From positions 544,001-608,000 of the forward strand of contig CAVRDX010000001.1 in assembly GCA_963719945.1 (NCBI GenBank): a DNA stretch of 64,000 nucleotides. The letters are read 5' to 3'. The DNA is from an uncultured Thermoplasmata archaeon (GTDB lineage: Archaea; Thermoplasmatota; Thermoplasmata; UBA10834). Positions 1 through 64,000 of this stretch are shown piece after piece. The stretch's first letter is position 1. Each line of letters begins with the position of its first letter. A program made the translations under genes and the position numbers. The notes under the pieces are model-generated. The model made no database searches, was not told where the DNA came from, and saw only the letters and a program-made list of their open reading frames with translations.

Positions 1-771
1 GACACTCAGGTATCTAGGTACCGTCAGATGTAGGTCGATCTGTCGTTCAGCACCTGACTTCCTAGCCCTTAATCTATGAAAGTCGACGAAATCAGTCGCG
101 TGTTCGTTCATTACCATCTCGATGGCTGTGATCTCAGGATCTGGCAGACTGACATCGAGCAGTCCCTCCGTCGACCTCCTCGTTATGTCATAGGCCGCGC
201 GGATGATGAAGAGAGCCACTATTAGAGCAATTACCGGATCGATGAGTTTCTCACCGGTTACAAATATGATTCCCAAAGCCACGAACACTCCGACAGACGT
301 CCACACATCAGTCTTCAGATGATATGCATCCGCTTCCAGGGCGAGGGAGTCAGTCCGCTTCGCGACCTCCATTAGCTTCCTCGATACGAAGAAGTTCAGA
401 ATCGCCGATATACCCATAACGACCATTCCGGCAGCAACGAATTGGACTTCTGCAGGCTTGGCCAGTCTCTTCCCGGCTTCGTATACGATCACTGCGGCGG
501 CGACGAATATCAAAGCGCCTTCGATCATGCCGGATAGATTTTCGAATTTACCATGGCCGTACTGATGGTCCTCATCGGCTGGTTGAGCCGATTTCTTCAC
601 AGAGTATCTGGCGATGACCGCGGCCACCAAATCAATCCCAGAGTGGATTGCCTCGGAGATGACACTTATGGACACCATCATCACTCCAACGACTAATTTC
701 ATTACGACCAGGAACGTGTTGGAGTACACGGAGAGTCTGGCCACCGAAATCTTCTCTTCATTGGCGTCCAT
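1..771 (-). CDS. Cation diffusion facilitator (FieF-like) transporter, 3' end runs off the window
   Basis: Not in the ORF track. Manual translation from ATG 771: MDANEEKISVARLSVYSNTFLVVMKLVVG..SEAIHSGIDL..ADEDHQYGHGKFENLS..FHRLRARKSG..IDLHL (CDF signatures). Confidence 0.93.
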   Translation of the reverse strand, partial: MDANEEKISVARLSVYSNTFLVVMKLVVGVMMVSISVISEAIHSGIDLVAAVIARYSVKKSAQPADEDHQYGHGKFENLSGMIEGALIFVAAAVIVYEAGKRLAKPAEVQFVAAGMVVMGISAILNFFVSRKLMEVAKRTDSLALEADAYHLKTDVWTSVGVFVALGIIFVTGEKLIDPVIALIVALFIIRAAYDITRRSTEGLLDVSLPDPEITAIEMVMNEHATDFVDFHRLRARKSGAERQIDLHLTVPRYLSV

Positions 772-892
772 CGGTCTGCTCGATTATCCTGCCGCTACTT
801 AGGTTTTGCTGGGCTATCACAAAGGGATGGACCTTCCGAAACAATTATCATCAAAAATAGGGATAAGCAAGACGAGTTAGCGAGGAATTCTG

Positions 893-2458
893 ATGGCCGA
901 CATCGTACCCCCCCATTTAGAGAATCTCACGATTTCAAAGCTGAAACGAATCGCTCAGGAATACAGCCTCAACATATCATCATGCAGACACAAGAAGGAT
1001 TTTCTTGCGATCGTTATCGCCGCCAGTATAACCGAGGAGCAGGTAGATAGGGCCCTTGGGAATGCGGAGGATCGGCCCGCACACCATGAATCGACCATAC
1101 AAGCCGAGGAGGAACGACTCAAAGAAGAAATCGAGGAGATAGCTGAGAAATCTTCCGATATCCCAGAACTTTCCAGACAGCAGAACCTCGATGTCGAAAG
1201 GAATATCGACCAGACGCTCCTGATGAGGCCATCATTCTTTGAGATAGATTCACAGGTCGAGACCGCGTGGACCCGAATGATGATGGGGGATTACCAAGAA
1301 GTGCTCAAGATGAGTCGGGATGCACGAACCAAGATGCTCGACAGGTTCAGTTCATTCCAACTATATACGACGGCTCTATCGATTAGAGCTGCCGAGAGCA
1401 TCCAGAAGGATCTTGCTCAGGCACAGGGGAAACCAATCGACACCAGATTCAAGACAGCGCTTGCCGAGGCCAAGAATGCATTCATAGATGGTAGTCCTCG
1501 GCGAAGAGAGGAGACCTTGGAAGAACTTGAGGGACTAGCGGCAAAGGCTTATGAGGCGTTCTTTGAGGGAAGCATTGCAGCTGCTTCGGAATTGCGGACA
1601 ATGTTGGCAGATTACGAATCCTTCGGGACGCAAGTGAGCGAATCAAGTCGCATTCTTGATATAGCGGAACAGGCAAGGCAGGCGTATAACATATCCGAGT
1701 ACAGCACCCTCGTCACACAGGCAAGAGAGATGGCCGAAAAGGCAAAGCTGGTCCGAACAAAGGAGATTGAAGAATCATTGGGATCTGTCAAAGCTGCTCT
1801 TGATGAGGCGAGGGAGGTAGGAGCAACTCCCAGCATGGGAGAAAAAGAGTTGGAGGAGGCGAAGGTAGCCCTGGAGAAACAGGCGTTCAAGAAGGCCATC
1901 GATCTTCTCTCTGCAATCGAGAGAACTGCTGACCAGGCACATCTTGAGAAAGTGGGAGACAATTCGATTCGGACACGCCAGGTCGAGAAGATCACCTCTG
2001 CCATCGAGAACATGGGGCCTGCGCTAGAGGAGGCCGCCTCATATGGACTCGAGGTGCAGCAGGGTTTGCTCTTCGTAAGAAGCGCCCAGACCGCGCTAAA
2101 TGGAAAGGACTTCGTCTCTGCAGCGAAGTACGCCAGACGGCTGAAGCAAGTCTCTGGACCAGTCAAATCCGATCTGGACAAGAAACGCATCGAGCTCGGC
2201 GTGGCTAAGAAGATCGAAGGCGCCAAGTGTGGAAAGTGCGGAGAAGAGGAGTTATACGCTCATCCTGACGGCATCCAAAAATGTAACAAGTGCGGGCATT
2301 CCTTTTCCCTAGCCCGCGTCATGGAACAACGAGGGCAGTCGACCGATATGAACCCGATCGAGAAACCGGTCTCTTCGTCCAGTAATGAATCTCAAAAGGA
2401 CTCTTCTGATGAGACCAAAGAGGGGAAGAGCACCATCACGAGGCTCCTCCGACGGTGA
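893..2458 (+). CDS. Hypothetical helical/coiled-coil protein with N-terminal Rho-N/HeH-like motif and C-terminal Zn ribbon
   Basis: 521-aa ORF with GAGG RBS; LENLTISKLKRIAQEY at the N-terminus; CGKC-x15-CNKC near the C-terminus. Confidence 0.8.
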   Translation: MADIVPPHLENLTISKLKRIAQEYSLNISSCRHKKDFLAIVIAASITEEQVDRALGNAEDRPAHHESTIQAEEERLKEEIEEIAEKSSDIPELSRQQNLDVERNIDQTLLMRPSFFEIDSQVETAWTRMMMGDYQEVLKMSRDARTKMLDRFSSFQLYTTALSIRAAESIQKDLAQAQGKPIDTRFKTALAEAKNAFIDGSPRRREETLEELEGLAAKAYEAFFEGSIAAASELRTMLADYESFGTQVSESSRILDIAEQARQAYNISEYSTLVTQAREMAEKAKLVRTKEIEESLGSVKAALDEAREVGATPSMGEKELEEAKVALEKQAFKKAIDLLSAIERTADQAHLEKVGDNSIRTRQVEKITSAIENMGPALEEAASYGLEVQQGLLFVRSAQTALNGKDFVSAAKYARRLKQVSGPVKSDLDKKRIELGVAKKIEGAKCGKCGEEELYAHPDGIQKCNKCGHSFSLARVMEQRGQSTDMNPIEKPVSSSSNESQKDSSDETKEGKSTITRLLRR

Positions 2459-2492
2459 ACATACAGCCATCTGAAGAGGGAATCCGATCGGA

Positions 2493-2996
2493 TCAGGCTT
2501 TCGGTGCCCCAGATTTAGTATTGTTTCCTTGTTCACGAGCCAGTCCGCGTATGATGTCTCCGCGCGTGACAATACCAACAAGGCTCTTTTCCTGGACGAC
2601 GGGCAGCCTGTTGATCTTGTTCTGGACCATCTTCATGATCGCCTCATTTATCGTGATGTCAGGTGCAACGGTGAAGACCTCTTTAGACATGATATCCTTC
2701 ACTTGCATGTTCCCGATCTCCTCGTAAGCGTCAATGATCTCTCTTTGAGTCACTTCCTCCTGGAAGGCGATACCAAGCGTGGAGATCGATGGAAAGATCA
2801 GCCTCATGTCTTTCTTAGTGGTCTTTATCGACCGGAGAACATCGACTTCGCTGAATATCCCTATGACAACTCCTTCACTGACCACTGGAGCGCCAGATAC
2901 GTTCAATTCCGCGAGTTTGGCGGCAGCATCCTTGACCAATGCATCTGGTGAGAGACTCATGACAGGTGAGCTCATCACTTCCCTGACCTTGACCAT
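2493..2996 (-). CDS. CBS domain pair protein
   Basis: VREVMSSPV..GAPVV..GIFSEVD; VKDIMS..RLPVV..GIVTRGD. Confidence 0.92.
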   Translation of the reverse strand: MVKVREVMSSPVMSLSPDALVKDAAAKLAELNVSGAPVVSEGVVIGIFSEVDVLRSIKTTKKDMRLIFPSISTLGIAFQEEVTQREIIDAYEEIGNMQVKDIMSKEVFTVAPDITINEAIMKMVQNKINRLPVVQEKSLVGIVTRGDIIRGLAREQGNNTKSGAPKA

Positions 2997-3080
2997 AGTA
3001 TCGAATCCATTCAACTGCAGGAAAGCTATAAATCTTTTCTTCAGGCTTTATCATGTCTGAGAATCGGGAGCGTAAAGGCG

Positions 3081-4034
3081 ATGCGCACAAAACTGAAACC
3101 TATAACGGACATGGAGATCACGCCCGATATGAGCGTGAGCGAACTGACATCTCAGATGTTTGCATCAGGCGGATTCACTGCGAAGAAGCTCGGTCAAGCA
3201 TGCGAAATATTGCGCAGCATGCTGAAGGAGAAGAATTGCACGATCTTCCTATCCTTCCCTGCATGCATAATATCGACCGGCACGAGAGGGGTCATCAGGA
3301 AACTGGTAGAGGAGAAATTGGTCGATGTGATCATAACCACATGCGGAACGTTGGACCACGACCTCGCCCGCGTCTGGAAGAAATACTATCACGGCGATTT
3401 CCTCATGGATGACGCAGACCTTCACAAGAAAGGTATCAACAGGCTCGGGAACATCTTGATACCGAACGAAAGCTATGGTATAGTCCTAGAGCAGAAGATG
3501 CAGCCAATCCTGAGAGACCTATACAAGTCAGGAAAGAAGACCCTATGCAGTCGGCAGCTGGCTGAGGAGTTCGGCCTCCGCATAGAGGACAAGAATTCCA
3601 TATTGTATTGGGCATCGAGGAACCAGATACCGATATACATACCAGGCATAACGGACGGCGCATTTGGAGCTCAGCTATGGCTGTTCAGGCAGCAGCATCC
3701 GGATTTCACAGTCGATGTCCTCAAGGACGAGCAGGAATTGTCTGATATAGTATTCACCTCCAAGAAGGCAGGCGCTTTGATGATCGGCGGTGGAATATCT
3801 AAGCACCATGTCATATGGTGGAATCAGTTCAGGGACGGGCTAGACTATGCCGTCTACCTGACGACTGCAGAGGAATATGACGGTTCATTATCCGGAGCCA
3901 GGATACGTGAGGCAGTCAGCTGGGGAAAGGTCAAGGAATCGGCAAAATACGTCACAGTCGAGGGTGATGCGACCATAACCATGCCGATAATCGGCGTGTC
4001 AATGTTGAGTGCAAACAGGCCAGCAAGAGATTAA
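3081..4034 (+). CDS. dys: Deoxyhypusine synthase (canonical aIF5A-modifying type)
   Basis: IGGGISKHH, EYDGSLSGA, EAVSWGK (catalytic Lys), GDATI motifs. Confidence 0.95.
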   Translation: MRTKLKPITDMEITPDMSVSELTSQMFASGGFTAKKLGQACEILRSMLKEKNCTIFLSFPACIISTGTRGVIRKLVEEKLVDVIITTCGTLDHDLARVWKKYYHGDFLMDDADLHKKGINRLGNILIPNESYGIVLEQKMQPILRDLYKSGKKTLCSRQLAEEFGLRIEDKNSILYWASRNQIPIYIPGITDGAFGAQLWLFRQQHPDFTVDVLKDEQELSDIVFTSKKAGALMIGGGISKHHVIWWNQFRDGLDYAVYLTTAEEYDGSLSGARIREAVSWGKVKESAKYVTVEGDATITMPIIGVSMLSANRPARD

Positions 4035-4074
4035 TAGTGTTCAGTATGGTTACCTATGTAGGGGAGCGCTAGAA

Positions 4075-5142
4075 ATGAGTCCAAATGAAGGTGGTCCGGA
4101 AATACCCGTCACTCAGGACCTGGTTGCATTTGCAAGAGAGTACTTCAAAGCATATATGGACACCATCGAGGAGAAGAAACCGCAGACATATCCGAGGTTC
4201 GCTCAAGACGCGCCATATGCGATCCGAGTCTACATTCTCCCGAACAGCTGCATATGCATGATTTTCAACTCCGCCAAGGAACTTACCTTGAGCGGTGACG
4301 AGAAGGAATGGGATGAAGTCCAGGACATGATTGTAAAAGGAGTGGACCACTTCGCAGGGTTCTATCCTTTCGAAGGCAGGTCCCTAGGCGATTGGGCCAA
4401 GCGGGGAAAGCGCGATGCATTGAGAGACTTGCGCCTCCTCGACAAGTCGGAGCTTGCGCGGGCGGGAGCCGAACTCGAAGGAGTTATGGAGAACATAACG
4501 AAGATGATCAAAGCGAACCCCTGGCTGAGCAAGTCGGGCACTGAGGTCATCACCACCCTCAAGAATCTTGATGGACGAGTTCGGGGAGGATTCCCGACCG
4601 TCGATGCGATCGCGAACCTGCAATCGATGAAAGCATACACACCTGGCTCTGAGAATGTCAGCATAGAATTCCCAGACAGGGAGGTCCTCGACCGCATATT
4701 GGAGAGCATAAAGGACGTCGCAGCTGTCGAGAGCAAGCTAGATATGGTCGAGACAAGGATGTTTGAGATGGAGAAGGTAGCCCAAACACCCGACCCGTCT
4801 GACAAGCTCATCGACATAAGTGATCGTGTTGACAGACTCGAGAAACAACTCGAGAAGGTATCAAACATACTGACGATGCTCAATTCTAAGGTCGAAAGCT
4901 ATTTCTCAAAGACCGCGGAAAAGGAGCGTCAGGCGGACCTCGAGCTTCGAATAGAAGAGCATACATCCAAAGCGCTCTCTCACGAATCGAAGATCGCATC
5001 CTTGGAAAAGGAGGCCGAGAGCCTGGTCGCCGAGATGAAGCAGATGACGGTCAGGATGGATAAGGACATCCATGACAGCAGGAAGAGGATTGCAAGGGTC
5101 GAGAAGCATTTTGTGGATTTTGCCAAGCTAGTCCAAGAATGA
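4075..5142 (+). CDS. Hypothetical protein with long C-terminal coiled coil
   Basis: Long ORF; ATG 4075 preceded by GGGGAG; heptad-rich C-terminal half. Confidence 0.75.
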   Translation: MSPNEGGPEIPVTQDLVAFAREYFKAYMDTIEEKKPQTYPRFAQDAPYAIRVYILPNSCICMIFNSAKELTLSGDEKEWDEVQDMIVKGVDHFAGFYPFEGRSLGDWAKRGKRDALRDLRLLDKSELARAGAELEGVMENITKMIKANPWLSKSGTEVITTLKNLDGRVRGGFPTVDAIANLQSMKAYTPGSENVSIEFPDREVLDRILESIKDVAAVESKLDMVETRMFEMEKVAQTPDPSDKLIDISDRVDRLEKQLEKVSNILTMLNSKVESYFSKTAEKERQADLELRIEEHTSKALSHESKIASLEKEAESLVAEMKQMTVRMDKDIHDSRKRIARVEKHFVDFAKLVQE

Positions 5143-5149
5143 GATCCTT

Positions 5150-6160
5150 ATGAAGCGGATATGTGTCCTCCCTGGTGATGGTATCGGACCTGAGGTGATA
5201 GCTCAGGCGGTCCGAGTTCTCGAATCAGTCACCGATGAGCTGGAATTCAAGTACTTGCCTATCGGTTCAGCTGCCTTCGAGAAGACTGGATGCTCCATCA
5301 CGGATGACACCCTGCAACATATGAGGGACGCTGATAGCTGCCTATTCGGAGCGGTTACCTCATCGATGGATAGGGGATACAAATCCCCGGTCCTCAGATT
5401 CCGGAAAGATTTGGACCTATTCGCTAATGTCAGACCGGTCAGGAGCCTGCACGCGTTGCCTGGTAAACTATACACGGACCTCATCATAGTCAGGGAGAAC
5501 ACAGAAGGGATGTATACCCAAGACGAGGCTGTGGACTCCGACGGCGTGACCACATATAGAAGGGTGTCTCGCCACGCATGCGAAAGGATAGTCAGGTTCG
5601 CTTTCGAACTTTGCCAGTCAAGGGAAAAGAGACGGATATGTTGCGTGCACAAAGCAAATGTGCTTCGCGAATCGGATGGACTCTTCCTGAAGATATTCAA
5701 TGAGATATCGGAGGACTTCAGTGAAGATATCGAAGCCAACGACCAACTAGTCGACTCAGCAGCCATGAACATTGTGACCGACCCAGCTAGGTTCGAAGTC
5801 ATAGTCACCCTGAATCTCTATGGGGACATCTTATCGGACGTCGCTGCAGGAATGGTCGGCGGCCTTGGATTCGCACCTTCGGGCAACATTGGACCATCTA
5901 ATTCTGTCTTCGAACCGTGCCATGGCTCGGCCCCAGACATCTCTGGAAAAGGGATTGCGAACCCAACCGCTGCGATTCTGGCATCGGCGATGATGTTGAG
6001 ACATCTGGGGATGGTTAGAGAAGGAGATTCTGTGGAGAATGCAGTCGAAAGCGCATATTCCTCCGGGAACCTTACAATGGACATCGGCGGATTGAATGAC
6101 TCAGTCAGATTCACTGACTCCGTCATCGCAGCCATTAGGAAGAATCCGTGTCCTCTATGA
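5150..6160 (+). CDS. Isocitrate/isopropylmalate dehydrogenase family (LeuB/AksF-like)
   Basis: PGDGIGPEV, RENTEG, HKANV, NLYGDILSD, FEPCHGSAPDI; substrate not assignable. Confidence 0.93.
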   Translation: MKRICVLPGDGIGPEVIAQAVRVLESVTDELEFKYLPIGSAAFEKTGCSITDDTLQHMRDADSCLFGAVTSSMDRGYKSPVLRFRKDLDLFANVRPVRSLHALPGKLYTDLIIVRENTEGMYTQDEAVDSDGVTTYRRVSRHACERIVRFAFELCQSREKRRICCVHKANVLRESDGLFLKIFNEISEDFSEDIEANDQLVDSAAMNIVTDPARFEVIVTLNLYGDILSDVAAGMVGGLGFAPSGNIGPSNSVFEPCHGSAPDISGKGIANPTAAILASAMMLRHLGMVREGDSVENAVESAYSSGNLTMDIGGLNDSVRFTDSVIAAIRKNPCPL

Positions 6161-6661
6161 CGACAACTCTTTCGCCCCTGAAGCGGGCCTGCGCAGACTC
6201 CTCAATTCCGAAACGATATATTTTAGGAAAGAAGAATCAGAGTATAGAGATTTGTAGAACGAGTACCTGATCCACAACAATGTCCCTGAAGCACATGCCA
6301 TTAGTATCAGCTCAGGTCCGGAGAACACTCCGAGTAATGAATCTTCCAACCAATCCATAGATATGTGGATCCCCCAGAATATCAATGGAACCGCGATTCT
6401 CGATGCGGTAGAGATGGGCCCTACAATCATTATGGATATTGGGCTATGTAGAAGAGATTTCCATTGACCGTCGGCATTCATCAGCGATTTTAAATCGAAA
6501 ATGCTGGCAATACCATTTGTCTTAGCATATGAATTCAAACCGAACAGGTGATCAACATCTATGATGACACCGAACATGAGCGCTACAAATGCATCATTCC
6601 TATCGAGAGATAGCAATTGTATCAGCAACAGGCTAACAGCGAGGTGTGTGATCGCCAGCAT
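6155..6661 (-). CDS. Membrane-bound metal-dependent hydrolase (YdjM-like)
   Basis: THLAVSLL, DVDH, LHS, HISMD motifs with hydrophobic segments; start reassigned to ATG 6661. Confidence 0.7.
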   Translation of the reverse strand: MLAITHLAVSLLLIQLLSLDRNDAFVALMFGVIIDVDHLFGLNSYAKTNGIASIFDLKSLMNADGQWKSLLHSPISIMIVGPISTASRIAVPLIFWGIHISMDWLEDSLLGVFSGPELILMACASGTLLWIRYSFYKSLYSDSSFLKYIVSELRSLRRPASGAKELSS

Positions 6662-6849
6662 ATTCTGCCATCGGTCCCGTTTTCGAGAAACACCATTCTC
6701 ACGCCCAATATATCTCCGTATCGGCGATTTCGATCTAGACTGGCCAAGACCGACAGACACATCGAATCATCAATGAACCGATTTTGCTCATGATGATTAG
6801 ACGCAATGTTGCATTCAGCCATACTATATCGGCACAAGAAAAATCGAAG

Positions 6850-6934
6850 TGCGGGGGCTGAGATTCGAACTCAGGGACTCCTTCGAGACCAGACCCTCAA
6901 TCTGGCGCCGTTGACCGGGCTTGGCTACCCCCGC
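6850..6934 (-). tRNA. tRNA-Leu (anticodon GAG)
   Basis: Reverse complement GCGGGGGTAGCCAAGCCCGGTCAACGGCG-CCAGA-TTGAGGG-TCTGG-long variable arm-GAGTTCGAATCTC-AGCCCCCGCA; CCA not encoded. Confidence 0.96.
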
Positions 6935-7188
6935 TTGATGGTGCTGGCATTCGGTCGATATATGTTCCCTCATTAAAGCCTTTCGTATCGATGAGTGCAT
7001 GTCACGCATCATAAACGAAGGCATGATGCACTATGAGATATCGAGCGGGCCAGTAGTCGCAATGAACATACATGTCTATCATTGTTCTCCGGATATCAGT
7101 AAATAAATACTCATTTGCAATACGGTGTACCCGAAGCACACAGTCGGAGCTAGCTCTGACCGTGGAAGCCAAACAGGGGAATGTTAAA

Positions 7189-8655
7189 ATGATCGGTTTC
7201 CCGAAAGGAAAAATCGCGTTCCGAATGTTCCAGGAGAAGGACCTGGAATCACTTCACTGGGGAACGTTGGACGTGCTCGAGAACGCAGGAATAAAGGTCT
7301 TCAGCGAAGAATGTCTGAAGCTCCTTGAGGATGCAGGGGCCACTGTGGATTACAAGCAGAGCAGTGCCAAGATCCCCGGAAACCTCGTTGAGGAGGCCAT
7401 AACCAAGGCAAAGAAGAACATAACACTCTTTGCAAGGAACCCGAAGAACGATGTGGTACTCGATGGACGAAGAGTCTATTGCTGCACTGATGGAAACGGC
7501 ACTGGTGTTATGGATTTCGAGACCGGAAAGAGACGCATGTCTACGAGCAAGGACCTTGAGATGGTTGGCAAGGTCGCAAATGCTCTCGACTCCGCGCACA
7601 TCTTCTGGCCTTGTGTGAGCAGCCAAGACATACCTGATTATTACAGGCATGTCGTGGATCTCAAAGTCGCATTAATGAGCATCGAGAAGCATGTTCAGGT
7701 AGAGACGACCAGCCACCGCAGAGAAGCACAATGGCTCGTCAAACTCGGTTCCGCGCTCGCAGGTGGCGAGAAGGAATTGAGAAGGAGGCCAATATTCTCA
7801 TCCATGCACTGCCCGTTCTCCCCGCTCCAGCTTGACGGAGGTTCGACTGAAGGTGCTCTTGCACTCGCAAGGGCCGGCGTGCCGATATCGTTCTACGGAA
7901 TGCCACAGGCAGGCATCACCGGGCCTGTGACACTCGCAGGATCAATCATTGTGAATAACGCTGAAGTACTAGCTGGCCTAACGATGGCACAGCTCGCAGC
8001 CCCCGGCTCACCGTTCATGTACGGGACGGGCGGAGCAGCATTCGATATGAAGACAATGACTTGGGCAGGCGGCGGACCGGAGAGAGCGCTAATATCCAGT
8101 GGAGCAGGAGAACTAGCTCATTGGTACGGATTCCCGATCCTTTGTGGTGGAATAGTCACCTCCGCGAAGGTACCTGGCCCACAGTCCTGCTATGAGAAGA
8201 TGTCTAGCGGAATGCCACAGTTCTACGCGGGCTGCGACATGATTGCGGGATTGGGTCTCCTTGACGATGTTTCTATGCTCTGCTATGAGCAGATGGTCAT
8301 CGACAACGAAATGGTCAAGATAATGGCTAGACTCGCTCAAGGCGTCATCGTTGACGACGAACACATGGCAATCGACCTGATCAAGAAGGTCGGACCCGGC
8401 GGTAGCTTCCTGCCAGAAAGACACACCATGAACTGGCTTCACAAAGAGCATTTCATGACTGAGATAACTGACAGGAGGACTGGCGAGATATGGGAAGCGG
8501 ATGGCAAGAAGAGTGCCGTCGACCGCGCCAGGGAGAAGGCTGCCAAGATCATGAAGGAGCATGTGGTCCAGCCTGTCGCAGCTGAGGTCTCGAAGCGGTT
8601 CGAAGACATAATCGTAGCCGCGGAGAAGGACATCCGCGAGAATGGACTCAACTGA
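7189..8655 (+). CDS. Trimethylamine:corrinoid methyltransferase superfamily (MttB-like), non-pyrrolysine
   Basis: SPLQLD, GPVTLAGS..NAEVLAG, SAKVPGPQSCYEK, EQMVIDNE, VGPGGSFL..HT; no in-frame TAG. Confidence 0.92.
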   Translation: MIGFPKGKIAFRMFQEKDLESLHWGTLDVLENAGIKVFSEECLKLLEDAGATVDYKQSSAKIPGNLVEEAITKAKKNITLFARNPKNDVVLDGRRVYCCTDGNGTGVMDFETGKRRMSTSKDLEMVGKVANALDSAHIFWPCVSSQDIPDYYRHVVDLKVALMSIEKHVQVETTSHRREAQWLVKLGSALAGGEKELRRRPIFSSMHCPFSPLQLDGGSTEGALALARAGVPISFYGMPQAGITGPVTLAGSIIVNNAEVLAGLTMAQLAAPGSPFMYGTGGAAFDMKTMTWAGGGPERALISSGAGELAHWYGFPILCGGIVTSAKVPGPQSCYEKMSSGMPQFYAGCDMIAGLGLLDDVSMLCYEQMVIDNEMVKIMARLAQGVIVDDEHMAIDLIKKVGPGGSFLPERHTMNWLHKEHFMTEITDRRTGEIWEADGKKSAVDRAREKAAKIMKEHVVQPVAAEVSKRFEDIIVAAEKDIRENGLN

Positions 8656-8754
8656 GACCGTCAGAAAAACTATTAGTATAAACCAACTACGGGCGGATGG
8701 TGCTTGGAGGAAGCCTCCGCCCTTAGAAACATCTTATCTCGGGTGATCTAGGCT

Positions 8755-9699
8755 TTGATACCGTTGGAGCTGGTGCGAGAGTTCGAACAGCAGATGCACA
8801 ACCTTCGAATCGGGCACACGTCATTTAGAAGAGCTTCTAGGCTCGAGAAAAAGCTCGGTATCAGACGGCTGCATCTCAAGCTGGAATCGGAGAATTCTTC
8901 AGGGACGCACAAGGACCGTTCCGCCCTTCTATACGCACTCGATGCAAGGAAGAAGGGAAAGAACACCTTGGCCGCAGTGACATGCGGCAACTACGGCGCA
9001 GCGCTCGCCTATGTGTGTTCAAAGCTCGACATGAACTGCCAGGTCTACGTACCATCAGAGTTTGCGTCGAGCAGGAACAAGGACATAGAGGCTTTTGGTG
9101 GCAATGTTGTCATAGCGCAGGGAGACTACGAGGCCGCGCTCAATGCCTGCGTGAAGGACACGACTGCAAACGGATGGTACAACGCCAATCCAGGTGGTCC
9201 TGACAAAGAGCTCGCTGTATACTCATACTCATTCATAGCAAGGGAGATAGCACAGGAACTGGGGAGACAGCCTGATTGGATATCCGTACCATTTGGAAAC
9301 GGGACGCTACTTGCAGGCATTTGGCAAGGGTTCCGCGCAATGAGCATGAAACCCAGAATCCTTGGCTACTCCAACAACAACTCTGCAATCCATGGTCTGG
9401 TTAACAAGTCACGAGTGCCCATCCCAGTGAACGGGTTGACAATAACAGAGGTGAATGAGCCATTGGCAGGCAATTTTCTCCTCGACTACATAGACGGAAT
9501 GAACGCGATACTGGAATCCAATGGGGCAGCTTTCGAGATATCTGACGAAGAGATGTTGAAAGCGTCCAAGCTCATCATGGATCAGGAATCCCTCGATATC
9601 CTACCAGCATCGGCCGGGGCGATCACTGCCATCACAAGATTAGAATCGCGCAACCACACATTCGCTGCCGTCATAACAGGCCGAGGGCACCACGGTTAG
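8755..9699 (+). CDS. PLP-dependent fold-type II enzyme, threonine synthase-like
   Basis: LKLESENSSGTHKDR (PLP Lys), TCGNYG, VPFGNGT, VITG; TTG start after GGGTGA. Confidence 0.85.
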   Translation: MIPLELVREFEQQMHNLRIGHTSFRRASRLEKKLGIRRLHLKLESENSSGTHKDRSALLYALDARKKGKNTLAAVTCGNYGAALAYVCSKLDMNCQVYVPSEFASSRNKDIEAFGGNVVIAQGDYEAALNACVKDTTANGWYNANPGGPDKELAVYSYSFIAREIAQELGRQPDWISVPFGNGTLLAGIWQGFRAMSMKPRILGYSNNNSAIHGLVNKSRVPIPVNGLTITEVNEPLAGNFLLDYIDGMNAILESNGAAFEISDEEMLKASKLIMDQESLDILPASAGAITAITRLESRNHTFAAVITGRGHHG

Positions 9700-9770
9700 G
9701 CCGTCGACCTATGTACAATTCTGTCCTAGCGAACATACCGTTCAATGGCCAAGTCCGTCCAGACAAGATA

Positions 9771-9780
9771 TTAATATATC
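9771..9780 (+). promoter_or_regulatory. Probable TATA box of the ilv operon
   Basis: TTAATATATC preceded by a purine-rich BRE-like stretch (AGACAAGA), about 30 nt upstream of leader ATG 9807. Confidence 0.6.
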
Positions 9781-9806
9781 GACAATCATCTGCAAACCCG
9801 GTACAA

Positions 9807-9887
9807 ATGTCCGCTGGTCAAGTCAATCTGACGCTTCTTCTTAGGACCCTAGAGGTCATTGTCGACCTGCGGATTGTAGGCCTGTGA
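9807..9887 (+). CDS. Putative ilv operon leader peptide (26 aa, MSAGQVNLTLLLRTLEVIVDLRIVGL)
   Basis: uORF between the TATA box and ilvB; 7 Leu, 4 Val, 2 Ile, including CTT-CTT-CTT and GTC-ATT-GTC runs. Confidence 0.75.
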   Translation: MSAGQVNLTLLLRTLEVIVDLRIVGL

Positions 9888-9945
9888 TGGGCACACGACC
9901 TGAGAGGTGTTGTGTCCATACGGGCAGGATTTGAGGAGTGTGATT
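9825..9945 (+). promoter_or_regulatory. Candidate translational attenuator (anti-SD/SD pairing plus leader hairpin)
   Basis: AAUC(UG)ACGCUUCUU 9825-9839 can pair with GAGGAGUGUGAUU 9933-9945; separate hairpin at 9887-9919. Confidence 0.55.
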
Positions 9946-9950
9946 TAGAG

Positions 9951-11633
9951 ATGAAAGGTGCCAGAGCCGCCGTGAAATTGCTGGAGAAGCAGAATGTCGA
10001 TTTGATGTTTGGCATCCCTGGCGGCGTTCTACTTCCGTTCTACGATGAGCTCGTTGACACGGATATCAGGCACATCCTTGTACGCCATGAACAGTGCTCG
10101 GCACACATGGCTGACGGTTATGCGAGAGTATCCAAGAGACCTGGCGTTTGCGTAGCGACCTCAGGACCAGGAGCCACGAATCTGGTAACTGGCGTAGCCA
10201 CCGCGTTCATGGACTCATCACCTATAATAGCGATAACAGGCCAGGTCGCGACAGGAGTGCTCGGGAACGATGCATTTCAGGAAGCAGACTCTTTCAGCCT
10301 GATGATGCCGATAACGAAGCACAACTTCAGGATAACTGACCCAAAGGACCTCCCTGAATCAATCAACCGGGCGTTCATGATAGCCACGACAGGGAGATAT
10401 GGACCTGTCCACATAGACATACCAACGGACATATTCCAGGCAGAATACAACGAAGAGGACCTCGATGTGAAGGCGAGGGTGCCAAAGCCACGCAGGAACC
10501 TCTCTGGCCTCCTGGACGCGATCAAGCTACTTGAATCAGCGGAGAGGCCCACCATAATGGTGGGTGGAGGAGTCACATGGTCACGTGCGGGGCCGGAGAT
10601 CACCGTGCTCTCCGATATGTTGATGGCGCCTATTGTCACCACATTAATGGCAAAAGGCTCCGTTCCTGATAACCATCCACTTGTCCTGGGCGTATGCGGA
10701 ATGCATGGGAAACAGGTGGCCAACTATGCATTGAACAACTGCGACGTCCTGTTAGCGATTGGAACCAGGTTCAGTGACAGAGTGACCGGCAAACTCAGCG
10801 AGTTCGGGACCAAGACGAAGGTCGTTCACGTCGATATCGACTCGTCAGAGATAGGTAAGAATGTGAAAGGCAGGGTCGGCCTCGTGGGTGATGCGTGGAC
10901 AGTCGTAAACGCCCTCATAGCGGGCCTGCAGAAGCGGAAGAAGAAGGCCACCTGGGTCGAGAGGATAAAGATACTCAAGAAGGAATGCACCTGCGACTAC
11001 AACATCAAATCAAATCCCATCAAACCACAAAAGGTCATATATGAACTGTCGAAGCTATTGCCCGATGATGCCATCGTCACGACCGAGGTGGGCCAGAACC
11101 AGATGTGGGCACTCCACTTCTACGAATGCTATGGCAACCGCATGTTCATCACATCAGGCGGTCTCGGGACCATGGGTTTCGGGTTCCCTGCGGCCATCGG
11201 TGCGAAATTGGCTAGACCAGATAGCGTCGTCGCGGATATTGCAGGCGATGGCAGCCTGCAGATGGTCTCGCATGAGTTCGCGACAGCGGTCGAGAACGAC
11301 ATACCAGTGATCGTGTGCCTGATGAATAACGGATGGCTCGGCAACGTCAAGCAATGGCAGAAGCTGTTTTATGGCTCGAGATACATTGCGACCGAGTTCG
11401 GAAGGAACCCCGATTTCGTCAAGCTCGCAGAGGCCTATGGGGCGGATGCGATAAGGGTGGAGAAGCAGTCCGAGGTCGCAGAAGCCATTCGGAGAGGAGT
11501 GAAATCCCAGATCCCGATATTGCTCGATTTCGTGATAGATCCCGAGGAGGATGTCCTTCCAATGACCCCGCCTGGCAAGGCATCCTCGGAATGCATAAAT
11601 GGAAGATGCATCTGGAAAGGAGGTGGCGATTAG
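9951..11633 (+). CDS. ilvB: Acetolactate synthase large subunit
   Basis: FGIPGG, RHEQ, TSGPGATN, GMHG, GDGS..NN TPP motif; ATG 9951 after GAGGAG. Confidence 0.96.
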   Translation: MKGARAAVKLLEKQNVDLMFGIPGGVLLPFYDELVDTDIRHILVRHEQCSAHMADGYARVSKRPGVCVATSGPGATNLVTGVATAFMDSSPIIAITGQVATGVLGNDAFQEADSFSLMMPITKHNFRITDPKDLPESINRAFMIATTGRYGPVHIDIPTDIFQAEYNEEDLDVKARVPKPRRNLSGLLDAIKLLESAERPTIMVGGGVTWSRAGPEITVLSDMLMAPIVTTLMAKGSVPDNHPLVLGVCGMHGKQVANYALNNCDVLLAIGTRFSDRVTGKLSEFGTKTKVVHVDIDSSEIGKNVKGRVGLVGDAWTVVNALIAGLQKRKKKATWVERIKILKKECTCDYNIKSNPIKPQKVIYELSKLLPDDAIVTTEVGQNQMWALHFYECYGNRMFITSGGLGTMGFGFPAAIGAKLARPDSVVADIAGDGSLQMVSHEFATAVENDIPVIVCLMNNGWLGNVKQWQKLFYGSRYIATEFGRNPDFVKLAEAYGADAIRVEKQSEVAEAIRRGVKSQIPILLDFVIDPEEDVLPMTPPGKASSECINGRCIWKGGGD

Positions 11634-11996
11634 ATGGAAGTTATGATGCTCTTGGTGTACGACCAGCCCGGCGTGATGCAACGTGTGATGGGCGAGTTCA
11701 CCAGAAAGAGGATAAATGTCGAGACCATCGTGGTCGGCAAGTGTGAGATGCCTGAGAGAGCGAGGATAGTTCTCTCCGTTACGGATAAGGAGAAGGCTCA
11801 CGGCGTGCTCGAACATCTGAGAGCGCTCCAGGAAGTCATAGAGGCCGATATCGTCGATTCAGATAGACACGAGGCATATGCCATCCTCCAAGGCAAGGAA
11901 GGGATATGCCGAGTCACAGGTACGGTGGAAGAGGTTGAGGCACTCGTAATGAAGAGCCAACCCAAGAGATACATAGAAGCTATGAATGCAATTTGA
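11634..11996 (+). CDS. ilvN: Acetolactate synthase regulatory subunit (ACT domain)
   Basis: DQPGVMQRVMGEFTRKRINVETI; abuts ilvB. Confidence 0.88.
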   Translation: MEVMMLLVYDQPGVMQRVMGEFTRKRINVETIVVGKCEMPERARIVLSVTDKEKAHGVLEHLRALQEVIEADIVDSDRHEAYAILQGKEGICRVTGTVEEVEALVMKSQPKRYIEAMNAI

Positions 11997-12013
11997 AAAC
12001 GGAGTGGTCTAGA

Positions 12014-12994
12014 ATGGCTAGGATATACTACAACAAGGATGCGAACCTGAACGCGCTCAAGGGCAAGAAGGTCGCAGTGATAGGATACGGAATACAGGGA
12101 AGAGCCCAGTCGCTCAACCTGAGAGACAGCGGAGTGAACGTGGTAGTTGGACTCAAGTTCAGGGACGATTACTGGAAGCAGGCGAAGGCCGATAAGATGG
12201 AAGTCCTGGATATCCCTACAGCGGTAAAGAGTGCCGATATCGTCATGATGCTCATCCCAGACGAGGTCCAGAAGATGGCCTACGATGCAGAGGTAGCGCC
12301 GAACTTGAGACCAGGAATGACTCTCGACTTCGCTCACGGATTCAACATCCACTTCAAACTCATAGTCCCTCCGAAGGACGTCGATGTCATAATGGTCGCT
12401 CCGAAGGGACCTGGTGCCTTGGTCAGAGAAACTTTCGTAGCGGGCAATGGAGTACCCGCACTGATAGCGGTCCATCAGGATGCGAGTGGGAAGGCCAAGA
12501 AGACCGCGCTTGCCATAGCGAAGGGACTCGGAGCGACAACGAAGGGAGTCATCGAAACCACCTTCACCGAGGAGACTGAGACAGACCTGTTCGGAGAGCA
12601 GGTGGACCTATGCGGTGGCGCGAGCGACCTCATAAAGAAATCGTTCGAGGTTCTGGTCGAAGCCGGCTACCAACCAGAGATCGCTTATTTCGAGGTGCTC
12701 CATGAGCTCAAACTCATAATCGATCTTGTCCAGAAGGGCGGTATCGAGGGCATGTGGAAGAACGTCTCCAACACCGCCGAATATGGCGGAAGGACACGTG
12801 GACCAAGGATAATCGATGATCGGGTCAAGAAGAACATGCAGGCCGTCCTCAAGGAGATCCAATCAGGTGCATTTGCCAAGGAATGGGTCAACGAATGCAG
12901 CTCAGGCATGGCCACACTCACCAAGCTCAGGAAAGATGGTGAGAAGGACCAGATCGAAGTCGTCGGCAAATCAATAAGGAAGATGTTCAAGTAG
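12014..12994 (+). CDS. ilvC: Ketol-acid reductoisomerase
   Basis: IGYGIQG, FAHGFNIH, APKGPG, ETETDLFGEQ, SNTAEYG. Confidence 0.97.
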   Translation: MARIYYNKDANLNALKGKKVAVIGYGIQGRAQSLNLRDSGVNVVVGLKFRDDYWKQAKADKMEVLDIPTAVKSADIVMMLIPDEVQKMAYDAEVAPNLRPGMTLDFAHGFNIHFKLIVPPKDVDVIMVAPKGPGALVRETFVAGNGVPALIAVHQDASGKAKKTALAIAKGLGATTKGVIETTFTEETETDLFGEQVDLCGGASDLIKKSFEVLVEAGYQPEIAYFEVLHELKLIIDLVQKGGIEGMWKNVSNTAEYGGRTRGPRIIDDRVKKNMQAVLKEIQSGAFAKEWVNECSSGMATLTKLRKDGEKDQIEVVGKSIRKMFK

Positions 12995-13046
12995 GCCATC
13001 CGAAAAAGACATACATGATCGATGCCTAATGTGTACATCGTAGTAG

Positions 13047-13838
13047 GTGGAGAAGTTGGAACCCTCTATACCAAACGGGATCCGGCTCGGCCGATTCAGG
13101 ATTGGGGACCGGACTTTCGTCGGAATCGTCGATGGAGACGAAGTTATAGAGACAGACAGGACATCCATGGAAGACGTGGTCAGTCAGGGATTCACGAGGA
13201 AAGCTATCAGTCACCAATTCTCGCGAGTCACTGTCCTCGCACCGTTCCCAAGACCATCGAAGATCATCTGCATCGGCCTCAACTATCGCAGTCATATCGA
13301 GGAGATGAACTGGGAGGTCCCAAAGGTGCCGATAATCTTCACCAAGCCGTCCTCCGCTATAATCGGTCCAGGAGACAATATTTGCATACCGAAGATGTCT
13401 TCAAGGGTCGATTACGAGGGTGAATCCGCCATAATAATCAGCAAGAGGGCTAGACACACCGATGACGGCGGATCCCACATTTTCGGTTACACTTGCATGA
13501 ATGATGTCACCGCCCGAGACCTCCAGAAGATCGACCCTGATTGGACAAGGGCGAAAGGCTTCGACACCTTCGCCCCGATGGGCCCGTTCGTTTCAGGTCG
13601 ATCCCCGAAAAGGATATTGACTAGATTGAACGGAAACGTGGTACAGGACGCGCCTCTATCCGACAGAGTGTTCGGCGACGCGGCCTTGGTCGAATACATA
13701 TCAAAAGTCATGACCCTCGAGCCAGGAGACATCATTGCAACTGGTACACCATCTGGAATCTCCGCCATGAGACCCGGAGATCTGGTCGAGGTGGACCTTG
13801 AAGGCATCGGATGTTTGAAGAACAGGGTAGTCAGTTAG
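13047..13838 (+). CDS. Fumarylacetoacetate hydrolase family protein
   Basis: KIICIGLNY, FTKP, DYEGE, NDVTARD, KGFDTF, GDIIATGTPSG; start could be TTG 13056. Confidence 0.92.
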   Translation: MEKLEPSIPNGIRLGRFRIGDRTFVGIVDGDEVIETDRTSMEDVVSQGFTRKAISHQFSRVTVLAPFPRPSKIICIGLNYRSHIEEMNWEVPKVPIIFTKPSSAIIGPGDNICIPKMSSRVDYEGESAIIISKRARHTDDGGSHIFGYTCMNDVTARDLQKIDPDWTRAKGFDTFAPMGPFVSGRSPKRILTRLNGNVVQDAPLSDRVFGDAALVEYISKVMTLEPGDIIATGTPSGISAMRPGDLVEVDLEGIGCLKNRVVS

Positions 13839-13842
13839 GATA

Positions 13843-14784
13843 ATGAGAGGAGATGAGAACTTGCAGATTCAGCCGACCGAGAAGATCTGGAAGAATGGAG
13901 AGTTGATATCGTGGAAGGATGCGACAGTTCACGTGCTCACGCATTGCCTGCATTACGGAACTGGAGCCTTCGAGGGAATCAGATGTTACAGCACGGACAA
14001 AGGACCTGCGATTTTCAGGCTCAAGGACCATATGTCGAGGCTCCACACATCTGCGAAGACAATCAATATCCAGATACCACACAGCGTTGAAGAACTCTGC
14101 ACCGCGGCTAGAGATCTGGTGAAAGTGAACAATCTTGATTCGTGCTACATAAGGCCTATCACATTTTTCGGTGTCTCCGGCATCGGTGTCAATCCTATAG
14201 GCTATCCGATCGAGACATTCATCATCGCGTTCCCTATGGGATCGTATTTGGGAGATGAAGGCATGAAGAAGGGCATCAGGGTACACACATCGTCATGGCA
14301 CAGGATGCCGGTCGGTTCGGTCCCAGCAACCGCAAAGGTCTGCGGCGACTACCTGAATAGCGCCCTCGCAGTCATGGAAGCTAAGCAGAATGGGTTCGAC
14401 GAAGCTATAATGCTCAACGATCAGCACATGGTCGCAGAGGGTTCTGGTGAGAACATATTCATGGTCAGGAACAATAGGATACTCACCCCCCCGATCAGCA
14501 CCGGCATACTACCTGGTATAACGAGAGAATCGGTCATGACGATCGCAGGAGACCTTGGATATCAGGTTGTCGAACAGAATTTCTCCAGAGGCGAGATGTA
14601 TCTAGCGGATGAGTTGTTCTTCACTGGCACTGCAGCCGAGGTCACACCGATCAGAGAGGTAGACCGAAGGACCGTTGCGAGTGGCTCACCTGGACCTATC
14701 ACCATGGCGCTCCAGGAGAGATTCCTTCAGATTGCCCGAGGCAATGATACCAAGTACTCATCCTGGCTGGACATTGCAAGATGA
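13843..14784 (+). CDS. ilvE: Branched-chain amino acid aminotransferase
   Basis: LHYGTGAFEGIR, AK..GDY, EGSGENIF, LPGITR, GTAAEVTP. Confidence 0.96.
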   Translation: MRGDENLQIQPTEKIWKNGELISWKDATVHVLTHCLHYGTGAFEGIRCYSTDKGPAIFRLKDHMSRLHTSAKTINIQIPHSVEELCTAARDLVKVNNLDSCYIRPITFFGVSGIGVNPIGYPIETFIIAFPMGSYLGDEGMKKGIRVHTSSWHRMPVGSVPATAKVCGDYLNSALAVMEAKQNGFDEAIMLNDQHMVAEGSGENIFMVRNNRILTPPISTGILPGITRESVMTIAGDLGYQVVEQNFSRGEMYLADELFFTGTAAEVTPIREVDRRTVASGSPGPITMALQERFLQIARGNDTKYSSWLDIAR

Positions 14785-14862
14785 TCCTCCACCAATAGCA
14801 AATAATATATATCGTTGCGGACAATACTTCGTCTGACGATTGTCATACGCGAGATGAGGATC

Positions 14863-15141
14863 ATGTCAAGCATCACGATCGAAGAGCTCACAGTCCAGGC
14901 TGAGAAGAATGGGCTTACGCTTGCAGATATGATTTCCACCATGATGTCCTCAGAGGACATCGATCGTATCCAAGCGCAGATCAAGTCTCAGATGTCCGCA
15001 AACTATGCGTCGATAGAAGATTTCATGAAAGAAGTTGAGGTACCCAGCATCGATGGCCTCTATGAATTCTCAGAAGACGAACTCCAACGAATGCAGCAGG
15101 ACATCAATCATGCGATGTCAGACGAATCGTCATTCGCCTAA
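14863..15141 (+). CDS. Small acidic hypothetical protein (92 aa)
   Basis: ATG after GAGGA; TATA-like TAATATATA at about 14802; protein-like composition. Confidence 0.6.
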   Translation: MSSITIEELTVQAEKNGLTLADMISTMMSSEDIDRIQAQIKSQMSANYASIEDFMKEVEVPSIDGLYEFSEDELQRMQQDINHAMSDESSFA

Positions 15142-15149
15142 TATTCGGT

Positions 15150-15974
15150 CTAGCAGGCTCGGATGAATATCCTATTCTCAGGATCTATTATCTCGAAGTG
15201 GGATCTCATGCGACCCATGAGAGCCTCTGTCCGGCCAAGCATCAAAAATCCCTGAGGCCGAAGGGATTCATGCAAATTCTTGATCACTTCGTCGTGAGAA
15301 GGCCGAGAGAAGTAGATGAGCACATTCCTACAGATTATCGCATCGAAGAACTTGCTCTTGGGCGCCTCCATAAGATTCTCCTTCATGAACCGAACTCTCG
15401 TTCTCAGAAGGTCGTTGATCTCGTATGACGACTCAGTTTTGATGAAGTAGCGCTTAAGAAGGGATATTGGGATGTTCTTCACCTGTAGCTCTGAATAGAC
15501 CCCTTTGCGAGCATATGCTAGGGCGCTAAGAGAGATGTCAGTGCCAGTCACAATCGCAATCATATCATCAGACATATTCGCACGCCGCATCTCCTCATTC
15601 AGACACATGGCAATCGTATAGGTCTCCTGTCCTGTTGCACATCCAGCACTCCAAATCCGCAATATCCCTCCAGTTTGCCGTTTCGACCTAAGGAGTGGAC
15701 GTATGATCTTTTCAGAGACGGCCTCAAATGCCCCCTCATCTCGGAAGAATTCGGTCACATTTATCGATAGAGCACCTATCAGCTCGCTGGTCTCCCCATC
15801 GTCATGGACGAGCAAATCGATATATGACCCAATATCTGGCATCCCTGACCGGCCCATCCTCTTCCTGATGCTACGCATCATGAATGTTGGTGAATAGCCA
15901 GATATGTCGATTCCTCGTGATTCAAACAGATGCTCGCGGATGCGGACCAACGCAGCATCATCAGTGAGCGTCAT
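15150..15974 (-). CDS. cheR: Chemotaxis methyltransferase
   Basis: INVTEFFRD, IWSAGCATGQE, GTDIS, CRNVLIYF. Confidence 0.96.
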   Translation of the reverse strand: MTLTDDAALVRIREHLFESRGIDISGYSPTFMMRSIRKRMGRSGMPDIGSYIDLLVHDDGETSELIGALSINVTEFFRDEGAFEAVSEKIIRPLLRSKRQTGGILRIWSAGCATGQETYTIAMCLNEEMRRANMSDDMIAIVTGTDISLSALAYARKGVYSELQVKNIPISLLKRYFIKTESSYEINDLLRTRVRFMKENLMEAPKSKFFDAIICRNVLIYFSRPSHDEVIKNLHESLRPQGFLMLGRTEALMGRMRSHFEIIDPENRIFIRAC

Positions 15975-16178
15975 ACCATCTGTGGATGTCTATCAGGTTA
16001 GATAGTTTCTTCCTTGACCCGTCTGGCCATGACAAATGATTTCACATCATCAGAAATGAGTTTCTGGACGACATACTTTTATATTGTCCAGGGTGATTTT
16101 GACCAAGATGCGGGTGTTCAAAAAGCTTTCGATTGAAGATCCAAGAGAACTTCACCCGAGTGTTGTAAAGGTGATTCG

Positions 16179-18140
16179 TTGAGATTCCCCCTCACCGCGA
16201 AACTAGTGTCTGTAATCCTCATTCTTGTATTGGTGCCAGTGGCAGGCCTCAGCTATCTTGCTCTGGACGGTTTGAACAACATCAGGGGGAACGTAGATGT
16301 CCTCTACACTGAAAACATGCAGGTCGCCTCATTCATCGCCAATGGATCCACTTCACTCGCAGATGTTGAGAGCATGTTCATCTTGTACTACGTGAACTAT
16401 GGTTCTTCCCCGTCAACACAATATAAGACTGACCTACTGGCCCAAGTGCAGGATTTCAACAGTTTCGTCTACACATTCGAGCAGAGCTATAGTTTCAGCG
16501 TCCTGCCGAATATGGCTGAAATAGTGACCAATCAAGGCAGGCAGGATCTGTTGACCGATCAGACTACTGCACTCAACATAATAGATACCAGATGGGCTCA
16601 GTATCAGATAGAGCTCAATGCCGTCTTCGACGACCTAGATGATGCAGATTATGTTGCGGCTGCGGCATCCATGGATAATGCCACCATCGAGATGGTCGCC
16701 ATCAACTCCGCAATGAATGACCTCATTGTCACCTGCGTTGGCGGAGCAGCCCTCATGAACATCGTCGCGGAGGACACCATACGGGCGAGTGTCTTCTGGA
16801 CAATCATTGGAGGCACCTCAGTAGCCATCGTAATATCAATCATATCAATGGGCGTCTCGATGACAGTCACGAGACCAATAGTCACAGTTTCCAAGGCCGC
16901 GATGACAATCTCCGAGGGGAATTTCACCACCAGGCTTGAGATCAATGTCAATGATGATGAGATAGGTGACCTCGTGAAGTCCATGAATCTTCTCATTGAT
17001 AATACCTCGAAGCCGCTCCAGAGGCTCATCGAGAGTGCCGAGGCAATCTCAGCGGGCGACTGGACAATCGATATGAATGTTGAGGCCAAGGGCGATATCG
17101 CAAGGCTCGTAGGCAGCTTTAAGAAGATGAGGACGAACCTCATGACACTCACAGAGCAGATACAGGTCGCATCGAAGACCATCCTAGAATCATCGGCAAT
17201 CCTCGCGGAGACCGCCAAGCACATGACAGATGCAACACAGCAGGTATCATCCTCTGTCACTCAGACATCGAAGGGTGCCCAGATACAGGCAGCGAAGGTC
17301 GACGAGATGGTAAGGATGCTTGGCGAGCAGACGAAGGCAATCTACGATGTGGTCCAGAGCTCCCAGAATGCAGCAAGGGCGTCCGAGGATGCAAGCGATG
17401 TGGCGCAGAACGGTAGCAGATCAGCGGAGGACGCATTGCAGAGGATAAAGAGCCTGCTCACCAGCGTCGAAGAGACCGCTGAATCCATGAATGCCCTATC
17501 CAAGAAATCCAAGGAGATATCAGAGATCGTCATGATAATCACAAACATAGCGCAGCAGACCAACTTATTATCACTGAATGCGGCGATAGAAGCTGCCAGA
17601 GCGGGAGAGCACGGGCGAGGATTCGCCGTCGTCGCAGACGAAGTTCGAAAGCTCGCTGAGGGCTCCAGAAAAGCCGCGGGCCAGATTCAGGGCTTGCTCG
17701 AATCTGTCGAGCACGATATTGAATCGAGCACACACAAGATGGATCAGACCCGGATGAACGTCTCCGAAGGGACAAGAACCATCTCTGACGCACTCAAATC
17801 GCTTGAGGATATCGCAGCCACCGTAGAGGAGACAGCCGCTATGGTTCAGGAGATAAGCTCTTCGACGCAAGAGCAAAAGGCACTAACAGAGAGTCTCGCA
17901 AAGAATCTGGATGAGGTTGCAAGCATAGCGAACGAGACTTCATCATCGGTAGAGGAAGTATCCGCTTCAACGGAGGAAGTCGCTGCAGGGATGGAGGAAC
18001 TGACTGCCTCTGCTCAGGATCTCTCCGACCTCGCCAATGCATTGAACGATATCACCAAGAGCATATCCACCGTCAATCAGGAAATCATGAAACGCGTGCA
18101 TGAAGAGATTGAAACGCGTGATAAGAGGGAGCGGAATTGA
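16179..18140 (+). CDS. Methyl-accepting chemotaxis protein (2 TM, helical sensor, 2 HAMP)
   Basis: [38 protein letters not shown]; DEIGDL HAMP motif. Confidence 0.96.
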
Positions 18141-18604
18141 TGGATAAATCTACCCCGAGCCAGCAATACATAGTCTTTAGGCTTGGGAAGGAAGAGTACG
18201 CATTTGACATAGTCAATGTCAAGGAGATAAAGGACATTGATGAGATCGCCAAGGTTCACAGAACCCAGTCTTACATTGAGGGCGTCATGAACCTCAGAGG
18301 AAAGTTGGTGACAATCATCGACCTTAGGAAGAGGTTGGGACTGAAAACGAAATCACTAAACGAAGCATCCAAAATCGTGGTGATCGAGGCTCCTGACGCA
18401 CCCGTAGGATTTCTCGTTGATGAAGTATCTGAGGTCTTGAGACTGTCTGAATCAGATGTCGAGGCACCCCCATCGTACATCGCAAATTCGCTTGAGGCAG
18501 AATACGTCCGTGGCATCGCCAAACTGGGCGAAAGGCTGATAACAATTGTCGACCCAGTCAAGATATTAGAGTTATCACCGAATGAAACCCCTGGAGGAGG
18601 ATGA
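18140..18604 (+). CDS. cheW: Chemotaxis coupling protein
   Basis: YIVFRLGKEEYA, GVMNLRG, GFLVDEV. Confidence 0.95.
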   Translation: MDKSTPSQQYIVFRLGKEEYAFDIVNVKEIKDIDEIAKVHRTQSYIEGVMNLRGKLVTIIDLRKRLGLKTKSLNEASKIVVIEAPDAPVGFLVDEVSEVLRLSESDVEAPPSYIANSLEAEYVRGIAKLGERLITIVDPVKILELSPNETPGGG

Positions 18605-18608
18605 GGAG

Positions 18609-18974
18609 ATGGCAAAAGTTCTCGTGGTAGACGATTCAGAATTCATGCGTAGAGTGCTTAAGAACATCCTTGAGAACGGTGGACACACGGTAAGAGAAGC
18701 AAGGAACGCAAATGAGGCTCTTGAGCTCTTCAAGAAGTTCGGCTCCGATGTCATCACAATGGATATCGTGATGCCAGAGACTGATGGCATCGAGACCGTC
18801 AAGAGACTAAAAGAAGCCGATGATAAAGTGAAGATCATCATGGTTTCCGCTCTGGGCCACCAGAAGACGGTCATGAGAGCATTGGAAGCCGGTGCCCTTG
18901 ATTTCATAATGAAACCATTCACAGCAGATGATGTTCTCGAATCCGTGAACGCGGTTCTCCAAATGGGCATATGA
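18609..18974 (+). CDS. cheY: Chemotaxis response regulator
   Basis: VLVVDD, MDIVMP, SA, KPF. Confidence 0.94.
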   Translation: MAKVLVVDDSEFMRRVLKNILENGGHTVREARNANEALELFKKFGSDVITMDIVMPETDGIETVKRLKEADDKVKIIMVSALGHQKTVMRALEAGALDFIMKPFTADDVLESVNAVLQMGI

Positions 18975-18984
18975 GAGGTGTCTG

Positions 18985-20043
18985 ATGCCAGACTCGGTCA
19001 AGATCCTCGTCGTCGATGACAGCGCATATATGCGAGTAGTTCTACGCGACATGTTGGAATCTGAGGAAGGATTGACCGTATTAGATACAGCAAAGGATGG
19101 TATCGATGCGCTCGAGAAGCTGGAGAGCCTACGACCAGACATCGTACTCCTCGACATACAGATGCCTCGGATGGACGGACTCACTACCCTCCAAATGATA
19201 ATGAAGAACAGGCCCACGAGGGTGGTCATGCTGAGCGCGATGGACAAGATAGATGGTCAGCTACCATTGAGAGCATTATCGTTGGGAGCAATCGATTTCA
19301 TTCCCAAGCCAAGCGGAACCATATCAATAGACATAATCAACTACAAGGCCAGGATAGCAAACCATCTCAGGAGCATAGCAGGGGCGAAGCTAGAAGCTCT
19401 TCAGAGAAAGACCGCGACTGTCCGTTTACTCTCGAGTGAATCAGAGAAGACGCCAGACATACATGCCAAGACCAAAGCAATCGTATTTGCCGCATCGACG
19501 GGAGGTCCACGGGCCCTGGAGACGGTGTTCTCCATCCTGCCAAAGAATCTTCCAGCATCGATGTTCATAGTTCAGCATATTCCTTCCGAATTCTCGACAC
19601 TATTCGCCAAGAGGCTCGATGCATTGCTAGGCCCGTCGGTGGAGCTCGCATCAGATCGAGCGTTCGTTGAAACCAATAAGACATATCTAGCGCCTGGCGG
19701 CAGACATCTCATCCTCGAGCCGAAGGAGCGCAAGGGTATCATGATGAAGTTGGATGACGGCCCGCCAGTACAGTTCGTCCGTCCATCTGCGAATATCCTA
19801 TTCGAGAGCGCAGCACGATGCTATGGGCAGAAACTCATGGGAATAGTCCTTACGGGGATGGGGTCAGATGGTGCAAGAGGAGCGGGCATCATCAAGAGAT
19901 ACGGTGGCAGCGTCATCGTCCAGAACGAGGAATCTTCAGTGATGTTCGGCATGGCCAAAGCAACCATAGGAGCGGGTGCTGTAGACGAAGTGTTGCCACT
20001 GGAGGCAATTCCAAGCAGGATCATAGATTTCATCGAGGAGTGA
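18985..20043 (+). CDS. cheB: Chemotaxis methylesterase/response regulator
   Basis: REC domain plus ASTGGP, VQH, LTGMGSDGA. Confidence 0.96.
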   Translation: MPDSVKILVVDDSAYMRVVLRDMLESEEGLTVLDTAKDGIDALEKLESLRPDIVLLDIQMPRMDGLTTLQMIMKNRPTRVVMLSAMDKIDGQLPLRALSLGAIDFIPKPSGTISIDIINYKARIANHLRSIAGAKLEALQRKTATVRLLSSESEKTPDIHAKTKAIVFAASTGGPRALETVFSILPKNLPASMFIVQHIPSEFSTLFAKRLDALLGPSVELASDRAFVETNKTYLAPGGRHLILEPKERKGIMMKLDDGPPVQFVRPSANILFESAARCYGQKLMGIVLTGMGSDGARGAGIIKRYGGSVIVQNEESSVMFGMAKATIGAGAVDEVLPLEAIPSRIIDFIEE

Positions 20044-21968
20044 TACGACTGACAAAGGAGTTCGATCTCAACAAGTACTCGAAGCTCTTCGTGAGCGAAT
20101 CCAGAGAGTACCTCCGTTCACTTAATGAGGCGATGATAGCGCTCGAATCGAACGGGGAAGACAAAGAGCTTATCGATCAGATGTTCAGGGCATGCCATAC
20201 GCTCAAAGGCATGGCAAGCATGATGAATCTCAATCCTATCACTGAGACAGCGCACGCGCTCGAAGATGTTCTCGCTTCCATCAGGGACGGAAAGATGTCA
20301 GTGAATGAAACGGTTATCGAGGGCATATTCAAGGGCATCGACGGACTAGAATCCATGGTCTCCGAGGTCGAACGTACCCTTGATGTCAGCCAGAACCCAG
20401 AGCTAGTCGCCAGACTCAGGACACTAACCACTAAACCCCAGGAAACGAAGAAGGCTCCGAAAAAGAAGGCATCTGCCATCGAAATGAAGGTGTCCTCAAA
20501 AGGAAATGTAATCAACATAAAGCTTGCGCGCAGATGCGCCTTGCCCTCTGCCAGGGCAATAGTGATTATGAAAGAACTCGAGAAGGGCGGATCGATCCTG
20601 AGCATGACCCCGTCCGAGGACGATATCGAGAACGAGCGACCCTTCGATGAGCTAGTCATTGAAGTGGACCCTCTGGAGAACTATGCGGATGTCCTTTCGA
20701 GAATAGCAAATATGACGGATGTTGAGCAGCTCCTCGAAGGAGAGGCTGGCACCCCGAAGAACCAGATGAAGCGAGTGTCCAGGCTGGAGAAGAAAACCAT
20801 GGATGGTCAGGAGATTCCGCTCGTGCAGACAGTGAAAGTGGGGATGGACAAACTGGACGATCTCCTCGACGATGTCGGCGAACTTGTAATCGGCAGAAGC
20901 AGACTGGTCGAGAAAGCAACATCGAGCGAAGATTACGAACTCCAGGAGATATCATCACTGATTGATAATCTCACTTCAGAGATCCAGGCGAAGGTGCTGG
21001 GCATACGCATGATACCCCTTGAGTATGTCATGAGCCGATTCCCTAGGATGGTCCGAGATCTGGCCAAAAGCCAAGAAAAGGAGGTCGAGTTCGTCGTCGA
21101 TGGAGGGAATATCGAGCTCGACAGGACTGTCGTCGATAGGATATCAGAGCCCATAGTCCACATAATCAGAAACGCAATCGATCACGGTATAGAGATGCCC
21201 GATGACAGAGATAAGATCGGCAAGAATCGCAAGGGGCTAATCAGAGTGGTCGCATCCAAGCAGCAGGACCATGTATTGATCGAGATAACGGATGACGGAC
21301 GAGGCTTGGATTTCGATCGAATACGACGGAGTGCTGTGACAAAAGGATTCATGTCCAAGGAGAGGGCAGATGCCGCACTCGGGCGAGAACTGATAGAGCT
21401 CATGTTCCTCCCAGGATTCACCACGAAAACCGAAGTATCAGAAACATCAGGAAGAGGTGTTGGTCTCGATGTCGTCAAGAGAGGTGTCGAGGACCTTGGA
21501 GGCTCCGTGATGATGTCCACCTCGAAAGGGGCTGGTACAACCATCTCTCTCTGGCTACCATTCACCCTGGCGATCATCGACGCAATGATGACATCGATCA
21601 ATGAGCAGATATATGCTGCTCCCATGAGTTCGGTAATCGAATCCCACTCTTTCGAAGCATCTGAGATAAGGCTAATACGCAACAGAGAGGTCGTCCAGCT
21701 GAGGGGCGAGGTGCTCCCTCTTATCGACATGTATAATTTCTTCAATTTGGAGCTTTCACCCAAGAAGGAGAGCATCAACACCCTGATCGTTCAGAGCCGT
21801 GAGAGACGCGCGGCCATCAGGGTCGACGAGCTCATCGGGCATCAGCAGATAGTCGTAAAATCATTGGATAGACGCCTAAGGAATACCAGAGGCATATCTG
21901 GTGGAACGATATTGGGCAGCGGCAAGATAGCGCTCATACTGGATGTAGATTCAATCCTCGGAGACTGA
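20040..21968 (+). CDS. cheA: Chemotaxis histidine kinase
   Basis: FRACHTLKG (Hpt), RNAIDHG, DDGRG, SGRGVGLDVV, C-terminal CheW domain; GTG start overlapping the cheB stop. Confidence 0.96.
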   Translation: MIRLTKEFDLNKYSKLFVSESREYLRSLNEAMIALESNGEDKELIDQMFRACHTLKGMASMMNLNPITETAHALEDVLASIRDGKMSVNETVIEGIFKGIDGLESMVSEVERTLDVSQNPELVARLRTLTTKPQETKKAPKKKASAIEMKVSSKGNVINIKLARRCALPSARAIVIMKELEKGGSILSMTPSEDDIENERPFDELVIEVDPLENYADVLSRIANMTDVEQLLEGEAGTPKNQMKRVSRLEKKTMDGQEIPLVQTVKVGMDKLDDLLDDVGELVIGRSRLVEKATSSEDYELQEISSLIDNLTSEIQAKVLGIRMIPLEYVMSRFPRMVRDLAKSQEKEVEFVVDGGNIELDRTVVDRISEPIVHIIRNAIDHGIEMPDDRDKIGKNRKGLIRVVASKQQDHVLIEITDDGRGLDFDRIRRSAVTKGFMSKERADAALGRELIELMFLPGFTTKTEVSETSGRGVGLDVVKRGVEDLGGSVMMSTSKGAGTTISLWLPFTLAIIDAMMTSINEQIYAAPMSSVIESHSFEASEIRLIRNREVVQLRGEVLPLIDMYNFFNLELSPKKESINTLIVQSRERRAAIRVDELIGHQQIVVKSLDRRLRNTRGISGGTILGSGKIALILDVDSILGD

Positions 21969-21973
21969 TTGAG

Positions 21974-22585
21974 ATGAAGGAGATAGACGAGAGCAAGGTA
22001 TTGGAGATCGTGCGAGAATTTGCCAACGTTGGCGCGGGAAACGCAGCCACTGCACTCGCCGCTCTTCTGGATATCGAAGTCGTGAATGAGGTGACATCAT
22101 GCAATTTCTTGAAATTCTCTGAGGTTGGTGAATGGCTCGGTGGCTCGGATAAGGTCGTCGTCGGTGTTTATACGCAGCTATGTGGTGACCTTCGGGGTGG
22201 AGTATTGGTGGTGCTTTCAGACAAATCAGCTGCAATCCTCATGAAGCACCTGACCAACGAGGAGATCAATCTATCCGATCTATCGCCGATGCACGCATCC
22301 GCTCTCAGGGAGATAGGCAACATATGCCTCTGTTGGTACCTTGTCGCAGTCTCCAAGATGATAGACACTGACCTCATACCAGCACCGCCAGATGTATCCG
22401 TTGACATGCTGGGCGCCATCATCGACCTCCCGCTCGCCAACCTTGACATCGATGTGGATTCTGTCATAGCGGTACACACGATATTCAAGAGCTTCGAGAA
22501 GGAGTTCGACGGATACTTCCTACTCCTTCCTGAGCAGCAGATGCTGGATACGATACTGGAGAAGATGGGAGATACGATGAGATGA
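21974..22585 (+). CDS. cheC: CheY-P phosphatase
   Basis: REFANVGAGNAATAL; SALREIGNI. Confidence 0.92.
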   Translation: MKEIDESKVLEIVREFANVGAGNAATALAALLDIEVVNEVTSCNFLKFSEVGEWLGGSDKVVVGVYTQLCGDLRGGVLVVLSDKSAAILMKHLTNEEINLSDLSPMHASALREIGNICLCWYLVAVSKMIDTDLIPAPPDVSVDMLGAIIDLPLANLDIDVDSVIAVHTIFKSFEKEFDGYFLLLPEQQMLDTILEKMGDTMR

Positions 22586-23058
22586 GAGAACCGATCCTCG
22601 TGGGCATATCGCAATCTGCCGTTGCCAAGGCACCGGAGCTGATATGCTGCATGGGGCTCGGGTCTTGCGTTGCTGTGTTCTTGTATGACCCTCAAATCAA
22701 ACTTGGCGGAGTAGTCCATATCCTACTTCCGAGAGCGCCATTGAGGGTTGAGAACGAAGGCAAATACGCTGACACGGGAGTCAAGAAACTCTTCAGGGAC
22801 ATGATTGCCAAAGGCGCCAAGAAAGACCGAATCAGGGCCAAACTCGTCGGGGGCGCTCAGATGTTCGCAAATCTGAACGTTCAAATCAGCGACATCGGAG
22901 GAGATAACTGCCGCGAGGTCAAGAGGGTACTCAGAGAACTTGGAATCAAGATAATCGCAGAGGACCTTCAGGGGAACAGAGGCAGGTCTGCCACTTTCGA
23001 CCTATTCGATGGACATGTCCTGATCAAGACTGCTTTTGCAGATGCCAGAACAATCTAA
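22582..23058 (+). CDS. cheD: Chemoreceptor glutamine deamidase
   Basis: GLGSCV, HILLP, KYAD, AKLVGGAQMF. Confidence 0.95.
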   Translation: MREPILVGISQSAVAKAPELICCMGLGSCVAVFLYDPQIKLGGVVHILLPRAPLRVENEGKYADTGVKKLFRDMIAKGAKKDRIRAKLVGGAQMFANLNVQISDIGGDNCREVKRVLRELGIKIIAEDLQGNRGRSATFDLFDGHVLIKTAFADARTI

Positions 23059-23115
23059 ACATCATATAAAGTATCACGGGAAAGGCTTTTGTAGATGGAT
23101 CGTCTTGATTACATC

Positions 23116-23439
23116 TGCCAGGAGAAGGCGGATGGCTGACGGTAGACTCGTTCTCAGAACGAGTCGGCTGAGGAAAGTCCCCTCTCCAAGAGAAGGTGGG
23201 CTGCCAGAGCAGCAGGGCGAGAGTCCTGGCAAGGGCACAGAAACGGCACAGCCTTGGGATAATGTGATGATTCCTTTGAGGATGAAGTCTCCCGAGGATT
23301 TGTTGAAACGGCGACACCCCACCGGAGCAAGCTCAAACGGCCGAATCGATTCTCATCGTCGGCGGGTAGAGTGCATTAGTCGAATGCCATCAACCTCGAA
23401 AGAGGCGAACAGAAAGGGGCTTATGTCCTTCACCTGGCA
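23116..23439 (+). ncRNA. rnpB: RNase P RNA (archaeal)
   Basis: GAGGAAAGTCC at about 23170, ACAGAAA, TGAAACGG, GGAGCAAG, ACAGAAAGGGGCTTAT; terminal P1 pairing TGCCAGG.GAAGG/CCTTC.CCTGGCA. Confidence 0.95.
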
Positions 23440-23615
23440 CTTAAACATCTTAAGAGAGTATATCGCACAATTTCTCTCGCTGGCCATCTTCTTGAAGATG
23501 CAATATGAGTAATCCCATGACAATGAGTATGTCATCTCCTCGTGGAAATCATCTATCCGCATGAGTGGCAGCGAAAACCACAATATTTATCATATATTCA
23601 AGGCTACTAGAATCA

Positions 23616-24563
23616 ATGACCCTCTCGTACCGACATCCCGTAGAACAGGATATCGACCTGATAACTTCAATCACGAACATGTCGAGGCGGGAGACTGCGT
23701 ATCATCACGACCTGACACCAGCCGAACGCAATTCTGAGACCTTTGATGACCCTGACTACAATCCGGAAGGTGCTTGGCTGGTCTTCGACGGAACGAGATC
23801 CATTGCATACGGAATCGGAGTCATCGAAGAGGGGAGAATTCAAGCAGGGCTTGACGATGGATGGGTCGAAATTGATGTCATCCCTGAGGCTCGGGGATGC
23901 GGCGCAGAAGAGGAGTTGATGAGACTAGCGCTCGATTACATCAAATCGCGAGGCGTTGGTCGAGCGATGGCAAGGATAGAAGAGACCGAGAGGTGGAAGA
24001 AGGAGCTATACCTTCGGTCCGGATTCAAGAGCGTCCGGCACTTCTATCGACTGGCACGACGAGACAAAGGAGACATTCCACAAAAGGAATTTCCTCCAGC
24101 AATCGATGTGACGCACAGAATGCTCAAAGAGATGTCAGATGACGAGATAGCAGCCTTCACAGAGATTCTGAACGATACTTTCTCAGAACACTTCAGTTTC
24201 GCTCCTGAGCCACCGTGGAGATGGACAAAGTGGAGAGATGTGTGCGATGACCCCTGGATGGTATCTATGGCGAAGAAGTCCTCGAAAACTGTCGCGCTAT
24301 GTGTCGCTGAGGTCCCACTGAGATATAATGCAGATCACAGAATTCAATCTGGATGGATAGACCTACTTGGCGTGACAAAGGTTATGCGAGGACAAGGACT
24401 CGGAACCGCCATGCTTGTGGATGGGATGAAATGGCTCGAAAGCACAGGGCACGATACAATCTTCATTGGGGTCGATGCTGAGAACGATAAAGCTCTCGGC
24501 CTGTACGTATCTCTAGGTTTCAATGTCGAGAACGAGAACCAGGTATACGAGCTGGTCTTCTAG
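23616..24563 (+). CDS. Tandem GNAT acetyltransferase
   Basis: Two acetyl-CoA motifs (ARGCGAEE; MRGQGLG); VDAENDKALGLYVSLGF. Confidence 0.88.
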   Translation: MTLSYRHPVEQDIDLITSITNMSRRETAYHHDLTPAERNSETFDDPDYNPEGAWLVFDGTRSIAYGIGVIEEGRIQAGLDDGWVEIDVIPEARGCGAEEELMRLALDYIKSRGVGRAMARIEETERWKKELYLRSGFKSVRHFYRLARRDKGDIPQKEFPPAIDVTHRMLKEMSDDEIAAFTEILNDTFSEHFSFAPEPPWRWTKWRDVCDDPWMVSMAKKSSKTVALCVAEVPLRYNADHRIQSGWIDLLGVTKVMRGQGLGTAMLVDGMKWLESTGHDTIFIGVDAENDKALGLYVSLGFNVENENQVYELVF

Positions 24564-24734
24564 GCATAGAATAATGCATCCCTTGATGATTCTGCGACAC
24601 TCAGCTTATGCGAAGCTGGGGATTGCCATCCACAATAAGGCAGAAGAAGATCAATTCCCGTTGATTGGATTCTACTCTAGAAATGAATTCCCCATTGGCA
24701 ACATCGACCCGTGCTGCCATTGATAGGAATGAGA

Positions 24735-25817
24735 TTAGTACATCTTCGAGTAGAACGCCAGCATCATCAGTGCGGTCACCGTGATCCATTGGTCATCGAT
24801 CATGTGAGGCCGCATCGACCTGTACCAAAACCCATCATTTCGCCTCATTCCAATCAGCCATCGGATAGCCTTCTCCATCCTAGGATCATCAGGGCCGAAT
24901 CCCATATACTCAAGGCAGTCTATCGCAGTCAATCCGCACCCATAGTAAACTGGAAATTTCAGCATAGTCCAGTTCTTCTCGGAATAGTAGAAATTGGTGT
25001 GATAGTTGCGCTTGAAGAAACTATTCAGCAGGAAATCGCCACCCGATTTGAATTTTTTGTTTTGACGGAGCGAATCATCCCAATTGAGCCCTCTTAGAGC
25101 TCCCAAGGTACTCCAGATGCAGCTGGGTATAGCTCTAGACTCCTCTGCTGTGCACGCGGCTACCTCACCGCTCTTTACCTTCGCTATGAAATCAGCGATA
25201 GGCAAGTGCTTGTACTCATCACGATACCTTGCGTCCTGAAGAAACGGGATGTTCCATCCACCGTCATGCCTTTGGTTCTTTATGATCCACTGGACAAGCT
25301 TTCCGACTCGTGGGTCGCGTTCCTTCTTAAATCGGTACAGCACGCACATGGCGAGGCCATTCCGTGCTGGACGGGGGAGCAAGTCCTGCTCAGGGCCCTG
25401 TATATACCCATCCTCATGCTGCCATTCGAGTATCCGCTCTAGGGCGTTGTCAGTATAACCCGTCCCTGGTGGCGTGAAGTATTCGAACAGAAGATACAGG
25501 TTTCGCATTACCATCGTCGAGGTCCAGCCAACCGGAGGCCCAGGTCCTGCGCCCTCATCAATCATCCGCTGTTTCGATATCGGCCAGGTACCATCCTCCC
25601 GGAGAGTATTCAGCAGTTTGACTCGCGGAGGATAGTGTTCGCATTCAGCAAGCGCTTTCTGATAAGCGGAATCCTCTCGACCCTTATACAAGACACCGTC
25701 CAAAAGCCAACATCGTACCGGAGGTATGGATACCTGATACAACTTTCGAGACGATTCCTCGATTATCCTATCAATCTCGTTCTTTAGCCCCACCACAACC
25801 ATCAAATGTGACTGCAT
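24735..25817 (-). CDS. Prenyltransferase/squalene cyclase-repeat (alpha-alpha barrel) protein
   Basis: QW-like repeats LREDGTW, QHEDGY, QRHDGGW, RRNDGFW; start uncertain. Confidence 0.7.
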   Translation of the reverse strand: MQSHLMVVVGLKNEIDRIIEESSRKLYQVSIPPVRCWLLDGVLYKGREDSAYQKALAECEHYPPRVKLLNTLREDGTWPISKQRMIDEGAGPGPPVGWTSTMVMRNLYLLFEYFTPPGTGYTDNALERILEWQHEDGYIQGPEQDLLPRPARNGLAMCVLYRFKKERDPRVGKLVQWIIKNQRHDGGWNIPFLQDARYRDEYKHLPIADFIAKVKSGEVAACTAEESRAIPSCIWSTLGALRGLNWDDSLRQNKKFKSGGDFLLNSFFKRNYHTNFYYSEKNWTMLKFPVYYGCGLTAIDCLEYMGFGPDDPRMEKAIRWLIGMRRNDGFWYRSMRPHMIDDQWITVTALMMLAFYSKMY

Positions 25818-25943
25818 ATGAATCAATCTTGCGGTCAATATTCGAGTGGCCATCGAATTCAAGGAGATCTCTTGGGACAAAGAGACATAGGCTAGAAGAA
25901 GAAGACTGCTTGCCATCGCAATTGAGCCAGGCAACGACCGCAC

Positions 25944-26894
25944 TTAGCGCCTGAGACTCTTCCCGTATGCCATATTGCGATACTGGACCTCGAATCCCAG
26001 CGATTGGTATAGACCAAAGGCTGTCGGGTTTTCGGTATCGACACCGATGTAGACGTTCTCAATGCCCCGAGTCATAAGCCAATGAACACCATCGGCTATC
26101 AATGCTCGTCCTATTCCTCGTCGCCTATGAACTTCGCGAACGCCACCGAGCAGTATCCAACCCTCCTTATTTGCTCTTTCCCTGTTCAGGACCTTGCTGT
26201 CTTCCGTGAGAAATGCACCGACACAATTTCCGTCAACAGAGGCATATGTTACTCGGAAAGTGTCCTGCGAAGTATCCCGGATATTCATCAGCCTGCTTGG
26301 TGGATATGGCTCATAGTTGAATTGTCCTTTGAAAGTCTCTGTCACAATATCGGCAAAGAGCTCAATTTCGTCGTCAGAGCAATCAGTAAGCAGTCGTCCA
26401 TCAAGCGTGCATCCTGTAGGTGGAGATATCCTCGCGAGATTCTCTACATTTTTGGCGAGCATCGAATTGAATACACGCACCATTTGATATCCAGAACCTT
26501 GAAGCAAGTTGATCCTCCAATCATCATCCTCAGTCGAAGATGCCCTAGCGAACATGATGCCCTTGTCGACCATGTAGCTCTCAGCCCGCCGCACTAGTTC
26601 CTCTTCCACACCTTTTCCGCGATATTCTGGAGAAACCTCTATCTTCGCATATCCTTCCTTCTTCCCTAATGCGAGCTTGCCATGGGCTATGAATGCCTCA
26701 CCATATGCAATCGCTTTGCCACCTGAGAGCGCTAGCCATGCTCCAGAGGGATCAAAATCCTCATCATCCATTGTCTCTGCTGCAACTTCATCTGCAGTCA
26801 TCTCCCTCTGGAAAGGGATCCCTCTTCGAGACTGGTTCAGGACCCTAGTGATCTTCCGAAGATCTGCCCTGCGGACATTCCTATATTCGACCAT
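25944..26894 (-). CDS. Tandem GNAT acetyltransferase (paralog of 23616-24563)
   Basis: YRGKGVEE; HRRRGIG; VDTENPTAFGLYQSLGF. Confidence 0.88.
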   Translation of the reverse strand: MVEYRNVRRADLRKITRVLNQSRRGIPFQREMTADEVAAETMDDEDFDPSGAWLALSGGKAIAYGEAFIAHGKLALGKKEGYAKIEVSPEYRGKGVEEELVRRAESYMVDKGIMFARASSTEDDDWRINLLQGSGYQMVRVFNSMLAKNVENLARISPPTGCTLDGRLLTDCSDDEIELFADIVTETFKGQFNYEPYPPSRLMNIRDTSQDTFRVTYASVDGNCVGAFLTEDSKVLNRERANKEGWILLGGVREVHRRRGIGRALIADGVHWLMTRGIENVYIGVDTENPTAFGLYQSLGFEVQYRNMAYGKSLRR

Positions 26895-27092
26895 CGATTC
26901 GTCCCAACCCACGAATCCGTGCCTTTGATTGAAGCGTAGTCTGAATCATAAGTCTGTCGACAATGTCGCAAATAGGGAATGCTGCGACATAATCAGCTAC
27001 TGACACCATGATTAATCATGTCTCCTGCAAAAGAGAATGACGATTTCCCAGATTACATCTGGGAATATCGCACTGACAGCTCCTATTATAAC

Positions 27093-28259
27093 CTAGTTGT
27101 ATTCATCCAGGAACGACCACCAGCCAGTGTCTCTCGCGAATGCAACCTCTGTGTAGGCATCTGCATAGTAATTCCAATCTCCGCCCCAACCCCACCATAG
27201 AGTCAGGCCGCGGCTGTCTTCCGCATATTTTCCACCCCATACATCTAGTATGGAACCATCGATCGCGGATACCATTTCCGATGTCGCGCTTCTGAAGTCA
27301 GTGTCCGTCACCAAGGAATCCGCCAGCAAAATATCCCCTAGATCCGCCATATCGACATGATAGTGCGTCGCCCATGCACAATATGCATCGTTCAATGCCT
27401 GTTTGTAATTGGTCGCATACACGGGCAGATAGGAGCGCATCGCGTCCACCCACTCACAGAACACCGATGAGGATTCTGAAATCGCTGTGATATTCACAGC
27501 AGATAACCCCACGGTTGTAGCCCATGTCTGTGGTGCATAGAATGCTTCGAATCCTTCGACCATATCGACTGCCATCTGTGCGGGTGTTCTAGTCGCATCC
27601 AGCGCTGTGGGCATCAACATAAGGTCATAGGGGAATCCGGTCGTCGGGACGGATTCCTCCGAGCCAACCATTATCCCAACAAGCCCAGTCAGAGACAACT
27701 GATAGGCGACCTCAACGGCAGCCATGTTGCAGGCATCGAATGAAAGCACATCGATATAGACACCTGCGTTCTCGATTGCCATCTGAAGCTCTGGCATCGA
27801 TATCCTGCTGCCAGATGTTGTGTCATCGCTTATGTATCTCCAGGCATAACCATGATCCCATGCTGTAACTGCAAGCTTATCGGAAGGATATCGGGATGAG
27901 ACCTCTTCGAGGAACCATTCGAAAGTCGCGCCATCACCGAAATCCATCTCAGGGTAGCTAGCGACCACATTCCAGGTACTCCCAGATATCTCGATGACCT
28001 CCGTCCCCTCAGTGCTCAACCGGTCCATTATAGCAACGATATGGAACATATCATTGGCTGGTAGGTTGAGAAGAGATGGAAGGCTACTGTCGTCCCAGAA
28101 TCGCTCCAGGCTGTTGTCTCCGCTCACGTACACGGCGTAGGTCCACGATTCTGTCTCAGCCCACTTCAGCCCCGTATGGTTCGCCAGGGACACCCCGGGC
28201 ACAATCATAATTCCAATCGTAGCTAGACAAACACACCAGACCACCCAACGTCTCTGCAT
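27093..28259 (-). CDS. Secreted clostripain-family (C11) cysteine peptidase
   Basis: Signal peptide; VYVSGDNSLE, WDHG (His), FDACNM (Cys), GSEE. Confidence 0.9.
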   Translation of the reverse strand: MQRRWVVWCVCLATIGIMIVPGVSLANHTGLKWAETESWTYAVYVSGDNSLERFWDDSSLPSLLNLPANDMFHIVAIMDRLSTEGTEVIEISGSTWNVVASYPEMDFGDGATFEWFLEEVSSRYPSDKLAVTAWDHGYAWRYISDDTTSGSRISMPELQMAIENAGVYIDVLSFDACNMAAVEVAYQLSLTGLVGIMVGSEESVPTTGFPYDLMLMPTALDATRTPAQMAVDMVEGFEAFYAPQTWATTVGLSAVNITAISESSSVFCEWVDAMRSYLPVYATNYKQALNDAYCAWATHYHVDMADLGDILLADSLVTDTDFRSATSEMVSAIDGSILDVWGGKYAEDSRGLTLWWGWGGDWNYYADAYTEVAFARDTGWWSFLDEYN

Positions 28260-28475
28260 GCTATTCTTCCCCCGTCGAAGCCCGATCGTGGAATGCACGC
28301 CGGGCAATAACACCATGATAATGGTTCTCATTGTATTAGAATACCAATGGCATTCAGCGATTGAGGATGCATACTGACTTATCTGTCCATCCCCTTGATC
28401 AAACCTCTGTGAAATCATCGATCAATCACACGGCAATCATTCGACCCTCAAGATGAATAACTTTAATCAAGTGAT

Positions 28476-29852
28476 CTAGCTGACTCTTACCCGCCCGCGG
28501 CTCAACGATGCCAACGTCCCTATGAAACAAAGGATCGAGAATGTGATGAAAGCAGGCTGGAAAGCATTCAAGAATTGTGGAGCGAGGTCCGATGCCAATT
28601 CTTGGCTGCCCAGGTAGATGGATATGAATATCGTGGCGATGCCCAGGCTAAGAACCTGACCGACCAGTCTCATAGTGCCCACAGAAGCTGAAGCGGTCCC
28701 GAACTGTCTCCGATCTACAGAACTCATTATCGCATTCGTGTTCGGAGACGAGAACAGAGCGAATCCAAACCCCAAGAAACCCAGCACGACGACCATCATC
28801 CATACGGGGGTACCACTATCGAATAATGAAATCAATGCAAGACCGATAGCTGTGATGAACATGCCCGTGGATGCGATTACGCGCGGTTCGATCACATCAG
28901 ATAGTCGTCCTGCCAAAGGTGAGAATAGAGCCATCACGACCATCTGAGACACCAGTATCATCCCAGTCTGCTCGGGGCTGTAACCTCTCACATACTGCAG
29001 ATAGAGACTGACGAGAAAGCTAACTCCGAACGTGGCGGAATAATTTATCAAAGCTGCAAGATTGGAGAATGCGAACACTCTGTTCCGACTGAAAAGTCGC
29101 ATATCGAATACAGGACTTGCATGGCGCATTTCCCATGCGATGAATACCATCAAGATGATTGAACCCGCGATTGTCAGAGCAAGTCCCAGAGGTTCCCTCA
29201 AGAAGGTGAACCCGATGATGACTGCTGTAATGGCAATCACATAGAATAGAGAGCCCACATGGTCGAACTCCTCCCCGCGAGCCTCGTACCAGTCCCCGAT
29301 TAGTTTCTTTGAGCCAATCCAAATCACCGCTGCTATTCCTGGAATTATCACCAAAAATATGCTTCTCCATCCTAGATAGCTGGTCAGAAAACCTCCCAGG
29401 ACGGGCCCCAGTGCACCTCCAATGTAGACCACTGACACAGTCATGCCCAGAGCCTTTCCTCTCTCCTGTGCGGGGTAGACGGAGGTCAGCAAGGCTATCG
29501 ACGTCCCGAAGATCATGGCGGCACCGATACCTTGGAACCATCTGAACGCTATGAGCATGACTGAAGATGGAGCAAATGCACAAAGGGTGGAAGCGAGAGC
29601 GAACACCCACATACCCGCGATGAATATCTTCTTCCGACCACGGATATCAGCCAGTCTACCCAAGGGGACTAGGAACGTAGCGGCTGCAAGCAAATAGGAA
29701 GTTGCGACCCAACTAAGCATCACTGCACTCATGCTGAATTCATCACCGATGGTCGGCAAGGCCACATTTATCGATGACCCCATGAATGGCGTAAGAAACG
29801 AGCTGAGCATCGCCATTGCCAATGCATAGCGCTTGACATCACCTTGATTCAG
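28476..29852 (-). CDS. MFS transporter, DHA2/EmrB-like
   Basis: SSINVALP, GRLADIRGRK, RWFQGIG, FSSPN; start ambiguous (CTG 29852 or TTG 29822). Confidence 0.93.
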   Translation of the reverse strand: MNQGDVKRYALAMAMLSSFLTPFMGSSINVALPTIGDEFSMSAVMLSWVATSYLLAAATFLVPLGRLADIRGRKKIFIAGMWVFALASTLCAFAPSSVMLIAFRWFQGIGAAMIFGTSIALLTSVYPAQERGKALGMTVSVVYIGGALGPVLGGFLTSYLGWRSIFLVIIPGIAAVIWIGSKKLIGDWYEARGEEFDHVGSLFYVIAITAVIIGFTFLREPLGLALTIAGSIILMVFIAWEMRHASPVFDMRLFSRNRVFAFSNLAALINYSATFGVSFLVSLYLQYVRGYSPEQTGMILVSQMVVMALFSPLAGRLSDVIEPRVIASTGMFITAIGLALISLFDSGTPVWMMVVVLGFLGFGFALFSSPNTNAIMSSVDRRQFGTASASVGTMRLVGQVLSLGIATIFISIYLGSQELASDLAPQFLNAFQPAFITFSILCFIGTLASLSRGRVRVS

Positions 29853-29981
29853 GATGTGCTTCCCCCGACATCATATGGCCAAGCGCGTTGATACGCTATG
29901 ACCTTTTCCGGCAGAGATTTGAATCTAGCATATAAATGGCATTTTGTCAGAATAATGAAATAAGCATTCAAGAGTGCAATT

Positions 29982-30019
29982 GACGACCTGCCGGGGAAAT
30001 GCCTTCACCGGCAGGCGTC
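29982..30019. other. Strong GC-rich hairpin between the Cys-rich gene and the MFS gene
   Basis: GACG-a-CCTGCCGG...CCGGCAGG-CGTC inverted repeat. Confidence 0.6.
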
Positions 30020-30146
30020 TAATGGGTTTTCAGGGACCATTGTGGTATGTGTTGCTTTCAAGCACATTGGATATCGTCACACGCGTGCCCAACTGCGATA
30101 TCGTCCTGGAACTTCAGCTTGAAATCACATCTCTGCGGTTTCCAAA

Positions 30147-30500
30147 TCACTGGTTGATGCAGTCCTCATCGCAGACTTCATCACAGACTTCATCGCAGAC
30201 CTGGTCACAGTCTTCAATGCAGTCTTCATCGCAGACCTGGTCACAGTCTTCAATGCAGTCAGGGATACCGTCACCGATTGGCACGCAGTCTTCCGGATCC
30301 TCAATACAAGATCCGTCCTTCAGCTGGTCTTTCTCCATTATCTTATCCGCGTCACCTGCGCTTACAGCAGTGACAGCGGCGAATCCACTGACCAGAAGAG
30401 CTGCACCAAGGGCCATGACTAGCCATGCCTTTCCCTTGACCTTCTTCTGCCCCTTTTCAGCGACGCTCTTCGCAAGGTCGCTCTCGAACTCCGTCCTCAT
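30147..30500 (-). CDS. Secreted/anchored acidic Cys-rich mini-protein with (Cx3)n tail (117 aa)
   Basis: GGAGAGGTGA RBS; hydrophobic signal ending AVSA; tail CIEDCDQVCDEDCIEDCDQVCDEVCDEVCDEDC. Confidence 0.82.
   Translation of the reverse strand: MRTEFESDLAKSVAEKGQKKVKGKAWLVMALGAALLVSGFAAVTAVSAGDADKIMEKDQLKDGSCIEDPEDCVPIGDGIPDCIEDCDQVCDEDCIEDCDQVCDEVCDEVCDEDCINQ
30156..30260. repeat. 12-bp-period tandem repeat (with a 36-bp higher-order duplication) encoding Cx3 units
   Basis: Units such as tcatcgcagact/tcatcacagact; ..tcatcgcagacctggtcacagtcttcaatgcagtc occurs twice. Confidence 0.85.
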
Positions 30501-31034
30501 TGTTTCACCTCTCCTTGGGGAGCCGATGACCGATGGAAACAACCGATTGCTGTCTCCTGGCCATCGAACTCATCTTTGGCTCTATCACGACCAACCGGAA
30601 TGACTATCTAAGTCATTTGTGGGACAAGAATCAAAGGTTAGCACAAATCTCAAAGTTACTTCGGGAGGGATCTGACATCATCTGGACGAAGGAGCCCTTG
30701 TATGCTCCTCTCAAGTGCGGTTCGCATCAATCACATTCTGGATCTCCCTATGCCGCCATATGCTCTCAAGATCATTCATGAATCCAAGGGAACGATAAAT
30801 CTCGAGAGTTCTACTATTCTCCGCGTAGACAGATATGTACAATGAGTTCATACCCAAATCGATCACGCTCCTCATGCCATCCACCTATGGCATCTTGCCA
30901 AAACCTTGGCCTCTATATGCAGGCCTGATGGAGGAATTTCAAAGCAACCAGCATCATTTAATCCTATGGAGCACTTATGATGGAAAACGACTTATTCCAG
31001 AATCCAATGCAGGAACCCGAACGTGTGCAAGATC

Positions 31035-31424
31035 ATGGATAGTAACCAACTCTGGCTCGTCCTCCTTGTGGGCATAGGAGGCGCTTCGGGAAGCATTGCC
31101 CGGTACGTATTCTCAGGCTATTTCACCACAGGTGATTTCCCATGGGGGACCTTCTTCGTCAACGCAACAGGTAGCTTCATGATTGCGTTCTTTTACTTCT
31201 GGGGGCTCAACGCAGGGTTCCTGCAGCCGGAGCTCAGGGTTGCGGTATTTGTCGGCGTCTTTGGGGGATATACAACCACATCGGCATTCAGCCTGGAAAC
31301 GGTATCTATGATCTCAGAATCACAGTGGGGATGGGCTTTCGGCAACATTATCCTCAACGGAGGGGTATGCGTAGTTGCAGCGGTCATCGGAAGGGCTGCC
31401 GGGCTTCTAATGGAGGGAGGTTAG
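31035..31424 (+). CDS. crcB: Fluoride channel FluC/CrcB
   Basis: GGASGSIARY, FPWGTFFVN, GGYTTTSAF. Confidence 0.93.
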   Translation: MDSNQLWLVLLVGIGGASGSIARYVFSGYFTTGDFPWGTFFVNATGSFMIAFFYFWGLNAGFLQPELRVAVFVGVFGGYTTTSAFSLETVSMISESQWGWAFGNIILNGGVCVVAAVIGRAAGLLMEGG

Positions 31425-31754
31425 ATGGAGATAGACGAGAAAGCGTTGTGTCTCAAGATATATGTTGGAGAATCCGACCATCATGAAGGTATCCCAGCCT
31501 ACAAAGCGGTCGTCCATCATCTGAGGGAATGCGGGATATGGGGAGCGACGGTCACGAAGGGGATATATGGATTCGGGAAGCGTAGCAGACTACATGCTGC
31601 CAGTCCCTTAAGGCTCAGTGAAGACCTTCCAATCATGATCGAGGTGGTCGATTCTGAGAAGAAGATACTCGAGGTCATCCCAAGGATTAGCGAGATGGTC
31701 AGAGGCGGTCTGGTCACCGTGCATGATGTCAAAGTGATGAGACACATTGGGTAG
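31425..31754 (+). CDS. DUF190 (PII-like) protein
   Basis: IYVGESD, GATVTKGIYGFG, LSEDLPIMIEVVD; typical crcB neighbour. Confidence 0.9.
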   Translation: MEIDEKALCLKIYVGESDHHEGIPAYKAVVHHLRECGIWGATVTKGIYGFGKRSRLHAASPLRLSEDLPIMIEVVDSEKKILEVIPRISEMVRGGLVTVHDVKVMRHIG

Positions 31755-31771
31755 ACCAACAGTTTAACGCA

Positions 31772-33205
31772 TCAGAGATTAGCCTTTTGAGAAATCCTGC
31801 ATGCGTCTCTAGGGATATGAATGACAAAACGAGCCCCTTCTCCCGGCACTCCATCTTCCTTGATCGTCATTCCACTGACCTTCAGGATTTCGCGAGACAG
31901 GAATAGCCCGTATCCAGTGCCTTTCCCGAATCCCCGTTCGAATATCCGTTCTTTCTCATCACTGGGGATGCCTACGCCATTGTCGGAGTATATGATATCA
32001 TAACCATCATTCGATTCAATGCACTCGACAGAGATTCGACTGATATTACCACCATGGGCAATCGAATCCTCTAGGAGGTTTCTAAAGACCCTGTCAAGTG
32101 CGTAGTCAGAACGAATTTCGATAGCATTAACGCATATCGTGAATTCAACCTCAGGTCTTTGCACAGCAAAGATAGCGGAATCTAGGACTTCCCTCAATGA
32201 CTTCCAGACAGGTATCCCTCCGACCGTCTCCTGATAGCTACTTGAAAACTCTAATTGTCTCATGATGACGTTTGATGCAGTGATGATTCGACCAATGGCT
32301 TTCTTGACCATCTCAGGGTCTCCTTTTCGAGCCAGGTCAGCATATCCTATGATGGCATTCAATTGGTTGAACGTGTCGTGCTTAATCAGATGGGTCATTA
32401 GCTCCAATTTCTTATTTGCCTGCCGTAGAGCCTGCTCATTCATCACCCGTTCAGTGACATCGCGACTGATACCCTCTATCATCACCACATCACCTGATTC
32501 GTCCTTTATGAAGCCCCATCGATCTTCGGCCCAGAGCACCGTCCCATCTCTTCTGACCCACCTCAATGTCAATGGCTGCTTGAATTCATCGACATCTGCA
32601 AATGCATGATTGAGCTTCTCTGCATCCTCTGGGTGGATGCATCTGAATAGAAGATCCGGATCGGAATAGAATTCTTCAGGGGTGTAGCCAACCCAATCAA
32701 TCGATGCATTGTTCATATACTCAACCTTGATCACAGGCTTCATCAGGACCCTCCAAATCAGGTCCGGGACGGTCTGTGCCAATCTCTGAAAACGGTCCCA
32801 CATTTCTGCTCTGGATCGTTCAGCAAGCACGGTCTCATATGATTTAAAGATCAGATTTGACAATTCGGAAATCATGCGAGGTGTATCCGTCGATTTCTGG
32901 ACATAGAAATCGGCACCCTCATTCAACGCTTGCATCGCAACATCCTCCTTTCCTCGACCAGTTAGGAGGATGAATGGGGTATCGTTCCCTTCGCTGCGGA
33001 GAACCTTCAGTAGCTCGATACCATCCATCTCAGGCATCTGGTAATCCGACACTACAACATCAAACTCATCAGCTCTGATGCGTGACAATGCTTCGAGCAC
33101 GGCAAGAGATATCTCCACGGCAATGTCCTCCTTCTTCTCAAGAAGGACCTTCATCACGTCAGCCATGGACTCCTCATCGTCAATGTACAGGACCTTGATA
33201 GTCAT
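31772..33205 (-). CDS. Hybrid sensor: REC-PAS-histidine kinase
   Basis: SDYQMP REC domain; IHPED PAS/PAC; KHDTFN H-box; DNGVG, GYGL. Confidence 0.92.
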   Translation of the reverse strand: MTIKVLYIDDEESMADVMKVLLEKKEDIAVEISLAVLEALSRIRADEFDVVVSDYQMPEMDGIELLKVLRSEGNDTPFILLTGRGKEDVAMQALNEGADFYVQKSTDTPRMISELSNLIFKSYETVLAERSRAEMWDRFQRLAQTVPDLIWRVLMKPVIKVEYMNNASIDWVGYTPEEFYSDPDLLFRCIHPEDAEKLNHAFADVDEFKQPLTLRWVRRDGTVLWAEDRWGFIKDESGDVVMIEGISRDVTERVMNEQALRQANKKLELMTHLIKHDTFNQLNAIIGYADLARKGDPEMVKKAIGRIITASNVIMRQLEFSSSYQETVGGIPVWKSLREVLDSAIFAVQRPEVEFTICVNAIEIRSDYALDRVFRNLLEDSIAHGGNISRISVECIESNDGYDIIYSDNGVGIPSDEKERIFERGFGKGTGYGLFLSREILKVSGMTIKEDGVPGEGARFVIHIPRDACRISQKANL

Positions 33206-33466
33206 CGATTCACCGTCTTTTCGCAGACTAGTAGATCTAGTCAGGTCAATTTTCGAACCTCTAGGTCAACCTAGGATGATGCCGGTATTGATGAGATAAA
33301 TAGAAACATAAAACGCTGTAAAGTTTTCTGCCCGACATACAAAACACAGGCGTACACAATAATACATCCAAGTACAATTCTCTTGAATTCGAACACATTA
33401 TGTCATTCACTCTAATTCATCAATCCTGATAGGATAGATGACAAGGAAGTCAGTACTCGATCTCAT

Positions 33467-34030
33467 CTAGCCGTTCTCAATCATGTCATCGAGATGGAGG
33501 ACCATGAAGATGTCGTCATAATAGTGACCACATTCCTTCACCGCATGAGGTAGGCAACCCACCCGCCTAAAACCGAGCTTCTCATATAGCGCGATTGCGC
33601 GCGAATTGTAGCTATAAGTCACTAGGTCGATCAATTCCAGACCTGACATTCGTTTGCGCGCAAGAGCGACCGTAGTCCTCATCATAGCCTCTCCGATGCC
33701 TCTCCCACGTGCACACTTGTTGATCGCAATGCCAATTTGAGCCCTATGCTTCTCTTTCCACATGCGCCGCTGCACGCTACAGTTGCCGACTATTCTATCG
33801 TCTATCTCAAGGATGAGCATGACCATGGACCTTTTCCGTATCTGTCCGAGGAGAGCTTCAAGCCATGCTTCTTCAGCCTTCAAAGTCATAGGGCGAGTAA
33901 ATGGAATGCCAGACATCGGCTCTCGGATTATCTGGTTGATGAACCTCATCAACTGCTTTGCATCAGTCGATCTCGGTTCCCTCAGAACGATTTCTGAGCC
34001 ATCTTTGGCTCTGAGATGGTAACTGACCAT
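33467..34030 (-). CDS. GNAT acetyltransferase (RimJ/YhhY-like)
   Basis: ARGRGIG; NSRAIALYEKLGF. Confidence 0.9.
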   Translation of the reverse strand: MVSYHLRAKDGSEIVLREPRSTDAKQLMRFINQIIREPMSGIPFTRPMTLKAEEAWLEALLGQIRKRSMVMLILEIDDRIVGNCSVQRRMWKEKHRAQIGIAINKCARGRGIGEAMMRTTVALARKRMSGLELIDLVTYSYNSRAIALYEKLGFRRVGCLPHAVKECGHYYDDIFMVLHLDDMIENG

Positions 34031-34109
34031 ATGGATAATGTAATCGCTAGCGGAGTATTAGTCTTCTCACAATAGTACTGTCAGAATCCCTGCGGATAGT
34101 CATCCATCT

Positions 34110-34589
34110 TCAAGAACAGAGCTTCTTTGCGAGCGTTGCGACTCTCTTCCCGAGCGCCATGCAGGATTTTATCTCCACAGTCTTCGGAGACTCGACGGCT
34201 GTCGCGCCATAGTGCTTGTTATCGTATCTGCCCTGGACCACCATCCCATGGATCAGAAGAGCATGCGTCATGGATAGCAGGGTCGTTTCCGCACCACATG
34301 CCGTGTCTCCAGAGCTGGTGAACACTCCACCCACCTTCCCGACCAGCTTACCATGAATCTTAAAGGAAGTATCGATAAACTCCTTGAGCTTTCCCGACAT
34401 CCCACCGTAGTATGTCGGAGACCCCAGTATGATGCCATCCGCATCCAGGAGATCATTCAGGCGCACCTTTCCGACCATCTTGACCGTTACTTCAGTGTTC
34501 GCGACTCCCTTGGCACCTTCTGCTACTGCCAGGGCCATCTTCTCAGTATTTCCCGTTCTTGAGTCATATACAACCAATATCTTCGTCAT
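34110..34589 (-). CDS. Flavodoxin/WrbA-family NAD(P)H oxidoreductase
   Basis: YDSRTGNTEKMA, GSPTYYG, FTSSG. Confidence 0.92.
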   Translation of the reverse strand: MTKILVVYDSRTGNTEKMALAVAEGAKGVANTEVTVKMVGKVRLNDLLDADGIILGSPTYYGGMSGKLKEFIDTSFKIHGKLVGKVGGVFTSSGDTACGAETTLLSMTHALLIHGMVVQGRYDNKHYGATAVESPKTVEIKSCMALGKRVATLAKKLCS

Positions 34590-34740
34590 ATCGAACACCA
34601 CCGCTTAAACGCGATTTTATAATCGTCGGACAAGTACTTGAACAATCTGTCGAATCCAAGATCGAGTTGCCTTCGGATTACAAGTGCCTCGAATCGATGC
34701 ATGTGAATCATTTAATTCCAACATAGGGATTACCGTTCCA

Positions 34741-35073
34741 ATGAAGAAAGTAAGTCTCGATAAATTCGAAGCAACTAAGCCAGAAGGGACCAAGGGTGTT
34801 GATTTCAGACCAATGCTTGCCCAGAATGTCGATCCACCGAACTTTTATCTCAGAGTGTTCGACATCTCGCCAGGTGGGTACACGCCCAGACATACTCACG
34901 ACTGGGAACACGAGATCTTTGTAGTAAAGGGAACGGGAAAGATCTCATTGAGCAATAGAGATGAGATCATCTCAGAAGGAGATGCCATCTATGTGGAACC
35001 AAATGAATTGCACCAATTCCTCAACGATGGGGCAACCCTCATGCGAATGATATGTGTGGTCCCGAGACAATGA
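34741..35073 (+). CDS. Cupin domain protein
   Basis: HTHDWEHE..G..PNELH. Confidence 0.92.
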   Translation: MKKVSLDKFEATKPEGTKGVDFRPMLAQNVDPPNFYLRVFDISPGGYTPRHTHDWEHEIFVVKGTGKISLSNRDEIISEGDAIYVEPNELHQFLNDGATLMRMICVVPRQ

Positions 35074-35295
35074 CCCACCTGAGGATGGCACCTCGAGGAC
35101 CCACGCGCTAATTGTGATTGCTTTCATGGCCATCGCAATCTATCGAATTCAAAGAGCATCCCAAGAGAGATCTGCATAGCAGGAGAAAGCATCCAAATCA
35201 CAAGGATTCAACTTCACCATGACGGGATCAGTCGCTGGGACAATCACCCATTGGATCCAGGGCATCAATCTGATTCATAATAGCGCACAGGAGCA

Positions 35296-35814
35296 TCATC
35301 TCATCCTGGACCGCCCGGCGAGCATGTATATGATATCCTGTCGTGTGATTATGCCTATGACTTTCTCAGCCTTTACGACCGGAAGTCGATTGACCCCAAA
35401 TTCGGCCATCAATTTCAATGCTCGATCCAGAGAATCGTTTGCCCCCAATGAATACAATGGTCGTCCTGTCTCAAGCAAGGATGACACTCGACTCTCTGCG
35501 ACCGCACTGATGCTCGAAGTGATCTCTCTCAGAGATTCCGTGTCAGTCGCGGATGTATCGCCATCAGCACTGGTTGCTTTCCGCAATGCATCGGCTTTAC
35601 TGTATCTCTCGAAAATCCATCTGAGTATATCAGTCGTGCTGAGTATTCCAACAAAAACTCCGTCATCGTTCAACACAGGCGCACCAGAGATTTCATGCTC
35701 CATGAGCTTCAGCCAGCATTCTAGAACGTGGTCTGACGACTTCAATGAGATGACGTTCACATTCATCACATTCTGGACGCTCATGTAGCGAATCCTATCC
35801 AAATCTCCCGGCAT
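35296..35814 (-). CDS. CBS domain pair protein
   Basis: ISGAPVL..GILSTTD; RLPVV..GIITRQD. Confidence 0.9.
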   Translation of the reverse strand: MPGDLDRIRYMSVQNVMNVNVISLKSSDHVLECWLKLMEHEISGAPVLNDDGVFVGILSTTDILRWIFERYSKADALRKATSADGDTSATDTESLREITSSISAVAESRVSSLLETGRPLYSLGANDSLDRALKLMAEFGVNRLPVVKAEKVIGIITRQDIIYMLAGRSRMR

Positions 35815-35880
35815 CGCTGTCGATCTCCACTATTTGATAATGTACGGCACGCATAGATTACCCTTTCTCAATGGTCTGTC

Positions 35881-36978
35881 TCATACATCAGGCCGGCGAT
35901 TCGAGGGACGGCTTGACACCGGATCCGCCATTCCAAGGATCTTGCGGAGTAGTGCACCATAATGACCGTCCCTAAGTTCCTTTGCTGCAGCCGTCGAGAC
36001 CAATGAGATGATCGGATCGCCTTTCAATACATCTGCCTCAATCAATGGCTTCATCATACGCTGCATCTCAGAAAGGTAGTCGCGATAATCCTTGAACATG
36101 TACGTGGTATGGGCCTCATAGTCTCTCTCCAGAGTGTACCAAGAGAGGTTTATCCAATCACCACACGAGAGCTCTCTTCGCACGTCCAGATCAATATCCG
36201 GTCTAAAACGCAGATGAACATAAGCTATGAGATCGATGTTCCATAGAACCAACGGAATCATGCAGACTCGCTTGTACATCCCTTTCCGTTCTAGCCTTTT
36301 GCGCACATTCGTGACAGTCTGCCTAGAACGGCCCATCAGATGACCCAATTGAGCATCGCTGGCATGTGGATACTCGACAAGGTTTACAAGGGTCCGCTTC
36401 TCGACCAGGGATAGCTCCGTTGTGTGAACATCAAATTTCAACGGAAGGTTCGGCTCGGGTCTCGGCGCATCAATCCCGAATATCCGGTGTAGCGCTGGCG
36501 CGAAATTGTATGTATAGCACACATTCGAGATTTCAAGCGGGAAGAATGCGGCCCGAAGATCAGCCTTCTCGCTCGATTGAATGTCTGAAAAGCATCGTTC
36601 GTATCGATCGATGGCGAGTAGATAGTCTGAGAAGCCTCTGTACACTCCGCTCATCATGATGAATCCCTCGCCAGAGGCGCTGTCGAATATCTCAGGGGTC
36701 CGATCGAGGAATCTGAGATGCGCCGAATCCTTCACATCCTTTGGAACCGCAGGATTGGTCGTCCCATATAATTGAACAAAAATCGTACAGCCCAGCTTAT
36801 GAAATGCGGGAGTGTTTGCGAAGTATATGTGTCTCGAATCCATCAGCCTTCTTCGTATCGATGACGCGGTGCTCTCCTTTATCCCAGACCGTCGAGCCAA
36901 AGCTGCATCCGTGAGGTTGGCGTCTCGCATAAGCCAGTAAATGACGAGCATCTCGGATTCTCTAAGCGGCCTTTCCAT
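35881..36978 (-). CDS. Putative transcriptional regulator with two tandem wHTH/Lrp-like modules
   Basis: DANLTDAALARRSGIKESTASSIRRRL; PHASDAQLGHLMGRSRQTVTNVRKRLE. Confidence 0.75.
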   Translation of the reverse strand: MERPLRESEMLVIYWLMRDANLTDAALARRSGIKESTASSIRRRLMDSRHIYFANTPAFHKLGCTIFVQLYGTTNPAVPKDVKDSAHLRFLDRTPEIFDSASGEGFIMMSGVYRGFSDYLLAIDRYERCFSDIQSSEKADLRAAFFPLEISNVCYTYNFAPALHRIFGIDAPRPEPNLPLKFDVHTTELSLVEKRTLVNLVEYPHASDAQLGHLMGRSRQTVTNVRKRLERKGMYKRVCMIPLVLWNIDLIAYVHLRFRPDIDLDVRRELSCGDWINLSWYTLERDYEAHTTYMFKDYRDYLSEMQRMMKPLIEADVLKGDPIISLVSTAAAKELRDGHYGALLRKILGMADPVSSRPSNRRPDV

Positions 36979-37070
36979 GGTGACCTAATGGTCACTCACA
37001 TAAGAGAATGTTGCCTTGGAAAGACGCGCGGTCATCCACCAAAGACTCGTCAGAAACGCATTGTGAGAGC

Positions 37071-38447
37071 CTAGACCAGCTCTTTCAGAGTCTTCTTTAC
37101 AGCAGATTCAAAGATGTCCAGACCAAGATCGAGCTGTTCGTCGGATATTATTATGGGCGGGGCGATCCTGAATACGTTCCCATACATACCTGCAGTTATC
37201 ATCATCAGACCTTTCCGCCAGACCTGACCCTGCATCCTTGGAACGAGCATTGGCTCCTTTGTGCTCTTGCTCTTGACCATCTCGACACCGATCATAAGGC
37301 CCTTTCCGCGGACATCTCCGATGATCTCATATTTGTCCTTCATCTCGTTCAATCTCTTGAGCGCATGTGCACCCAATATCTTTGCTCGGGTCGACAGGTC
37401 CTGCTCAATGATCTCCCTGACGTGCGCCAATCCGGCTGCCATGCTTATTCCATTCCCGCCGAATGTCGAAGAATGTGAGCCTGGTCGCCAGACCCCCATT
37501 ATCTCCTTCTTCGCAATTATTCCTCCGAGTGGGATTCCGCCACCAAGTGCCTTCCCTGTGATGAGGATATCGGGTATAGTCGAAGTAGAATCGCACTCCC
37601 AAAGCTCGCCCGTCCGCGCGAGCCCAGTCTGTATTTCATCAGCGACCAGGAGCATCTTTCTCTGATCACACAGTCTCCTCAGTCGCGGCATGAATTCCGG
37701 AGGCGGGACGATATAGCCGCCTTCTCCCTGCAATGGCTCCACGAATATCGATGCGACTGACCCGCTTGGGCCACCGTAGTCCAGTATTCCGTTCTCGAGG
37801 TATTCCATGCAGGCCATGCCACAAGATGGATATTCCTGCTTGAACCAGCACCTGTAGCAATACGGATATGGGGCAAAATGCACGCCGGGTGTGAAGGGAC
37901 CGTGACCATACTTGTACTTCACCCTGCTGGCGAGCGCCAATGCGTTGCCTATTCGGCCATGATACGCACCCATAAATGCGATATGCTCACCAGATTTCGA
38001 ATAGTATCTAGACAGCTTGATCGCAGCCTCGACGCCCTCGGCTCCGCTGTTGCCGAAGAAAGTGTTTGTCAGGGCGCCTCCAGGAGATATCTTTGCCAAT
38101 AGTTCGGCGAACTCAGCCTCCTTGTCAAAATAGGCATCGTTTGCCAATGAATGAATCAGGTCACCTGCCTGCTCCCGTATAGCCTCGACGACCCGAGGAT
38201 TGGACCACCCTGCATTCATCACAGAGATGCCAGCAGAGAAATCCAAATACACGTTGCCATCTGCATCCATTATTGCTGCGCCGGATGAACGCTTCATGGT
38301 GAACTGAAACATTCGATCGTATGCATGTGAAACGAATTCTCGGTCCTTTTCAATGATTGTCTTGCTTGCCGGACCAGGCGGTGGAACGACAAGTTTCGGT
38401 GCGTTCCTTGCCCAACCTGCAACCCATTCTGGAAGACTCAGATCCAT
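37071..38447 (-). CDS. Class III PLP aminotransferase (GABA/putrescine/ornithine family)
   Basis: NSGAEGVE, YHGR, EPLQGEGG, DEIQTGLARTG, GKALGGG, STFGGN. Confidence 0.94.
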   Translation of the reverse strand: MDLSLPEWVAGWARNAPKLVVPPPGPASKTIIEKDREFVSHAYDRMFQFTMKRSSGAAIMDADGNVYLDFSAGISVMNAGWSNPRVVEAIREQAGDLIHSLANDAYFDKEAEFAELLAKISPGGALTNTFFGNSGAEGVEAAIKLSRYYSKSGEHIAFMGAYHGRIGNALALASRVKYKYGHGPFTPGVHFAPYPYCYRCWFKQEYPSCGMACMEYLENGILDYGGPSGSVASIFVEPLQGEGGYIVPPPEFMPRLRRLCDQRKMLLVADEIQTGLARTGELWECDSTSTIPDILITGKALGGGIPLGGIIAKKEIMGVWRPGSHSSTFGGNGISMAAGLAHVREIIEQDLSTRAKILGAHALKRLNEMKDKYEIIGDVRGKGLMIGVEMVKSKSTKEPMLVPRMQGQVWRKGLMMITAGMYGNVFRIAPPIIISDEQLDLGLDIFESAVKKTLKELV

Positions 38448-38723
38448 GAAATCCCCGATCCGAGGAGGTCGTCCATAAATGACCACGCTCCTCACGGGTG
38501 CGTACTGCGCGCAATGGATATCAAGATTGCTGACATTTTTCCATACTGGCATGGACCAATCAATATCGACAATTCACGGCTCTACACCATACATCTCATG
38601 GATTCTGCAACCCCGCATATCCGCGTGATAACGATTGCCCTTTTCTGAGACATGATATCTGGGATTATGCTAGGTGGGAACCTCGATGCATCGATCAGAA
38701 GCTGATATCCTGTCCCAGACCGA

Positions 38724-39791
38724 CTATCTTGACAATCGTTCCATAACGGCTTTGATGATCAAAGGCCAGGCGATTGTAGCATCCGAGAAGACCTCTGCGT
38801 ATCTGCCACCTTCGGATCTGGGGACGATCTTGCCCCATGAAACACCTTCAGAGTAAGAGCATCCAGAAAGGCCGCCCCAATGTACAGGCTCAGGGCAGAT
38901 ACGAACTGCATAGTCGAATCTCTTGAATCCGCCGCCACTGCCTACACGCTTATTGATGATGTCCAGATATGGACCTACTTGCTGGGCCCAATTTCGGGGT
39001 ACACCTCCTCCGATCGTGAGGATCCCCAGTTTCTTTGATGCCAATACCCTATCGGTATAGTCTTCAAGGTCTGCAAATGCATCATACTTTATAGGGGTCT
39101 TCCCCGCAAGCTTCATGCGTCTCATATATACGCCAAAATCCAATCCCAACTCCGAGTCTGTGAATGATGGCACATAAACCGGGACCTTCTTCAGATATGC
39201 AGACTTCAAAATGCCCCTCTGGTCCTCGGTCGTGTTCTCGGCCAGATGCTTGCCGATCAACCAGTTGAGCGCGAAACTCCCGAGAGATTCAGACCCTCCG
39301 GTTGCTTTCTCCATGACATCCCGAAAGATGAGTTCCATGTCATCGAGACTTCTCTCAAGCTCGATCGTGTCATATATCCGATTGTAGCCCTTGTGATAGA
39401 GTTGCACATCATTCATGAACTCGCTGTGCTTGAAGTGTGCTCGACCCGTGGATTCTACCATTCCGTGAGCCATGATAGCTCCTGTTGTGACGACCGCATC
39501 GGTCATCCCTTGGTCGATCATATCGCAAACGATAAGTCCCATCTTGGCGGGCGTCATCGCCCCTGACAGAGTGAGGACCTTGAAACAGTCTTCATCCTCA
39601 ACCATATCCTGCACTACTTCGGCAGCCTCCCCAACACTCCTTGCTCCGAAACTGCACTTGCCCATCGCATACACAAGATCGGAGACCGTATGGATGTTGG
39701 ATAGGTCCAATGAAGCCAATGGCTCCAACTTGTCGCTCGCGCCGTCGCTCAGATCACCAGTCTTGCGGATCTTCTTACCAGTTCGTGACAT
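38724..39791 (-). CDS. Second deoxyhypusine synthase-like protein (possible homospermidine-pathway enzyme)
   Basis: SGAMT, FTDSELG, IGGGVPRNW, WGGLSGCSYSEGVSWGK, SDAT. Confidence 0.9.
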   Translation of the reverse strand: MSRTGKKIRKTGDLSDGASDKLEPLASLDLSNIHTVSDLVYAMGKCSFGARSVGEAAEVVQDMVEDEDCFKVLTLSGAMTPAKMGLIVCDMIDQGMTDAVVTTGAIMAHGMVESTGRAHFKHSEFMNDVQLYHKGYNRIYDTIELERSLDDMELIFRDVMEKATGGSESLGSFALNWLIGKHLAENTTEDQRGILKSAYLKKVPVYVPSFTDSELGLDFGVYMRRMKLAGKTPIKYDAFADLEDYTDRVLASKKLGILTIGGGVPRNWAQQVGPYLDIINKRVGSGGGFKRFDYAVRICPEPVHWGGLSGCSYSEGVSWGKIVPRSEGGRYAEVFSDATIAWPLIIKAVMERLSR

Positions 39792-39830
39792 CGGTCAACC
39801 TCCATATCGTACTGGAGATCGTCATCATAT

Positions 39831-40430
39831 CTACTTCGGCCCTGATGCAGGACCACTGACCGCAGAGCGCACATCCTCGCTGTCGTAAACGAACACTGCA
39901 GCTGCAAGCACGGTTGTATATCCACCGGATTTATCGCCTTCAGCAGTCTTGGTCACATTGAACGATCTGACGATCTTGCCACTCATCTTGTATTGATCCT
40001 CGCGCTCGTCCCAATCCATATCGGCATCAAATGAGATGCCCAGGGTCGTTGCTAGCATCGTAGCAGCAAGGTCCTCCGCGATATCTCCAGCCGTCGCGGA
40101 ATTTGAGCCGAATGCATGATATTCAGATATGTAGCCATACTGAGTCTCATCTGCAGGCACGGCACAACCGACCGCCGCAGCCACCATTCTATTGGGCTCG
40201 TTCGTCGAGTTCCTCGACATGACAACGAAAGCGATCTGCCCCGGGTTCATGTCCTTGAGGCCTTCTTCCCTAGAGACGATCTTGCATCCTGGGGGAAGGA
40301 TACTGGATACGGATACCAGGTTGAATTTCTCTATACCAGCATCTCTAAGCGCCATCTCGAAAGATTGCAGCTCGTGCTTATGACGTCCCACACCCTTGGT
40401 GGTAAACATTTTCTTCGGCACTATAGGCAT
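39831..40430 (-). CDS. pdaD: Pyruvoyl-dependent arginine decarboxylase
   Basis: [21 protein letters not shown] (Ser-Ser autocleavage site), GYISEYH. Confidence 0.93.
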
Positions 40431-40615
40431 AATTCGAACGTATTATGAAATCACGTTCTTAAAACTATTTCTCGGACCAGATTCCCTATCATTTTAGACT
40501 CACCACTGGCAAAATGGTTCTAAAAACGAAATGTTCGAACGATTTTCGGATGTGAAGAAAGGGTCATCGATACGAGAGAATCATCTCACGTCCTGATGAA
40601 TCATAATTCCAAGAT

Positions 40616-41187
40616 TCAATGACCGGATATGTCATCGACGAGATCAATCGTCAGGCCAGATAATGCCTCGAGAGCAGGATCGTCATCGAAGTAGAACGGG
40701 GATACATAGAACACTACTATGGATTCGAAATCGACTTTGCAGAACCATGCGAGCGCACCTATCTCCGCGACTTTCACTCGTTCGATGTGCTGAAGCGGGG
40801 GATATCCGACCACGACATCGTAGAACACACCATAGACGTATTCTTTAGCAAAGTGACCGGCAAATGGATAGTCGGCTGATTTCGACTCAACGACAATATC
40901 GACATCGACCCCGTATTGTTCGTGCACATAGTCTTCGGCATAACTATCAAGACGATCGAAAGCCGCGCTGAATGCTGTGCTCGGAGCACTGATTATTCGT
41001 ATGGTTGCTATCGCAATGAACGCTCTTCCGTTCGTGTATATCGATTCGAAAATATTGGGGAATGAGTTGTATCGCTTCGTCGCAATCGTAAGATTCGCCA
41101 AGCTCGAAGGTTTTGCCTCGGTAACAGGATATGCAAAGAAGGAGACACACAAGAGCACGGCCACGAACCAGAGGCATAGGCGTTCAT
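40616..41187 (-). pseudogene. Secreted hypothetical protein with an apparent 1-nt deletion in codon 2
   Basis: ATG 41187 (after GAGGA) is 1 nt out of frame with the 182-aa ORF; restoring one base gives signal peptide MKRLCLWFVAVLLCVSFFAYPVTEA. Confidence 0.5.
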
Positions 41188-41781
41188 AATCCTCTTAGAT
41201 TGGAGCCATGACCCAAACAATATCAGGGATGCATCTAATTCAAGAAAATAATAAAAAGAGAGGGGGGAAGTTCAATACATATTTCGTCTTCTGAGCATAT
41301 AAAGACATAGGATTGGAGTGGTTTTTCCAAACATTCTAATGACGAAAGTTTCATATATTATCTATTTGCCAATTGCACCTTATACAACACACACGTTCAC
41401 ATTCTACCATTGTTGCACCCTCATGTGCTTTGACGGTCACTCGCACTCTCCGCCTGACACAACCTCAAGACTTCAATCAGAATTGCCAGACTAGAGCCTG
41501 TTGTTTTCTCAAGCATCTTGAGTTTCATGTCCTAGAAGAATATCGAAGAGTCTTCGTTCAGAACAATCTTCGTGATCTCTTCGTGCATGAGTCATATCTT
41601 TGAAAGGACCAAACAATACTTCACAGCGTGAACATGACACGCACAATATTCTTGGGGGATGGGAGAGAATCATCAAGTCAGTATCACCATCCGGCATATG
41701 AGAAACCAATTAATACAGCGTTAACCATCACGAGTCATCGGAGTCGAACACCTTCTCTGAAAAGTGAGCCTTTGGGGAGAC

Positions 41782-41820
41782 TCATTTGGGGGGTTGCACC
41801 CCCCAAAATGATTTTTTTCT
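41782..41820 (+). terminator. Hairpin plus T-tract
   Basis: TCATTT-GGGGGG-TTGCA-CCCCCC-AAAATGA followed by TTTTTTT. Confidence 0.6.
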
Positions 41821-41858
41821 TATTCGAATCGATTCATCATCCGATGCCATCAGAGCGA

Positions 41859-43667
41859 TTACATATCAGTAGCATGTGATCCTTGAGAAACCATTCGCAA
41901 TACTCTGTATAGGACTCGAGGGATCTCGTCAAAGCTTGATACGGCATACATTCTGCCTCCACCATTTTTCGCAATATCTTCACACACAGAAGGTTGGCAA
42001 TCGTGACTTTTAGTCATAATCACAAAAAGGCGCCGGTAGGACATGGCTGCACTTCGAGGATCGGCACCCACCGTGTAATTGCCATCTGTTATCAATATCC
42101 CAACCCTATTCTTCGTGGAAGCCTTTGAGAGCTCATCAACGCCCTTGTGAAGGGCCAATTCGATGTTTGTATATCCTGCCGCGCAGAAGGACAACAGCTC
42201 GGATATCAAATCATCCAACCCCTTAGACTGATCAATTCTCTTGACAGTCCGAGGACGATCATTGAATGTGATCAGGAGATAATCCACCGTCTTCAATCTG
42301 TGAGCGATGACTGCAATTGCGGCTGTGGCGATTGCCAATTTATCTCCCGTCATGGAAAGGCTGGCATCTAGGATGAGTCCAACAGCCATCTCTCTGGGAA
42401 TGCGCTTTTCCACCACGATATCGGAGGGCATTATTTCACTGAGATGAAGCGCATTGTCAAATGTCGCTTCCAGGTCAATCTCTGATTCCTCATCAAGAGA
42501 GTAGCCTTCCCGAGTGATAGATGTCGGCAAAGAAACAGGCCCCAGCAGTTGCAGGACATGGTGAATGGTCGCTCGAACCGCAATCCGCTTGGCCATGTCC
42601 CCCAGCGCAGGGTTCGGCATCAAATATCTCAAACGGGAATAGTTCTTCGCTATCGTCCATCCCAGGTCATCTGAGCTGTTATCATTCCGACTGACGAGGC
42701 CATCAAGGAAAGGCATTAGATCTGAGACATTCACATCACGGCCCCTACGATCACCGACACGTTTCTCACCAGAGTAGGTGGCCCCATCGGTCTTGAAGCT
42801 CATCGCATCCACTTCCGGTCCCAGAGATGATAGGCACTGGTTGACGATATCATCGATGATGTCGTGTAAGCTGATCGGAGATTCTTCCCTCACTTCAATT
42901 CTCGTTGGGAGAGCCATGTGCGCTGCTGACCTCAATCCGACATTCGGGTCATCGGAGATTATCATGGATAGGTCAACCATGCTCATGGCAGCCCGGATGC
43001 TCGCTCCCCGACGTATGTTCTCGTGGTTTCTGGATTTCCTGGTAATCCATACAGCCTTGTGAATGATATCAGCAGAGGCTTCTGGATATCTTCCCCTCAC
43101 GATCGCTATCTCCTCGGCCTCCGACTGATAGTCAAGCCTCAATAATTCAAACCTATCAGATAGTGCTTCAGACAGAGCTGTTGTAGCGACGAATTCCCTT
43201 GGGTTCTGGGTCGAGATTATAACAAAACCATGAGCAGCGTGAACGGTCCCGAATCTCGGTATCTCGATAATCCCTTCATCCATAGCGGGGAGCAATATGT
43301 TCTGTACACCTTCCGGCATCCTGTTCATCTCGTTCAGGAACAAGACTTTTCCACTTTGCATCGCTTCAGTCAAGGGCCCGGGAACAAATGCTTCACTGCA
43401 ATAACCAATCTTCAGGACGAGTGCAGGATCGAACCAGCCGGACAATTTCTGTTCCGTATAACGTTCATCACCATCGATTCTTATGACATCAATACCCATA
43501 TGATTTGCAACCGCGGTCGCCAATATGGTCTTGCCAACACCGACAGGGCCTTCGATCATCAGATGTCTTCGGACCTTCAGCGCAGCCATGGCCCTTTCGA
43601 TCTCATGGTCCCGTCCAATTATACCATGTTCGCGCTTCACCGATTCCACTTTCTCACGAGGGTCCAT
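41859..43667 (-). CDS. MoxR-family AAA+ ATPase fused to a C-terminal vWA domain
   Basis: GPVGVGKT, LNEMNR, TQNP, LSEALSDRF; MIDAS DASLSM..TNI..ITDG. Confidence 0.9.
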   Translation of the reverse strand: MDPREKVESVKREHGIIGRDHEIERAMAALKVRRHLMIEGPVGVGKTILATAVANHMGIDVIRIDGDERYTEQKLSGWFDPALVLKIGYCSEAFVPGPLTEAMQSGKVLFLNEMNRMPEGVQNILLPAMDEGIIEIPRFGTVHAAHGFVIISTQNPREFVATTALSEALSDRFELLRLDYQSEAEEIAIVRGRYPEASADIIHKAVWITRKSRNHENIRRGASIRAAMSMVDLSMIISDDPNVGLRSAAHMALPTRIEVREESPISLHDIIDDIVNQCLSSLGPEVDAMSFKTDGATYSGEKRVGDRRGRDVNVSDLMPFLDGLVSRNDNSSDDLGWTIAKNYSRLRYLMPNPALGDMAKRIAVRATIHHVLQLLGPVSLPTSITREGYSLDEESEIDLEATFDNALHLSEIMPSDIVVEKRIPREMAVGLILDASLSMTGDKLAIATAAIAVIAHRLKTVDYLLITFNDRPRTVKRIDQSKGLDDLISELLSFCAAGYTNIELALHKGVDELSKASTKNRVGILITDGNYTVGADPRSAAMSYRRLFVIMTKSHDCQPSVCEDIAKNGGGRMYAVSSFDEIPRVLYRVLRMVSQGSHATDM

Positions 43668-43721
43668 GGATAGCTCCGCTGATGGATGTGGAATGCAGCT
43701 ATAAATTATTGTCCCGCAGCA

Positions 43722-45620
43722 TCAGGGAAGTGGAAGCAGGACATTGAATATGCTCCCCATCGAATGGTCGGCATATACTCGATTCTCGACCCAGACGCGC
43801 CCTCTGTAACGTTCGGCCAAGGATTTTACGAGGGACAGGCCCATGCCAGCACCTTTTGATCTCGCAGCAATCCCTCTGGCTTCGAGTCGTTTAGTGTCAC
43901 GGAATCCTCTGGAGAACACCTTATCCTTCACATCGTCAGGTATTCCTATTCCGCGGTCCACCACTCTCGTGCGGGCGTACATTTTGCCCTCGAATTCGTT
44001 CACATCCATCTGAATGTCGATTATGACTTCTTCGTGATCATCATACTTTACCGAATTGCTCAAGAGGTTGTAGAACAACTCCTCCATGAACGAATCCGAC
44101 ATGACCCAAACCTCATCCTCGGGGAGATTGAGCCTTATGTCCACATTGCGGTTCAGGAATGCGCCTCGAACATCATTGGCCACCTGGAGCAATCCCTTCT
44201 TGAGGTCACGTGGGACTATATCGATGTGTTCGTCATCCAACATCTCCGATGATCGTCGCACATTCCTTATGATATGGGATATGCTTCGGGTACCTTCGAT
44301 TGCTGAGGCGATGTATTTCTGCTGCGTACGAGTCAAGGTCGTAGTGGTGAGGACAAGCTCGAGATATGCAGAGATTGGGTTCACGAAGTTGCCGACATCG
44401 TGCGTGAGCAGATCAAGATACATCTTCACTCTCCTCTTGGCATCGTTCATATCGTTGAACATGACCGAATTGCCAATAGCAATCGACGCGATGCTTGCAT
44501 ATGCCTCCATAGATTCCATCTCATCTCTTGTTGGAATCTTGCCATTCGTGGGATAATCCAATTGTATTAATCCTGTAAGATGACCTTCGCGATCATATAG
44601 ACCGAAATACAGCAGATCTAGCTCATGCCATGTCTCGGGACTTGATCGAGGTGCGATTATCTTATCGGGGTTTTCTATGAAGACGAATTCGACGGCTCCA
44701 CCCTTCTGGCTTTCGCCAGGGATGAAGTAGCCAGTAGTAGTGACCCTGAACTCTTCCCTCAGATCCTCAAGTGTCTTCGACTTCGACAATTCGCTCGTCT
44801 TTATGATCTCTTCTTCTTCCTTCGTGTAGCCAGTGAGCGCATCAACAAGGACCTTATCCGAATCATTCGAGTATAATGATACTCCTACGCGCCTGTATCC
44901 AAACGCGGAGCTCATGGCATCGGCCACTTTTTGCAGGACAATATGGATGTCATCCACTCTGAGAACGATTCGGGACAGCTCAAGGAGTCTCAGAGTGTTC
45001 TCAGACTTCAACTCATTCTCTATCAGCAGGTCCTTGGCACGATGGTAGATCCTCGAATTTTCGATCCCAATGGCGGCGATCGTGGCGAACAGTTCCATCT
45101 CAGCCACGGTCTCCATGTCGGGTACCCTATTATCTACTGGATAGTCCACCTGCATGTATCCTATCATCTCGCCCTTCCGATCGTGAAACGCGAGATACAG
45201 AAGATCGAGCTCATGCCACATGCCAGGGGCTTTCCTGGGTGCCAGTGCAGCCTCCAAATCCCTCAGAACGACGAAATCCGCTGCGGGAGTTGTCTGCTTT
45301 TCAGCGGGGATATAATAGGCAATACGAGAAATCCTGCAATCATCACGGAAATCATCGAGAATCGTGTCCAAATCGAACGCATCTTCTCGCGATTGTATCT
45401 CCGCAATCTCCTCAACAGAATACCCTGCAAGAGCATGGTCAGTGAACATCTTGTTCTTATTGTCAATTATGGATATACTGACACGGTCGAATCCGAACTG
45501 CTCCCGCACCGTCTCGACGATCCTCTGCAGCAGGACTCCTATGTCCTCCACATTGAGTAGACTAGTCGTGATATCGAAGATTCTAGAGAGCGTCCTCATC
45601 CTCTTGTCTTGATCTTTCAT
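43722..45620 (-). CDS. GAF-GAF histidine kinase
   Basis: Two GAF repeats with WHELDLLY; THDVGN H-box; NSVKY, DRGIG, GMGL. Confidence 0.9.
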   Translation of the reverse strand: MKDQDKRMRTLSRIFDITTSLLNVEDIGVLLQRIVETVREQFGFDRVSISIIDNKNKMFTDHALAGYSVEEIAEIQSREDAFDLDTILDDFRDDCRISRIAYYIPAEKQTTPAADFVVLRDLEAALAPRKAPGMWHELDLLYLAFHDRKGEMIGYMQVDYPVDNRVPDMETVAEMELFATIAAIGIENSRIYHRAKDLLIENELKSENTLRLLELSRIVLRVDDIHIVLQKVADAMSSAFGYRRVGVSLYSNDSDKVLVDALTGYTKEEEEIIKTSELSKSKTLEDLREEFRVTTTGYFIPGESQKGGAVEFVFIENPDKIIAPRSSPETWHELDLLYFGLYDREGHLTGLIQLDYPTNGKIPTRDEMESMEAYASIASIAIGNSVMFNDMNDAKRRVKMYLDLLTHDVGNFVNPISAYLELVLTTTTLTRTQQKYIASAIEGTRSISHIIRNVRRSSEMLDDEHIDIVPRDLKKGLLQVANDVRGAFLNRNVDIRLNLPEDEVWVMSDSFMEELFYNLLSNSVKYDDHEEVIIDIQMDVNEFEGKMYARTRVVDRGIGIPDDVKDKVFSRGFRDTKRLEARGIAARSKGAGMGLSLVKSLAERYRGRVWVENRVYADHSMGSIFNVLLPLP

Positions 45621-45860
45621 AGGGACGTGCAGCCTCTTCATCTCCCAATTGGGCCATCCAATCAGCCAATCATCATGCATCCGATAAAAGGCTTTGCGAA
45701 TGGTTTCACGAAATGAGATTGATTGCATCATCGCATAATCGACAGCTTCCGGCCTGACATTCGTGCATGACCAGGCCGCACGCCATCAGCTATGGCAATA
45801 TCATCAAAGGCAAAGGATTAATTGCCAACAGTCATTTGAGACATTTATCGGTGAGGGCGA

Positions 45861-46310
45861 TTGAGAGACCTGCATAATGAAATGGTTATCAGACCGATAA
45901 GGGAAGAGGAACTTGGCGCATTGGTGAATCTTTGGAAGGATTCAGGCCTCCCATTTAGACCAGAAGGGAGGGACCGCATGGACAGACTATCTCAGCAGAG
46001 GAAAGACGACCCCGACCTGTTCATTGGCGCATTTGAGAAGGGTATGATGATTGGAGCTGCAATAGCCAGTGACGATGGAAGGAAGGGGTGGATCAACAGA
46101 CTTGCGGTTTTGCCTGCTTTCAGGAGGAAGGGCGTGGGAATGTATCTCGTGGAAGAGTCTGAGAAAGTCCTGAGGAAGCGAGGGAGAAAGGTGTTCTCCA
46201 TACTCATCGAAGGAGAGAACAAGGCCTCAGAAGATTTGTTCATCGGCGCGGGCTACAAAAGAGAAGATGATATCATATACTATGCAAAGAGGGATGATGA
46301 AGCGTTCTGA
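45861..46310 (+). CDS. GNAT acetyltransferase (YpeA-like)
   Basis: DGRKGWINRLAV..FRRKGVG. Confidence 0.9.
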   Translation: MRDLHNEMVIRPIREEELGALVNLWKDSGLPFRPEGRDRMDRLSQQRKDDPDLFIGAFEKGMMIGAAIASDDGRKGWINRLAVLPAFRRKGVGMYLVEESEKVLRKRGRKVFSILIEGENKASEDLFIGAGYKREDDIIYYAKRDDEAF

Positions 46311-46321
46311 GCGAATTGTGC

Positions 46322-47155
46322 TCAACCCAATTCGAACCCTGCGATTCCGAAAACCCTTGTCAAATCACCTGTGTATCGAGGAAGACCTCGAGTCATCATC
46401 CTGACATCGAAATTCTTGACCTGCGCATGTGAGTCGATGATTCGTCGAATATTGGGATTATCCTCAAAATAACCCATGTCAACCCTCATACCATCGAACG
46501 ATGACAGTACAGACGAAAGCAAATGATGGGCATCGTGCGTCCTGCATATCCAAGGACCAATATCCCCACCAAGAGGGGTTCTTCTCGCGAAGATATATCC
46601 ATCAATGACTCCGCCATTCACGGTCTTCCGACACAGGTCAGGGTTATCAGCATGGAGATTCTCCAGAAGATTGGCTCTCGAATCTCCGAATAGTCGTTCA
46701 TCGATCGCTGCAACCTCATCGAGGTCATCAGGGAAGACAGGTTCTGTTGTGGTCAGTCTCGGAAAAGGACCAGTAACGTTCATGCCATATGAGACGACCT
46801 TTGGCCCTTTTGAGAAGCCCATCCGCTCGTACAAACTAGTGCCATCCTCCGTCGAGAATGTAATCACGGACTCGATTCCAGAAGAATCAAGAATGGACAA
46901 TACGTGCTCAAGGAGGCTTCTTCCGATACCGACTCCTCTATTTCCCGCAGTGACGAGAAGATGGCCGATGATCGCTGTGGACGAATGAATCATACTCGTT
47001 ATAAGACCGCGAAGCTCCTCGTCCTCCCACACATAGCTCAAGCCTTTTGACAAGCTGAGGACGCGTTCTATCTCGACCCGCGAATATGCCCACCGCACCT
47101 GATTGGTAGCATTCAGAACGAAGTCTATGTCACTAGTTCTCATAGTCCGTATCAT
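46322..47155 (-). CDS. GNAT acetyltransferase (YitH-like, two-domain)
   Basis: NRGVGIGRSL, LYERMGF, FGDSR, IGPW. Confidence 0.88.
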   Translation of the reverse strand: MIRTMRTSDIDFVLNATNQVRWAYSRVEIERVLSLSKGLSYVWEDEELRGLITSMIHSSTAIIGHLLVTAGNRGVGIGRSLLEHVLSILDSSGIESVITFSTEDGTSLYERMGFSKGPKVVSYGMNVTGPFPRLTTTEPVFPDDLDEVAAIDERLFGDSRANLLENLHADNPDLCRKTVNGGVIDGYIFARRTPLGGDIGPWICRTHDAHHLLSSVLSSFDGMRVDMGYFEDNPNIRRIIDSHAQVKNFDVRMMTRGLPRYTGDLTRVFGIAGFELG

Positions 47156-47384
47156 CAAATTCGTCCTCCAGGCGGAATATCCGTGGTCTCGACCGAAAAG
47201 GCTCGGTCTATCGACGATGTCAAATGTTTAAACTCGACCTTGTCGATGATGATGTCATCAGCAACATATCGCATAATGATTGCCTTGCCAGTGAGATCAA
47301 TCCCGATATGCAACAATAACTTCGACATGTTTTTATAACGGGGTGTAAATCCCAAGATGCGCGATTTCGACCCGAGGGATTGGG

Positions 47385-48752
47385 ATGCAGAGCAGTGTAA
47401 ACCCTATCAATAATGCTATCAAGCAGACTAGGTCAACCAGAACAATTCCGATCAATGATCTCCTAGAGATACTCAAAATAATTTCTCGCGTCGAGCCTCT
47501 TGAGGTGCTCCTTGATAAAGTCACCACTACTATCTCATCGGCGTTCGGCATCAAATCACTGGTGATATGCACTCTCGATGACGGGGCAGGAGTGTTCAGC
47601 CCTACAGCAATCAAGGGATTCCCTCTGGACAGTGTAAATGCGATCAGAAGACACACCTATACGCTCGACCGCAAGAAGCATGATTTCAGAGACGATTTGC
47701 GCATAGGTGAGAGAACGTATTACATGCGGCCAGAGGTTCAGCACAAACTCACAAACGACGATATGGACTATGTAATCGACCCCTCCACGATCTCAAAAAA
47801 GCGGGCGCGTCCAGATGAGTGGCATCCATTGGATGCCATATCGTTTCTGATGGTTGACCGCCTTGGGAACTGGATCGGTTGGATTGAGATTGACGAGACG
47901 ATAGATGGAAAGGTTCCGACACCGGATGTCATTGGGAGGATCCAGCTGCTTGCAGACCTCACCGGAATCGCCATAGAGAACTCAAGGGTGTATGAAGACG
48001 CCATCGCAGCTATGAACGAATCACAGAGTTACCTCGACCTGATAGTACATGATATCGGCAACATCGTGAACCCGCTCATATATTATCAAGAAAAGATCGA
48101 AGCAAGCGATGCTCTCGATGAAAAGAACCGAGAATATCTCGGCCGAGCAATTGCTGCATCCAAAGCCGCAAAAGGCCTCGTGGACAACGTGAGGAAGGTC
48201 TCGGAAGCGAAATCCTCAGATGCTCTGGTCCAAGAGAACATGGATCTCAGGGAAGTCCTGGTCAAATGCATCTCGGCACTGAAGAGAGATTTCCCATCCA
48301 AGGACATCATAGTGGGCCTCGACTGCCCGGAGAACGAATGCATGGTCAAGGTCGACTCACTAATCCACGACTTATTCATGAATATTTTGAGCAATGCGGT
48401 GAAATACAATCCTAACCAGACCGCGGAGATAGAAGTCGGGATAGGCAATGGCCCAGGAGTCTGGACTGTCTTGATAGAGGACCATGGAATTGGGATTCCA
48501 GATGAGAATAAGAACGGAGTGTTCAATCGGTTCGCCAAGCGCCCGGACGGCGTCTCAGGCACGGGTATGGGATTATCAATCGTATCCCTGCTGGTTGAGA
48601 GATACAATGGTGTCATCAGCGTCAGAGACCGCATTCCAGGCAACCCCCACGAAGGAGCATCCTTCGAAGTAGCCTTCCCAAAGCCCGCATCATCCAACAA
48701 CGGCAAGGTCTCCGCGAATCACCTTGTCATGACCGGTGAGGACAGTTTCTAA
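47385..48752 (+). CDS. GAF histidine kinase
   Basis: WHPLD GAF; VHDIGN; NAVKY, DHGIG, GMGL. Confidence 0.9.
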   Translation: MQSSVNPINNAIKQTRSTRTIPINDLLEILKIISRVEPLEVLLDKVTTTISSAFGIKSLVICTLDDGAGVFSPTAIKGFPLDSVNAIRRHTYTLDRKKHDFRDDLRIGERTYYMRPEVQHKLTNDDMDYVIDPSTISKKRARPDEWHPLDAISFLMVDRLGNWIGWIEIDETIDGKVPTPDVIGRIQLLADLTGIAIENSRVYEDAIAAMNESQSYLDLIVHDIGNIVNPLIYYQEKIEASDALDEKNREYLGRAIAASKAAKGLVDNVRKVSEAKSSDALVQENMDLREVLVKCISALKRDFPSKDIIVGLDCPENECMVKVDSLIHDLFMNILSNAVKYNPNQTAEIEVGIGNGPGVWTVLIEDHGIGIPDENKNGVFNRFAKRPDGVSGTGMGLSIVSLLVERYNGVISVRDRIPGNPHEGASFEVAFPKPASSNNGKVSANHLVMTGEDSF

Positions 48753-48828
48753 CAACTGAATGACAGACCATGAACCACATCCGCTATCTCCGAAAGAAAT
48801 ATCTAAGCAAGAGTCTGTCCCATGAATC

Positions 48829-49278
48829 ATGCCAGATGATGAAATCGGAGGCCAGCCAGTCATCAGAAAGACCGACGACTTCGAGACGATGAGAAGATTG
48901 GCATTGGATGCCGGTCTAGAAGACGGCACTTTCGAGAACATAATATCTGCTGTTGGATTCTTCATTGGTAACCAGATGATGGGAACTGTGGCGCTCAAGA
49001 AGGATGGAGACCGATACTCCATCGAGTGGCTATCGGTTTCTGAGCCACTCCGCGGAAAGGGGATCGGCGGTATGCTGGTCAGTAGAATCGAGTCCGAAGC
49101 GAAGGCGAGAGGAGCGAGCACTCTATGGGCGCTTGCTCGTGCCCCGAAGTTCTTTCAGAAGATAGGATTCAAAGTGGCATCACGCGATGAGGCGGGAGGA
49201 CCGTCCATGAACAACTGCCTCCTCTGTAAACAATTCCAGAAGAACTGTTTCCCCGCCATAGTATCCAAGGCGCTCTAG
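48829..49278 (+). CDS. GNAT acetyltransferase with C-terminal CxxC-x6-C
   Basis: LRGKGIG; FFQKIGF; CLLCKQFQKNC. Confidence 0.85.
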   Translation: MPDDEIGGQPVIRKTDDFETMRRLALDAGLEDGTFENIISAVGFFIGNQMMGTVALKKDGDRYSIEWLSVSEPLRGKGIGGMLVSRIESEAKARGASTLWALARAPKFFQKIGFKVASRDEAGGPSMNNCLLCKQFQKNCFPAIVSKAL

Positions 49279-49355
49279 CCCCACCCAATGAACATTATTC
49301 GACATCTATAAGTATCCTCATGCCGTGATGCTCGCCAACCAATGGGGTTGGCTTA

Positions 49356-50516
49356 ATGGGCATCACAGAAAAGAGAATAATCGAATGCGCCAAGAACATG
49401 GTCAAGACATGCAATGTGAAGAAAGGCGACGGAGTCGTGGTCAAAGGAGGGGCTCACACACAGATGCTTCTCGAGGAGATCGCGCTGGAATGCTACAGGA
49501 AAGGTGCAACCCCGACCATAGTCTGCAGCTCCGATAGATATGCGAAGAAGATCTACAAGGATATCCCTGCAAAGACCCTCGAGACGGTCCCTAAGCAATA
49601 TGTCGGCATGATTCAGGCAGCGGATATCTTGATATCGGTTGAGGAATTCGACGATCCCAAGATCGCGGAAACATTTCCCAGGGACAAGTTGACTGCCAGG
49701 CAGAAAGCGAACCTCCCCATATTTGACATAATATTCCATCCCACAGAAGGAAAGAGATGGCTATATGCTGGCTGGCCTACGGAAGCAGCCTCTAGGAGCT
49801 TCGGCATACCGTACAAGGAACTCGAGAACATCATTCTTGGGGGAATAGGCGTCCCCTGCCAGGAACTCATGAATATCGGCAAGAAGATGGCAAAGGGGTT
49901 CAAAGACGCCGAATGGGTCCACGTATGGGACAAGAAGGGAACTGACTTCAGGGTCAAGGTCGATGGAAGGCGACTGAACATCGACGACGGATTCACTAGC
50001 GATGAGGATTACAAAGTTGGTGACAGAGGGGCGAATCTTCCCGCAGGCGAGCTATTCATCGCCCCCCACGAGACTCAAGGAGAAGGCACCCTATTCAGCC
50101 CAATAACGAGGGACCGGATGACGGAGAAGCTAGTGACCAATGTCAGACTGGCGTTCAAGAACGGCAAGCTGCTCCTGAATAAGACCACTGCAGACAAGAA
50201 TCTCGATGCGCTCATCTCCAGTTTCGAGGAATGTCAAGCTGTGGACAAGAAGAAATACAAGCCGGTCAGAACGATGAATGTCGGCGAGTTGGGGATAGGA
50301 TACAACCCTAGGATAAAGAAAGCAGTGGGATACATATTGACGGATGAGAAGGTAGCAGGGACAGTCCATGTAGCCTTCGGCTCGAACAACTCCTACGGTG
50401 GGACTTCCGAATCAACCATGCATTGGGACTTCGTCAGTGCCCCTGGCATCAATATAGAGGTTCAGAGACTGGACGGCAAGGTCATCCAAGTAATGACGAA
50501 AGGCAGACTACTCTGA
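49356..50516 (+). CDS. Aminopeptidase, M29 (AmpS/T) family
   Basis: NLPAGE, GELGIG, DEK, HVAFG, HWD. Confidence 0.92.
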   Translation: MGITEKRIIECAKNMVKTCNVKKGDGVVVKGGAHTQMLLEEIALECYRKGATPTIVCSSDRYAKKIYKDIPAKTLETVPKQYVGMIQAADILISVEEFDDPKIAETFPRDKLTARQKANLPIFDIIFHPTEGKRWLYAGWPTEAASRSFGIPYKELENIILGGIGVPCQELMNIGKKMAKGFKDAEWVHVWDKKGTDFRVKVDGRRLNIDDGFTSDEDYKVGDRGANLPAGELFIAPHETQGEGTLFSPITRDRMTEKLVTNVRLAFKNGKLLLNKTTADKNLDALISSFEECQAVDKKKYKPVRTMNVGELGIGYNPRIKKAVGYILTDEKVAGTVHVAFGSNNSYGGTSESTMHWDFVSAPGINIEVQRLDGKVIQVMTKGRLL

Positions 50517-51107
50517 GAAGGGGGACTCGGGCACGAGCCTTCTGCCCGCAGCCTCTGCAGACACGAGAGCCGTCTGCTTTCTTGGCCCCATCGCGGGGTC
50601 ATCCGTATGACCCAGGAGCACCTCGCCAACATATTGATAGTCGATGGCAGCAAAGAATGCTTTGACAACGTGCAGTGCTGGTTCGAAGATGTTGGGTTTC
50701 GGAGATCCAGCGCACGATACGAATAAACCCTTGGGGCGGATCTTTCCCTCGTATGCACGCCGCTCAAGAACATAGCGTTCTACCCAATAACTCTGGCATC
50801 TGTCCACCATCGCCTTCGTCTGAGCGGAGACACCCATGAAGAAGATGGGTGATGCGAGAACAATCCCGTCAACGTTCCGTATCCTTGAATATATCTGACC
50901 CATGTCATCATCGTCGGCAAACGCACACGTGGCGCCAGCATCGCACGCCCTGCATTCCTTGCAGGGGTTTAGATTCATATCAGCTAGATCCAAACGCTCG
51001 GTCGTGGCCCCTGAGCTGCGGGCGCCGGAAAGAGCTGCCTCTAGCAAGTCTGCTGTGTTGCCGTCCTTGCGCGGACTTCCGAGTATTCCCAGAATTTTCG
51101 AAGACAT
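50508..51107 (-). CDS. Iron-sulfur flavoprotein (flavodoxin family)
   Basis: GSPRKDGNT, CKECRAC..C, DDM, ASPIFF. Confidence 0.92.
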   Translation of the reverse strand: MSSKILGILGSPRKDGNTADLLEAALSGARSSGATTERLDLADMNLNPCKECRACDAGATCAFADDDDMGQIYSRIRNVDGIVLASPIFFMGVSAQTKAMVDRCQSYWVERYVLERRAYEGKIRPKGLFVSCAGSPKPNIFEPALHVVKAFFAAIDYQYVGEVLLGHTDDPAMGPRKQTALVSAEAAGRRLVPESPFSE

Positions 51108-51231
51108 ATTCTCAAATCCGTTATTGGGTATGGTCAAAAGAAGTCCTGACCATTATTTGTAGCTAATGGATTGTGGAGACGCATAAAGGTTTAACATAAT
51201 GACCTGTGCTCTCTGAACGGGGATTGATACG

Positions 51232-52005
51232 GTGAGTCAAGCGAGATTCAACGACAGGGCGGTGATTATAACAGGCGGAGCCTCGGGCATAGGCAAGGCT
51301 ACCGCGGAGGGGTTTCTCGAAGAGGGTGCCAGAGTCGCAATATTCGATGTTTCAAAAGATGGATGCCGCTCCGTGGCAGATGAATTCAAGAAGAAGGGGC
51401 ACCAGATATTCACTGCGACGGGAGACGTTAGTAGCCAAGCCGATGTCAAGAGAATGGTGAAGGCTGCGACCAAACACCTTGGGGCAATCGACGTGTTGTT
51501 CAACAATGCGGGTATCCTGGTTGAAGGAACAGTAGATCAGGTATCGGAGGCGGATTGGGACAGGATAATGGCAATCAATGTCAAGGGAGTATTCCTGATG
51601 TGCAAAGAGGTGATCCCTCTGATGCTATCAAACGGTCGCGGAACCATTGTGAACAACGCATCCTGTAGCGGTCTTGTTGGGGACAGAGGAGCGATAGCGT
51701 ACAACACATCAAAAGGCGCCGTCGTCCTGATGACCAAATGCCTCGCACTGGACTACGCGGATCAAAGCATTCGGGTCAATTGCGTATGCCCAGGTGAGAT
51801 AGAGACACCGATGTTCAAACAGGAAGCGAGATCGAGAAGGATGTCTCTCGAGAAGTATCGGTCACAACTGGCTGCTTGCCATCCTATTGGCAGGCTTGGC
51901 AAACCAAAGGAGGTGGCCGATGCAGTCCTGTTCCTCGCATCGTCCGATGCGAGTTTTATAACAGGTGCCGCATTCTCAGTCGACGGTGGGTATACCTGCC
52001 AATGA
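51232..52005 (+). CDS. Short-chain dehydrogenase/reductase
   Basis: TGGASGIG, NNAG, YNTSK, VDGG. Confidence 0.94.
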   Translation: MSQARFNDRAVIITGGASGIGKATAEGFLEEGARVAIFDVSKDGCRSVADEFKKKGHQIFTATGDVSSQADVKRMVKAATKHLGAIDVLFNNAGILVEGTVDQVSEADWDRIMAINVKGVFLMCKEVIPLMLSNGRGTIVNNASCSGLVGDRGAIAYNTSKGAVVLMTKCLALDYADQSIRVNCVCPGEIETPMFKQEARSRRMSLEKYRSQLAACHPIGRLGKPKEVADAVLFLASSDASFITGAAFSVDGGYTCQ

Positions 52006-52013
52006 GAAGCTCA

Positions 52014-52391
52014 TCACAATCGAATCAGGCGCACCCTAGCTCCAGGGCGGACGGTTCCGAGTATCGTCGGATCACTTACCGCCTTTCCGACAATATTGCA
52101 TTTTGAATACGCTCTTGGCCTATCATCTATGCTCGCAGGAGTCTTGCCAAAGAATAGAGCAAGTGCATCACCATCCGGCCAGTATGCAACCTCACCCACA
52201 TCCATATCGGCACGCGCATCGCCTTCCAGGTCTGTATGGAATGGCGCCCCAAAATATACCTCGTCTCCCCATCTGCTAGCCTTCCCTTCGAAAGGCAGAG
52301 CGGATATTAGTGCATCCGTCGTTGGAGTCGCATCTTCCCGCAGCTTTATCTTAAGCGAGAGGTCACCATCAATATCGCATAGAATTTCCAT
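52014..52391 (-). CDS. Cyclophilin-like fold protein (DUF369 type)
   Basis: ALPF..RWGDEVYF, GEVAYWPDG..LFFGKTP. Confidence 0.88.
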   Translation of the reverse strand: MEILCDIDGDLSLKIKLREDATPTTDALISALPFEGKASRWGDEVYFGAPFHTDLEGDARADMDVGEVAYWPDGDALALFFGKTPASIDDRPRAYSKCNIVGKAVSDPTILGTVRPGARVRLIRL

Positions 52392-52582
52392 CTTCCGTCC
52401 CCTGATAGGGGACGACGACCAGCATATTACATCTTTCGTTCTCAGCACATACACCTGCTCTAGCGCATATGCTGCCCATCTTCGGTACTATCTTTATCAA
52501 GCAAGATAGCCATCGACAAACAGTCAAGGGCAGGGTGGTTCGCCCAAGTAAGGGTATCCGGCCCTGAGATAGGAGGAATTAG

Positions 52583-53011
52583 ATGGCATCAGAAAAATTG
52601 AAGGAATTGTTGAATAAAGCTATTGCGAGAGAGATCCAGGTCTCCATCCAGTATATGTGGCAACATGTGCAATGGATGGGGGTCGATCACTTCGCAGTGA
52701 CAGACAACATCAAGCAAGTTGCGATTGCGGAGATGAAGCATGCGGAAAAAATTGCCGAGAGGTTGTGGTACCTCGGAGGTGTCCCTACGACGAAGCCCTC
52801 ACCGATAAGTGTCGGCGATGAGCTCTGGCAGATGATTGATTTCGACATAAAGGCCGAAGAAGAGGCGATTTCGCTTTACAAGGAGATTCAGAAGGTCGCC
52901 GAGGCGGAAGGAGACCCAACGACTCGATTCATCTTCGAGAGCATACTCGAAGATGAGGAGAACCATCACGACTTCTTCACATCGCTGAAGGAGAAGCCAA
53001 CGAAGAAGTGA
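52583..53011 (+). CDS. Ferritin-like (bacterioferritin-family) protein
   Basis: E..QY..H, EMKHAE, EEEAI..Y, DEENH; AGGAGG RBS. Confidence 0.92.
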   Translation: MASEKLKELLNKAIAREIQVSIQYMWQHVQWMGVDHFAVTDNIKQVAIAEMKHAEKIAERLWYLGGVPTTKPSPISVGDELWQMIDFDIKAEEEAISLYKEIQKVAEAEGDPTTRFIFESILEDEENHHDFFTSLKEKPTKK

Positions 53012-53031
53012 TTAAAAAGAAACGAAAGGAC

Positions 53032-53053
53032 CGAAGAGGCTCAAGCCTCTTCG
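53032..53053. terminator. Hairpin between convergent ferritin-like gene and sdhB
   Basis: CGAAGAGGC-TCAA-GCCTCTTCG perfect 9-bp stem with T-rich runs downstream on both strands. Confidence 0.7.
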
Positions 53054-53075
53054 TTATTTCTTGGGTTTGAATTGC

Positions 53076-53813
53076 CTACTTCTTCAGCGCTCGCTTTCCG
53101 AACAACTTTCGCTTTACGGCCTTGATTTTCATCCTCTGTATGGCCTCTGTCGGGTTGAGCTTCTTCGGACATACCTCCACACAGTTGAACTGAGTGTGGC
53201 ATCTCCATACTCCGCTCTCGCTCTCGACGATGTCCATGCGCTGTTCGGGTATCGAATCACGCGTATCGACCAGGAACCTATACGACTTCAGCAACGCTGC
53301 AGGGCCCAGGTAATCGCTGTTTGTCCAGGCCATTGTACAAGAGCTCGTACAGGACCCGCACAAAATGCAGTCGATCGGCTCGTTTATAGGCGTCCGCTCC
53401 TTCGGCAACTGGATGAACTCCTTCTCAGGGTAGGGCTCCTTGCCCACCATGTAAGGTTTCACCTTCTTGATCCTGTCGAAGAAGTGCGTGTAGTCGACCG
53501 CTAGGTCCTTGACGACCTTCTGGTGCGGCAGAGGGCTGATCATAAGGTCACCCTTGCCCAGGAACTGGCTCATCTGGGTCTCACAGGCCAATCGTGTCTT
53601 CCCGCCTATGACCATGGCGCATGAACCACATACGCCTGCCCTGCAACAGAATCTGAAGCCCAATGTCCCGTCCTGATGGTTCAGGACCTCGAACAATGCA
53701 TCAAGTACCGTCATCCCTGGCTTGAGCTTCACATTGAAGGTCTGCCAGTAGGGCAGTTTGTCGGCCGCTGGGTCGAATCTCTGTACCTTTATCGAAATCT
53801 CTCCATCGGTCAT
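53076..53813 (-). CDS. sdhB: Succinate dehydrogenase/fumarate reductase Fe-S subunit
   Basis: CRAGVCGSC, CILCGSCTSSC, CHTQFNCVEVCP. Confidence 0.96.
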   Translation of the reverse strand: MTDGEISIKVQRFDPAADKLPYWQTFNVKLKPGMTVLDALFEVLNHQDGTLGFRFCCRAGVCGSCAMVIGGKTRLACETQMSQFLGKGDLMISPLPHQKVVKDLAVDYTHFFDRIKKVKPYMVGKEPYPEKEFIQLPKERTPINEPIDCILCGSCTSSCTMAWTNSDYLGPAALLKSYRFLVDTRDSIPEQRMDIVESESGVWRCHTQFNCVEVCPKKLNPTEAIQRMKIKAVKRKLFGKRALKK

Positions 53814-53814
53814 C

Positions 53815-55515
53815 TCAGTACCTCCTTGCCTCAGGCTTGTACTTGGTTATCTTGACCGGCGAGTAGCTGATCTCGATCCCCTTCGAGGTATATGTGGCAA
53901 TCGTGTGCCTCAGGAACTTCGCATCGTCCCTCTCCTTGAAGTCGAGCCTGGAGTGTGCACCCCTGCTCTCTTCCCTATTGAGAGCGCCAATGATAATGGC
54001 CTCTGCGACATCGAGCATCCCTTCCAGTTCGAATGCCCGGAAGAGATCCACGTTGTAGCTCTTGCCCTTGTTCTGCACGGTTATCCTCTGGTAGCGCTCC
54101 TTCAGCTCACGAATCTTCTTAAGCGCCTCCTCCATCGGAGCCTTGTCCCGATATATTCCGACCTGCTTAATCATCGTCTCCTTCATCTCTACCCTTATGT
54201 CAGCATGATTCTCGGGACCCGACCTTGCGAGGAGCGAATCTATCTTCGCTTTCGCCTCGCGGAGGCATTTGTTCATCGCGCCTTCGCCTTCCTTGAGCTT
54301 CGCCTTCGCGAGCACGTGCTCAACGGCCGCACGTCCAGACATCTTGCCGAAGACGACCGTATCCAGAAGCGAGTTTCCGCCGAGCCTGTTCGCGCCGTGG
54401 ACGCTCACGCAGCCGCATTCGCCGGCCGCGTATAGGCCTTTGAACTTTGTGGCCCCATGGACATCGGTGTCTATGCCGCCCATGGAATAGTGCTGCCCAG
54501 GCTGGATCGGAATCGGCTTCTCTATTGGATCCACATCCACGAAGTTTATGGCTAGGTCGCGGATGCCAGGAAGTCTCTCCAGAATCTTCTCTCTGCCGAG
54601 ATGCCGCAAATCGAGATGGACAAAGTCCTTGCCATCTATGCCTCTGCCCTCGTTGATCTCCGTCTGGATGGATCTGGACACGATATCTCGTGGAGCCAGC
54701 TCCATGGCCTTGGAAGCGTATTTGGACATGAACCGCTCTCCAAGGGAGTTCACCAGGTATCCGCCCTCCCCTCTCGCGCCCTCGGTCATCAGTATGTTGG
54801 TTCCGAAGAGCGATGTCGGGTGGAACTGAACGAATTCCATGTCCTTCAGGGGCACCCCGCGTCTGAAGCAGGTAGACTGCGCAGAACCGGTGGAGATCAA
54901 CGCATTGGTCGACCTGCCATATATCTGGCCGCTTCCGCCGCTTGCGATTATCACAGCCTCGGCCATGAACGGCTCGAGTTCCCCGGTCCTGAGGTTAAGG
55001 CATATGACTCCTCGGCAAGTGTCTCCATCCAGCACGAGGTCAACCATGACCCTATCCTCATAGAGCGGTATGTTCATCTTCACAGACACTTCCCAGAGCG
55101 TGTGCAGCATGAACATTCCAGTCTTATCGGCTGCGAAGCAGGTTCTAGGATATCCAGCCCCTCCGAAAGGCCTCTGAGCGATCTTTCCCTCATCGGTCCT
55201 CGAGAACGGGCAGCCCCAGTGCTCAATCTCGTATATGCAGGGGCCAGCCTCCTTTGTCATATATTCGACAGAGTCCTGGTCCGCGAGGTAATCGCTTCCC
55301 TTGATAGTGTCGAATGCGTGCTTCTCCCATGTGTCGTCCTTGGCTTCAGGGTTGTTCGCTAGAGGTGCGTTGACACCACCTTGCGCAGCCCCGGAGTGAG
55401 ATCTCACAGGGTGAACTTGCGATATGATCGCAGTATCCGCCTTGGGACCACACTCTATGGCTGCCCTGAGACCTGCCAAGCCGCCACCAATCACCAGTAT
55501 CTTGTGGTAGTGCAT
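53815..55515 (-). CDS. sdhA: Succinate dehydrogenase/fumarate reductase flavoprotein
   Basis: RSHSGAAQGG, QFHPT, EGARGEGG, HYSMGG, HGANRLGGNSL. Confidence 0.97.
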   Translation of the reverse strand: MHYHKILVIGGGLAGLRAAIECGPKADTAIISQVHPVRSHSGAAQGGVNAPLANNPEAKDDTWEKHAFDTIKGSDYLADQDSVEYMTKEAGPCIYEIEHWGCPFSRTDEGKIAQRPFGGAGYPRTCFAADKTGMFMLHTLWEVSVKMNIPLYEDRVMVDLVLDGDTCRGVICLNLRTGELEPFMAEAVIIASGGSGQIYGRSTNALISTGSAQSTCFRRGVPLKDMEFVQFHPTSLFGTNILMTEGARGEGGYLVNSLGERFMSKYASKAMELAPRDIVSRSIQTEINEGRGIDGKDFVHLDLRHLGREKILERLPGIRDLAINFVDVDPIEKPIPIQPGQHYSMGGIDTDVHGATKFKGLYAAGECGCVSVHGANRLGGNSLLDTVVFGKMSGRAAVEHVLAKAKLKEGEGAMNKCLREAKAKIDSLLARSGPENHADIRVEMKETMIKQVGIYRDKAPMEEALKKIRELKERYQRITVQNKGKSYNVDLFRAFELEGMLDVAEAIIIGALNREESRGAHSRLDFKERDDAKFLRHTIATYTSKGIEISYSPVKITKYKPEARRY

Positions 55516-55528
55516 CTTGGAAACCTCC

Positions 55529-55924
55529 TTATCCAGTTATGAAGGGCCACAGGATGACGATTCCCCAGATCATAGTCGCTATACCCAAGACCCAGAGACC
55601 TACATCGACCAGTTTCCTTCTTCTGACGAACATGTCGAAATCAAGCATGACCGTCCTGAGACCATTCAGACCGTGGAGCAGCACCATCGACAGCATACCG
55701 TAGTCGACTACTATGTACAGCACCTGGTCCAGTCTGAGACTCACTTCCTCATATGAGAGCAGTGGCTCTTCCCCGGTCTCCTCACTGACGCCCATGAAAT
55801 GGGCGGCATACAAGTGTATTCCGAGGAATACTACCAGCAATATCGCAGACAGTCTCTGCAGGAACCATGCCCAAGTACCCGCCACCTTCGATGTCGCAAC
55901 TTTCTGTTCAGACATTTCAGGCAC
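55529..55924 (-). CDS. sdhD: SDH membrane anchor subunit
   Basis: WFLQRLSA, HGLNGLR, 3 TM. Confidence 0.9.
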   Translation of the reverse strand: MPEMSEQKVATSKVAGTWAWFLQRLSAILLVVFLGIHLYAAHFMGVSEETGEEPLLSYEEVSLRLDQVLYIVVDYGMLSMVLLHGLNGLRTVMLDFDMFVRRRKLVDVGLWVLGIATMIWGIVILWPFITG

Positions 55925-56333
55925 CTCCGCCAGGGAATATCAAGTGCCAAATAGCCAGCAAACCACCGACAACGAGCACTGCGGAGACAGCCATGGCCAC
56001 CCAGAAGACCAACTTCTGGCGCCTGATGCCCACTCCCAAGTCGAAGAGTACGACCCGGAATCCATTCATAGCGTGGTATATGACCACAATGACGAGCAGG
56101 AAGTCCATAGCGACGAACAACGGTTGAGAGGTGGTCGCCATAAGTGAATCGAAGCTCGACCCGTCCTCTCCCATAGATGCTGTGGATATGAACGACAGGT
56201 GCAAGAACACATATGCCACGAGAGCCAATCCCGTCAGTCTGTGTCCGACCCATGCCCACATCCCAGTCTTCATGTTCGTCGGCCAGAACTCAGAGTTCCT
56301 GCCGAACAACCATTTGAAGCTGCTTACTTTCAT
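55917..56333 (-). CDS. sdhC: SDH cytochrome b556 subunit
   Basis: WAWVGHRLTG, FLH, HAMNGFR, 3 TM. Confidence 0.92.
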   Translation of the reverse strand: MKVSSFKWLFGRNSEFWPTNMKTGMWAWVGHRLTGLALVAYVFLHLSFISTASMGEDGSSFDSLMATTSQPLFVAMDFLLVIVVIYHAMNGFRVVLFDLGVGIRRQKLVFWVAMAVSAVLVVGGLLAIWHLIFPGGGA

Positions 56334-56374
56334 TCAAACACCTTGCCCAAACTCCATATTCGATCTTGCTTTGC

Positions 56375-56424
56375 GGGACTGGCAGGCTTGGAACCTGCGA
56401 GCAGACTTTCATCTGCTGAGTCCC
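56375..56424 (-). promoter_or_regulatory. Three-way-junction RNA structure in the sdhCDAB 5' leader
   Basis: P1 GGGACT/AGTCCC; P2 AGCAGAT-GAAA-GTCTGCT; P3 GCAGGT..GCCTGC; TATA-like TTAAGTAT about 25-30 nt upstream. Confidence 0.55.
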
Positions 56425-56681
56425 CGGTTCGCCTAGACCAGCAAGAATATACTTAAGAGTATCTAATCGAACAAAATATGAGCGACTTTCATACGCCACG
56501 CTTCAATTTCCTCTGCAATATCGTCAAATAGATTACGAATTTCGTCTATTCTTGTCGAGGATTGTTCAGATAGAGCAGATGATGTTGAGCGCATGCAGAA
56601 TCCGGAACCGATGGCGCTGTATTGACCCGAACAAACGAACAATGTCAAGTATATGCATGGAGATACTGGTACATGGCAGAG

Positions 56682-56840
56682 ATGGCCAAGTATCAATGCA
56701 GCGTTTGTGGATACATATACGACCCTGAACAGGGTGACCCAACCCAATCAATCGCGCCAGGAACTCCATTCGAAGATCTGCCCGAAGATTGGACATGCCC
56801 GGAGTGCGGTGTCACAAAGGATGAGTTCGTGCAACTGTGA
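56682..56840 (+). CDS. Rubredoxin
   Basis: [28 protein letters not shown]. Confidence 0.96.
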
Positions 56841-56887
56841 GAGCATTTGACCCCAGTTACAATCCACTAAGAACCAGAGGTTGAGAG

Positions 56888-57931
56888 ATGATTCTACGCT
56901 TGGCGATAATCGGATTCGGAAACGTCGGTCAGGAATTCGCGAGGATGCTCCTTGACAAGAGGGACTGGCTCCTCAAGACTAAGGGGTTAGATGTGGAAAT
57001 CGTTGCGATATCCACGCGCAGCAGGGGATCCCTGATATCAGACAGAGGATTGGACCTTGAGCGAATCCTCGATCTGCTCGCCAAAGGGAAATCACTCGAT
57101 GAGTATGGTGAAGAGGCTACAGAATGCACGGCAAGGCAGATCATCGATCGCACAATCGCCGACATGATGGTCGAGCTGACGGCCCTTAATGTCGAGGACG
57201 GGCAACCTGCGACGGATCACATCGCCCATGCTCTGTCAGAGGGCATGGATGTCGTAACAGCGAACAAAGGACCGATAGCATTCGCATATAGGGACCTCAG
57301 AACCCTAGCAAGGTCAAGGGGAGCGAGATTCAGATTTGAGGGCACCGTCATGGATGGGACTCCGATATTCAGCCTCATGGAGAAGACTCTGCCCGGATGC
57401 GAAGTAATGGAGATGCGAGGCATACTGAACAGCACCTCGAATTACGTCCTCACTGCGATGGCTAATGGACGGAGTATGAAAGATGCAGTTATGGAAGCTC
57501 AGGCCAAAGGGATCGCCGAAGCTGATCCTAAGCTCGATCTGGAAGGGTGGGATGCTGCTGCAAAGATAACCGCACTCGCCAATGTGCTCATGGATGCACG
57601 CATGACCCCTCGAGATGTCGACCGGATGGGCATAAATGACATCGCATCGGAAATCATGAATGAGGCAGCCAAACAGGGCAATCGGGTTAGACTCGTTGCG
57701 AGCGCTTCGAGGAATGGCGATAGAGTCGAGCTGCGAGTGAGACCTGAGTCGGTTTCGTCGGATAGCCCGTTTTGGTCCGTGAACGGGACTTCGAGTGCGA
57801 TCACGATAAGAACTGACCTAATGGGAGAATTGACCATCCTCGAGACGAATCCCGAACTGACTCAGACGGCCTATGCCGTGTTCTCGGACATGATTCATGT
57901 CGTCGAATCTATAAGATCCGGAACCCTATGA
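56888..57931 (+). CDS. hom: Homoserine dehydrogenase
   Basis: GFGNVG, VTANKGP, EGTV, GILNSTSN, AEADP..D..GWDAAAK. Confidence 0.94.
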   Translation: MILRLAIIGFGNVGQEFARMLLDKRDWLLKTKGLDVEIVAISTRSRGSLISDRGLDLERILDLLAKGKSLDEYGEEATECTARQIIDRTIADMMVELTALNVEDGQPATDHIAHALSEGMDVVTANKGPIAFAYRDLRTLARSRGARFRFEGTVMDGTPIFSLMEKTLPGCEVMEMRGILNSTSNYVLTAMANGRSMKDAVMEAQAKGIAEADPKLDLEGWDAAAKITALANVLMDARMTPRDVDRMGINDIASEIMNEAAKQGNRVRLVASASRNGDRVELRVRPESVSSDSPFWSVNGTSSAITIRTDLMGELTILETNPELTQTAYAVFSDMIHVVESIRSGTL

Positions 57932-57938
57932 TCATCCT

Positions 57939-58469
57939 CTACTCGACCTCGAGACTGAATTCCTGGCCATCATAGTAGAATCCGGACCCGGAACGGCTAT
58001 CAAACTCCGCTTTGAGAATCAGAAGATGACCGGCTTCCTCGCCCACAAGCCAGTCGAATATCTCACGCGCCTTCGGATCGTCAACCTTCGATCCAGCATC
58101 GCGATAGTAGTCGATCGATCTCTTCTCAACATCAATGCCAAGGTTGATGACCTCTAATTCACCAACATTTGGGTCCAGCCCCTTGAAAGGTATCCCCTTA
58201 TCTCCGAAGACGGAGATGCGCGGGTATCCTTCCGGAGCGGATTTCGCGGCCTCAAGGGTCGACCATTCCAGACCGTTCTCGATCCTGTGCAATTCATGTC
58301 CGATGACCTGCACATGGCGCATCTCCTGTTTGACCAGACTAAGGAACATCTCCTTCGCACGAGGATGCTTCATCCTTTCGGATGCATTCTCGAAAAGCCT
58401 CTGCCCTTCAAGCTCCATTTCGATTGCTGTTCGCAGGATATTCGCTGCCATCGATTGACCCTCAACCAT
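57939..58469 (-). CDS. Rubrerythrin-like diiron (ferritin-fold) protein
   Basis: AIEME, EMRH, EKRSIDYY, EEAGH. Confidence 0.85.
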   Translation of the reverse strand: MVEGQSMAANILRTAIEMELEGQRLFENASERMKHPRAKEMFLSLVKQEMRHVQVIGHELHRIENGLEWSTLEAAKSAPEGYPRISVFGDKGIPFKGLDPNVGELEVINLGIDVEKRSIDYYRDAGSKVDDPKAREIFDWLVGEEAGHLLILKAEFDSRSGSGFYYDGQEFSLEVE

Positions 58470-58589
58470 GCTCCAGCCACCGATACCAGATTCCCATCGG
58501 AAGCCCATATTACTTTCCACGAACTTCGGAATATCAAAAAGTTGATGAATGGAAAGATTAGAGTAGTGGATTCCTACTCTGCCCCTTTC

Positions 58590-59015
58590 ATGACAGACGC
58601 CCCATGGATCAGCACCTTTGTTGCCCTTGCGTTGATTCCAGTGGCAATACTGTTCACGCATGCATATATCTCAGGTCGCAAGAACCTGCCATATCATAGA
58701 TGGACAGGAATGATTGGAATATTGTGGGATCTGACACTCTCAATATTCTACATGGCTTACAGGAGTTTTGGTGGAGAGATCGAAGGCAGCAAGCTGGATA
58801 TCGAGGGGCTGATGATCGCTTACTTCGCGATTCATGGCATCATAGCGATCATCGTCATAGGACTCGAGATTGCAATGCTCATCACAGGAGTCTACTCGCG
58901 GAGAAAGGTCAAGTTCAATGCATTGCACACGAAGCTCTCACCATATCTCTACATCGTATGGTTCATGGCGTTCCTTTCAGGGGAAGCGGTGTATGTCGCA
59001 TACTATGTACTATGA
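58590..59015 (+). CDS. 4-TM membrane protein (DUF420-like)
   Basis: Four hydrophobic helices with His residues (HRW, IHG, LHT). Confidence 0.7.
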   Translation: MTDAPWISTFVALALIPVAILFTHAYISGRKNLPYHRWTGMIGILWDLTLSIFYMAYRSFGGEIEGSKLDIEGLMIAYFAIHGIIAIIVIGLEIAMLITGVYSRRKVKFNALHTKLSPYLYIVWFMAFLSGEAVYVAYYVL

Positions 59016-59020
59016 CTACC

Positions 59021-59788
59021 TCACTGCGCCGTGAGGCCGCCGTCCACTGACAATGCTGCTCCGGTCACGAATGAGGAATCATCAGAAGCCAGGAATAGAA
59101 CCGCCCTCGCCACCTCATCAGCTCGACCGACGCGCCCTATGGGATGTTCCTCGTTCATCCGCTTCAGATAGACCTTCGGTTCCCCCGATGCCTTTGCCTC
59201 GTATGCTAGCATGGGAGTATCAATCGTGCCAGGATTAACAGAATTGACGCGGATATTGTGTTGGGCATAGTCAAGGGCCATCGCTTTCGTCATGATTGTC
59301 ACACCACCCTTCGAAGCGCAGTATGCAGGGCAATTACGATTGCCTACGAGACCTGCATCTGATGAATTGTTGACAATGACCCCTCCGCCGTTCCTCTTCA
59401 TGTATGGCACTGCATATTTCACCATGAGGAATACGCCCTTCAAATTCGTATCAATCACCCGATCCCACTCGAGCTCGGTCGTATCCTCCGCAAGCTTCTC
59501 GATGTACACCCCAGCGTTATTGAAGAGAATGTCGATGTGACCATACCTTGTAGCCGTCGCCTTCACGATCCTACGCGCATCACTGCTCTTGGACACATCA
59601 CCTTTCAGGAAGATCACATCACCAAGATTCTTCAGATCATTGATTGCTCTGTCCCCCTTCCGCTTCGAACGACCAGTGATTGCGACTCGAGCACCTTCTT
59701 GAAGAAACAGTCTCGCGGTCGCATAACCTATCCCTTCAGAACCACCAGTTATGAGCGCGACTCTCTCAGCCAGCTTCATCATACTCAT
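59021..59788 (-). CDS. Short-chain dehydrogenase/reductase (paralog of 51232-52005)
   Basis: TGGSEGIG, NNAG, YCASK, VDGG. Confidence 0.94.
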   Translation of the reverse strand: MSMMKLAERVALITGGSEGIGYATARLFLQEGARVAITGRSKRKGDRAINDLKNLGDVIFLKGDVSKSSDARRIVKATATRYGHIDILFNNAGVYIEKLAEDTTELEWDRVIDTNLKGVFLMVKYAVPYMKRNGGGVIVNNSSDAGLVGNRNCPAYCASKGGVTIMTKAMALDYAQHNIRVNSVNPGTIDTPMLAYEAKASGEPKVYLKRMNEEHPIGRVGRADEVARAVLFLASDDSSFVTGAALSVDGGLTAQ

Positions 59789-59852
59789 ATGATGAACCGG
59801 CAAGCTACAAAATAAACGTTCTGGAATCAGGATCTAAAATCATCTAGGCGGC

Positions 59853-61175
59853 TCACTTCGCAGATGTCATGGGCAGCGCCACTCGGAAAATGCACCCCTT
59901 GGAATGGTTTCCCGGGACCCTGTCTTCGACCCAGACCATGCCATGATAGGCTTCGACAATCGCTCTGACGATCGATAGGCCTAGGCCGCTAGCAGGCTGG
60001 CTGTCCTCTTCGCGATTGAACCTTCCGAAGACCAGGTTCTTCTTCGAATCTGGTATTCCGATGCCGTTATCTGCAATCGAAACGCACCAGTATCTCCTAT
60101 AATCTACGAAGAATTCGCCTATGCTGACTTCCACTTTCAAATTCTCATGCGGATCGTATTCGACAGCATTGCGTAATAAGTTCACGAATATCTCTTTCGC
60201 GAGCTCGTTGCCTTGAACAAAATATCTATGATTGCCAAGGGCGAGGTCGATCGTGACCTTAGATTCGAATGGTTCACGGAGAATTTCTGCTGAGCTCTCC
60301 TTCAAAACCTCACCGAGCTCGACAGGGCCCATGTTATTTGCGCCTTCCTCTTCTATCCGAGTGAGCTTGCTCGCTCTCTGGATAAGCTCACTGATGGACC
60401 ACGCAGATGAGGAAGCACGGTCGAGATATTTCCTTGTGCGGTCAGGGATGGATTCCTCGTTCAGTGCCATCGCCATGTAGCTGGTCACTGCTTGGTTGAA
60501 ATTGTTGATATCATGAGCGATTATGTCTGCCAGGAACCTGGATCGCTTGGCGATCTCCACCTGTTCCTGGAACATCTTGGCATTCTCGATGGCAACTCCT
60601 GCGAGCTGTGAGAATATCTGCATTGCCTCAAGGGTCTCTTTATCGAAGATATTCTTTGACAATGGCTCGACGATCTCGATGTACCCCTTGGGTGAGCTTT
60701 CCTTGTCGGTGAACACCAGTTTGAGATAATCCAGTTCGTGCCATTCATCCGAATTAGTCCTTGGCTTGGTGATATCCTGGATATTGAAGTAGAATGGTTC
60801 GTCGGATTTTACGAATTCCTCGGGGCCAGGCTGGACGAAATAGACACCGTCGAGTATCCTGTACTTCTCATCCAAATCCTTCCTCATCCTTTCGAGGCTG
60901 TGAGTGATCTTCTTTATCTTCTCGACCTTTGCATCATCATAACCATGAGTCGCCCTAATTCTGAAGACTTGCTCATTTTCATCCAGTACTGATATGAACA
61001 ACGCCCGGATTGAGAATAGATCTGCAACAGTTGATGCAATTTTCTGAAGGACGGAATCGAGATGCTCAACAGACATGACGTCGGAAACTACGCTAAGCAT
61101 CTCCCCTGCAAATCTAGGGGGAGTTGACCCGCGCTTCACCACGGGCTTACGCTTGACCTTATCAGTATTCCCCAT
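59853..61175 (-). CDS. GAF histidine kinase
   Basis: WHELD GAF; AHDINN; NAVEY, DNGIG, GLGL. Confidence 0.9.
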   Translation of the reverse strand: MGNTDKVKRKPVVKRGSTPPRFAGEMLSVVSDVMSVEHLDSVLQKIASTVADLFSIRALFISVLDENEQVFRIRATHGYDDAKVEKIKKITHSLERMRKDLDEKYRILDGVYFVQPGPEEFVKSDEPFYFNIQDITKPRTNSDEWHELDYLKLVFTDKESSPKGYIEIVEPLSKNIFDKETLEAMQIFSQLAGVAIENAKMFQEQVEIAKRSRFLADIIAHDINNFNQAVTSYMAMALNEESIPDRTRKYLDRASSSAWSISELIQRASKLTRIEEEGANNMGPVELGEVLKESSAEILREPFESKVTIDLALGNHRYFVQGNELAKEIFVNLLRNAVEYDPHENLKVEVSIGEFFVDYRRYWCVSIADNGIGIPDSKKNLVFGRFNREEDSQPASGLGLSIVRAIVEAYHGMVWVEDRVPGNHSKGCIFRVALPMTSAK

Positions 61176-61392
61176 CACGCATCCCCAGACGGTCCCTTAG
61201 GCCATATTGAGTGAAACACTCCCGCCTATTATAACTTTCGTGAAGGGCTTGGCAATTTTCTAACACCATTGACACGATTTCTATTCACTCTGGCACGAGC
61301 GACGAATCAATCACGGGACAAGCTTCTGTGCATCGATTTGGAGTACAAACAACCTAAATATTCGTACAAAGATTCACGCCAGGAGAGGGATC

Positions 61393-61653
61393 ATGGCCGA
61401 AGAGATTGAAATCGGAAGAGTGACAATATTCTTCGCCAAGCCCAGCGTGGCTGCGGTGGAGATCACTTCCGGCAGCCTTTCGCTCGGTGAAGTGATTCGT
61501 ATAAAGGGTTCGACCACCGATTTTGAGCAGAAGGTCGAGTCCATGGAAATCGAACGAAAACCTGTCACGATTGTGAGTGTGGGTCAATCAGCGGGGATAA
61601 AGGTCAAAGACCGCGTGAGACCTCATGACAAGATTTTCAAGTTGAAGGTGTAG
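61393..61653 (+). CDS. Small translation-factor-like beta-barrel protein
   Basis: IGRVTIFFAKPSVA, IKGSTTDFEQKVESME, GIKVKDRVRPHD; GGAGAGG RBS. Confidence 0.82.
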   Translation: MAEEIEIGRVTIFFAKPSVAAVEITSGSLSLGEVIRIKGSTTDFEQKVESMEIERKPVTIVSVGQSAGIKVKDRVRPHDKIFKLKV

Positions 61654-61686
61654 CTATAAGTGCAGAGAAATGAGATTCCCTGAGGC

Positions 61687-62589
61687 ATGAAGCCCTCAAT
61701 AATAGTCCACGGTGGTGCATGGGACATTCCTGACGCACTCGTTGGCGATCATATTTCTGGATGCAGGAAGGCTTCAGCGTATGCATATGACACATTATCC
61801 CGAGGTGGCACTGCTCTGGATGCTGTAGAGGCTGCCGTTGCGTCGATGGAAGATGACCCCATATTCGATGCAGGTGTCGGGTCAGTCCTGAATCAAACTG
61901 GGAAAGTGGAGATGGACGCGATGATAATGGACGGAGCCACTCTCGGATCAGGAGCTGTGGCAGCCATGAGAAACGTCAGGAACCCCATCCGTGTCGCTCG
62001 GAAGCTGCTTGATACGACACAATTCTCAATGCTCGTAGGAGAAGGTGCTTTCGATTTCGCCATGAAGTGTGGCTTTGTGGAATGTACCGAAGAGGAACTC
62101 CTGGTCGGGCGGGAACTCGAGGATTATAGAGAATTCCTCAAGACAGGAGTACTCAGGACAAGACGGTTCTTTTCGGGTACGGATACTGTGGGTGCGTGCG
62201 CAATCGATGTCGAAGGACATCTAGCCTGTGCAACCTCCACTGGCGGCACTTCTAGAAAGATGGCCGGAAGGGTCGGCGATTCGCCGATCATTGGATGCGG
62301 GGGATATGCAGACGACACGCTGGGAGCTGCATCTAGTACTGGCTGGGGAGAGAAGATCATGGCCGTCGTGCTCGCGAAGACGGCGATTGACATGCTGTCA
62401 GGCGACGACGACCCACAGGCAGCTTCGGAAAGGGCCATTAACATCCTCAAAACGAGGGTAGACGGTATGGGAGGCCTGATAATGATCAACAGGTCTGGGA
62501 AGGTAGGCTATTTCCATAATACCCCGAGGATGGCTTTCGCATTCGTAGAGGGAAAGTCAGATTCCTCGATGGCGGGAATCAGTCTTTGA
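61687..62589 (+). CDS. Isoaspartyl peptidase/L-asparaginase (Ntn hydrolase)
   Basis: VHGGA, EMDA, DTVGA (Thr nucleophile), TSTGG, GRVGDSP. Confidence 0.94.
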   Translation: MKPSIIVHGGAWDIPDALVGDHISGCRKASAYAYDTLSRGGTALDAVEAAVASMEDDPIFDAGVGSVLNQTGKVEMDAMIMDGATLGSGAVAAMRNVRNPIRVARKLLDTTQFSMLVGEGAFDFAMKCGFVECTEEELLVGRELEDYREFLKTGVLRTRRFFSGTDTVGACAIDVEGHLACATSTGGTSRKMAGRVGDSPIIGCGGYADDTLGAASSTGWGEKIMAVVLAKTAIDMLSGDDDPQAASERAINILKTRVDGMGGLIMINRSGKVGYFHNTPRMAFAFVEGKSDSSMAGISL

Positions 62590-62598
62590 TGATTTTCA

Positions 62599-63459
62599 TC
62601 AGAATGAAAGACCATCTTTGTTGCTCAGACATGGAGAAGGACCGCACACAATCGACTCGACTTCTACGAGCAAGTCATCATGCTCTTTTCGAGATATCAT
62701 GAATGTCTTCCTCAGATTCTCGATTATTTCTACCTCGGGACCGGCCAGGATTCCGTCGGCTAACGCGATCTCAAGCACGCCCCGATATATGCGAAGGAAT
62801 TCCATCCTATCTTGAGCCAGTTGCTTCAGTATCTCCGTTTCCAGCTGCTTGTGCTGTTCATCAGACACGTTCAGGTGCTTCCGCAACTCTTCGATCAAGA
62901 ACCTTTCAGTCGCTGTAACCCGACCATCACGCCATGCGGTCTTCAATGCCCTGCGATAGGTATCCGTAGCCTGTTCCTTGCTCTCCAGCGCATTGCGCTT
63001 CTTTGTCTCGATGTTCCTGAGATCTGCCATATCCAAACGTCCACTCTTGATCGCCTCTCGCACAATATCACAGTATGTTATATGGACAGGAGTGCAGTCA
63101 TCGATCTCGGACAGTTTCATCCTCTTTGTTTTCCCGCCATCAACGACGTCGACGACGACTTTGCTCAACATGGAACGAAGTATGTCTGACTTCGCATAAC
63201 CATTCTGAGTAAGGTAATATCCGTTCATCCTCTGTTTCATGCCCTGGATGTGTGCCTTTCTCTCGACCACTAGAAGTTCGGAAATCAGGTCTTGGAGATA
63301 CTTGGACAGATGCTTCCTCTGAATACCAGTACAGAATGAGATGGTCTCTTGAATCAGGTCTGCAGGCAGTTCGTATCTGTCATCCATATGATTGAATTCC
63401 GAAAGGTAGAGCAAAATGCGTTCCTTGCTCGTGATCGATATCAAATCATCTATTGGCAT
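62599..63459 (-). CDS. wHTH protein fused to two TerB-like helical repeats
   Basis: N-terminal QETIS..GIQRKHLSKYL..YYLTQNG; AWRDGRVTATE..LRKHLNVS and ALADGILAGPE..LRKTFMIS. Confidence 0.7.
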   Translation of the reverse strand: MPIDDLISITSKERILLYLSEFNHMDDRYELPADLIQETISFCTGIQRKHLSKYLQDLISELLVVERKAHIQGMKQRMNGYYLTQNGYAKSDILRSMLSKVVVDVVDGGKTKRMKLSEIDDCTPVHITYCDIVREAIKSGRLDMADLRNIETKKRNALESKEQATDTYRRALKTAWRDGRVTATERFLIEELRKHLNVSDEQHKQLETEILKQLAQDRMEFLRIYRGVLEIALADGILAGPEVEIIENLRKTFMISRKEHDDLLVEVESIVCGPSPCLSNKDGLSF

Positions 63460-63559
63460 GCGAATGGAATTGGATTACCCCATATTTGCAGGTTGCTAGA
63501 TTCACAGAACCTCATGGGAAAGGATTAAGGCCGAATCCAGAGATAACAGGGAGAGCGAA

Positions 63560-63652
63560 ATGATCGATCGAAGAGCATTGCTGTTCCTATTCGTCGTGCT
63601 CATGGCGTCTTTTGCAGCTATTGCGCTCATAATCCTGGTAAGCGGGATGTAG
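63560..63652 (+). CDS. Putative 30-aa single-TM microprotein
   Basis: MIDRRALLFLFVVLMASFAAIALIILVSGM; GGGAGAG RBS; below the ORF-track cutoff. Confidence 0.55.
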   Translation: MIDRRALLFLFVVLMASFAAIALIILVSGM

Positions 63653-63944
63653 GCACCTTGTCGTCGGAGCGAAGCAGTCATCGACGAAATTAGACAGAAT
63701 GCATACGAAATCCGTTCATGATGACGGGATTCATCAGATATTTATGTTGTCGACACATTACAATTAATAATATATAATGCCACTTATTCTAAATCTATAC
63801 CCAGCATGAAATAATACGCCTCCTAGAAACGACATTTTTTCACAATTTCCACTCATTGCACAGTTTATATATTATTTATTGTATGTTACTCGGAGTAACG
63901 AGGAAAGCATCATATATCGCATCGATGTAAGGAGTGACGATAGC

Positions 63945-64000
63945 ATGCACGCAAACAAGTCCGCAACAATGGATTCATCCTCCCTAGATCGCGGACTCAT
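63945..64000 (+). CDS. Start of a gene truncated by the window edge
   Basis: GGAGTGA RBS then ATG CAC GCA..., open to the window end; AT-rich upstream region. Confidence 0.4.
   Translation, partial: MHANKSATMDSSSLDRGL

Follow-up and report, generated by a model that had tools for sequence, protein, structure and literature searches.

A conserved leader reading frame upstream of ilvB in the archaeal order UBA10834 as a probable ribosome-read sensor of branched-chain amino acid supply

Does a short open reading frame (ORF) placed just behind the promoter of an archaeal ilvB operon, with half of its codons specifying Leu, Val or Ile (L/V/I), the end products of that operon, allow the translating ribosome to gauge the supply of these amino acids? 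The ORF lies in a window of 64,000 nucleotides (the whole stretch of DNA analyzed, to which all bare coordinates refer) from a member of the Thermoplasmata, whose ilvB shares 83% identity with its counterpart in RBG_19FT_COMBO_56_21, assigned to the order UBA10834 (10.1101/2020.03.09.984617). After the leader follow, on the plus strand, ilvB for the acetolactate synthase large subunit (9951-11633; TIGR00118 above cut-off), an ilvN-like ACT regulatory subunit (11634-11996; PF22629 above cut-off), ilvC for ketol-acid reductoisomerase (12017-12994; TIGR00465), a fumarylacetoacetate-hydrolase (FAH)-family gene (13047-13838; PF01557) and ilvE for the branched-chain aminotransferase (13843-14784; TIGR01122). 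The operon had been described in an earlier note as ilvBNC-ilvE; those genes are all found, with the amendment that the FAH-family gene intervenes between ilvC and ilvE, while ilvD and leuABCD lie elsewhere in the genome, outside the operon. The ilvB start at ATG 9951 is backed by orthologs and by a GAGGAG site (9933-9938) within the Shine-Dalgarno (SD) site, placed at 9933-9940 from sequence and alignment. The promoter region is preceded by a gene for an MttB-like methyltransferase without in-frame TAG (7072-8655) and, adjoining it, one for a threonine-synthase-like PLP enzyme (8755-9699); just 3' of the operon, cheR, MCP, cheW, cheY, cheB and cheA-like ORFs form a chemotaxis cluster (15150-21968).

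The leader ORF (9807-9887, plus strand) translates into 26 codons, of which 7 are Leu, 4 Val and 2 Ile, ends in TGA 63 nt before the ilvB ATG, and contains the runs CTT-CTT-CTT and GTC-ATT-GTC, all in agreement with the earlier description. Its promoter comprises a BRE-like purine-rich hexamer (9763-9768) and a TATA box, TTAATATA (9771-9778), whose first position is 36 nt from the ATG; on the basis of archaeal TATA-to-start spacing, transcription is predicted to begin near 9801. The probability that at least 13 of the 25 non-start codons would be L/V/I, given a proteome share of 0.237, is 0.002, and the ORF ranks first among the 99 promoter-proximal short ORFs of the genome (those starting 20 to 41 nt after a TATA-like box), a rank that taken alone is only suggestive. 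The peptide has no match in Pfam, and a plasmid BLAST search returned none.

We have compared 40 ilvB loci of the order for which upstream sequence exists (this one and 39 relatives), from two families, with ilvB genes 69-100% identical over aligned segments. A comparable ORF in relatives, on which the earlier note had made its proposal depend, is present before ilvB in all 40: it starts with ATG, has 26-30 codons including 10-15 L/V/I codons, and stops 53-65 nt before ilvB. Its indels are all multiples of three and internal stops are absent; conservation to this extent establishes that the ORF is real. A TTAATA/TTTATA box at a fixed distance from the ATG is likewise found in 40/40 loci, the interval from its start being 29-32 nt in 36 of them and 36 nt in the remaining four (this genome and its three closest kin), as would befit the near-leaderless ORF at the head of the transcript that had been postulated, the transcription start itself being a predicted position. 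In this clade of four, alignment shows that the ancestral leaderless ATG (at 9801-9803 here) has become GTA and that an ATG two codons further 3' in the same frame has taken over; since turnover of a start codon in frame is hard to account for otherwise, the frame is probably translated. A covariance model of the leader finds a single copy in each of the 17 genomes sampled from the order (17/17), while its matches outside the order are all short and weak.

The amino acid bias belongs to a single frame, with an L/V/I share of 0.456 against 0.157 and 0.055 in the other two. It is concentrated in a main block of regulatory codons (9828-9863), in which 11 of 12 positions have a column-wise L/V/I content of 50-100%. 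Among 479 N-U-N codons there are one Phe and no Met, versus approximately 60 and 47 expected from genome usage, and 42 UUG-Leu codons; as these counts are inflated by the kinship of the loci, the test was redone on the tree. There, 79 synonymous changes and 43 exchanges among Leu, Val and Ile were recognized, and none of the 29 first-position changes ending in N-U-Y yielded Phe (a probability of about 1e-5 if a third had been expected to). Because Phe would be admissible whether pyrimidines, base pairing or hydrophobicity were being selected, we conclude that selection acts on amino-acid identity. The rare codons CTT, CTA, GTT and ATT are enriched in the leader ORF, and CTA, which represents 7% of Leu codons genome-wide, is near-invariant at 9849-9851 (38/40 loci). 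Some codons are fixed at the nucleotide level (CTAG, GACCTGCG); the invariant residues, AG and DLR, are those whose fixed codons encode the RNA helices described below. Within 9849-9857 the letters TAG (as part of CTA-G or GTA-G) are constant in the 40 loci. Read in the +1 frame they form a stop codon, and an SD-like RGGU word comes next; the arrangement might serve to sense a rare codon, to make the ribosome pause or to trap frameshifts.

Extending the search to leuA, as had been suggested, we found a Leu-rich ORF before this gene in 26 of the 26 loci of the order with upstream sequence; in the leuA-C-D-B leader it consists of 19 codons with an SD of its own (G000:C1 ~221191-221132, minus strand; loci L163, L164-L192). 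An accessory (second) ileS is preceded by a leaderless 13-codon ORF with a run of four Ile codons (G000:C4:209340-209381; loci L126, L133-L155, L161), and this Ile run is kept in every one of the 23 loci of the order for which upstream sequence exists. Single examples of both kinds occur also in other families of the class. Codon content therefore tracks the downstream pathway in three unrelated leaders, Leu-rich before leuA, with an Ile run before ileS and with all three residues before ilvB. Structurally, the leuA leader carries a run of U4-U6 directly 5' of the leuA SD and, judging from this run, may use a U-tract, unlike the ilvB leader, while in the ileS leader a conserved helix joins the first codons of the ORF to a segment past its stop, and a separate hairpin contains the ileS SD. 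Before hisG (33154, minus strand; G000:C4) a 13-codon ORF lies 150 nt upstream, behind a TATA box and a palindrome to which we return below; with one His codon adjoining its stop, it is a possible His leader.

Two elements dominate the RNA anatomy of the ilvB leader. Segment 1 (9810-9819, core CCGC) pairs with segment 2 (9864-9873, core GCGG), according to RNAalifold and pair counts, in a helix that encloses the regulatory codons and in which 80% of alignment cells are paired across 10 pairs (22-24/24 for the four core pairs). Pair counts show that segment 2 can also pair, weakly, with 9882-9886; the alternative helix 2:3 comprises five pairs, of which two are G-U; 94% of cells would permit it, and the alignment displays neither covariation nor compensatory change for it. 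The second element is a strong hairpin (9880-9925), recognized by folding and by compensatory changes in its upper stem, with an energy of −28.9 kcal/mol and a z-score of −4.3 in this genome; it folds in 40/40 loci, at −19 to −32 kcal/mol with a median z of −3.0. It begins five nt 5' of the stop codon and ends 7 nt 5' of the ilvB SD, which is not part of it; its 5' arm takes in the final two codons of the leader together with the stop codon, and this stop (9885-9887 here) falls within the hairpin in all 40 loci. Helix 1:2 and the hairpin jointly reach 84% paired cells, versus at most 43% in slid controls, and 20 compensated cells versus 7.6 in shuffles, the 84% and the 20 cells being inflated by the relatedness of the loci. 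No U-tract follows the hairpin (the longest U run within 12 nt is at most 2 in 34/40 loci), and a reading of 9880-9925 as an intrinsic terminator was rejected on this account. Rfam yields no match for the ilvB leader, for the leuA and ileS leaders, or for the more distant ilvB leaders described further on.

We consider it likely, from comparative sequence analysis, that the leader ORF is a ribosome-read sensor of the supply of branched-chain aminoacyl-tRNAs, and infer that the leader regulates the operon. The 5' end of the mRNA would be a leaderless or near-leaderless ORF by which the ribosome gauges how far tRNA-Leu, -Val and -Ile are charged, and the leuA and accessory ileS leaders would be parallel sensors tuned to Leu and Ile. 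Ribosomes would load at the 5' end, as the fixed TATA spacing and the start-codon turnover suggest. In a shortage of branched-chain amino acids the ribosome would linger at the L/V/I codons, still 8-20 codons short of the stop, and would leave the hairpin folded; with ample supply it would arrive at a stop codon that is observed to lie inside the 5' arm of the hairpin, and, given this geometry, a finishing ribosome would have to melt the structure. Since the hairpin would be folded on stalling, and since a biosynthetic operon should be on when supply is short, the hairpin is most simply modeled as the structure of the ON state, opposite in sense to a bacterial terminator. The amino-acid-sensing attenuator proposed in the earlier note is thus upheld by the comparative tests in its sensor half; an attenuator of the ilvBN/ilvGMEDA type is not what we find, as there is no U-tract terminator, the stop is inside the hairpin, and no conserved SD-hiding helix was found.

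Other explanations of the leader have been weighed. A chance ORF in a GC-rich leader would be a reasonable suspicion for this genome alone, as p = 0.002 for one ORF of 26 codons out of 99 candidates falls short of significance by itself, but the conservation in 40/40 loci, the start turnover in frame, the codon-level selection (in-frame bias and tree test) and the parallel leaders refute it and reduce its probability to nearly nil. If instead the product were a small membrane or regulatory peptide acting in trans, its L/V/I richness would reflect hydrophobicity, and the best 19-residue Kyte-Doolittle window (1.6 here, median 1.8, at least 1.6 in 31/40 loci) is in fact compatible with a membrane helix. 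It is the exclusion of Phe and Met, rather than hydropathy, that speaks against a membrane peptide; the same block accommodates Gly, Pro, Glu and Thr, the invariant AG and DLR coincide with the fixed codons that encode helices, and composition shifts with the downstream pathway in the leuA and ileS leaders. A peptide acting in trans is accordingly held to be highly improbable. We also regard as very unlikely that the leader acts as a structured RNA to which a protein or ligand binds, and in which translation of the ORF would merely remodel the RNA or deliver ribosomes and codon identity would have no effect on output. The nucleotide-invariant codons would fit such an RNA, for which there is a precedent in the LEU element of actinobacteria, whose codon mutants led to no clear outcome (PMC1262725), but an RNA constraint cannot account for UUY being avoided while UUG is accepted, nor for the free exchange among Leu, Val and Ile, and there is no Rfam match.

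A classical three-helix transcription attenuator, in which stalling would let helix 2:3 unzip the base of an otherwise terminating 3:4, as in C. glutamicum ilvBNC, finds some encouragement in the conservation of potentially mutually exclusive 1:2, 2:3 and 3:4 pairings of repeated CCGY/GCGG words, and in the fact that stalls at most of the regulatory codons would leave segment 2 free. We nevertheless think it very unlikely: the hairpin is without U-tract, the five pairs of 2:3, with their two G-U and no covariation, would have to compete with a hairpin of approximately −20 to −32 kcal/mol, and a ribosome sitting at the stop itself melts 3:4. Finally, an operator-like palindrome upstream, discussed below, is a candidate for an alternative route to regulation of the operon.

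For the leader as a sensor, two outputs can be envisioned. In one, which we prefer slightly and to which, within the sensor reading, we give somewhat less than an even chance, the melted, ribosome-free nascent RNA would be exposed to aCPSF1/FttA, leading to termination and lower ilvB expression. This factor terminates transcription on uncoupling from translation (PMC13681488, PMC8116511); it is encoded in the genome (TIGR03675 above cut-off) and is widespread in archaea, so that its presence is merely permissive. Archaeal termination favors U-rich tracts (PMC7515710, PMC13681488), and aCPSF1/FttA itself prefers U-rich RNA; the absence of a conserved tract of this kind from the 40 leaders counts against this output. 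In the other, which within the same reading we rate a little lower still, the freed hairpin arm or the vacated C/U-rich codons would pair over the ilvB ribosome-binding site, in the manner of the mycobacterial polycysteine leaders (10.1101/834739). SD sequestration was examined by folding the whole leader with a ribosome footprint, by folding the 3' part only, by comparing duplexes with synonymous and shuffled controls, and by a register search, and the same tests were applied to the leuA, ileS and Methanomassiliicoccales leaders; overall the effects are small or inconsistent, with a few single loci (L084, the Archaeoglobaceae-type L121, L197) fitting well. In equilibrium folding without pseudoknots, SD access shifts on average by just 1-2 kcal/mol with ribosome position, in the direction that this output would require: the mean cost of opening the SD is 6.9 kcal/mol with the ribosome stalled, 8.8 with the ribosome at the stop and 8.1 without ribosome, versus 8.6 stalled and 9.0 at the stop in codon-shuffled controls, and in this genome the same kind of folding gives 6.2 stalled and 10.9 at the stop. 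Control targets pair with the ORF as well as the ilvB start region does, and the register search found no register-conserved anti-SD helix. The full proposition, that archaea run ribosome-read amino-acid regulons (ilvB, leuA, accessory ileS) in which a stop-straddling hairpin, melted by the finishing ribosome, gates cleavage and termination by aCPSF1/FttA, is one that we advance tentatively, with about one chance in three of being correct. If true, it would tie the pace of translation to the archaeal homologue of the 3'-end nuclease of eukaryotes.

These results can be set beside the known systems. The ivbL-ilvBN and ilvL-ilvGMEDA operons of E. coli have an L/V/I-rich leader ORF at the 5' end and a hairpin-plus-U-tract terminator 3' of it. 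Among bacterial leader-peptide sensors of this kind, the archaeal leader would by analogy work most like that of C. glutamicum ilvBNC, with which it shares an L/V/I-rich ORF heading the operon, a leaderless start and, if the weak helix 2:3 forms, three overlapping helices; C. glutamicum, however, has a hairpin-plus-U-tract terminator 3' of the ORF (PMC11857589), whereas the archaeal leader has no U-tract and has its stop inside the last hairpin. An Rfam search reveals no sequence relation to bacterial ilv leaders. With classical attenuators the archaeal leader has in common an ORF of end-product codons under selection; it differs from them in that there is no U-tract terminator and the stop is not 5' of a terminator hairpin. 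The polycysteine sORFs of the mycobacterial 'ribulon' are similarly leaderless cognate-codon ORFs that head several related operons without intrinsic terminator (10.1101/834739), though for other amino acids and in another domain of life; there an SD-hiding duplex was proven by mutation, whereas no conserved anti-SD helix was found in the archaeal leader. The actinobacterial LEU element before leuA (PMC1262725) also has a Leu-codon ORF within alternative structures, and in single archaeal sequences, too, the SD region is a possible pairing partner of C/U-rich Leu codons, but the Leu-codon:SD stem conserved in LEU elements is not kept in register in the archaeal leader (folding without pseudoknots). 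In Streptomyces coelicolor, similar regulatory codons upstream of ilvB were mutated and regulation was unaffected, as reported in PMC1262725.

For archaea, the nearest catalogued element that we have identified is the leuA-Halobacteria motif (Rfam RF03001), a conserved RNA that is also named after a gene of the branched-chain pathway; its 53-nt model matches neither the ilvB leader nor the leuA leader found here. The archaeal amino-acid operons known to be controlled by supply rely on DNA-binding proteins, TrpY and Tar, which act at initiation and, unlike the ilvB leader, without a leader ORF (PMC6737238). Archaeal Ribo-seq studies report uORFs that are merely likened to leader peptides, with no function assigned (PMC7261190, PMC10117724, PMC11456600), and attenuation goes unmentioned in a review of how transcription and translation are coupled in archaea (PMC8116511). 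The premise that leader-peptide attenuation is not established in archaea holds for the literature surveyed, mostly exclusive of subscription papers, in which we found no described archaeal amino-acid case; provisionally, and as far as we have found, leader-peptide amino-acid sensors have been described for bacteria only. A conserved set of pathway-matched leaders would give archaeal transcription-translation coupling its first natural readout, and opens to test the standing question of whether the speed of archaeal ribosomes controls expression downstream, and via what factor.

A separate layer of control may reside in the imperfect palindrome TGTACA-N4-TGTCC (9712-9727), a candidate transcription-factor site that is retained in most ilvB orthologs and lies approximately 55-57 nt before the ilvB TATA box. 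The shared form, TGTACA-N4-TGT(C/G)C, is found 55 nt before the leuA TATA box (G000:C1:221323, minus strand) and upstream of hisG (G000:C4:33393, minus strand), and a similar palindrome occurs before trpE (near G000:C3:41770); from this distribution it is a candidate operator of an amino-acid regulon, distinct from the leader. It resembles the TrpY box, TGTACA; tRNA-Trp sensing via codon 2 of trpY has reportedly been proposed.

Outside the order, nine genomes of Methanomassiliicoccales type, one Archaeoglobaceae genome and two unclassified archaea also have, ahead of ilvB, an ORF that ends in L/V/I codons and lies about 30 nt behind a TATA box, usually with a hairpin directly 3'; the sequence of these ORFs is not alignable to the UBA10834 leader. 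The Methanomassiliicoccales-type leaders (L049-L054, L197-L199) frequently start with GTG, and in several of them the 3' arm of the post-stop hairpin contains a UCCUC complementary to the SD, with inconsistent modeled switching. At the examined ilvB loci of family f6, of the same class, no leader ORF was found and the promoter abuts ilvB; locus L191 of this family has a Leu-run ORF before leuA all the same. Two loci of family f8 (L039, L040) have TATA-proximal ORFs before ilvB that end in just two to four Ile/Leu codons, and are, to judge from their sequence, possibly reduced versions of the ilvB leader.

Follow-up and report, generated by a model that had tools for sequence, protein, structure and literature searches.

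A conserved leader rich in branched-chain amino acid codons precedes the ilvB operon of an uncultured Thermoplasmata archaeon

In an uncultured archaeon of the Thermoplasmata, the ilvB-ilvN-ilvC-FAH-ilvE operon is headed by a 5' leader that is a real and conserved element, and the specific helix that a first-pass annotation had proposed as its switch, in which Leu codons of a short open reading frame (ORF) pair with the Shine-Dalgarno (SD) sequence of ilvB, is an ordinary compositional contact and not a conserved design. We consider it probable that this stretch is a ribosome-dependent regulatory leader of some kind. Our preferred reading, to which we assign a probability of roughly 0.4, is that it would serve as a ribosome-read sensor of charged Leu-, Ile-, and Val-tRNA with a translational output. 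All coordinates are positions within the window, that is, the whole 64,000-nucleotide (nt) stretch of DNA analyzed, and features lie on the forward strand unless stated otherwise.

RESULTS

Genomic setting of the leader

The leader locus is flanked by a threonine-synthase-like PLP gene (8755-9699) and by ilvB (9951-11633). The identity of the operon was established from family and domain matches: ilvB encodes the large subunit of acetolactate synthase (TIGR00118, 728 bits versus a cut-off of 538) and contains three TPP domains, and the remainder of the operon (11634-14784) encodes a short IlvN-like ACT protein, IlvC, a fumarylacetoacetate-hydrolase (FAH)-family protein, and IlvE. The ilvN-like gene (11634-11996) specifies 120 amino acids with a single ACT domain, and its NCBIfam small-subunit score of 41.7 bits falls below the cut-off of 56.9 bits. 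The FAH-family gene (13047-13838) lies between ilvC and ilvE, inside an operon for branched-chain amino acid (BCAA) synthesis. Farther upstream, a gene of the MttB methyltransferase superfamily (7072-8655) has a 527-codon frame free of interruption, which suggests a non-pyrrolysine member. A tRNA-Leu(GAG) gene on the reverse strand (6849-6934), 2.9 kb upstream of the leader, would read the CUU and CUC codons of the leader; its nearness is probably a coincidence.

The order to which the genome belongs was represented by 49 species genomes, of which 46 carry ilvB, and 44 upstream regions were compared. A metagenome scan added 16 leaders, one only from the window's subgroup, giving 60 sequences in all. 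An Rfam scan of positions 9000-10500 returned no leader or riboswitch family, its only matches being at chance level and unrelated to leaders. When the whole genome was searched with a profile of the leader using nhmmer, the ilvB copy alone was recovered; a weak second match falls within a coding region.

A short BCAA-rich ORF is conserved upstream of ilvB

A TATA box for the leader and ilvB (TTAATA, 9771-9776) was found in 44 of 44 orthologs, at a distance of 28 to 32 nt from the leader ATG in 40 of them and of 36 nt in the window's group. This placement, 28 to 36 nt before the ATG, implies that the mRNA would be leaderless or near-leaderless, the putative transcription start being deduced from the same spacing. 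Between the TATA box and the ATG, most orthologs carry a CATTGCSAR-like block (9785-9800 in the window), which is altered in the window's subgroup, where the ATG is shifted 6 nt downstream. This block may serve as an initiator or as a site for a regulator.

The leader ORF (9807-9887), identified by direct reading and by its conservation, has 26 codons, 13 of them for Leu, Ile, or Val, and ends in TGA. It is kept in frame in all 44 genomes of the order and on all 16 metagenome contigs. Its length across the 44 genomes is 26 to 30 codons, with every indel a multiple of 3, and its stop occupies one fixed place in 60 of 60 sequences even as TGA, TAA, and TAG are all used. Leu, Ile, and Val account for 45% of leader codons compared to 23.4% genome-wide; U occupies the second codon position in 45% of codons and the first in 8%; and the leaders use rare codons more often than the genome does (ATT, 56% versus 12%; CTA, 19% versus 7%; CTT, 22% versus 13%). 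The last Ile/Leu codons sit 4 to 5 codons ahead of the stop, the gap from the stop to the ilvB ATG is 53 to 65 nt, and the element is always directly ahead of ilvB. No such ORF was seen in two ilvB-bearing genomes from other families of the class. The annotation of a translated-looking BCAA leader ahead of ilvB is supported.

To judge from the alignment, conservation of the leader ORF is conservation of RNA plus BCAA codons and not of a peptide, since the conserved non-BCAA residues all coincide with one of the RNA helices P1, P2, and P3 described below. An arrest peptide ending in Arg-Pro-stop, as in TnaC, was considered and discarded: the window's genus has Leu in place of Pro, through a C-to-U change that keeps the P3 base pair, and the remaining conserved residues also coincide with helices.

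Two covarying helices frame the leader

Covariation was scored on one alignment of the leaders, with 500 shuffles as the control. In helix P1, codons 2 to 5 (9810-9819) pair with codons 20 to 23 (9864-9873). Its arms are paired in 77.5% of alignment cells, compared to 23 to 47% in slid controls, and its covariation score was matched by 9 of 500 shuffles. Compensatory changes in P1 were found in relatives L006, L020, and L043/47, and a shifted 5' arm was found in L012. Compensation comes at the cost of the peptide, as Asp is replaced by Gly in L006 and by Val in L020. P2 (9845-9857) is a weak, small hairpin around CUAG, with 72.7% of cells paired and marginal covariation. The CUAG in its loop (9849-9852) is present in 42 of 44 leaders and reads GUAG in the remaining two; its UAG is retained also in leaders that have Val GTA in place of Leu CTA.

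The best-supported feature of the leader is P3 (9880-9925), a stable hairpin of −28.9 kcal/mol: its pairing holds in 86% of cells, both sides have changed in 10 of its 13 pairs, and 0 of 500 shuffles reach the observed score. A second hairpin without a U-tract had been annotated at 9887-9919; it was recovered here and in fact extends outward to 9880-9925, so that the leader stop codon lies within its 5' arm. The ilvB SD is 9 nt past P3 in the window and 5 to 10 nt past P3 in all orthologs. A K-turn at the internal loop containing the stop codon was dismissed by eye, as the 3' arm has no GA step.

No U-tract follows P3, the longest T-run there being 3 in the window. A T-run of at least 5 between the leader stop and ilvB was present in only 3 of 44 orthologs, and 22 of 44 were without any T3 run. 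An intrinsic terminator in archaea would take the form of an oligo-U tract, and the ilvB leader has none. In the terms of a classical attenuator, P1 would be helix 1:2 and P3 helix 3:4. Pairing of the 3' arm of P1 with the 5' arm of P3, comparable to the 2:3 pairing of an antiterminator, is available in 94% of cells; it comprises 5 bp including 2 G-U pairs, displays no covariation, and is too weak to compete with the −29 kcal/mol P3.

Folding places the ilvB SD in a helix with Leu codons in the window

The proposed anti-SD strand (9825-9839) spans codons 7 to 11, Asn-Leu-Thr-Leu-Leu, and its partner (9933-9945) is the extended SD of ilvB, complementary to the 3' end of the genome's 16S rRNA (...GGAUCACCUCCU), with a GGAG core at 9935-9938 and the ilvB ATG at 9951. 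Base-by-base inspection confirmed the annotated 13-bp pairing with its 3 G-U pairs (9825-9828 with 9942-9945 and 9831-9839 with 9933-9941), as well as the 2-nt bulge at 9829-9830. Folds were computed at 37°C, which may not be the growth temperature of the organism, and a ribosome was modeled as a 27-nt footprint with its P-site stepped along the leader codons. The helix is thermodynamically competitive, as the minimum free energy (MFE) structure of 9800-9960 (−56.7 kcal/mol, z = −2.46) contains the long-range contact. From the leader ATG to position +15 of ilvB, the MFE structure (−59.3 kcal/mol) has the SD buried, and forcing the SD open yields exactly P1, P2, and P3 at −51.0 kcal/mol. The exact register annotated has a probability of about 0.3, because a CUU repeat allows the helix to slide between registers.

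In the free RNA of the window, the probability that GGAG is unpaired is 0.003. A footprint with its P-site at codons 5 to 14 raises this value to 0.3 to 0.6, and from codon 15 to the stop it returns to approximately 0. The claim that a ribosome on the Leu codons frees the ilvB SD therefore holds in silico. P1 and the proposed helix are mutually exclusive in a nested fold; as the Leu codons lie inside the loop closed by P1, a pseudoknot of the two is conceivable.

The Leu-codon/SD helix is neither conserved nor stronger than expected by chance

Across the 44 orthologous leaders, the helix displayed no covariation (score of 0.189 versus 0.186 shuffled, reached by 190 of 500 shuffles), a verdict that applies at the level of the order; within the window's own subgroup, the 9-bp core shows no substitutions. 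The helix is paired in 67.7% of cells compared to 66.1% when shuffled, and a register slid by 2 is nearly as good. L001 to L004 and L206 share an identical 9-bp core, which L009 and L200 also keep, and in L003, L004, and L206 the outer 4 bp have been disrupted with no compensating change. Among the orthologs, the SD is fully buried only in L001 to L004, the window's four near-identical relatives, and partly in L009; in the others, the best partner of the SD moves to different BCAA codons or the SD is free. A candidate anti-SD at Val-Leu codons (UCCUU with RAGGA) was also set aside; it is paired in 81% of cells, yet without covariation.

Mean accessibility of the SD in free RNA is 0.46 in the 44 orthologs, not below the genome background of 0.35, and the SD is largely free (at least 0.7) in 11 of 44. 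With a ribosome placed 13 to 16 codons before the stop, the ortholog mean is about 0.64, compared to about 0.40 at the stop; with a stalled ribosome, 16 orthologs gain more than 0.2, and 2 show a change below −0.2. These modeled values describe a modest trend in the direction of the attenuation model.

Recoding controls gave no sign that the Leu codons had been chosen as an anti-SD. The native duplex of leader and SD has an energy of −12.5 kcal/mol, compared to −13.9 ± 2.4 kcal/mol for synonymous recodings that keep the peptide and draw codons by this genome's usage, and 70% of recodings are as strong; applied to all 44 orthologs, the same control gave a mean z of +0.25. Against the ribosome-binding regions (22 nt) of 437 other GGAG-led genes, the leader forms duplexes of −15.8 ± 3.1 kcal/mol, 87% of them at least as strong as with ilvB's own. 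Recoding of codons 6 to 13 alone left SD accessibility at or below 0.05 in 44% of trials. When Leu codons 10 to 12 were recoded, predicted accessibility was 0.0008 with CUC, 0.25 with CUG, and 0.54 with UUG, compared to 0.003 for the native sequence. Folded over the same span, 300 GGAG-led genes showed burial equal to that of the ilvB SD in 6.3% of cases. A pyrimidine-rich ORF of Leu, Ile, and Val codons is complementary to any purine-rich SD, and the pairing is thus a by-product of composition.

Together, these results divide the translational attenuation model of the first-pass annotation. Its BCAA leader, its competitive helix, and the in silico release of the SD stand; its helix is not conserved and does not exceed chance, and the model leaves out P1 and P3, the two truly conserved features, the former of which excludes the proposed helix in a nested fold. 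The 13-bp helix is at most a species-level, composition-driven contact and not the conserved switch, and it may act in this species even so.

DISCUSSION

A possible mechanism and its rivals

The sensor that we favor would operate as follows. Transcription from the TATA box would produce a nearly leaderless mRNA with the 26-codon BCAA-rich ORF as its first cistron. Under ample supply, the pioneer ribosome would reach the stop and depart, and the leader would fold up, with pyrimidine-rich BCAA codons pairing with the purine-rich ribosome-binding site of ilvB. Under poor supply, a ribosome stalled on the central BCAA codons would mask them, and initiation at ilvB would rise. The anatomy, its conservation, and the modeled folds are what we observe; that the ORF is translated, that ribosomes stall on it, and that supply acts in this direction are what we infer. 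The genome encodes an ortholog of FttA/aCPSF1 (965 bits), so untranslated ilvB RNA may be lost secondarily to FttA-dependent termination or decay. Counting against a translational sensor, P1 and P3 both covary and are given no role in it; moreover, after ribosome release P1 should form ahead of the long-range helix, with which it competes, on the basis of the modeled folds.

The chief rival, which we hold to be unlikely, centers on P3 as a control point on the transcript itself, whether a pause, a site of FttA/aCPSF1 termination, or an element of processing or stability, with the timing of P3 formation set by the leader ribosome. A leader ribosome some 4 codons or fewer from the stop would melt the outer stem of P3. 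This proposal accounts for the best-conserved feature of the leader, including its 86% pairing, the covariation of 10 of 13 pairs, and the failure of all 500 shuffles to reach its score, as well as for the fixed place of the stop codon in the 5' arm in 60 of 60 sequences with all three stops, and for last Ile/Leu codons 4 to 5 codons before that stop; the presence of FttA in the genome is also in its favor. A hairpin by itself is not known to halt archaeal RNA polymerase, and P3, lacking a U-tract, would be left without a known archaeal mechanism. Nor is the alternative pairing between the arms of P1 and P3, with 5 bp, 2 G-U pairs, and no covariation, a match for P3, and a stall upstream would part ribosome and polymerase, which taken alone predicts less rather than more read-through in starvation. 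The position of the stop codon inside P3, with the SD 5 to 10 nt beyond the hairpin in all orthologs, lends itself to positive coupling, in which translation as far as the leader stop would open P3 and pass ribosomes on, or attract them, to the ilvB SD, and the BCAA codons would tune the flux or hold P3 open through a stall at the last Ile/Leu codons. A leaderless first cistron and an SD-led second cistron, as predicted here, are the usual layout of archaeal operons. We regard this coupling as improbable, given that a gap of 53 to 65 nt from stop to ATG is long for reinitiation, that a stall farther upstream would reduce ilvB expression in starvation, and that a ribosome at the last four codons produced no rise in SD accessibility in silico (mean change of −0.05).

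There is a similarly slight chance that the element is not a ribosome sensor, being instead a protein-binding site on RNA or DNA or an ORF for a small hydrophobic protein. Nucleotide conservation that reaches synonymous sites, a CUAG that persists even across a codon change, and the presence of palindromic pieces would fit such a site, and a protein ligand was favored by the authors who described the actinobacterial LEU element (PMC1262725). Against it stand the conserved frame, stop position, and BCAA enrichment, the constant placement directly ahead of ilvB, and the compensatory changes that preserve P1 over the peptide in L006 (Asp to Gly) and L020 (Asp to Val); the hydrophobic run is also too short and too charged for a membrane helix. 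That the helix of 9825-9839 with 9933-9945 is itself the selected regulatory switch of the leader family is very improbable. Its presence in the MFE structure, its masking by a footprint, and the persistence of the 9-bp core in the window's relatives speak for it, but it does not covary, its outer 4 bp are broken in three of those relatives, it is missing or replaced by other contacts in most orthologs, and it does no better than recoded or foreign-SD controls.

A second leader and broader implications

A second leader of the same genome, of the Leu type, lies outside the window on the reverse strand (G000:C1:221132-221191, equivalent to L169:3174-3233), before a leuA-like gene (C1:219456-221096). 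It consists of an SD-led, 19-codon ORF that ends in a Leu/Ile run and is conserved in 30 of 30 relatives examined. The ORF, like the ilvB leader, carries a CUAG-type motif, here as a terminal CCUAG, and is followed by a T4 to T6 tract abutting the leuA SD, a tract that the ilvB leader does not have. The order thus seems to rely on leaders that are matched to their pathway product and differ in output element.

It is a tentative proposal, falling somewhat short of even odds, that the ilvB leader is a terminator-free, ribosome-dependent amino acid sensor of Archaea, in which a leaderless BCAA-rich ORF ends in a conserved hairpin and the position of the ribosome sets ilvB translation. If this is true, the ilvB and leuA leaders would together make up a small regulon read by ribosomes, in a domain of life without documented attenuation. 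According to an archaeal transcriptome study of 2014, attenuators and riboswitches at that time lacked direct experimental support in Archaea (PMC4247193), and our literature searches for leader control of this kind returned bacterial cases only and no archaeal paper. The ilvB leader is a well-defined candidate: its ORF frame and stop position are kept throughout the order, as are two helices that covary and a promoter spaced for a leaderless mRNA. More generally, composition alone leads one to expect that BCAA codons will be complementary to an SD; without covariation or controls, such complementarity is no evidence for a switch.

Comparison with known systems

In the classical bacterial attenuators of BCAA genes, namely E. 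coli ivbL, ilvL, and leuL and the upstream ORF/ilvB-II motif of Corynebacterium ilvBNC (PMC10272879, PMC11857589), a short BCAA-rich ORF directly before ilvB, rare codons, and overlapping RNA helices recur as they do here. Those systems rely on an intrinsic terminator made of a hairpin and a U-run, with a competing antiterminator, whereas the archaeal leader has neither a U-tract nor a competitive antiterminator. The lack of a terminator in the archaeal version points to a translational or factor-dependent output. Archaeal RNA polymerase uses termination signals other than the bacterial hairpin plus U-run.

In ermC and cat translational attenuation, a ribosome halted within a leader ORF rearranges a hairpin so that the SD downstream becomes free, much as proposed here. 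Those leaders sense a drug through the nascent chain, unlike the ilvB leader, in which conserved non-BCAA residues coincide with helices and change when pairing is kept, making an arrest peptide unlikely.

The analogy to the actinobacterial LEU element upstream of leuA, drawn by the first-pass annotation, is apt, as a run of Leu codons pairs with an SD there too (PMC1262725). The base stem of that element is conserved across Actinobacteria, and its authors doubted ribosome-mediated control (Seliverstov et al. 2005, PMC1262725). In both, the Leu-codon run of an upstream ORF pairs with the SD of the next gene and a pseudoknot topology is possible; the ilvB leader differs in that its helix is not conserved, it has no sequence or Rfam relation to the LEU element, and it precedes ilvB rather than leuA in Archaea rather than Bacteria. 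The leaderless poly-Cys short ORFs of mycobacteria (the Ms5788A class), for which mutations established that the duplex is required (Canestrari et al., bioRxiv 10.1101/834739), share with the ilvB leader a leaderless first cistron rich in codons for the end product and the lack of a terminator. They are bacterial and Cys-specific, whereas the archaeal leader is rich in Leu, Ile, and Val codons, its duplex is predicted only, not conserved, and at chance level, and its P1 and P3 have no counterpart in the description of the mycobacterial ORFs. By analogy, the mycobacterial poly-Cys ORFs and the LEU element are bacterial precedents for exactly the translational logic that we propose for the ilvB leader.
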